Notes under the pieces: model-generated
Databases searched by the model: none
What the model was told of the DNA's origin: nothing
Seen by the model: only the letters and a program-made list of their open reading frames with translations
In this document: positions 1 through 28,556 of the stretch, piece after piece
Layout: each line of letters starts with the position of its first letter
How positions within the stretch are numbered: the first letter of the stretch is position 1
Program-made: the position numbers and the translations under genes
Assembly: GCA_001724265.1 (NCBI GenBank)
Contig: MEDY01000074.1
Span: 62,001 to 90,556, forward strand
Origin: Rhizaria sp. SCN 62-66
Lineage: Eukaryota
DNA length: 28,556 nucleotides
Direction: 5' to 3'

Positions 1-2097
1 GCATCATCAACAGCAATAGCAGCAGCAGGAGCAGCAGCGGCAGCAGGCTCCTCAGCGGCAGGGGCAGGCTCCGCAGTGGCAGGAGCAGCGGGAGCCGCAG
101 GCGCGTCAAGAGCGAGGTCGTCATCGAGCGCAAGGTCTGCGTCCGCCGCCGCAGCAGTAGGAGCAGCAGGCTCAGCAGCAGCATGATCAGAAGCAGCAGC
201 AGCGGCGGGCTCAGCCGCGGCCGGCACAACAGCAGCCGCAGTAGCCGCAGCGGGCGTGGAAGCAGCAGCGGGCTCGCTGGCGTCGAGGTCAGCCTCCAGA
301 CTCAACGAATCATCGGATGCTCCTGTCGCCGGCTCCGCAGCCTCAGCAGCAGCAGGGCCAGCGGCGACAGGGACCACGTCGTCGTCGGCGCCATTGTCCT
401 GGGTCATGAAAAACGACTGGCCCCCAGGCTCGGCACCAGGCGCCGCTGCAGCCTCAGCAGGCTTCTCCTCTGCCTTAGCCTCAGGCTCAAGTGCAACCTC
501 AGCCTCGGTCTGAGCAACGCCAGGCTCAGCAGCAGCAACAAAAGCGTCGGAAACGGACTCAGGCGCGTTGCCCTCAGCAGCCACGGGCATCTCGTCCACA
601 CCACCAACGCCGTCGGCTTCCTCGGCCGCGTCCCCAGCAGCAGCGGCTTCAGCAGCCTCAGCATCCGCCGCCGCCGCATCCAGTGCCGCATCAGTGCGCG
701 CAACGGTCTCAGCCGCGTCGGCCGCGGTCTCAGTCTCAGGTGCGGCCGCGGGTGCGGGCTGATCGTCGCCCTTGACGTGACTTGCCCCGCCGTTGTTCTC
801 AGCAGGGGTGATGCAGAACGCCGCGCTGGCCCGCGCGACCGCCGCGCCGTGGGCCGCCGCCTGTTCCTGCTGCTGTCGCCGCCGCTGCTCTTCTTTGGCC
901 TGCTGCTGCCGTGCCGTCCGCGCGCGCGCCTCGTCCATCCGCGCCTGCACTTCCTTCAGCCGCGTCTTGCGCGCTTCCTCCTCCTCCGCGGCGGCCTTAA
1001 CCATCGCATCGCGCTCTTCCCGCTCCTTCTTGCGCCGCTCGCGCTCCTTCGCGCGCACCTCGGCCAGCGCGGCGGCGCGCTCCTCGCGCGTCTCAGCCGC
1101 TTTGGCCTTGGCTTCTTCCTCGGCTTCCTCGCGCTTGCGCTTCTCCTCGGCCTCCCGCGCCGCGCGCTGCTCGGCGATCTCCTTGACACGGGCGGCGACG
1201 CGCGCGCGCCTGTCCTGCTCCTCCGCGCGCAACTGCGCCAGACGCTCTTGCTCACGCGCCGAGGGCGGGAGGTATACAGGGACCAGGTCGGGCCGCAGCG
1301 GCAGCGTCAGCACGAGCGCCATCTTGGCGCGGTACGCCTCAGCCGTGCGGGCGAGGAACGCGCGCTCGGCGGCCGGCACTGGGACGCCGCGGCGGCCGGC
1401 CTGGGGCGCCATTGTCGTCTGCCGCTTCGGTGCGCCGCCGCGCGAGCCCGCTGCGGCCTGGGTCTGCGAGCGGCGCACGGGCGAGGAGGAGTCGCGCCCA
1501 CGCTCGCGCTCGCTGTGACCGCCGCCGTGGCTGCTCTCGGTCATTGCGGTGGAGGAAGAGTTGGAGCCGGAACTTGCGGGGCGTGGGGAGCTGCGGATCG
1601 GCGGCAACTGCGAGGGCGCGTCCTTACCGTCTTTACCGTTGTTATTCTTGCTCGCCGCGGAAGAAGAAGATGACGAGGACAATGTAACGGGCGCGGTGGC
1701 GCGGAACGACGGCTGGCCGTTCTCGTAGGCGTACGGGGGCGCTGTCGGGTAAGGCACTGAAGCGGGCGCGTCGGGGCCGGAGAAGGCGTCGGAAACGCGC
1801 GTACGGCGCCCGTAGAACGACGAGTCCGTGAACACGATCGCGCGCTCGGACGGCGTCAGCTGTGGGTAATGTTGAAACAGAGGGGATGATAGAGGTGAGA
1901 CTGGGGCTGAGATGGCAGCAGGGATGAAAGGTAGTGACAATAAGAAACGAAGGGGCTGTGAAGGGGAAGGGGAAACGTACCTTGGAGTTGGCGTCATTTT
2001 GTGAGTTGTTAGAAGCCTGCGTCGTGCCAAGGCTCCCTGACTGCTGTGTGGAGCTTGCGGAACGGTTGGCGTTCCGCACAGGAGGCAGGGCTTGCAT
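1..2097 (-). CDS. Uncharacterised protein (>650 aa, 3' end outside window) with an E/R/K-rich helical segment and a long Ala/Glu/Pro-rich disordered tail; exons 2097-1981 and 1859-<1
   Basis: ATG at 2097 (MQALPPVRN...ANSK), then AAG|GTACGT donor and pyrimidine-rich ...CCACAG acceptor. The phase-0 join gives LTPSERAIVFTDSSFYGRR... and the frame stays open to base 1 (REAEEKRKREEAEEEAKAKAAETREER...). Exon 2 is missing from the ORF track. No family recognised. Confidence 0.8.
1860..1980 (-). other. Spliceosomal intron, 121 nt
   Basis: GTACGT...pyrimidine-rich...CAG; removal joins two exons in frame. Confidence 0.8.
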
Positions 2098-2427
2098 GGG
2101 TGCTCACGTCAACGCCGCGAACAGCAACTTGTGTGAGAGGTCGACTGAGCAGCACAGCGAGCCTTGGTGTTGCGGGTTTTGATCGTGGGTAAGAAACTGG
2201 ACCACGAAACTAAATATCACGCGTCGCGATTAATTCGATGTCTTAATAACAGAAAGCTAAATTGATGCGAAGGCGGTCAAAACATGGATTGAGTCGTGTC
2301 GTCAGTCGCTGGCGTAACCGACTTTGGTACCCTCGAGGTTCGCAAAAATCTGGGTCTATGGCAATCTTCGACAGCAGCGAGATAGGCCGATGTTTCGTTG
2401 TGCTCCAAACGCGATAATCATCCGCCA

Positions 2428-3189
2428 ATGACTGTCATTAACGAGAACAAGGTACGCATGTGGGTATTTTACTTAACTTCATGTTCAGTTGTCAACCGAG
2501 CTTGGTCTGTCGCTTCTGATGGTATCATTGCTGTGCCTCATTGGAGACATGCTCGCGCCCTTATAGAATCTACTCTTCGGCTTGTGATATGCTCGATTAT
2601 CAAGTTCAACGGAGACATACGTGAACAACCTGTGTGATTATGTCCTATTTTGTACTATAGCGTGACTTTTACTCCTTGTTCTGTTCGTTGTTACTCCGAT
2701 ATCTTAACAATCACCCATTCATGCCTTGCCTGATGCCTCTATCTTTCCCCAACTTTACTGTCGCGCTCTGTAACCCACTGCCTCGCCCCGCAGATTGCCA
2801 CCGTCTTCCCCGCCGAGACCGCGTCCTTTGACGACATCCCCACCGCGCGCGCCGCGACTGAGGACGTCACCCTGGACCAGGATGGCTCCGACGGCTCCAG
2901 CGAGGGCGAGGACGAGGACGAGGCCGACGAGGTTGACTTCACCGCCATCGACGAGGGTGATGAAGGCGACGAGGGCGACGAGGACGACGAGGAGGCCGAG
3001 CCCGCGCGCCGCACCATGTCCCTCAAGGACCTGATGGGCCCCACGCTCTCGGACGGCAGCGACAGCGACTACGACGCCGCGGCCGACGACGACGAGGACG
3101 TCGAGATTGAGGACGAAGACGAGGAGACTGGCGTAACCGCAGACAACGAGGAGATCGTCCACAACGCCAAGAAGCCCCGCAACGCGTAA
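2428..3189 (+). CDS. Small hyper-acidic disordered protein (139 aa) with C-terminal NLS-like KKPR; exons 2428-2451 and 2794-3189
   Basis: MTVINENK, AAG|GTACGC donor, ...CCCCGCAG acceptor at 2793, then IATVFPAETASFDDIP...EGEDEDEADEVDF...EEIVHNAKKPRNA-TAA. Exon 2 has strong G/C third-position bias. Not in the ORF track. Confidence 0.8.
2452..2793 (+). other. Spliceosomal intron, 342 nt (longest clear intron in the window)
   Basis: GTACGC donor, polypyrimidine tract, CAG acceptor; phase-0 in-frame join. Confidence 0.75.
2497..2620 (+). ncRNA. Candidate intronic box H/ACA snoRNA
   Basis: Hand-folded: hairpin 1 (CGAGC 2497-2501 / GCTCG 2551-2555), H-box-like ATAGAA 2563-2568, hairpin 2 (CTTCG 2575-2579 / CGGAG 2610-2614), ACA 2615-2617. 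The pocket of hairpin 2 is complementary to conserved LSU rRNA UGAACU-UA-AGC. Confidence 0.4.
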
Positions 3190-3600
3190 ACACGGCGCTT
3201 TTTAATGTCGCCGACGTGATCCATGCACGTGCATCGTGCCCTTTGAAAGCAGCAACGCTGCGATGCTGCGCGGTGCAGTGAGCCGCTCAATCTTGGTCTT
3301 GTTTGTTTGCTCTGCTTAATCCTTTGTCTTTCCTTTTCTGTTTCTCTAGTCTCAGCTTCTAGCCACTCTTCTAATCACATCTTACCTGTTTTGACAGCTT
3401 TAGTGTCCGCGCTGCCGTGGTGGTGCCGCGCACTGCTCTCCGTTTATGATGCGCGGACTCAATACAACGCCGCGTTTTGTCCAAACATCACGTATGACGT
3501 GAATTCATAAACTGTATTATGCTTTCCGATGATGATAGTCATGTTGTTCTAATGTAGTGGTTTGTTTGTACGTTGGTGCGCAACGCATTTGCGTCATGTG

Positions 3601-6600
3601 TCACCGTTTATGCGTGCCCGCTCGGCGCCGTCCTCTGCTCACCTCCTAGTCCTCAGCTCTCTCGTCCTCTTCTTCCTCGTTGTTCTCACGAGCTTTGCCC
3701 GTGCGACTCCGCGCCTCCGCACTCCGCCCCGCCGCGACAGGCGAGGCAGTTTGCGCTGCAGCTGCAACGCCGGCACTCCTGCGCCCACTGGCGGCACGGA
3801 CACTGTTCGCACTCGTTGCCCTGCTCATACTACTCGCACTTGTTGCGCTGCTGCATCCGGTGCTCGCGCGACTGACAATACTGCCAGCGCCCAGCGCAGC
3901 GCCCAGTGCGCCCGCGCCCTCATACTCCCACGGGTCCGGGTCAAGCAGGTCTGACAGCGCCCGCAACCGCGACTGAGAGCGCGTCACCCGACCAGCAACC
4001 CCGATTGCACTGCGCTTGCCAGTTGTGGCAGCGACTGTGGTAACCTCAGCGGCGAGCGCGGCGGCTGAGGGGCGCAAGCGGCGCGTTGCGGGCGTTGCCG
4101 GTGCCCCGGTTTCCGCCTCGTTGTCCACCATGGCTGCAGCTGCGCGCGCCCTGACTGCGGCTGTTGCGGCGCTGGTGCTAGCGCGCCGCGCTGCGCTCGC
4201 TTCCGCAGCCGACAAACCTGTCACTGACCCTGAAACTAACTCTGGCGCTGCGGGTGTGCGCCAGAAGGCCGCAGAAGCGGGTGAAAGTGTGCTCAACACA
4301 GCGCGCCAACTGCGCGGCTCTCTAGCCACAGCGGCCTGTGCTGCTGTCTCTTCAGTGTAACCGTCGCCGCTGTCGTCGTTGCCGTCGTTATCGCTCACTG
4401 GCTCCGCGCCAGCGTCATCGGCCCACGCGCGCTGTGAAGATCTGGACACGCGCCGACCGGCGGCCCCGCGCGCAGCTGCACCGCCAGTGACGCTCGGGCG
4501 GACTAGACCGCCACTGGAGCCCATTACGCGAGTCAGATCGATGCGATGTGTCCCGCGGCCAGTCGCAGCTGCCGCGGACGCCGCCTAGTCGCAACTAAGC
4601 CCCGTGCCCCACGCGCCGTTGCTGCTATTGTAGACCTCGCACCCAGCAGCGCTGCCGCCGCCGCTGCCAGTACCGTATTCTAGCGCTGGCAGTGCGCGTT
4701 GCCGCCGGCTGCCCGACAACGCGCTTGCAGCAGCGGCCGCAGCTGCTGCGGCGGTTGCGGCGGCAGTGGCCGCGCTAATTGTCGCACTTGAGCCGCGGTT
4801 CTGCCATCCTGCCGCCGCGCCGCCCGTGGCCGCTGCCGCCGCACTGGCCGCCTCTGCCGCCGACGCCGACGCCGCAACGGCTGCTTCGAGCCTCGCTTCA
4901 AGCCGCGCTAGCTGTCTCCGCAGATCCCCCTGTCCGCGTTCCACTGCGCGTTGCACGGCCTGCAACGGGTCACGGTGCGTTGCCAAGCAGTGGGCGACCG
5001 CAAGCAACGCCGCTGCGCACGCCGCGTAGCGCAGCGCGCCTGTGGCGGCCGCGAAGGCGTCGGGTGTGAGCGGTGCGCCCAGCAGCCAGCCAACCCAGTC
5101 GCTGTGCGAGATTAGCACGCGTTCCAGCGCAAAGGCTGACGCCAGAGCGAGGAAAGCCGTTCCACGCGCGGGTGCGGTTCGCGGCATTGCGGTTAGTAAC
5201 ACAGCCGCAAGCAACGCAACTGGGTAGAAGAGAAATGAGGCCGCTGACGAGAACTCCAACCTTAGCTTTGTGATGCCACCGGTCGCCTGAAAGGGGAAAA
5301 CATCGTATTTGGCACAATATTACACATTTATGAGGAATTTCACGACTTACGTTGAACTCTTTTGGACTGTTTCAAGTTGTCTCAGCTCTAACGCATGTGA
5401 ACGTACCTCGTGCACAAGCCCCATAAGCTTGTCCCTTGTGCCACGGAGCTCGCGTCCAATCGCCTCAGTCTGCAACAGCACGCTGTCATGCATACTCGCG
5501 ATTGATGCAATTCCGGACTGAGCATCCCGCAGCCGCACCTCCATGGCCTCCTGCCGCGCATGTCAAAGTCAGAGAATTTGTGAGCACATAACATGTTTAA
5601 AGTTCATGTAATGCGCACATCTGATTTGATAATTCCGGTCCAACGTACCTGTGATGTGACCATACCCTTCATAGCAGATTCTGACTCTGCGCCTAGCCGC
5701 GCTACTTGCCCCCTCGCGTGCTCAAACGCTGCTTGACTTTCCTTCCTCAGCTCCCCAAGCCCGCCGGTTATACCGCCCAGCTGCTCCGCTGCTGCGCGCT
5801 GCTGTCTCTCAACTTCGCGGCCTTGCTCCTGCAGCGCGCGCCCCGCCGCCAATGCGGCCTCGACGCCCGCAGCGACTTCGCGCTGCCCCGCGGCGAGCGC
5901 TGCAACGCCGGAGCTCGCGCTGGCGACCGCAGCGGCAAGCTCGCCGTGACGCGCGGTCTGTTCAGCAGTCAACGCCGACAGCGATGCCGCCAGCTCGCCG
6001 TGGCCGCGAGCAACGGCGCCCGACACCGAGGCAAGCCCTGACTCAACGCCCTGTAACGCGGCGGCCGCGGCCGCGGAGGCTGACGAGAGAGCTGAGACAG
6101 AGCGCTGTGTCGCTGCGTTGAAGAGATCACGACGTCGGAAATAGCATAGCGAATCGACCTGAGAGAAGAATGTCGTGAATGTGGAGTACGCCTGCGCATT
6201 GGCGCCGATGCGCCTGCGACACTCTGAGAATGACTCAGTTGCTGCGTTACTATCTGTTGACGTTGAGCTTGCAGCGCCGGATGCCATGGTGGGGTCTTGA
6301 GGCGCTGACGCTGCGCAGGGAATCGGAGGCAGACCAACAGACTCAAGCTGACAGTTGGTGAGTGCAAAAGCAATGCGCGCACGGCCTTCGTCACTGAGCA
6401 GTGCACACTGCGACGTGAAGAGTGCCTCGACGTCCGGTCGCGCCCAACAGCCATCTAGCCTCGCCAGCTCCGCAGGCAGAACCACCGCGCGCGACCCCGT
6501 CGCCTCACCTGGGCCTGCACCAAATAGTCCACCGATTAGCCAGCTTGGCGTCGGCTCTTGCGTTGGTTGCGTGGCTAGAGCGCGCAGACCTGCCGTGGAG

Positions 6601-6656
6601 AGGCAGAGCGCGGGGAGTATGCGACGCACGCTGACAGTTCGAGGGCTATCGCTCAT
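3601..6656 (-). CDS. GEX1: GEX1/KAR5/Brambleberry-family nuclear envelope fusion (karyogamy) protein; exons 6656-5649, 5550-5407, 5286-3601. 945 aa if two in-frame TAGs are read; 617 aa ending at 4585 in the standard code
   Basis: Signal-peptide-like N-terminus; Cys-rich domain CW...LFTSQCALLSDEGRARIAFALTNCQLESVGLPPIPC...CRRRI...AYSTFTTFFSQVDSLCYF; long heptad coiled-coil region; three hydrophobic segments (FLFYPVALLAAVLLTAM, AFLALASAFALERVLI, ALRYAACAAALLAVAHCL). This matches the family architecture. The 3' end depends on the meaning of TAG. Confidence 0.85.
5287..5406 (-). other. GEX1 intron 2, 120 nt (preferred model)
   Basis: GAG|GTACGT donor and TTTTCCCCTTTCAG acceptor; phase-0 join (..GLVHE|ATGGITKLRLEF..). 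An alternative intron 5350-5261 also keeps frame. Confidence 0.65.
5551..5648 (-). other. GEX1 intron 1, 98 nt
   Basis: CAG|GTACGT donor, AT-rich body with in-frame stop, ...GGCAG acceptor; phase-0 join (..VTSQ|EAMEVRL..). Confidence 0.8.
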
Positions 6657-7712
6657 AGGCGGTGGCACTGAGGCGGATCACGATCTCAGACAGGAATGAT
6701 AAAAATCGAAAAATGCTGCTACCAATTGAAACTGCTGCGTTATATTGCTATTTTTACTGCTGGCGGACGTGTTCAAGTGCAATCTCCTCCGCCACACCAC
6801 TGACTTGAAGAGATGTTGCTTTCTGGATTGGACGGCATTAATTCTGACCCATAATTACTATTTGCTGCAGATTCACATTGAACTTGTGAACTCTTTGTTA
6901 AAATTCTAGTTATGTATATTTGATTCTCGTGTTGCTACTCTAAAAACTTCATTCTTATTAAGCTTCATTGTGTATTCATGCGAACTATTCAGCTCTTGTG
7001 ACTTGCTGTCTCCTTTCTCTCAAGTCCTCTACGCAAGTGCAATCAAAATAATGTAACAAAATGAAGGTTGACGCCATGCCGAGACTGTAACCTCTGTTGG
7101 TGGCGTTAAGCTATTGTATTTGGCAGCCAAATCAATGCTAGGGCTGCCGATAGCTGCCGCAAAACTTGATGCACGCGCCGCGAGTCGTCCCGATGAATCC
7201 CCGGGATATGCAATTGTATCAAAACCATAATGTATAAATAAAATAGTACTCATATTTTCCAATGCTTGATAGATGTTATATCCTGTAATTGCGTTGAACG
7301 ACGAATATATGGTATGTGTTATGGACTTGAATAGAGGCCTCCAAGGAATGAAATCGGGGCCTTGCCGTATCTGGCTGAGCGCGCGTGGCCGCGGCTTAAC
7401 TTGGCCCACGAAACGAGGCATTGCTGGAGGGCAATTTTCGGGTGTATTTCATCAATGGTCTGGCATGTTATGCTACGGTAAAGATACTTTGTGTTTCTTT
7501 GTATTATATATATTTGCGACACTCCGCTCCAACGTGGTTTGTGACTCCGTCAAGCACTTCTTCATCATGATATCTGAAGGGGATGCACCCTGTCGCGTGC
7601 TGTGCATTTGAACTGTCACTGCCTCGACCACGGATATCCATTTTGCTCATAGTACCCTGCCCCTATATTCTTGCGTGTTTTCCTTTCTCCGCGTGCTGAC
7701 CAGGTCAACCCA

Positions 7713-10700
7713 ATGGCGACCTCTCACCAGCCGAAGCGCAAGCTGGCGCAGTCGGAGCTGGACGACCTCGTGCTGCTCGACACTATCTCCGAGCAGCGCA
7801 TCCTAACCGTGCTCAAGAACCGCTACTCGGGTGACTCGATCTACACGTGCATTGGTCCCGTGCTGATTGCCATCAACCCGTACCGCACGATCCCGAGTCT
7901 GTACACCGAGGCCGTGATCCGCACGTACCGCGGCAAGAAGTACTTCGAGATGCCCCCGCACCCCTACGCCGTGACGGACGAGGCCTACTCGGCGCTGCTA
8001 TCGCACCACGAGAACCAGTGCATCATCATCTCCGGTGAGTCCGGCTCCGGCAAGACGGAGACGTCCAAGATCATCATGCAGTACGTCTCCTCCGTCTCCG
8101 GCCGCGGCACCGAAGTGCAGCGTGTCAAGGATCGCATGCTCTCCTCCAACCCCATCCTCGAAGGCTTCGGTAACGCCAAGACGATCAACAACAACAACTC
8201 GTCCCGCTTCGGCAAGTACATGGTGCTGCACTTTGACTACGGAGGCGACCCCGTCGGTGGACACGTGTCCAACTACCTACTCGAGAAGTCCCGTGTCGTC
8301 GGCCCTGCTGTCAACGAGCGTAACTTCCACGTCTTCTACCAGCTCACCGCTGGCGCCTCGCAGCAGGACCGCACGGCGCTGTACATCGAGAGCCCGTCGT
8401 ACTACCGCTACCTCAACGGCACCGGCTGCCTCACCGTCGACGGCATCAACGACGCTGCCGACTGGCGCGAGATGTCCGAAGCCTTCGCCACCGTCGGTCT
8501 GCCTGATGACGAGCGCCGTGAGATCATGCGCACGCTCTCCCTTGTGCTCTGGCTCGGCAACCTCACCTTTGAGGAGACTGCGCAGGAGGAGTCGTTCCCC
8601 AAGGACCAGGGCGTGGTTGACATCATCGCGCATTTGATGCAGATCTCCTCTGCCGACGTCACTGCGGGCCTCTGCGTGCGCACGATTACCGCCGGCACCG
8701 AGGTCTTCAAGAAGCCCTGCACGCTTAAGGAGGCCGAGTTCAACCGCGACACGATGGCCAAGGCGCTGTACTCGCGTCTGTTCGATTACCTCGTCGCCAA
8801 GATCAACGAGTCGATCCAGCCCCCCGCGTACGAGGGCAACGTCATTGGTGTCCTCGATATCTTCGGCTTCGAGATTTTCCAGCACAACTCGTTCGAGCAG
8901 CTCTGCATCAACTTCGTCAACGAGAAGCTGCAGCAGATCTTCATCGAGCTCACTCTCAAGACGGAGCAGGAGGAGTACAAGGCCGAAGGCATCCCCTGGA
9001 CTGATGTGCCGTACTACAACAACAAGCCCGTGTGCGACCTCATCGAGGGCATGCCCGGCATCCTCTCTCTGCTCGACGATACGTGCTCCACCAACAAGAC
9101 GGACCAGAACTTCGCGTTCGCCATGGGCCAGCTTTTCGCGCAGAACGAGTGCGTGACGTGCGGCGCCACCGACTTCCTCGTGCGTCATTACGCCGGCGAG
9201 GTGCGCTACGACGCCAACGGCTTCGTCGTCAAGAACAAGGATACCCTCTTTGACGACATCATCATGTGCCTGCAGAAGTCCCCTCAGGGCTTCGTTCAGT
9301 ATCAGGGCTGGGCCGCGCTCGACGTCGCCGGTCGCGCCAAGAAGCGCCCCCCCACTGTCTCGCGCGTGTTCCGCGACCAAGTCAAGGCGCTGACGACTGC
9401 GCTCATGTCGTGCGTGCCGCACTACATCCGCTGCATTAAGCCCAACATGACTAAGCAGCCCAACACGTTTGACACACCCATGATCCAGCGCCAGGTTCAA
9501 TATCTCGGTCTGCTCGAGAATGTCCGCGTCCGCCGCGCTGGTTACGCGTACCGCTCCACGTTCGAGCGTTTTGCGCGCCGTTACGGTGTGCTGTGCCCGT
9601 CGCTCGTCGGCGTCCGCACCGGCACGTCCGCCGAAGACGACAAGAAGCACGTGCTCGCGCTCACTGGCCACCTCAAGTGGACCCACGGGAAGGAGTTCGC
9701 GATGGGACACACCAAGATCTTTATCTCCGAGGCTGCGGTGCTGTTCAACCTTGAGGAGCTGCTCGAGCGCAAGATTTCCCAGGCCGTCATGGTGATCCAG
9801 GCCGCATACCGCCACTACCTGCAGCGCCGCAAGTTCATGGAGCTCAAGGCGCTGGGTTACGAAGCGCTTAAGACGCTCAACAAGGAGCGCCGTCGCCACT
9901 CGCTCGGCCCCGCGGCGTCTGCGCCGTACATCGGCGACAACCTGAATCTGCGTCTGTGCCAGCCCGTGCAGGGCCTGCTGCTCATGTCCGGCGGCGCTAA
10001 GGAGAGCGTCGTGTTCGCGGACCGCGCGCACCAGGTCGTCGTTAAGGAGCGCAAGGGTCTGCTGGGCCGTATCTTCAGCGATGAGACCAAGGTCGTGACG
10101 GAGTCCCGCATCCTCATGGTCACCAACAAGGCCGTGTACCTGTTCAAGCTCGTGCACGACCCCGACGCCAACGCGGGCGGCAACGGCGCCGTCGCGAAGC
10201 TCACTTTCCGCGTCACGTTCAACCAGATCACGTCTCTGTCGCTGTCTCCCTACTCGGACGGCTACGTCGTGGTGCACTTTCCCGAGTCCGTCGGCGTGCG
10301 CGACACGCTGCTCAGTGTGCGCCGCAAGACCGAGTTCCTGGCTGCCGTGCTCTACGCGTGCGAGGCGCTCTCGCTGCCGGCGCCGCTGCGCTCGGTCACC
10401 GAGGACCGTATCCTCCTCAACGCCAAGAAGCAGTCGTACTCGGCCATCACGTGGGTCAAGGACGAGGCTGTGTCTCCGGACACCGCGCGTGTCACCAAGC
10501 TCAAGACCGATTTCACCATCGCCGTGCCGACCGGTCTCCCGTTCTCGTCCTCTGTCGAGCCCTACCGCCCGCCCAAGGTCGACTACGTCACCGGCGGCCG
10601 TCTCGCTCTGCGCGCGCTCGCCGACGTGGCCGGCAACGGCGTCGACGAGCTCGCCTTTTCCGCGGGACAGATCCTCTACGCCATCCGTGACGAAGACAAG

Positions 10701-11363
10701 GGCTGGTACCAGTGCGAGATCGGCGACCAGGTCGGCTGGGTCCCCACGCACACCGTCGAACGCATCGGCGGCCCTGCCGCTGGCACCACCGGCAGCGCTG
10801 CCCCCGGCGCGCGCCCCCAGTTGCCTCCCGGCCGCCCCGCCGGCGGCCCTGCTGGCAGCGCTGCTCCCGCGTTTACGGCCGCGCCCGGCGCGCCCCCGCG
10901 CCCCGCCGCGCCCGCTGGCCCGCTCATCACGTCCAACTCGCCCGCCCAGCGCCCGTTCTTCAACTCCCCCGCGCCCGGTAACGCGGGCCCCGGCGGCGCG
11001 AACCCGCACGCGCCGCCCGCGTTTCCGCGCGCGCCCTCGGGTAACGTCGCCGGCGGCGGCGTCGGCGGCGGGCTCGGCCGTCCCGTCATCCCCCCGCCCA
11101 CGCAGCAGCCTCTCAACACGCCCGCGCCCGCGGCCGCGTCGTCCTCGGGCCCCGCGGCCGGCGGCGCGGGCGGACCTGGTGTGCGCGCGCTCACCGGCGG
11201 CTTCCAGGGAATGAACCTTGGCGGCGGCGTCGGTGCCCGGCCCCCGCCGCCCGCGGCGCCCGCGTCGGCCTGGATTGCGCACGTTGACCCCGCCACCGGC
11301 AACACCTACTACGAGAACAAGACGACCGGCGTCACGCAGTGGGACAAGCCCGCCGGTTTCTAA
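7713..11363 (+). CDS. MYO1: Class I myosin (1216 aa): motor, IQ, TH1, SH3, Gly/Pro/Ala-rich region, C-terminal WW
   Basis: P-loop GESGSGKT, switch I NNNSSRFGK, switch II DIFGFE, FEQLCINFVNEKLQQIF, PHYIRCIKPN, YLGLLENVRVRRAGYAYR (class I type), IQAAYRHYLQRR, TH1-like VVFADR...RILMVTNKAVY, SH3 about 10602-10766, WW about 11268-11351. Ends in TAA. An upstream ATG|GTATGT at 7309-7317 spliced to the CAG at 7703 could add four residues. Confidence 0.97.
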   Translation: MATSHQPKRKLAQSELDDLVLLDTISEQRILTVLKNRYSGDSIYTCIGPVLIAINPYRTIPSLYTEAVIRTYRGKKYFEMPPHPYAVTDEAYSALLSHHENQCIIISGESGSGKTETSKIIMQYVSSVSGRGTEVQRVKDRMLSSNPILEGFGNAKTINNNNSSRFGKYMVLHFDYGGDPVGGHVSNYLLEKSRVVGPAVNERNFHVFYQLTAGASQQDRTALYIESPSYYRYLNGTGCLTVDGINDAADWREMSEAFATVGLPDDERREIMRTLSLVLWLGNLTFEETAQEESFPKDQGVVDIIAHLMQISSADVTAGLCVRTITAGTEVFKKPCTLKEAEFNRDTMAKALYSRLFDYLVAKINESIQPPAYEGNVIGVLDIFGFEIFQHNSFEQLCINFVNEKLQQIFIELTLKTEQEEYKAEGIPWTDVPYYNNKPVCDLIEGMPGILSLLDDTCSTNKTDQNFAFAMGQLFAQNECVTCGATDFLVRHYAGEVRYDANGFVVKNKDTLFDDIIMCLQKSPQGFVQYQGWAALDVAGRAKKRPPTVSRVFRDQVKALTTALMSCVPHYIRCIKPNMTKQPNTFDTPMIQRQVQYLGLLENVRVRRAGYAYRSTFERFARRYGVLCPSLVGVRTGTSAEDDKKHVLALTGHLKWTHGKEFAMGHTKIFISEAAVLFNLEELLERKISQAVMVIQAAYRHYLQRRKFMELKALGYEALKTLNKERRRHSLGPAASAPYIGDNLNLRLCQPVQGLLLMSGGAKESVVFADRAHQVVVKERKGLLGRIFSDETKVVTESRILMVTNKAVYLFKLVHDPDANAGGNGAVAKLTFRVTFNQITSLSLSPYSDGYVVVHFPESVGVRDTLLSVRRKTEFLAAVLYACEALSLPAPLRSVTEDRILLNAKKQSYSAITWVKDEAVSPDTARVTKLKTDFTIAVPTGLPFSSSVEPYRPPKVDYVTGGRLALRALADVAGNGVDELAFSAGQILYAIRDEDKGWYQCEIGDQVGWVPTHTVERIGGPAAGTTGSAAPGARPQLPPGRPAGGPAGSAAPAFTAAPGAPPRPAAPAGPLITSNSPAQRPFFNSPAPGNAGPGGANPHAPPAFPRAPSGNVAGGGVGGGLGRPVIPPPTQQPLNTPAPAAASSSGPAAGGAGGPGVRALTGGFQGMNLGGGVGARPPPPAAPASAWIAHVDPATGNTYYENKTTGVTQWDKPAGF

Positions 11364-12378
11364 TCAAGAAGTCGCAGTAATCGCGGTCGCAGGCGCGGTC
11401 AGTCGATAAGATTGGACGACGTTGGATCCGGGGGCAGTGACCCCTGTTTGTACAGCAATGAAACATGTATTATTTTTTTTAGTGTTTAGAATAACAGCTC
11501 GTAGCCATGGCACGAGTTCCAGTCGTAGTAACAGCAGCAGCAGCAGCCAAGGGTCTCGAGGAGGTGTTTTATTCAAAACAGTAGCACTTCTAGCGTCCCA
11601 TGTGATAGTTGTAAGTGTAAGGTAAAACTGAAGTACGTTAGGCTAATTACGTATGACCCAGCGCAAAACAAGACAAAAACAAAATACTGAGCAATCTTTC
11701 TTTCACAACACTTACGTGCTCGTAGTAACCAGCTAAGTTAACAAACGCAATACAAAAGCAAACAATCCCAAGCACAAGTTGGTAATACAATATTGAAGAA
11801 TACAATAACAGCAGCGGTGACGCTACTTTGAGACGTAAACTTGGTAGTGTATGTTTTGATGTTATAAAGAGAGAAGAAGACGCAGCGCGTCGCCGTCAAT
11901 AGTTAGGACAGCGCCGCACCGCGCCCCTACACCCGCCGGAGCATCCCCGAAATAGAGAGGACGACCGGCAGAGCGCAGGAGGGATAGTGAGGAGGTTGGT
12001 GGGCGTCGGTCGATCACATGCGCGCGCAAATCCTCGCAAAGCGGAGGGGACTAGGTGATATCAGTCTCCAGAGAGCGCGCACTCTCACAGACTCACAGAC
12101 AGGGCACGCGGCTTAAGAATCACGCGCACACACAGTGAACTGTAGAGAAAACACGACGTCCGGTTTCGTCTCCCCGCGCAGCACTCCATCGCCGCGATTC
12201 GGCGGCAGCGAGAGAGAGTGCAAGAGAGCGTATTGTGACTGATGACTGTCTGCGGCGTGAGCCAAACCACCCACGGGGGGACTTGACTCACAGCACAGAG
12301 CGAGACAGGACAGAGCAGCGCAGCGCAGACGGCGAGAAGGCAGCCTGGCGACGATGCAGGAACTGGCTGGCAGGCTGC

Positions 12379-12849
12379 TTACGCGTCAACGAGGTCGGGG
12401 GCATCGCCGTTGGCGGCATCCTCGAAGTTGCCTTCGAAGGCAGCCATGTCGGGCATGCCGTCGGGCTTGATGGCGCCAGACGCGGAGAGCTGAGCGAACA
12501 TCTTCTGGAGCTCGGCAATGGAGTCGCCGCCGAGCTGGGTGAGGATGCCGGGGAGGAGCTCCTGGAGGGGCTTCACCTTGTGGTAGCCCTGAACGATCCA
12601 GGCGTTGGCCTCGACGGAGCCGGTGACCTTGGGGCGGGGGAAGTTCATGACGTTGCCATCAGCAAGGAACATGTTGACCTCCTCGATCTGGGGGATGGGG
12701 CGGCCGCCAATCTTCTCGATGACGGTGGTGACCTTCTTGTCCTCAGTGGGGGCAGCGCGGGCGACGGGGGCGACCTTGCGGCGGACACCACCGGTGCGGG
12801 ACGCGGCCTGGGCCTGGAGGGCCTTGAGCTTCTCGGGGTTGATGGGCAT
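12379..12849 (-). CDS. BTF3: Nascent polypeptide-associated complex subunit beta (BTF3/EGD1), 156 aa
   Basis: MPINPEKLKALQ...RTGGVRRK...EDKK...IPQIEEVNMFLADGNVMNFPRPKV...ANAWIVQG...LQELLPGILTQLG. Ends in TAA. The upstream part of the listed ORF is pyrimidine-rich and non-coding-like. Confidence 0.96.
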   Translation of the reverse strand: MPINPEKLKALQAQAASRTGGVRRKVAPVARAAPTEDKKVTTVIEKIGGRPIPQIEEVNMFLADGNVMNFPRPKVTGSVEANAWIVQGYHKVKPLQELLPGILTQLGGDSIAELQKMFAQLSASGAIKPDGMPDMAAFEGNFEDAANGDAPDLVDA

Positions 12850-13364
12850 CGGGACTGTCGTAGAGGAAGAAATGAGTAATGTAATCAAAGCAGAGCGGGT
12901 GTGAGAGAATGTGAAAAAGAACGGAGTATCACGCCTAGACCTCATATCGCCCCCGTACGCGCCCAGGAAGACGACGAAAGAGCGACCGCACGAGCCCAAC
13001 AGACAGAGCGAAGAAAGCACCCTCAACGAAGGCAAAACCAACGTGGCAAGTAGCCGCAATCTAGATCTAGATAGAACATAAACGGAAATATCTGTAAAAT
13101 AAATAAGTCTATCATAGAAGCACGCTAGCAGGCAGGAGCGAGGGATTTCTTCGCGCAGCTGGTCGACTTGGCGCAATCCTGTGGGGCTGGGAAGTTAGGC
13201 CGCCGAACGACCGTGAGTCGACCGCTGATGTATGCTTCAATCGGTGAGTCAAACTGGCCTCTGAGAGAAGTGAAAAGCATCTCCAGTGACATGAAGTTGG
13301 ACGCTTTGAAATAATAAATGCTAGATTTGTATTCTAAAGAACTTGAATTTGAATTATCTACCGT

Positions 13365-13652
13365 TTAATTGCGACGACGAAGCTGCCAGGAGGGGTCAAG
13401 CGCCTTCGGCAAGTCCTCCTCGAAGGGGTTCGCCTTGCCTTCGTCGCTGCGGTCAGCGAGGCTGTCGCTGGGCGCCGTCTCGGTCTAGGTGCCGTTGAAA
13501 AGCTCAATGGAGCCGTCCTTCGCGGGCACGTAGCTCGCGCGGTCCGGCGGGGCGCGCAGCGCGTCGGGCACGGAGCTCAGACGGTCCGCGTTGCGACGGC
13601 GGACGCTCGTCTCGCGCAGCCCAGTGAGCACGAGCTTCGACGGGGGGTTCAT
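13365..13652 (-). CDS. Small unknown protein, 95 codons, with an in-frame TAG at codon 56
   Basis: Polypyrimidine-CAG|ATG, then MNPPSKLVLTGLRETSVRRRNADRLSSVPDALRAPPDRASYVPAKDGSIELFNGT(TAG)TETAPSDSLADRSDEGKANPFEEDLPKALDPSWQLRRRN-TAA. The GC-rich island coincides with ATG to TAA and is flanked by AT-rich DNA. Not in the ORF track. Confidence 0.7.
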
Positions 13653-13869
13653 CTGCGGTAGGAGTCGGAAAGCTATGAAGCTAGGAAAAGGAAATATAAT
13701 AAAAAAGAAGGAACACGCACAAAATGCGGGGGTTTGTGAACGAGTAACTGGAACTTAAGTCAGTAGGGCCGTGATGGTGCAGGTTAACCTCGACTTGACG
13801 ATCATCCCGCCCAACGGAGCTGACAAACCTGACAACTTGAAAAATATTGCACCGCGCCTCGCATTGCTC

Positions 13870-16800
13870 TCAAATGTCGTCGTCAGGTCCCGGCTGAGCA
13901 GTCGACCACTCCTCAGGATCCTGATTATTGTTCGTCGCATTATTGTTGTTGGAGTTGGCGCGTTGGTTGCTAGCGAGGTCGATTGGTGCGATGCCGAAGC
14001 GGCCAGTGGCGGGGCTAGCTGCGCCAACTGAGGCCGCACCGGGCAACGCGCCACCTGGAACGCCTGGGTTGATGTGCACGCCCGCGCCAATCACGCTCAC
14101 ATCAGCCGCAGCTGTGGGGCTGCGGCTGCGTCCAGCGCGGCCCGCGTGGCCAGAGACTCCGCGACGACGCAGTGTCGAGCGCGCGTCTGCAGGAGTGTGT
14201 CGACGATTAGCATCGCTCTCGCTCTCAGGCTCGCTCCTCTCACTGACGCTCTCGCTCTCGCTGTCCTTACCGCCGCGGCTGCGCGTACTGTCCGTGTTCA
14301 CAGGCGCATCGTCAAGCTCGCTCAGCTCCCCGCCAAGCCCGCCCATCGCCGCCGCAGCCGCCGCGACGGAGTCTGCCAGCGCAACGGGACTCGGCGCCAC
14401 AGCCGCGCTACCCGCCGGCCCAGCGCCCGCCGACACCGCGCGACTTGCCGCAGAGCGATTGCTGCCGAGCGACGCGTTGCTGAGGCCCGCGCCGCCGCTA
14501 CTCAGCGCGATGAGACTGTCGCCGCGGCCACTGTCACTGCGGCCGCCGTATCCAGCGGCTGTGAAGTTATCGTCGTCGCTGTCGTCGCCAAGCGCGGATC
14601 CACGGTCCGCGCGCGCTGCCGACGCCGACACCGACGCCGGCCGCGGCGGGCGCGCGCCGCTCACGCCAGCTTTGACTCCAAAACCGGCGCCAGAGCCAGA
14701 GCCGGTGGAGTAGACCGGCGTGGCAGCCGCGGGGCCGAAGCCGCCGCCGCCGCCGTACGCTTGCGCATATGCCAGCGCCTGTGCTTGCTCGTGCCTGAGC
14801 CTACGCCGCGACGGCGTTGACCCAGCAGATCCCGCGGCAGACGCAGCCGATGCAGCGGACGCAGCAGAGGCCGCGGAGGCAGATGACGGCGCGGGCGACG
14901 GCGACCCCCGTGCACTACCATGACCGCCGCCGCTGCCGGTGCCGGTCGCTGAGCCGGCTAGCCCCCCGATTCGGCGCTGCGCACGAGGAGACCGCGAACG
15001 GCCCGGCGAGCCGCGGCCGTAGAACTCCGGCGGCGGCGGGTGGCCTGCGAGTCCGCCGACGCCGTCGCCGTTTCCGTTGCCCGCGTTGCCGAGCACAGAC
15101 GCAATGGCAGCGGCGGTCACACGGTCGCGCAGCTTGGCGACGTCCTCCAGAGTGACCGGCCGGCCCCCGTTGTGGTCGCGCACGTCAGAGTACGCCGCGG
15201 CGAGCACTAAAAGCAGGAACGCCGTGCATGCGGCGGCGAGCAGTGCCGCGATCAGCAGTCCACCGGCGAGGAAAGACGTCAGAAACCAGTGGTGCATGTA
15301 GTACCGCACGCCCTGCAGCCGCGCTGTGAGCGTCAAGTGGCCGGCGACGACAGGCAGCGCGAGACCCAGCGGCGAGCGCACAGTCACGCGCGCCGCCAGC
15401 GCGGGCAGCGCGGCCGAGTCGACGAAGTCTCGCATGAGCAGCAGCGAGTGCGCGCGCAGCGGCGCGACGAGCCCCAGCAGCTGCGGCGCGAACCAGAACA
15501 CCTTGCGCGCAGCACGCAGCCAGACTGCGGCGACGTCGAGCCAGAACGGCAGCCAGAAGAGCTCGGCCGTCCAGTGCGCGGCTCGCAGCGCCAGCGAGAA
15601 GGGGAAGCGGGTGAGCAGCCAGAGCGGCGACAGCGCTGACGCGGCCGTGCCGGGCGCCGCCGCCGTGGCCGCCGCGTCCGCGGGCCCCGCGGCGTGGACG
15701 TGCGCGAGCGGCGAGAAGGGCAGAAACGAGCGCTGCGCGGCCGCGATCGGCACCCAGTGGGGCGCAACCGTGCGCGGGTGGTCACCGGTCTGTTGCTGTT
15801 GTTGCGCAGCAGTATCCGCACTCGCGGCGGCCACGGCGGCGGGCTCTCCGGAGAGGATGGCTTCGAGCAGCGTCTGCCGCCTGCGCTGCGCGGCCGCGGC
15901 GGCGGCGACGACACCGGCGGTATAGAGCACCTCGTCGACGCCGTAGAGCTCGACGGTGACCACGGCGGCGGTGTGGGCGCCCATCGCAGCGGCCTGCGCG
16001 GCGGACGAGTGCGCCACGGTCGCGGGCGCGGTGAGACCCGTGGTGGAGATGTCGAAACCGAGCACGCGCGCGGGCAGCGGCGTGGGCGTCTCCGGCAGCG
16101 TCAAGTCAAGCGTGATGTCGTACCCCTGTTCGGGATCGAGCAAGTGCGATGCCGTCGCGAGCGCGGGCCGCGACAGATGTGCAGTCCAGGACGCAGACGC
16201 GGCCGCGGCCGCCACCGCTGAGGATGCGGCCGTCAGACCTTGCACGCTCTGATTCTCATAGCTCGCGGCGTCACCGTCGCCAGGCGAGTGCTTGTGCGAG
16301 TGTGAGAGTAAATATAGCACTGCGGGCGGCAGACAGCGCACGCGGCCGTCCGCGCCGGGTCGGGCCACCGCCAGTGCGGCGCTTACCGCGGCTGCGACAG
16401 CATCAGCGTCGCCGTCACCAGAGCCAGCCCCGGCCCCAGCGCCAGCGCCGGAGCCCGCGGAGATGGCGTCGCCGCCCTCGGCAGCGGCGGCGGCTGCGGC
16501 GGCGGCCGCGGCGGACGTGTCAGCCGCGTAAAGCGATGACGCGCCCGGCGTAGCCAGATGCAGCGCGCCCGTGGCGGCGGCCGTCGACAGCGCGGCCGCC
16601 ACGGTGAACGGCGACAGCGGCGGCGGGGACACCGGCGCGGCGCCCGGTGCGAGGAGAGCGACGAGCTCGGCCACGGTCAACGCGCTCTCGCGGGCTGCGA
16701 CAGGGCCGCCGGTGCACGCGGGCAGCGCGGACAGAGCCGCAGAGCGCACGGCCGCCAGAAGCCGCCGCTGCGCCTGTGCACGCGCGGCCGCAGCGGGGTA

Positions 16801-17809
16801 GGCGGCTGCAGCGACCGCCAAGTGCGGCGCCTCGGTCATCGTGCGCTCGACACTGTGCAAAGAAGAGAAATATAAAGCATGAACAAGATGTTGTGAAAAA
16901 CAAATTAGTATCATTTTAAATGAAATAAACAACTTTATAGTCAGTAATATGTGTGACACATCAATTTGCCGCTTGATCGACGTACCTGTATGACCAGCTC
17001 TCGGTAAGCGCGCCGGCCGCGCCAGCGACACCGGCTCCGCCGAAGCCCGGCTGATCTGTCAGCGCGAGGGACTCGTAACCAACGCCGGAAACCGTGCCTG
17101 CGGGCGCTGCGATCGCAGGATCGCCGCCGCGTGCGAAGATGGTTGACAGCAAACCCGGCGCGGCGCGCGATGCTGCGGCGGCGTTGGCGAGCAGCAGCGT
17201 CTGTTGAGCCAGCGCCAGCGCGGCAGCGCGCGTGGGCCGTCCAGTCGCGGCGCGCGCGGCGGCGGCGGCTGCGGCTGACGCGGGTGGCGCGGGAGGAGGC
17301 GAGAAGGGCAGGACAGCGGCGCCGCGCGCGTAGCTTTCAGGCGTCAACGCTGGAGTCGCAGGCGCGCGCGGGTTCAGCGCCGACATTAGCGGTGCCCACG
17401 CGACGGGGCCGGTAAAACTCGGCGCTGCAAGTGGCGCAATCGGCGGCGCGTAATCGAATACGAGTGGGATTGTGTGCGCAGTGACGGGGATGACGAAAGC
17501 GTAGATGCAGAGGTAGAGCACAAAGCCGGCGGCCAGCATCGCAAACGCGAAGAAGCAAAAGGCCAAGAACGCCACCAGCGTCACTAGCGCGTACGTCAGC
17601 ACCACCTTGAGTGTCGCGCCGTAGCCCTCAAACCGCGCCGTGAGGTCGTTGATAGGCACCATGGCCTGTGCCTTGAAGTAACCCGGCCACGCAGAGAGTG
17701 GGGTTCCGCTCAGTGTTGACACGACGCGCGATGTCGACGCACCAAGCGCGCGCGCAGCAGCGGCTGCCCGCGTGCTCCAGCGGGGCCGCCGCTCAGAAGG
17801 CGCACGCAT
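13870..17809 (-). CDS. BSCL2: Seipin (BSCL2/Sei1 family lipid-droplet biogenesis protein), about 1268 aa with Ala-rich insertions; exons 17809-16986 and 16852-13870
   Basis: TM1 followed by YAFVIPVTAHTIPLVFDY; LLDPEQGYDITLDLTLPETP; LWLLTRFPF; GHLTLTARLQGVRYYMHHWFLTSFLAGG followed by TM2. These seipin motifs occur in the expected order. Ends in TGA. Start codon uncertain. Confidence 0.88.
16853..16985 (-). other. Seipin intron, 133 nt
   Basis: CAG|GTACGT donor, AT-rich body, TTCTTTGCACAG acceptor; phase-2 join fuses the two listed ORFs (..SWSYS-VERTM..). Confidence 0.85.
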
Positions 17810-18218
17810 CAGAATCAGTCCGTCAGCCAATAGAAAAGAACGTTTGTGCTGTGCTGGGTGGGCTAGGAGCCTACGTCGATGTGTTGAGATGAAGCGGTGA
17901 GTGGTACGATATCAACGACGCGAAATCATGACAAAACGTGAGTTTGAGCACAAATTAACTTAATATCATGTAAATCTTAATGATTAAATATCATATCCCT
18001 CAGAAACAGGCAATTATTACGATCGTATGTATCAATCATCTCAATAAAAAATCGTCTATCGGCTGCCACATCAAAGCGAGTGGTGCCACTGCATTTCCCA
18101 ACGGGTGACTCGAAAAGCAAGCAAAATAGCGGGGTGTGCACTAAATGTAGAGTGTATTGCGGCCGTAAGACCATAATTAGTATTTTTAAAATCAGTTATT
18201 CACTGAGATGACATTAAT

Positions 18219-21200
18219 TCACTCGGAGTCCTCAAGCTCCTTGCGCAGCGCGACGATATGCTCCGCGACCACAATCGACTTGCCAGTCGGGATGGTGTTA
18301 AGCAACGCCTCCTTGAGAGCACGTGCTTCCTCGACGGTGATCTCATCCTCATCATCCGCAGCCGCAGCAGCAGAAGCCGACGCGCTGTCCTTGGTGACGA
18401 TCTTCTGCACAGCCGCGAGCGCGCCGGCGTGCGCCGTAGCAGCAGCGGCGCGCCACACGCGTCCCAAAGCAACCACAGCAGCGTCATTGCTGTGCGCGTG
18501 ACTGATGTTGCTGTCAGCGCCTGACTCGAGCAGCGACTCGCGCAGCGCGCTCTCGCTCGCAACCGCAGTAGCTGCAGCAGCAATGGCACGCGCATCGCCG
18601 ATACTCTCGGTCGTGGCGGTCTCCGGAGCCCAGGCCGCGGTGACAGCGCGCGCCAGCGCAGGCACGCGGCGGAACAGCAGCGCCAGCGACGCCGGCGCCT
18701 CGGGCTGCGGCGGGCACTCGAACTGCGCGAGCGACGCCGCGGGCGCGCCGGCCACGGGCGCAGGCTGCACGGCCGCAAGCAGCGGGAGCCACACGGCCGC
18801 GGCGGCGGCGAGCGCGGGCGCGACGATCTCGGCCAGCGCGGGCGGCACAGTGGCGTTGGCGGCGAGCTCATAAGCGCTCGCGCCGGCGGCGGCGTCCTGC
18901 TCCGCAGCCGGCATGCACGCGTCGGTGAGCGCGGCGACGGCGTAGAAGAGCCGGCCCACTGTCACGAACGGCGGGTAGTCCTCTAGCGCGGGCACCGACT
19001 CACGGTCAGTGGCCTCGGCTGCGCGGGTGAGCGCAGGGAGATAGTGCGTGCGCAACGCAGTGGCGCAGTGCGCGAGGGACTCGGCTACTGAGGCCGCCAC
19101 GTGCTCCAGCACCAGCTCCGCGCGCGCGGGCGCGGGCAGCGCGGGCACGGCGCGCGCAGTGCGGAGCATGCGGGTCAGCGACTGGTTCCGCTCCGCCGCG
19201 CTCTCGCTCGCGGCCGCGTCCTCGGACGACGGCAGCGTGCGGCGCAGCGCTAGGGCCGCGCGCGGCGGGAGCGCGGCGGGGGACTCGATGCGCGCGAGCA
19301 CCAGTAGCGGCACGGGTAGCGACAGCAGCGCCGCGACGGCCGCGCGGGCAGTCTGCGGCGCGCCCAGCTGCGCGAGCGGGGCCGCCTTGCTCAGCGGCGC
19401 GGCGGGCGCTAGTGTGAGGTCGTCGCTCGCGCACAGTGCGCCGAGCAGGAAGCGCAGCACAGGCGCCGCTGGCACGCGCGCGGCGGCGGCGGCCACGGCG
19501 CGCACGATCTCAACGCGCACGCGCACAGGCAGCGGCGGTGGCACGCGCGCAGAGTTGTACGCCGTCGCGACGGGCGACCCCGCGGCCGCGGCGGCGCCGG
19601 TCGGAGGCGTGCACAACACCAGCGTGCCGCCGTCGCTGCCGCGGTACGGGCCCAACCGCGCCGCGCCCGTGGCGGCGCCCGCGCGCGACGCGGAGTAGCG
19701 CACGGCAAAGGCGAGAGCTGTGAGCAGTGAGGGTGTGAGCGTCGAATTGTACTGCAGCGCCGCCAGCACCGCCGCGCGCGTCGCGGGCAGCGCCAGGGGT
19801 GAAAAGAGCGGCCCGGGAACCGTGCCGGTCACGTGCGCCAGCGGCGACGCGCCCGGCTGCGCGCCAGCTGCGGGCAGACGCGGGCACAGCTGCAGCGCGC
19901 GTGCTGCGATGCTGTTCTCCGCGGCAGTGGCAGCAAGGCCGAGACTGACGTCGCTCGCGGCGACAAAGAGACGCAGCAGATCCGCCTGCAGCGCGTCGGG
20001 GTCGACGACGGCGGCAGAGTTGAGGGCCGCGATGAGACGCGCCGCGCGCGGAGTTGAGGCCGCGAACGAGGGGTCTAAGTACGTCGTCGTGAGCCCGCCA
20101 GCGACCGTGGCCGCCAGCGACAGCGCCGCAGACGACGTCGCCGCAGTCGCGCTCGCACCACCATCGTCGGCGTCCGCAGCAGCGGCCACAGCAGTAGCTG
20201 AGGCAGCGGTCGCGTCGGCAGCGGCGGCGGCAGTGCGCGTGGAGGGCAGCCCAACGAGCCCGACGCCAAGCACAGGCGCGAACACCGCGAGACGGCGCGC
20301 GACGGCGTGCTCGGCGGCCTCCATGGCCGCCGTGGCCGCAGCCAGCGCGACGGGGTCGCCCGCGGCCGCCGCACCCAGCGCCGCGTCCGCGCCGGCCACG
20401 GGCGCGTCGGGCGCCGGGTAAGTGCGCAGTGCAAATGCCGTGGCGCGGGCGAGAGCGGCCGCGGCCCAGGGCAGTGGCGTTGACGCGAGCGCGGACCGTG
20501 TGAAAGAGACCGTGAGCGGGCGCCACGAGGGCACCGTGGTGAGCACAGCGGCCGTGAGCTGCGTGAGCGCCGGCAGCCACGATGCGCCCGTGTAGCCGAA
20601 GCGCGACGACGCCCAGGTGAAGCCGCCGCCGGCCGGGTGCAGCAGCGCAAGCAGCAGCGGCGCGCACGCGAGCTTCGACGGCGACAGCGGCGTCAGTGAC
20701 GACTGGGTGAAGAACTGCGTGAAAGTGCCCAGCAGCCACGACTGCACGTGCGGCGGCGAGCGGTGCAGCAGTGACCAGGTCAGCACAAGCAGGTCTGGCA
20801 GCGACGCAGTGCCGAGGTACGTCGTCGGCGCAGGCGTGGAGACAAACGCGGGCGCCAGCGATACTGCGCGGCCGCCGCCACCGCGGCTCTTGCTCTTGCC
20901 GCCGGCGTTGCCGCCACGCGACGCAGCGCGCTGCAGCATCTCGTCCTCGTCGTCTTCGCCATCCTCGTCGCTCTCAGCTTCGTCATCGTCTTCGTTGGTG
21001 TTGTTTGATGCGTCGCTAGCGCGCATGCGGCGCTTGGCCTGGCCCGCAGCAGGCTCCTGCTCCTCTGTAGTTTCGGCATCAGCATCGGCACTGGCGTTCA
21101 CAGCAGTCGACACAGCCTCGCGCGCACGCTTGCCGGCGTTGGCGAGCGCGGCAGCGGCCGGTGTGCCCGCAGCCGCAGCGGCATTCATGTCCGTCTCCGC

Positions 21201-24200
21201 AGCCGCAGCGTGGAGCGCGGCGACGACAGCGGCCTCATTGCGGCGCATATGTCCCGCAAACCGCTGCTGCGCCTTGGCTTCCTTGGTGGCGTGGTACACG
21301 AAGCAGTCGTGCACGTACTCGAGCAGCGCGGCCTCGAGCGCGGGCGCCGTCACGGCCCACGGCGCGTGCGCAGAGAAGGGCTCCGCGCGCGCGCCGCCGC
21401 CGGAAGTGGGGATGACCAGCGCGGGGGACGCCGGATCTGTGCTCAGCAGCAGCGCTGCGAGCTTGGCCAGCGACACGTTAAGCGCGGACACGGCGCCCAC
21501 GTCGTGCGTCACACCCGCGCGCAGCGGGAAATGCGAGAGAATGATCGCGGCGATCTTCTGCAGGTGCTTCAGCAGCGGCGGCGCCGGCAGCCGCAGCTCA
21601 GGCCCCGCGTGGCCCTGGCCCTGGCGCTGACCGTGACTGTGACCCTGGCCCTGGCGCCGTGCGTGTTGCTGCTGCAGCTGGCGAGCCGCGTCGGCGCGCG
21701 CGAGCGAGAGCAAGCACCCGGCGACCGAAGCCATCACGCCCAACGCCTGGGAGATGCACCGGCCGCCCGCCGCCGCCGCAGCCGCGGCCGCTGCGGACGA
21801 GGTCGACTTGGCGTAGCGCTGCTGCTGGAGGCGTTTCGCATCCGCGCCGTCACCGCTGCCGCCGGCGTTGAAGAGCTTGGCGTGCGCGGCGAGCCCCGAG
21901 CGCCATTCGCGGCCACCCGCGGCGGCCGCGTGAGCGTTAGCGCTGCCCGCCGCGCCGGACGTGCCGGCGAGCCAGTCGCGCGGGACGGCCTCGAGCCAGA
22001 CCTCGAGCAGGGCCGGGATAAGCGCGGGCGCGGCCTGTGTCGAGAGGAAGACCGCCGCGGGTGGGCCGTAGGGCTGCGGCAGCGGCTGCGCGCTCGTCGC
22101 CGCCGCCGCCGCCGCGGTCATGGCCTCGCCCGCAGTGATCTCACGCGCTGTCGGCTTCACAGTCACCGCAGCGCAAGCGCCGCCCATAGTGCGGGAGATG
22201 GTCAGCGCAAGCCCGTCCGCGGCGGCCGCGGCGCAAGCGACGTCGGCCGCGCCGCCAGGGGCCGTGAGCGCCACCAGTGCAGCCAACGGATTCGCGGAGA
22301 TCGTGTCCAGCGCGTCTGCTTTCCCGCCGCCACTGGCACCGGCGGCGCCGCCCTCGCCGCCCGCGGCCGCGACGGCGGCGGCAGCGGAGGCGGCGGGCGC
22401 GCACGTGGCCAGCGCGACGGCCGGGAACCGCTCGTGCGCCGCGGCGCCGTTGGCGAAGGTCGACGAGTTGGACGCCGCGGAGGACACGAATGAGAGCCCG
22501 CCAGCACCAGTGCCGGCGGAGTTGCCGTCTTCAGGCGCCGTGTGGCGGTTGAGAATGCGGACTGCGGCCGCGGCGCGCGCGGCGTCGTCATTGTCCCCGT
22601 TATCGTCCTCATCATCGTCCTCGTCCTCGTCCTCGCCGTCGTCCTCGCTGCCGTCGTCCTCAGCAGCGGCGGCGGCGACAGCAGCAGCTGGGTCGGCGGC
22701 GACCAAAGCCCCGCGCTCAGCCGCGCGTAGTAGCCGTACCTGCGCCTGCGCCGCCGCCCGGCCGCTCGCGAAACCCAGCGTGTCGGCCGCGGCGTCCGCG
22801 TCTGCGTCAGCGCCGGCGGTCGCATTCTCGTCCCACAGCCGCAGCACAGCGTGCAGCGACGCCGCTTCAACCGGCGGCGCGTGCAGCCGGAGCGTGGCGT
22901 CGAGTACTGCGAGCGGCACCAGCGCCTGCGTGACGCTTCCGCTGACGCCGGAAGTCGCGGACCCCGCGGCGGCGGCAGCCACGGCGGCGGCCGTCTGCGG
23001 GGCGCGGGCGAGCGCGGCGGCGTGTGCGATGAGCGTCGTCGTCGTCGCGACGCCGTAGATCGGCACGCCTGCCACCAGCGCCGTCCCCGCAGCAGAGCCC
23101 GCGCCAGAGCCGGCGGACCCGGCGCCGGCGGACGAGCCCGTCGCACTGGCGCCGGAGCCCGAGGCCGCGTCGGCAAAGAGGAACGGGAGAGTCACGGAGA
23201 CGGGGAGATCGTCCGCGCCGCCCGCGAGAGACGCCGCGCCGGCATGGCCGCTGGCGCCCGCCCCGCCGCTGTTAGAGCCGCCTAGTGAGGAGAACGAGTC
23301 CGCAAGACGGGGCGGGTTGGCAGCCAGCGCAAGCCACGACGCGGCGCCCGCGATCACGGCATTACGGCCCCCCTTGCGCCCGCCCGCGCGCGCGTTAACA
23401 CTTTGAGGGTGGGTGGCAGTGATGAAGGCTTCGGCGGCGGTCACGGCGGCCTCGGCGGCAGCAGCGGCGGCGGCCGACCCGCCCGCGGCGGCGGCCAGTG
23501 CAGCGCGGATGCCCTCGGCGGCCACCAGCGCCTGCGCAGCGGCTGCGGAGCCTGACAGCAGAGCAGCGCCGACTGAAGTTAAGCCGGAGTCTGGCCCCGC
23601 GCCGCCGGTGCCCGCGCCCGCGGCGGAGAGCGCGGAGGCACCCAGTGCGCGCACAGCGGCGGCCTTGGCGTTGCGGCCGCCGCGCTGCGTCTTGGCGAGC
23701 TGTGCAGAGGTTGAGGGCAGCGCGGCGGCCAGCGCGGAAGACGCGGCGGCCGCAGCGAGGGACGAGGACGACAGAGAGGCAGCGGCGGTGGCGGCGGTGT
23801 TGCGGTCTGCGAGCACGCGCGGGAAGTTCGGCAGCGTAAGCGGAGAGAAGCGCGCCGTCAGCGACGGGTAGAGCATGAGCGCGAGGCGGAAGAACTGCAC
23901 TGCGTCCGCGCGCACGCCGGCGTCGTAGTGGGACAGACCGGCTGAGACGTAGCGGAGAAACATCGGCAGGCGCGGCGCGATGTGCGCGGGTGGGATCGAG
24001 GGGAAATGCTCAAAGCAGAGCACGCAGACGGCGCGGCGCACGCCCGGGTCGACGTCGACGAGTCCTTCGCCGATACGCGCAAGCACGGTGGAGAGCGACG
24101 TGGCGAAGAGGTCGCGCTCACGGTGCTTGGTGAATAGCTCGGCCATGCCCTGGTACGCATCGCGGCGCACGCCGGGCGAGTAGTGCACCGTCTGCTGGAG

Positions 24201-24410
24201 CAGGTCCGAAAGCGTGAGGTTGCGCGAGTTAGTCGGCTCGGTCTTGGCGTCGAGGTTGGCTTGCAGCGGCACGTCGATGGCTTTGGCTGTGAAACTGATC
24301 TTGGTCGCGTTCTGCTGCTCCAGCTTGCGGCCCACCTTGCGCCGGGTCTTGGTGAAGTCCGCAGTAGGCTTGTGCACAGCCTTCATCACGGGCTTGGCCT
24401 TGGGCGGCAT
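18219..24410 (-). CDS. IPI1: IPI1/TEX10 (Rix1 complex, pre-60S processing) homologue, 2063 aa, heavily Ala-expanded
   Basis: N-terminus DFTKTRRKVGRK...NATKISFTAKAIDVPLQ...NSRNLTLSDLLQQTVHYSPGVRRDA...DVDPGVRRA...YVSAGLSHYDAGVRADA matches the Ipi1/TEX10 N-terminal signature. Single ORF ending in TGA. Start taken at MPPKAK (24410). Confidence 0.9.
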   Translation of the reverse strand: MPPKAKPVMKAVHKPTADFTKTRRKVGRKLEQQNATKISFTAKAIDVPLQANLDAKTEPTNSRNLTLSDLLQQTVHYSPGVRRDAYQGMAELFTKHRERDLFATSLSTVLARIGEGLVDVDPGVRRAVCVLCFEHFPSIPPAHIAPRLPMFLRYVSAGLSHYDAGVRADAVQFFRLALMLYPSLTARFSPLTLPNFPRVLADRNTAATAAASLSSSSLAAAAASSALAAALPSTSAQLAKTQRGGRNAKAAAVRALGASALSAAGAGTGGAGPDSGLTSVGAALLSGSAAAAQALVAAEGIRAALAAAAGGSAAAAAAAEAAVTAAEAFITATHPQSVNARAGGRKGGRNAVIAGAASWLALAANPPRLADSFSSLGGSNSGGAGASGHAGAASLAGGADDLPVSVTLPFLFADAASGSGASATGSSAGAGSAGSGAGSAAGTALVAGVPIYGVATTTTLIAHAAALARAPQTAAAVAAAAAGSATSGVSGSVTQALVPLAVLDATLRLHAPPVEAASLHAVLRLWDENATAGADADADAAADTLGFASGRAAAQAQVRLLRAAERGALVAADPAAAVAAAAAEDDGSEDDGEDEDEDDDEDDNGDNDDAARAAAAVRILNRHTAPEDGNSAGTGAGGLSFVSSAASNSSTFANGAAAHERFPAVALATCAPAASAAAAVAAAGGEGGAAGASGGGKADALDTISANPLAALVALTAPGGAADVACAAAAADGLALTISRTMGGACAAVTVKPTAREITAGEAMTAAAAAATSAQPLPQPYGPPAAVFLSTQAAPALIPALLEVWLEAVPRDWLAGTSGAAGSANAHAAAAGGREWRSGLAAHAKLFNAGGSGDGADAKRLQQQRYAKSTSSAAAAAAAAAGGRCISQALGVMASVAGCLLSLARADAARQLQQQHARRQGQGHSHGQRQGQGHAGPELRLPAPPLLKHLQKIAAIILSHFPLRAGVTHDVGAVSALNVSLAKLAALLLSTDPASPALVIPTSGGGARAEPFSAHAPWAVTAPALEAALLEYVHDCFVYHATKEAKAQQRFAGHMRRNEAAVVAALHAAAAETDMNAAAAAGTPAAAALANAGKRAREAVSTAVNASADADAETTEEQEPAAGQAKRRMRASDASNNTNEDDDEAESDEDGEDDEDEMLQRAASRGGNAGGKSKSRGGGGRAVSLAPAFVSTPAPTTYLGTASLPDLLVLTWSLLHRSPPHVQSWLLGTFTQFFTQSSLTPLSPSKLACAPLLLALLHPAGGGFTWASSRFGYTGASWLPALTQLTAAVLTTVPSWRPLTVSFTRSALASTPLPWAAAALARATAFALRTYPAPDAPVAGADAALGAAAAGDPVALAAATAAMEAAEHAVARRLAVFAPVLGVGLVGLPSTRTAAAAADATAASATAVAAAADADDGGASATAATSSAALSLAATVAGGLTTTYLDPSFAASTPRAARLIAALNSAAVVDPDALQADLLRLFVAASDVSLGLAATAAENSIAARALQLCPRLPAAGAQPGASPLAHVTGTVPGPLFSPLALPATRAAVLAALQYNSTLTPSLLTALAFAVRYSASRAGAATGAARLGPYRGSDGGTLVLCTPPTGAAAAAGSPVATAYNSARVPPPLPVRVRVEIVRAVAAAAARVPAAPVLRFLLGALCASDDLTLAPAAPLSKAAPLAQLGAPQTARAAVAALLSLPVPLLVLARIESPAALPPRAALALRRTLPSSEDAAASESAAERNQSLTRMLRTARAVPALPAPARAELVLEHVAASVAESLAHCATALRTHYLPALTRAAEATDRESVPALEDYPPFVTVGRLFYAVAALTDACMPAAEQDAAAGASAYELAANATVPPALAEIVAPALAAAAAVWLPLLAAVQPAPVAGAPAASLAQFECPPQPEAPASLALLFRRVPALARAVTAAWAPETATTESIGDARAIAAAATAVASESALRESLLESGADSNISHAHSNDAAVVALGRVWRAAAATAHAGALAAVQKIVTKDSASASAAAAADDEDEITVEEARALKEALLNTIPTGKSIVVAEHIVALRKELEDSE

Positions 24411-25016
24411 TGTGACAGGTGCGGAGACAGAACGGGGCGCGCGGCAGTTAAAAGGCGTGGACTCACTCGGTGTTGGAGACTGTGACGAGTTCGCGCAGCG
24501 CATAGTAGAGAGATAAAGGTCAGTATTCCGTCAATGGGTGCAGCATAAGGGTGTCTGGTAGGATAGGTGCGCAATTAAATTATATGTCATTTGCATCCAT
24601 AAAATAGGCAATATACCTCTCGCTATTCGTCAACTTTGGCTCCCGCCAGTGAAGCTGATTGGTGCCAAGTGACTGTGGATCGCCAGTCGCTCGACGAAGT
24701 CAGGCCGCAAGCTAATTTGACTGTCTATCGATAAATTCGTGCTACCAACGTCCGACGATAAAGCTATAAACTGCATCTCCGTATAGTCATATGGTGATTG
24801 TATAAGATATTTTATATTTGTTTCTTAGGACCTCGTTAACCTGTCACAAATCCTTCTTAAGATTCGATAACTTTGCCACGTCCGAATTTCTCATCGCTTG
24901 CTTTTAACGCCTATCCCTGCTCGCCCATCTGTCTCTTTCCGTGCACAGACCCTTTTTTCAGCCCGCCCGCCCTCGGTTGCGTGCCTGCTCAAGCGTCGCC
25001 TCCCCTCCAGCCCCTG

Positions 25017-26852
25017 ATGCCCAAGCCTTCCAAGGGGGCGCCCGCCACCCCGGCCAAGCCCTCCTCCGCCTCTGCCTCTGCCACTGCCTCTGCCTCCACG
25101 GCCGGCGGTGCTGCAGCTGCTCCTGCTGACTTGACCGCTGCAGCGTCCACGCCGTCGTCTAAGGGGCGCATTTCAACCCTTCTGAACTCTGTGCGCAGCT
25201 CCCAGCGGTACATCTCGATGTCGAACGTGTTCCAGAACGCGCGCAACGGCATGCGCTTCAACGAGCACACGCGCCGCGTCAAGTCCATCGCGCGCCGCGC
25301 CGCCATCATCGCCTGGATTGAGCCCACGGCGCTGCTCTTTGCCGCCGCGCTTGCCGTCCCGCTCTACATGAAGGGCTACATCACGTCGCTGCCCCTCGTG
25401 CTGCTGCTCGTGTACGTGCTCGCACAGGTGTTCAACGTCGTCTTCTCTGTCGGCGTCATGCTGTCTCACATCGTCCGCAACAAGGACGCCGCCGCCGCTG
25501 GCCCCTCGTACGCTAAGAACGCCTCTGGCGGCAAGCTCCACCTCAGCGCTATCCACCCCCATGACTCTGCCTCTAACACGGGCGCTGCCGCTGGCGCTGC
25601 TGCTGCTCATGATGATGACGAGGAGTCTCGCCGCAAGAGCTGCCGCCGCATGTGCGTCTCGATCCGGCCCCCGCAGGTTGTCCGCTGGGACATCGTCGGC
25701 GTGACCCTGTCCAACTGGTTCGGCAAGGTCAACTCGGTGCCGCTGCCCGTGTTCATGCGCTCCCCGCTGTACCGTTTCTACGCCTGGTTCACCGGCGCGA
25801 ACCTCGACGAAGTCAAGCTGCCGCTGCGCGCGTTCCCGTCCCTGCAGGCCTTCTTCTCCCGCGAGCTCAAGCCCGGAGTCCGCCCCATTGCCGATACCGC
25901 GCTCGTCTCCCCCGTCGACGCGCGCATCGTCGTGCTGGGTCCCGTCGAGGGCGAGCGCGTCGAGCAGGTCAAGGGCGTGACGTACCCGCTCCCGTCGTTC
26001 CTCGGCGAGGACCTGTGGACCGCCAACGCGGACAAGCGTCTCTACCACTGCGTGCTGTACCTCGCGCCCGGTGACTACCACCGCATCCACTCAGGTGCCG
26101 ACTGCTCCGTCACTCTGCTGCGCCACTTCCCCGGTACTCTGTTTCCAATCTCGCCCGTCGTCGCGCGCCTCGTGCCGAACCTCTTCGCGCTCAACGAACG
26201 CGTGGTACTCGCGGGCGCGTGGAGCCACGGGTTCTACTCCGCCACGGCCGTCGGCGCCTACCACGTCGGGTCGATGGCGTTCAACTTCGATAAGAATGTG
26301 CGCACGAATCGTCTCCGCCGCGACTTCCGCAACCCCAATCTCTCGTTGATGTCCAACAAGGGCCTCGGCGCATACGCCTACGACTTCGAGTACCCCGAGG
26401 GCACGCTCGCCTTCGCCAAGGGCGACGAGGTCGGCACGTTTAAGCTCGGCTCGACCATCGTGCTGGTGTTCGAAGTCCCCGCCGACGCCGAGTTCGAGTT
26501 CCTCGTTTCCCCCGGCCAGAAGGTCCAGATGGGCCAGCCCCTCGGCCGCCTCACCCCGGGCCCGTCTTCCGCCAACGCCACCCCTGCCGCCCCCGTCGCC
26601 GCCGCCGCTGCTGCTGCTGCTGCGGCCCCCGCGAAGCTCTCTGCTGCCCCGGCCGCTGTCGCCAGCGCCGTCGAGGCCGAGGTCGCCGCCGAGGCTGCCG
26701 CTGAGGTCGCCGCCGAGGCCACCTCTGAGGCTGAGGCTGAGGCTGCGGAGGCAGAGGTCGAGGCCGACGCCGCAGCCGCTGCTGAGGCTGCTGAGGTCGG
26801 CTCCGAGTCCGAGGACGACGCCACCGTGCGTTCCCGCAGTGCGCGCGCTTAA
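25017..26852 (+). CDS. PISD: Phosphatidylserine decarboxylase proenzyme, type I (PISD/Psd1-like), 611 aa
   Basis: FFSRELKPGVRPI, VSPVDA, EQVKGVTY, YLAPGDYHRIHS, HFPGTLF, LFALNERVVL, and autocleavage motif FKLGSTIVLVFE (LGST at 26445-26456). Ends in TAA. Confidence 0.96.
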   Translation: MPKPSKGAPATPAKPSSASASATASASTAGGAAAAPADLTAAASTPSSKGRISTLLNSVRSSQRYISMSNVFQNARNGMRFNEHTRRVKSIARRAAIIAWIEPTALLFAAALAVPLYMKGYITSLPLVLLLVYVLAQVFNVVFSVGVMLSHIVRNKDAAAAGPSYAKNASGGKLHLSAIHPHDSASNTGAAAGAAAAHDDDEESRRKSCRRMCVSIRPPQVVRWDIVGVTLSNWFGKVNSVPLPVFMRSPLYRFYAWFTGANLDEVKLPLRAFPSLQAFFSRELKPGVRPIADTALVSPVDARIVVLGPVEGERVEQVKGVTYPLPSFLGEDLWTANADKRLYHCVLYLAPGDYHRIHSGADCSVTLLRHFPGTLFPISPVVARLVPNLFALNERVVLAGAWSHGFYSATAVGAYHVGSMAFNFDKNVRTNRLRRDFRNPNLSLMSNKGLGAYAYDFEYPEGTLAFAKGDEVGTFKLGSTIVLVFEVPADAEFEFLVSPGQKVQMGQPLGRLTPGPSSANATPAAPVAAAAAAAAAAPAKLSAAPAAVASAVEAEVAAEAAAEVAAEATSEAEAEAAEAEVEADAAAAAEAAEVGSESEDDATVRSRSARA

Positions 26853-27616
26853 ATACTCCATGCCGTCCTGTGTGGTCTGTGTGATAAAGAAAATATGTGC
26901 AGGTGGGAACACGTGTGTGCGTAAATAACGCCGCCCTGTTTTCCTCGATAAAAGTCTCTCACCCATGTGCTGTGATGAAGGTGTGAGATTATGCTGCTCA
27001 ACGCCAAGCAAGACGCAGGCAGCCGTGATTTTGCTCGTGTGTTTTGTTCTGTTTTTCTTTTGTTCCGTTTTGTTTTATTTGTCCACTCCACTCCGCAGCT
27101 GTGCTTCCTTTCTCGCAGCCGCAATGTCTTTAGTCCGTGGCGAGCTTCGCCGCGGCTAACACGCGCATCCGCCACTGCGACGGATCCGCGACTGCTCCAT
27201 TAAGTCACCGCGCCGCTGCGCATGTTTACAGTGCATCGCGCAGCTTATACGTTAGTATTACTGTGGAAGCGCCGCTTCCTCCACGCAGCCGCGTTCTCTG
27301 CGGGTGTGCGATTCTTTCTCTCTCTTTTTCTCTCTTTGTTGTATAGTTTTACATCATCCGTTTTTCTTCCGTCCATCTGCGTGTTTTGTCGCATTGTGCG
27401 TGGTGTCGTAAATATTCCAATGCTATGTATTTTTGTTAAATATCCATATTCCTAAGTAAGTACTCTTGTCAGTCACACGCGTCTCCAATCCTAATACATC
27501 ATTCTCTTGTGCTGCTGCGAAATTTATCAATCTCGCTATTTAACAGATTCTCGAGTCTGTGTGATCAACCTCATCTAATGTAACGTAAATGCCTCCTGCA
27601 TGAGTTTACCGGAAGC

Positions 27617-28556
27617 TTATGTGTGCGTCGTTGCTGACGGTACGTGTAGCCAGTGCCGCCGCGCCGCGCCCGTGGCCTCAGCCTCTTGCTCGCTCGCTGC
27701 AGCCGAGAACACAGGCTTGGAATCAGCTGCAACAGCTACTTCGCGCGGCGTCTGTGTCCGCTGCTGCTGTTGTTGCTGCTGTTGCTGTTGTCCCACGCTT
27801 GGTGTCCACGGCGTGCGCGGCGTCTGCCTTGCCGTTTGTTTCGGCGTGTGTTGTGCTTGCTGCATCCGCTGCGTGCGCGGCGTCTGCGCGCCCGGTTGCA
27901 TCGCGCTTTGCAGAGCAGCCACAGTGTTCCCATGACTGTGACTCGATTGCACTGGCGCAGAGAGCACGTGCACGCGCGCGGCGGCAGCCACTGCGGCAGC
28001 GGCCTCGACTTCCTCGGCCGTCAGCGCCGCGCCGGCCGCCGTCACGCCACTCACCGCGACCGTCACCACCGGCGCTACACCCGCTGGCGCCACTGCGGCG
28101 AGCGCGGGCGCGGGTGTGGGACTGCGTGCAGAGGCCGGGGGCAGCATCGTGAGCAAAAGCGGCGCCTCACCCTCGTTGCCCCCGCTGTTGTAACTGAGCG
28201 CGATCGCATCGTGGAGCGAGAACGAGTGGCCGCCGCACCGCAGCTCCGGGACGCCCAGCCGCGCCTCCAGCGTCACAGCCTCGTAACCGTCATACTCGCC
28301 ACTGTTACTGGTTCCGCAGTCAGCGTCCGCGGCGGTGTGGTCGTGGACAGGGACGCTGCCCCAGAGCGGCGCGCGCGCGGGCGCAAGCGCGGCGGCGGCG
28401 AGCCCGCCCGCGGCGGCGGCGCGGCATTGCTCGGCCAGCAGCCACGCTGGCAGCGCCGCCTGCGCGCTCGCACGGCTCCGCGCCAGCAGCCCGCCCGCCC
28501 GCGCGCGCGCCGCGGCCAGCTCGGCCTCGCTCGGCCGCGCCGCCTCGGCCGCGGCA
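27617..28556 (-). CDS. 3' part of an unknown Ala-rich protein (5' end outside window)
   Basis: Frame is open from the window edge (AAAEAARPSEAELAAARARAGGLL...PLWGSVPVHD...TLEARLGVPELRCGG...) to TAA at 27619-27617, followed by AT-rich sequence. No family recognised. Confidence 0.75.
   Translation of the reverse strand, partial: AAAEAARPSEAELAAARARAGGLLARSRASAQAALPAWLLAEQCRAAAAGGLAAAALAPARAPLWGSVPVHDHTAADADCGTSNSGEYDGYEAVTLEARLGVPELRCGGHSFSLHDAIALSYNSGGNEGEAPLLLTMLPPASARSPTPAPALAAVAPAGVAPVVTVAVSGVTAAGAALTAEEVEAAAAVAAAARVHVLSAPVQSSHSHGNTVAALQSAMQPGAQTPRTQRMQQAQHTPKQTARQTPRTPWTPSVGQQQQQQQQQQRTQTPREVAVAADSKPVFSAAASEQEAEATGAARRHWLHVPSATTHT
27761..27790 (-). repeat. CAG/CAA trinucleotide run encoding 10 Gln
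   Basis: Plus strand ctgctgctgttgttgctgctgttgctgttg, in frame in the last CDS. Confidence 0.85.

Follow-up and report, generated by a model that had tools for sequence, protein, structure and literature searches.

In-frame TAG triplets in two lineage-specific genes of an uncultured wastewater protist: ordinary truncations or, possibly, a first sign of UAG translation

In two genes on the minus strand of the DNA analysed here, the coding signal continues in frame past a TAG triplet. These TAGs in lineage-specific genes could be ordinary truncations, or they could be the first sign that UAG is translated. The reading that we favour, and that we hold with about even confidence, is that the genetic code is standard and that all three TAGs described below are stops, two of them as recent truncating mutations. 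The term "window" is used for the whole stretch of DNA, which is 28,556 nucleotides long. A sequence-only reading of the window had reported three minus-strand TAGs, after which 39, 312 and 14 codons stay open, and had proposed that UAG is probably reassigned. All three TAGs were found again at the same coordinates and with the same numbers of open codons after them.

Gene A, on the minus strand, has a predicted exon 1 (5407-5424), which would consist of an ATG (5424-5422) and five further codons in front of a GTACGT donor, in frame with exon 2. The intron (5287-5406) is 120 nt long and has a GC content of 0.39, the GTACGT donor, a pyrimidine tract and a CAG acceptor. Then 233 codons (4588-5286) lead to the in-frame TAG1 (4585-4587), and the downstream half of the gene (3649-4584) adds 312 open codons, the frame and codon profile of which match those of the upstream half. 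That is, the codon score upstream of TAG1 was 0.01 in frame against -0.70 and -0.53 in the other frames, and the score of the downstream half was -0.02 in frame against -0.71 and -0.73. The 19 codons immediately 3' of TAG1 scored 0.17 in frame (-0.59 and -0.44 in the others). Gene A's two remaining frames contain 14 and 16 stops.

The downstream half runs to TAG2 (3646-3648), and sliding scores showed that the coding signal stops there. The tail after TAG2 (3601-3645), made up of 14 codons and a TGA (3603-3601), is not coding-like. Its score of -1.18 is lower than that of all 531 windows of 14 codons within gene A, the minimum of which was -1.08. The GC content of the first 30 nt past TAG2 is still 0.77; the tail looks non-coding, a status that is not fully settled in view of this value. 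On the simplest view, TAG2 is the terminator of gene A. Since the coding signal ends at TAG2, UAG apparently terminates at least this gene.

Gene B, also on the minus strand, starts with an ATG (13652-13650) and has 55 codons (13488-13652) before its in-frame TAG (13485-13487). The 39 codons that follow, together with a TAA at 13367-13365, form a downstream part (13365-13484) that is coding-like in the same frame. The upstream part, with a GC3 of 0.91, scored 0.39 in frame against -0.91 and -0.49, which is close to the mean of 0.41 for confident coding windows, and the downstream part scored 0.35 against -0.92 and -1.02. The highest score among 8338 intergenic windows, of which 1693 are open, was 0.13, and thus none reached 0.35. 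The downstream part of gene B contains no ATG, and thus it has no independent start. No Pfam family was found for gene B. The GC content drops to 0.27 directly past its TAA. Such a drop was rejected as a criterion for gene ends; it is unreliable because the TAA of the NAC-beta gene is followed by a GC content of 0.6-0.7.

We also scanned every stop triplet on both strands that had at least 50 open codons before it and at least 30 after it. When these sites were ordered by the coding score on both sides, the TAG of gene B ranked first and TAG1 ranked eighth, and the six sites between them were all antisense to confident genes. No coding frame was interrupted by TAA or TGA. Coding thus continues beyond chance after the TAG of gene B and after TAG1, and not after TAG2; the earlier statement that coding continues past TAG holds strongly for the first two and fails for TAG2, with its tail score of -1.18.

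Counted as a sense codon, TAG would occur about 2-3 times among the 7228 codons counted. Comparable codon pairs in the window are TTG and CTG (39 vs 252) and CAA and CAG (36 vs 188). An established sense codon would be expected tens of times, and the usage of TAG is about ten times or more below this prediction. In addition, TAG is the outcome of 47-50% of all nonsense changes open to gene A and of 77-82% of those open to gene B. TAG is therefore the commonest random nonsense outcome in such GC3-rich genes, and the presence of two TAGs is unsurprising. Given this share, the finding that only TAG interrupts coding frames is weak evidence of reassignment.

The neighbouring genes were examined in the same way. 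In-frame TAG was absent from seven of them, that is, myosin, PSD, the seipin ORF, the IPI1-like ORF, NAC-beta, orf5604 and orf2734, which bears out the earlier statement for myosin, IPI1, seipin and PSD and extends it to the other three; genes 1 and 11 are uninterrupted ORFs. With the TAGs read through, ten 3' ends are complete. Six end in TAA (orf2734, myosin, NAC-beta, gene B, PSD and gene 11) and four in TGA (gene A, orf5604, seipin and the IPI1-like ORF). The previous count of nine ends was thus right in its six TAA and short of one TGA. When genes A and B are set aside, none of the eight other ends is TAG, all being TAA or TGA. The earlier observation that no other gene ends in TAG stands to this extent, and it is undercut by TAG2 because TAG2 is terminator-like. 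The candidate at 3-1673 on the plus strand, regarded as a gene ending in TGA before GC-rich sequence, was rejected; in that region it is the minus strand that carries the coding frame.

Database searches gave a further result for gene A. A product of 200 amino acids (P0002), beginning at the ATG at 5187, is 100% identical to query residues 34-233 and is present on six contigs. This product ends at TAG1, which implies that TAG1 is present on all six. No longer form extending beyond TAG1 was found among 1.84 billion representatives. Gene A read through gave no homologue in a word-indexed search, and a full HMMER search with it matched only the window's own 200-amino-acid product. Searches found no Pfam family for gene A and no usable Atlas match for P0002. 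The contig evidence bears on TAG1 and not on the TAG of gene B.

We consider that these results can be explained under the standard code as follows. TAG2 would be the original terminator of gene A, and TAG1 and the TAG of gene B would be recent single-base nonsense changes. The former would leave gene A with 239 of about 552 codons, and the latter would leave gene B with 55 of 95. The truncated products would be fast-evolving, lineage-specific and largely disordered proteins, and the changes would be so young that the downstream sequence, now untranslated, still keeps an open frame and its codon bias. That is, the ribosome would stop at the TAGs and the truncations would be tolerated. We favour this explanation because the coding signal ends at TAG2, because in-frame TAG is absent from the other nine genes, and because genes A and B, without a Pfam family and, for gene A, without a homologue, belong to the class most tolerant of truncation. 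It is also favoured because all gene callers behind the six contigs ended the product at TAG1. Furthermore, the base after all three TAGs is a purine (A or G). A purine after a stop codon is a strong termination context, and this too speaks for termination. The two genes resemble ordinary nonsense alleles in dispensable genes in having a single in-frame stop, an intact ORF and no conservation, and TAG is the triplet expected in GC3-rich genes.

Several points weigh against this explanation. For ordinary nonsense alleles, two affected genes in a neighbourhood of about 11 would be unusually dense. Yeast population surveys put the share of genes with truncating alleles at about 1% per genome. If this rate is assumed, two truncations in 28 kb with about 11 genes are improbable, at a rough estimate of a few in 10,000. 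The strong codon bias of gene B suggests a functional gene, for which the loss of 41% of its length should matter. The TAG1 allele is on six of the six contigs that carry the protein, and runs of multiple studies contain all or part of the window; TAG1 is therefore not a rare allele. Lastly, TAA and TGA never interrupt coding frames.

The likeliest rival, although we think it improbable, is that UAG is translated, by an incipient, inefficient or context-dependent (ambiguous) reassignment in which UAA and UGA are still stops. Within genes A and B, UAG would then stand for an amino acid, and near the 3' ends of mRNAs it might still terminate. Such decoding would need either a CUA-anticodon tRNA or an eRF1 that responds less strongly to UAG. 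The uninterrupted, frame-specific coding signal across TAG1 and the TAG of gene B, with its scores of 0.39 before and 0.35 after in gene B, the matching profiles of the two halves of gene A and the score of 0.17 just past TAG1 all agree with translation. So do the first rank of the gene B TAG, the role of TAG as the sole interrupter of coding frames, a gene B downstream part that cannot start alone, the lack of intron-like sequence across either TAG, the absence of TAG from the eight other gene ends and the grouping of the myosin with a rhizarian, UAG for Leu being documented in another rhizarian. If the change were recent, a former terminator TAG would precede a UTR-like tail, as is seen after TAG2. 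However, the same tail is not coding-like, in-frame TAG is missing from the other nine genes, all conserved ones included, and its usage is at least ten times under that of comparable codons. Within the window, no tRNA gene and no Rfam match was found, and eRF1 is not encoded in it. A reassigned UAG is recognised at conserved positions of conserved proteins, where it aligns to one amino acid, by coding that continues in frame past it and by the lack of UAG terminators; it goes together with a CUA-anticodon tRNA and with altered GTS, NIKS or YxCxxxF motifs of eRF1. In this window no UAG lies at such a conserved position; coding continues past two of the three TAGs and not past TAG2; and all eight other ends are TAA or TGA, but TAG2 looks like a terminator. 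To call the reassignment probable was therefore too strong, given the lack of TAGs at conserved positions, of a gene A homologue and of tRNA genes in the window.

Programmed, gene-specific readthrough under the standard code, which would give short and C-terminally extended isoforms of genes A and B, is improbable. Conserved readthrough is classically marked by open, coding-like sequence in frame after a stop, but A or G follows each TAG and none of the known leaky contexts, such as UAG-CARYYA and UGA-CUAG, is present. The 106 nt from each TAG show no more stable folding than shuffled sequences (z = 0.15, 0.71 and -0.39), and the 312-codon extension is far above the usual length, readthrough extensions being usually much shorter. 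An assembly or sequencing error, or the choice by the assembler of one haplotype of a heterozygous nonsense allele, could be suspected in a metagenome assembly, but we hold it very improbable; the identical product ending at TAG1 on six contigs, with no longer form among the 1.84 billion representatives, speaks against it for TAG1, though not for the TAG of gene B. We regard it as similarly improbable that the mRNA loses or alters the TAG, through an unusual GC-rich in-frame intron or through editing of UAG to, for example, UGG or CAG, or that gene A's downstream half forms a gene of its own. GT..AG pairs with a length divisible by three do span the TAGs (39 in gene A and 33 in gene B), but the recognisable introns have a GC content of 0.30-0.39, as in the intron of seipin (16853-16985; 133 nt, GC 0.30, GTACGT donor), which resembles that of gene A, whereas 60-nt windows near the TAGs never fall under 0.60. 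No GTACGT donor was found in the 300 nt searched upstream of TAG1 or in the 165 nt searched upstream of the gene B TAG, and in gene B the stretch that would be spliced out looks strongly coding. An intron spanning TAG1 or the TAG of gene B was thus rejected, its donor and composition being unlike those of this organism's introns. For editing, we know of no precedent in this group, which counts against it. An ATG 20 codons past TAG1 would allow a separate gene, but the 59-nt spacer that follows TAG1 is coding-like in frame, other head-to-tail genes are about 180-500 nt apart, and most stops are followed by AT-richer bins. For the part of gene B after its TAG, a separate start is ruled out by the lack of an ATG.

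We compared the window with known systems, as described in portions of the published accounts. The rhizarian exLh (Sainouroidea) reads UAG as Leu and keeps UAA and UGA as stops; in 71 of its genes, 384 UAGs are in frame, and many of these occupy conserved positions (Panek et al. 2017, PMC5304391). The window would resemble exLh in that UAG alone is sense, if it is translated here, and resembles it in that UAA is the dominant terminator and the myosin groups with a rhizarian; it differs in having 2-3 TAGs in 7228 codons and none at conserved positions, a usage far below that of exLh. In Iotanema spirale (Fornicata), UAG encodes Gln, as backed by alignments of conserved proteins and a change in eRF1 (PMC5304391). 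There too UAG alone is reassigned and UAA is kept as a stop, in an unrelated lineage. The few lineages known for reassignment of UAG alone (PMC5304391) give translation here a low prior. Ambiguous stop/sense codes (Condylostoma, Parduczia, karyorelicts and Blastocrithidia UAA) would permit sense TAGs in genes A and B together with TAG2 as a stop. In the organisms that use such codes, in-frame stops are frequent and genome-wide, whereas here they are very rare. Ciliates in which UAG is split from UAA (Oligohymenophorea sp. PL0344 and phyllopharyngeans) are a precedent for uncoupling. Ciliate nuclear genomes are typically AT-rich, in contrast to the coding GC of about 70% in the window. A literature search on Sainouroidea with UAG returned only Panek et al. 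2017 (PMC5304391), and the portions of PMC12021597, on genomes of wastewater eukaryotes, contain nothing on genetic codes.

The window comes from a metagenome assembly, and its host is an uncultured high-GC protist of wastewater. In a phylogenetic tree, its myosin fell in a fully supported clade the sole named member of which is Plasmodiophora (Rhizaria); the tree included no ciliate sequences, and hence a ciliate placement was not possible in it. A scan of metagenomes for syntenic relatives yielded two short myosin loci without flanks, one of which has 36% GC, 54% identity, no in-frame TAG and a TAA end, and a scan of genome contigs yielded none. A tentative idea, which we doubt, is that a rhizarian-like, free-living protist with high GC from wastewater reactors is here early in the capture of UAG as a sense codon, or in an ambiguous phase of it, with UAG translated within genes yet still very rare and perhaps still terminating some of them.

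Nuclear reassignment of UAG alone is found in very few lineages, and in the accounts drawn on here all of those described have established codes with frequent in-frame UAGs. If UAG were translated here, a handful of translated UAGs would display the transitional stage that is disputed between the codon-capture and ambiguous-intermediate models, that is, a natural intermediate of stop-codon reassignment in a supergroup that already holds exLh. As plain nonsense alleles, the TAGs would make an ordinary finding, useful mainly as a caution that in GC3-rich genomes premature stops should be expected to be TAG and may mimic a change of code. Follow-up would be easy, since this organism turns up repeatedly in public data from wastewater and bioreactors, poly(A) RNA included. 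The window is wholly or partly present in runs from seven studies, and four runs from three studies contain at least 0.86 of the sampled words.

The codon-usage model, trained on the confident genes and then applied to the window, reads this gene-dense eukaryotic contig as about 11 genes, with a GC content of ~70% in coding and ~50% in intergenic sequence. In order, these are gene 1 (minus strand, running off the left end), orf2734 (2734-3189, plus), gene A (minus), orf5604 (minus), a class I myosin to which TH1, SH3 and C-terminal WW domains were assigned (7713-11363, plus), NAC-beta (12379-12858, minus), gene B (minus), seipin (13870-17911, minus), a protein of 2103 aa bearing an Ipi1_N domain (minus), phosphatidylserine decarboxylase (PSD; 24861-26852, plus) and gene 11 (minus, running off the right end). 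The ORFs of genes 1 and 11 show no interruption. The window was found in bioreactor, wastewater and activated-sludge metagenome runs, including poly(A) metatranscriptomes.

The three in-frame TAGs described by the sequence-only reading lie exactly where it placed them: TAG1 (4587-4585) and TAG2 (3648-3646) in gene A, followed by 312 and 14 codons, and one TAG in gene B (13487-13485), followed by 39. When these are read through, the 6 TAA gene ends are confirmed, but we count 4 TGA and ten ends instead of 3 and nine. No in-frame TAG occurs in seven other genes of the window. In myosin, PSD, NAC-beta and orf2734 the trinucleotide is missing in every frame, whereas TGA and TAA are present out of frame. 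This absence probably stems from GC3-rich codon usage, and it also implies that strongly biased genes in general seldom contain TAG.

At 70% GC open frames are common; on the strand antisense to the myosin gene, 1028 codons run without a stop. Since openness by itself thus carries little weight, codon usage was scored instead. Past the gene B TAG, the in-frame score of the 39 codons is 0.35, whereas the other frames give -0.92 and -1.02; the 55 codons preceding it give nearly equal values (0.39, -0.91 and -0.49). None of 8338 intergenic 39-codon windows (1693 of them open) reached 0.35, the maximum being 0.13; 35% of true coding windows fall below 0.35. The profiles of the two halves of gene A match (upstream 0.01, -0.70 and -0.53; downstream -0.02, -0.71 and -0.73), its other two frames contain 14 and 16 stops, and right behind TAG1 19 codons give 0.17 in frame, with -0.59 and -0.44 out of frame. 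We also ran an unbiased scan over the stop triplets of both strands, taking every one preceded by at least 50 and followed by at least 30 open codons. The gene B TAG ranked first and TAG1 eighth, the six sites ranked between them all falling on the strand opposite known genes; the scan revealed no real coding frame interrupted by TAA or TGA. These results indicate that two of the three TAGs, TAG1 and that of gene B, lie within continuous coding sequence. The observation itself is real, and statistically solid at two sites.

TAG2 is most simply the terminator of gene A. The frame advantage is lost in the 14 codons past it, whose score of -1.18 lies under all 531 14-codon windows in gene A (minimum -1.08). 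This stretch is short, and the GC of its first 30 nt is still 0.77. A UTR-like tail would also be expected behind a recently reassigned terminator.

The window has two recognisable introns, one in gene A (5406-5287, minus; 120 nt, GC 0.39) and one in seipin (16985-16853, minus; 133 nt, GC 0.30). The donor of each is GTACGT, CAG follows a pyrimidine tract at the acceptor, and by frame arithmetic the removal of either joins the flanking frames correctly. These signals look yeast-like, because the seipin intron contains a TACTAAT-like stretch.

We weighed the possible explanations with odds derived from our own rough priors and likelihoods, the pseudogene rate being that of yeast population data; the part of the odds not given to a reading named below is unassigned. 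About even chances go to the standard code, with the internal TAGs as ordinary truncating stops. Of all nonsense changes that could arise, TAG accounts for 47-50% in gene A and 77-82% in gene B, so the fact that only TAG interrupts these genes is weak evidence. The difficulty is that two truncations within a row of 11 genes, one of which is strongly codon-biased, are improbable too. Translation of UAG in the organism we consider rather unlikely. Judging from comparable codon pairs (TTG 39 vs CTG 252; CAA 36 vs CAG 188), a settled sense codon UAG should appear tens of times in 7228 codons, but only 2-3 TAGs are present and none in a conserved gene. In contrast, 384 in-frame UAGs in 71 genes are reported for the rhizarian exLh (PMC5304391). 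Translation of UAG thus fits only in an incipient, inefficient or context-dependent form, which is a rarer state. Of the claim of a probable new code, the part on in-frame coding past the TAG is supported at two sites; the code change itself is not established, and both TAG2 and the extreme scarcity of TAG partly contradict it. We regard the in-frame TAGs as a moderately interesting lead, not a discovery.

Gene-specific readthrough is improbable, since a purine directly follows each TAG, which argues against leaky stops, and the folding of the downstream RNA was no better than that of shuffles (z = 0.15, 0.71 and -0.39 for the three TAGs). An artefact or allele effect is more improbable still. 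The only match to the gene A product among 1.84 billion representatives is the window's own 200-aa protein (P0002, 100% identity), which runs from the ATG at 5187 to TAG1 and was found on 6 contigs, the longest of 90,576 nt; this recurrence supports a correct sequence at TAG1 only. Splicing, RNA editing or a separate gene is equally hard to credit. No GTACGT-type donor occurs in the 300 nt (gene A) or 165 nt (gene B) upstream of the TAGs, no 60-nt window near them has a GC below 0.60, and the available in-frame GT..AG pairs enclose GC-rich, coding-like sequence. The part downstream of the gene B TAG has no ATG, and the first ATG past TAG1 comes 20 codons later, behind a spacer that is coding-like in frame.

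As to the affinity of the organism, the best named myosin match with the same TH1-SH3-WW architecture, among the matches listed, is Plasmodiophora brassicae (48% identity); this architecture is also common to many metagenome and MMETSP sequences. The best match among those listed, which did not include the window's own myosin, is 72% identical. In a quick maximum-likelihood tree of 48 rows hand-picked from the 120 listed, the window myosin falls inside a 27-row clade (100% SH-aLRT) that has Plasmodiophora as its only named member and leaves out amoebozoan, apusozoan, heterolobosean and opisthokont rows. The tree points to Rhizaria as a lead rather than a placement, and this lead matters because exLh, a rhizarian (Sainouroidea), is reported to read UAG as Leu (PMC5304391). 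A metagenome contig of 36% GC (L001, 1-3629) carries a 54% identical myosin that has no introns or in-frame stops and ends in TAA; relatives in the myosin clade cover a very wide GC range. Neither gene A nor gene B belongs to a Pfam family, and searches with gene A gave no homologue beyond its own 200-aa product. Metagenome and genome-contig scans gave no syntenic relatives of the locus, and the window contains no tRNA genes, no eRF1 gene and no Rfam matches.

The seipin domain occupies residues 512-601 of its ORF (Pfam), in a protein of >1300 aa rich in Ala/Ser/Gly low complexity, and Ipi1_N is the sole domain match of the 2103-aa neighbour; proteins of this organism bear very long disordered extensions. 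Past the NAC-beta TAA, GC stays at 0.53-0.73 over 180 nt (12199-12378, minus), unlike most other stops. A hidden extension of NAC-beta appears unlikely, given the poor in-frame codon score there (-0.31). Just 5' of the ATG of gene B, 218 nt past the seipin stop, lies a long stretch of pyrimidines (13681-13760, minus) that ends in TAG and could be the acceptor of a 5'-UTR intron or a promoter element.

Follow-up and report, generated by a model that had tools for sequence, protein, structure and literature searches.

Few nuclear genetic codes separate UAA from UAG. As set out in the relevant sections of PMC11687900, PMC5304391 and PMC10553269, either UAG alone is read as Leu, Gln or Ser while UAA remains a stop, or both codons have been recoded. 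The UAG-only reassignments named there are those of the rhizarian exLh (Leu) and Iotanema spirale (Gln) (PMC5304391), and of phyllopharyngean ciliates (Leu, Gln) and Scotinosphaera (cited as Ser) (PMC11687900). Glu is assigned to UAG in Oligohymenophorea sp. PL0344, which reads UAA as Lys (PMC10553269), and to both UAR codons in peritrich ciliates and Blastocrithidia (PMC11687900, PMC12153298). Thr32 of the release factor eRF1 bonds the G of UAG, and in Iotanema, where UAG encodes Gln, this residue is replaced by Gly (PMC5304391).

A code in which UAG specifies Glu while UAA and UGA are stops was not found in searches of the open-licence literature of PubMed Central and bioRxiv. We propose, with a probability of about 0.82, that such a code is the nuclear code of the uncultured wastewater protist described here, and that a gene cut by an in-frame TAG is a single gene encoding a 95-residue protein. 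UAA and UAG are nearly always reassigned jointly; here, UAG alone appears to have changed.

The window, that is, the whole stretch of 28,556 nucleotides that was analysed, belongs to a eukaryotic contig with introns, part of an assembly of 34.9 Mb. The split gene and its surroundings are organized as follows.

13365..13652, minus strand: complete coding sequence, 95 codons plus TAA, for a small lineage-restricted protein of no known family.
13488..13652, minus strand: codons 1-55, G or C in 50 of 55 third positions (GC3); the portion reported by standard gene callers, as P0001 (55 aa).
13485..13487, minus strand: in-frame TAG, codon 56, presumed Glu; Asp in the homologue P0122.
13368..13484, minus strand: codons 57-95, 3' of the TAG, GC3 32/39; aligned in frame to the C-terminal part of P0122.
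13431..13445, minus strand: DEGKA, codons 70-74, identical in P0122.
13422..13430, minus strand: NPF, codons 75-77, not kept in P0122.
13365..13367, minus strand: TAA, the true stop of the split gene, followed by sequence of 36% GC.
13653..13720, minus strand: pyrimidine-rich tract ending in CAG directly 5' of the ATG, a likely splice acceptor.
13735..13762, minus strand: upstream stretch of 28 bases, also matched in a diverged relative from X4, with a loose end at 13762.

A preliminary description, made from the letters alone, had reported a hidden 95-codon gene cut by the TAG into 55 and 39 codons, with 32 of the 39 codons past the TAG ending in G or C and a fall in composition directly after the TAA at 13367-13365. 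A re-read of 13652-13365 and a recount agree. In total, 82 of 94 codons have G or C in the third position. Downstream of the TAG the other two frames are lower (26/38 and 19/38), the chance of at least 32 of 39 at p=0.5 being 3.5e-5, and the 117 bases 3' of the TAA are 36% GC. The third-position bias suggests that the protein is probably well expressed. The tract at 13653..13720, which is diverged in the X4 relative, is likely to be the acceptor of a cis intron or of a spliced-leader outron, and the 28-base stretch upstream of it may tentatively be regarded as a promoter or 5' exon.

An exhaustive HMMER search with the product of the split gene returned two matches, the truncated self (P0001) and P0122, a protein of 92 residues (E 1.2e-5) that aligns to positions 3-87 of the query and spans the TAG. 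P0122 continues across the TAG with Asp at that position. It keeps K45, D46, S48 and F52 on the 5' side, and E58, L65, D67, DEGKA, D80, P82, K83 and P87 on the 3' side. Aligned with the corresponding stretch of P0122, the part after the TAG alone scores 41, a value reached by 59 of 20000 shuffles; its other frames score 16 and 26, and BLASTP gives the same pair E 0.012. A word-based protein search gave no match beyond the truncated self, a first metagenome scan found no relative of the gene, and a second found only the identical copy L197. The product had been called an orphan; no family was found for it in Pfam, NCBIfam or the PDB, but the existence of P0122 means that it is not a strict orphan. 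The NPF motif noticed 3' of the TAG is indeed present; since the position reads AEL in the only full-length homologue, it carries no weight. The best PDB match, the NMDA receptor subunit GluN1 (E 0.035 with a two-sequence profile), was treated as chance. AlphaFold gave P0122 a pLDDT of 59 and a pTM of 0.11 from a two-row alignment, and the protein is probably largely unfolded by itself. It is conceivable, though rather doubtful, that it is an accessory subunit peculiar to the lineage, with the conserved N-terminal motif and DEGKA contacting a partner, rather than an EH-domain ligand.

A contig of depth 3.4 from the poly(A) RNA library X8, which stems from a study distinct from the possible source studies of the assembly, covers 13418-13695 with no differences, no gaps and the TAG unchanged. 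Because it continues past the likely acceptor 5' of the ATG by 43 bases, it may represent unspliced RNA or DNA and is no proof of a mature mRNA. L197, from another assembly that may share its source, is identical to the locus over 2985 of 2985 bases. Given the X8 contig and L197, the TAG is no assembly error. A long X4 contig also covers the locus; the 12 listed of its 15 differences all lie at 12721-12802. X4 further contains the diverged relative of the split gene (21 differences over 128 bases), which reads KDGSVEVF in place of KDGSIELF four codons before the TAG. Another X4 contig with a loose end, at 13486-13523, is flanked by unrelated sequence and was treated as chance. Diverged BTF3 sequences (12721-12802 and 12385-12697) are present in X4 as well; with diverged copies of both genes there, a related species or strain co-occurs in that sample, and it would be useful for dating the code change.

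These sequences bear on a purely local explanation, in which the TAG stems from a nonsense mutation in a gene undergoing decay, was introduced during assembly or serves as an intron acceptor. The claim that no splice signal accompanies the TAG stands only in part: in-frame GT dinucleotides are present upstream (13631, 13604, 13571 and 13529), and 12 of the 20 bases 5' of the TAG are pyrimidines, so missing splice signals alone cannot exclude an intron. What does exclude introns ending at this TAG is conservation, since the residues that they would remove are kept in both P0122 and the X4 relative. TAG is often an acceptor in this genome, as five TAGs from family searches proved to be (four in kinases and one in a DEAD-box gene), but the true TAG acceptors follow long pyrimidine tracts, whereas the TAG of the split gene sits among GC3-rich codons. 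The TAG is also unchanged in a separate study, and a local lesion cannot account for the eRF1 gene, the CFAP21 gene or the tRNA described below. The local explanation is thus highly improbable and largely refuted.

The behaviour of TAG across the genome was assessed with a coding model trained on the genes of the window and on kinase domains. The blind sample comprised the window and 60 stretches of ten kb, 628,556 bases in all, with 40 coding codons required before a stop. Coding sequence continued in frame past five of nine TAGs (one of them the split gene), none of 48 TAAs and none of 36 TGAs; continuation after sense codons is about 0.8. Of the remaining four TAGs, one was borderline, one was an antisense artefact, and two were associated with intron donors, the first lying within its donor and the second immediately ahead. 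In a larger set of 1,012,671 bases, which includes loci chosen because they bear a TAG, the stops flanked on both sides by coding sequence numbered 19 for TAG, one for TAA and one for TGA, the comparison codons GAG and GAA being flanked in this way 4917 and 662 times. Under looser settings, 22 TAGs comprised 12 continuing, six unclear, one donor and three drops, each of the drops with a GT donor-like site within 30 bases downstream; 122 TAAs and TGAs comprised 70 clean ends, 48 donor-associated, three unclear and one continuing (TAA 0/73, TGA 1/49). The sample, about 3% of the genome, contains no clear TAG gene end, compared with 70 clean TAA or TGA ends. UAA and UGA remain terminators in the sampled genes, and UAG is very probably a sense codon genome-wide.

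UAG is used rarely, at about 0.2% of Glu codons in the blind sample and 0.3% in the TAG-enriched one; this corresponds to about 1 in 10,000 codons and about 1 in 300-500 Glu codons. In-frame UAGs were found in otherwise intact genes for eRF1, CFAP21, a Ubc6-like E2, five kinases, a Ski2-like helicase and a MORN protein, besides the split gene. Nine of 142 kinase matches have TAG as the sole stop, five of these being exonic and four intron acceptors; the only TAG among 43 DEAD-box matches was rejected as an intron acceptor. The long genes of the window (myosin I, Ipi1-like, phosphatidylserine decarboxylase, seipin and NAC/BTF3) are free of in-frame TAGs, and their stops are TAA or TGA. One further in-frame TAG was noted in the window.

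4585..4587, minus strand: second in-frame TAG of the window, joining ORF 5187-4585 in frame to ORF 4524-3646, with weak coding scores on both sides.

It belongs to a multi-exon gene at 6656-3601 (minus strand), whose last exon reads through the TAG at 4587-4585 and then meets a TAG at 3648-3646, 14 codons before a TGA; the latter is either read through as well or represents a rare gene end at TAG. The gene presumably resembles GEX1/Kar5-type nuclear fusion proteins, the Pfam family Tht1 being matched at E 0.39 only.

A different account would retain the standard code and attribute the continuing frames to stop-codon readthrough, leaky or programmed, with a weak suppressor tRNA or a near-cognate one decoding UAG; most ribosomes would then terminate there, and the 55-residue form would be the main product of the split gene. 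The rarity of UAG in coding sequence and the single CUA tRNA gene would suit it, as would an eRF1 that keeps NIKS, E55, L69, S70 and YxCxxxF. Nevertheless, the only eRF1 found is itself split by a TAG at residue 107, before GGQ, and TAG is absent from the clean gene ends sampled. Programmed readthrough needs a leaky 3' context at a gene end and a functional short form; the context at the split gene is confirmed as TAG-ACC, earlier described as no known leaky context, and the contexts at the 19 TAG sites are varied, with no common readthrough motif and with several sites in mid-domain. Readthrough under the standard code therefore seems very improbable, while partly leaky decoding of UAG is compatible with its reading as Glu. 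The central claim made for the split gene, translation past the TAG through recoding of UAG, is in this way borne out by the full-length homologue, the ungapped contig from the RNA library and the genome-wide evidence.

The split gene had also been put forward as the cleanest test case for recoding. It is not, since the linker in which its TAG is located shows little conservation; the residue is named by the eRF1 gene, the CFAP21 gene and a CUA tRNA. A family search with eRF1 domain 1 recovered one eRF1 and one pelota-like gene, the former with an in-frame TAG.

L032:1596-1594, minus strand: in-frame TAG of the eRF1 gene (G000:C63), in domain 1; GC3 of the exon 0.89.

The exon aligns with human eRF1 without gaps over 237 residues. 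At the TAG, position 107, the column holds E in 106, D in 11, V in one and Q in none of the 118 homologues listed, out of 120 (two long fused records were left out). The single Val is that of P0004, a JGI sequence and the closest eRF1 relative (84% identical), and this weakens the site as evidence for Glu. In CFAP21/EFHB, the TAG of NYGN-TAG-P takes the place of the E of NYG(N/D)E in all five alignments listed, out of eight matches; by their entry names, these range from Chlamydomonas to mammals. Two of the exonic kinase TAGs lie where E is the top or joint-top residue among the organism's own paralogues (10/41 and 8/41, with Q at one and two); two others are at variable columns, and one is in an insertion. 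In the Ubc6-like E2, the residues opposite the TAG are D, D, S, S and D. The MORN and Ski2-like helicase sites are variable and uninformative, leaving only two strongly conserved TAG sites.

Some sites have a Gln context. In a diverged ubiquitin-like domain, the TAG stands where four other ubiquitin copies of the same genome have Gln, and three TAGs (L073, L137 and L061) are within Gln-rich tracts. They would fit a genome-wide reassignment of UAG to Gln, the commonest stop-to-sense change, or to a mixture of Glu and Gln; a single base change separates CUA from the Gln anticodon CUG, and likewise from the Glu anticodon CUC. The contexts may, however, be explained by CAG-to-TAG transitions tolerated as Gln-to-Glu changes, and the absence of Q from the eRF1 column and the Glu in all five CFAP21 alignments listed speak against Gln, as does the body of the tRNA. 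A pattern search for tRNAs with anticodon CUA gave 16 candidates, one of which is a true tRNA with this anticodon.

G000:C84:76008-76080, minus strand: tRNA(CUA), single copy in the genome.

The molecule forms an intact cloverleaf with all stems paired (58 bits with the covariance model) and fits the standard model over positions 1-71, with a five-pair anticodon stem, GG in the D-loop and a normal T-loop. Free folding (z -1.5) did not reach the full cloverleaf; the covariance model is the better test. Among 36 other distinct tRNAs recovered, a set that includes no tRNA-Asp, tRNA-Glu(CTC) is the closest (47/73 ungapped, 64%), and tRNA(CUA) has the first five acceptor pairs, TCCCA/TGGGA, in common with each of the two Glu tRNAs. 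The ten nearest sequences include no Gln tRNA, and the Gln tRNAs of the genome start with GG. The pattern matches L077-L079 are the 3' stem of tRNA-Leu(CAG) and not CUA anticodons. A pattern for intron-less, short-arm tRNAs with anticodon UUA had no match in the genome. With a Glu acceptor stem on the tRNA, reading of UAG as Gln, wholly or in part, is very improbable. Another label, 'Pyl', was given to the tRNA by ARAGORN because of the anticodon alone, and would imply that UAG encodes pyrrolysine; the standard cloverleaf is unlike the anatomy of tRNA-Pyl, and UAG sites align with Glu or Asp, making pyrrolysine extremely improbable. Together, the conserved columns and the tRNA body point to Glu, an assignment that would lie outside the Leu, Gln and Ser of the reported UAG-only codes.

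The eRF1 carries three substitutions in the stop-recognition motifs, T32S (GSS for GTS), G57S and T58K, and keeps the NIKS, E55, L69, S70 and YxCxxxF elements listed earlier. Among the 118 homologues listed, S32 and S57 each occur in none and K58 in one. P0004 retains T32 (with GTS) and G57, and has K58 and M126 in common with the protist. Its lineage is a candidate for a standard-code sister, and as a near relative with GTS in its eRF1 it could serve as a control. By analogy with Iotanema, we infer that eRF1 has lost recognition of UAG.

In the code proposed here, with UAG read as Glu, the codon would have been nearly abandoned as a terminator, as is observed in the sample. The single-copy Glu-type tRNA(CUA), presumably charged by GluRS, would decode UAG only, because a CUA anticodon cannot wobble onto UAA (PMC11687900). 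The grip of eRF1 on the third-position G may be partly lost through T32S in the GTS loop, following the example of T32G in Iotanema, and G57S and T58K beside NIKS perhaps contribute. UAG is rare and occurs for the most part where substitutions are tolerated, which would be expected of a slow codon with a single tRNA gene to decode it; selection would keep it rare.

A further possibility, which we consider unlikely, concerns the position of the codon within eRF1 itself. The code change might be early, UAG having been lost as a stop and one Glu-type CUA tRNA and a T32S eRF1 gained (T32S being absent from the closest sampled relative), with eRF1 still competing at UAG; the UAG in domain 1 would then be a negative-feedback switch, in which more eRF1 truncates its own synthesis and UAG readthrough is held at a set level. 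The chance of finding a UAG in this gene is about 1 in 15 to 1 in 10, given an estimated 30-35 Glu codons and the measured UAG rates, and its placement supports feedback weakly. The likeness to known release-factor autoregulation is that of a release-factor mRNA whose full translation depends on the efficiency of termination. The bacterial RF2 frameshift is such autoregulation through the factor's own stop signal. Plant eRF1 is also reported to be autoregulated through its own stop signal (PMC5397192). Unlike both, the protist eRF1 would depend on a recoded codon within domain 1, a placement that may be due to chance.

DNA of the assembly is present in bioreactor and wastewater sequencing runs; the analysis drew on those with more than a small share of it. 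The genome encodes axonemal proteins, contains spliceosomal introns and shows signs of spliced-leader trans-splicing. An X9 contig joins 16 foreign letters to the AG at 12856-12855 of the window (minus strand), before the BTF3/NAC start. The 16 letters are absent from the window and have one-mismatch matches at nine places on other contigs, compared with none for the control.

G000 C8, C11, C43, C79, C115, C374, C584, C644 and C659 (L194-L196): leader matches.

Three of the nine loci were examined and hold near-identical units of about 100 bases, in which the leader is followed by a GT donor, with predicted hairpins in common. The units have no Rfam match, and the 14-base leader core was not found in the literature searched. 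Trans-splicing at BTF3, which these sequences suggest, rests on one contig. The leader has only a six-base word in common with that of Paulinella, a weak hint of cercozoan affinity. The match to SSU rRNA (G000:C706:4459-8903, plus strand) covers 4445 bases for a model of 1831 positions, which implies about 2.6 kb of insertions or introns. The ubiquitins (L105, L198, L199, L200 and L193) are unusually divergent, monomer-type genes with a short tail; no tandem repeat junction was found in the sequences read. The myosin I gene of the window (7713-11363, plus strand) is intron-less and encodes TH1, SH3 and C-terminal WW domains. Its nearest relatives (53-72%) are environmental sequences, many with an identical layout, and the nearest eRF1 matches are environmental sequences as well.

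The usual account of stop-codon reassignment by AT drift does not fit this protist, whose coding DNA is too rich in GC and whose use of UAG is too infrequent; the case may represent the first stage after codon capture. The Glu-type amber tRNA and the T32S eRF1 form a testable natural pair for dropping UAG while keeping UAA. In practical terms, standard gene calling truncates genes of this genome, as illustrated by the 55-residue P0001 in public collections, and codes with such rare use would escape screens based on coding density.

Compared with the systems introduced at the outset, as described in the cited sections, the proposed code is like those of exLh, Iotanema, the phyllopharyngean ciliates and Scotinosphaera in that UAG is sense, UAA and UGA are stops and a CUA tRNA is present. 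As in Iotanema, Thr32 of eRF1 is changed (T32G there, T32S here), while L69 is unchanged, unlike in exLh. The amino acid differs, being Glu rather than Leu, Gln or Ser, and so does the usage, since UAG is widespread in the ciliates (PMC11687900) and very rare here. In the context-dependent codes of the Condylostoma type, the same codon ends genes and occurs internally; here, no clear TAG end is present in the sampled 3% or so of the genome, although TAG may still end a gene on rare occasions. PL0344 offers a parallel for the amino acid, as its UAG is read as Glu through CUA tRNAs derived from tRNA-Glu and the tRNA of this protist is of the Glu type. However, PL0344 has ten CUA tRNA genes compared with one here, and reads UAA as sense, whereas in this protist UAA is a stop (TAA not continuing in 48/48 and 73/73 cases) and no match to the UUA tRNA pattern was found. 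Peritrichs and Blastocrithidia likewise read UAG as Glu with tRNA-Glu(CUA), but they also read UAA as Glu, and Blastocrithidia UGA as Trp, where UAA and UGA are stops here; their genomes are AT-drifted, with UAG at about 1.4-1.7% of codons, in contrast to the GC-rich coding DNA of this protist.
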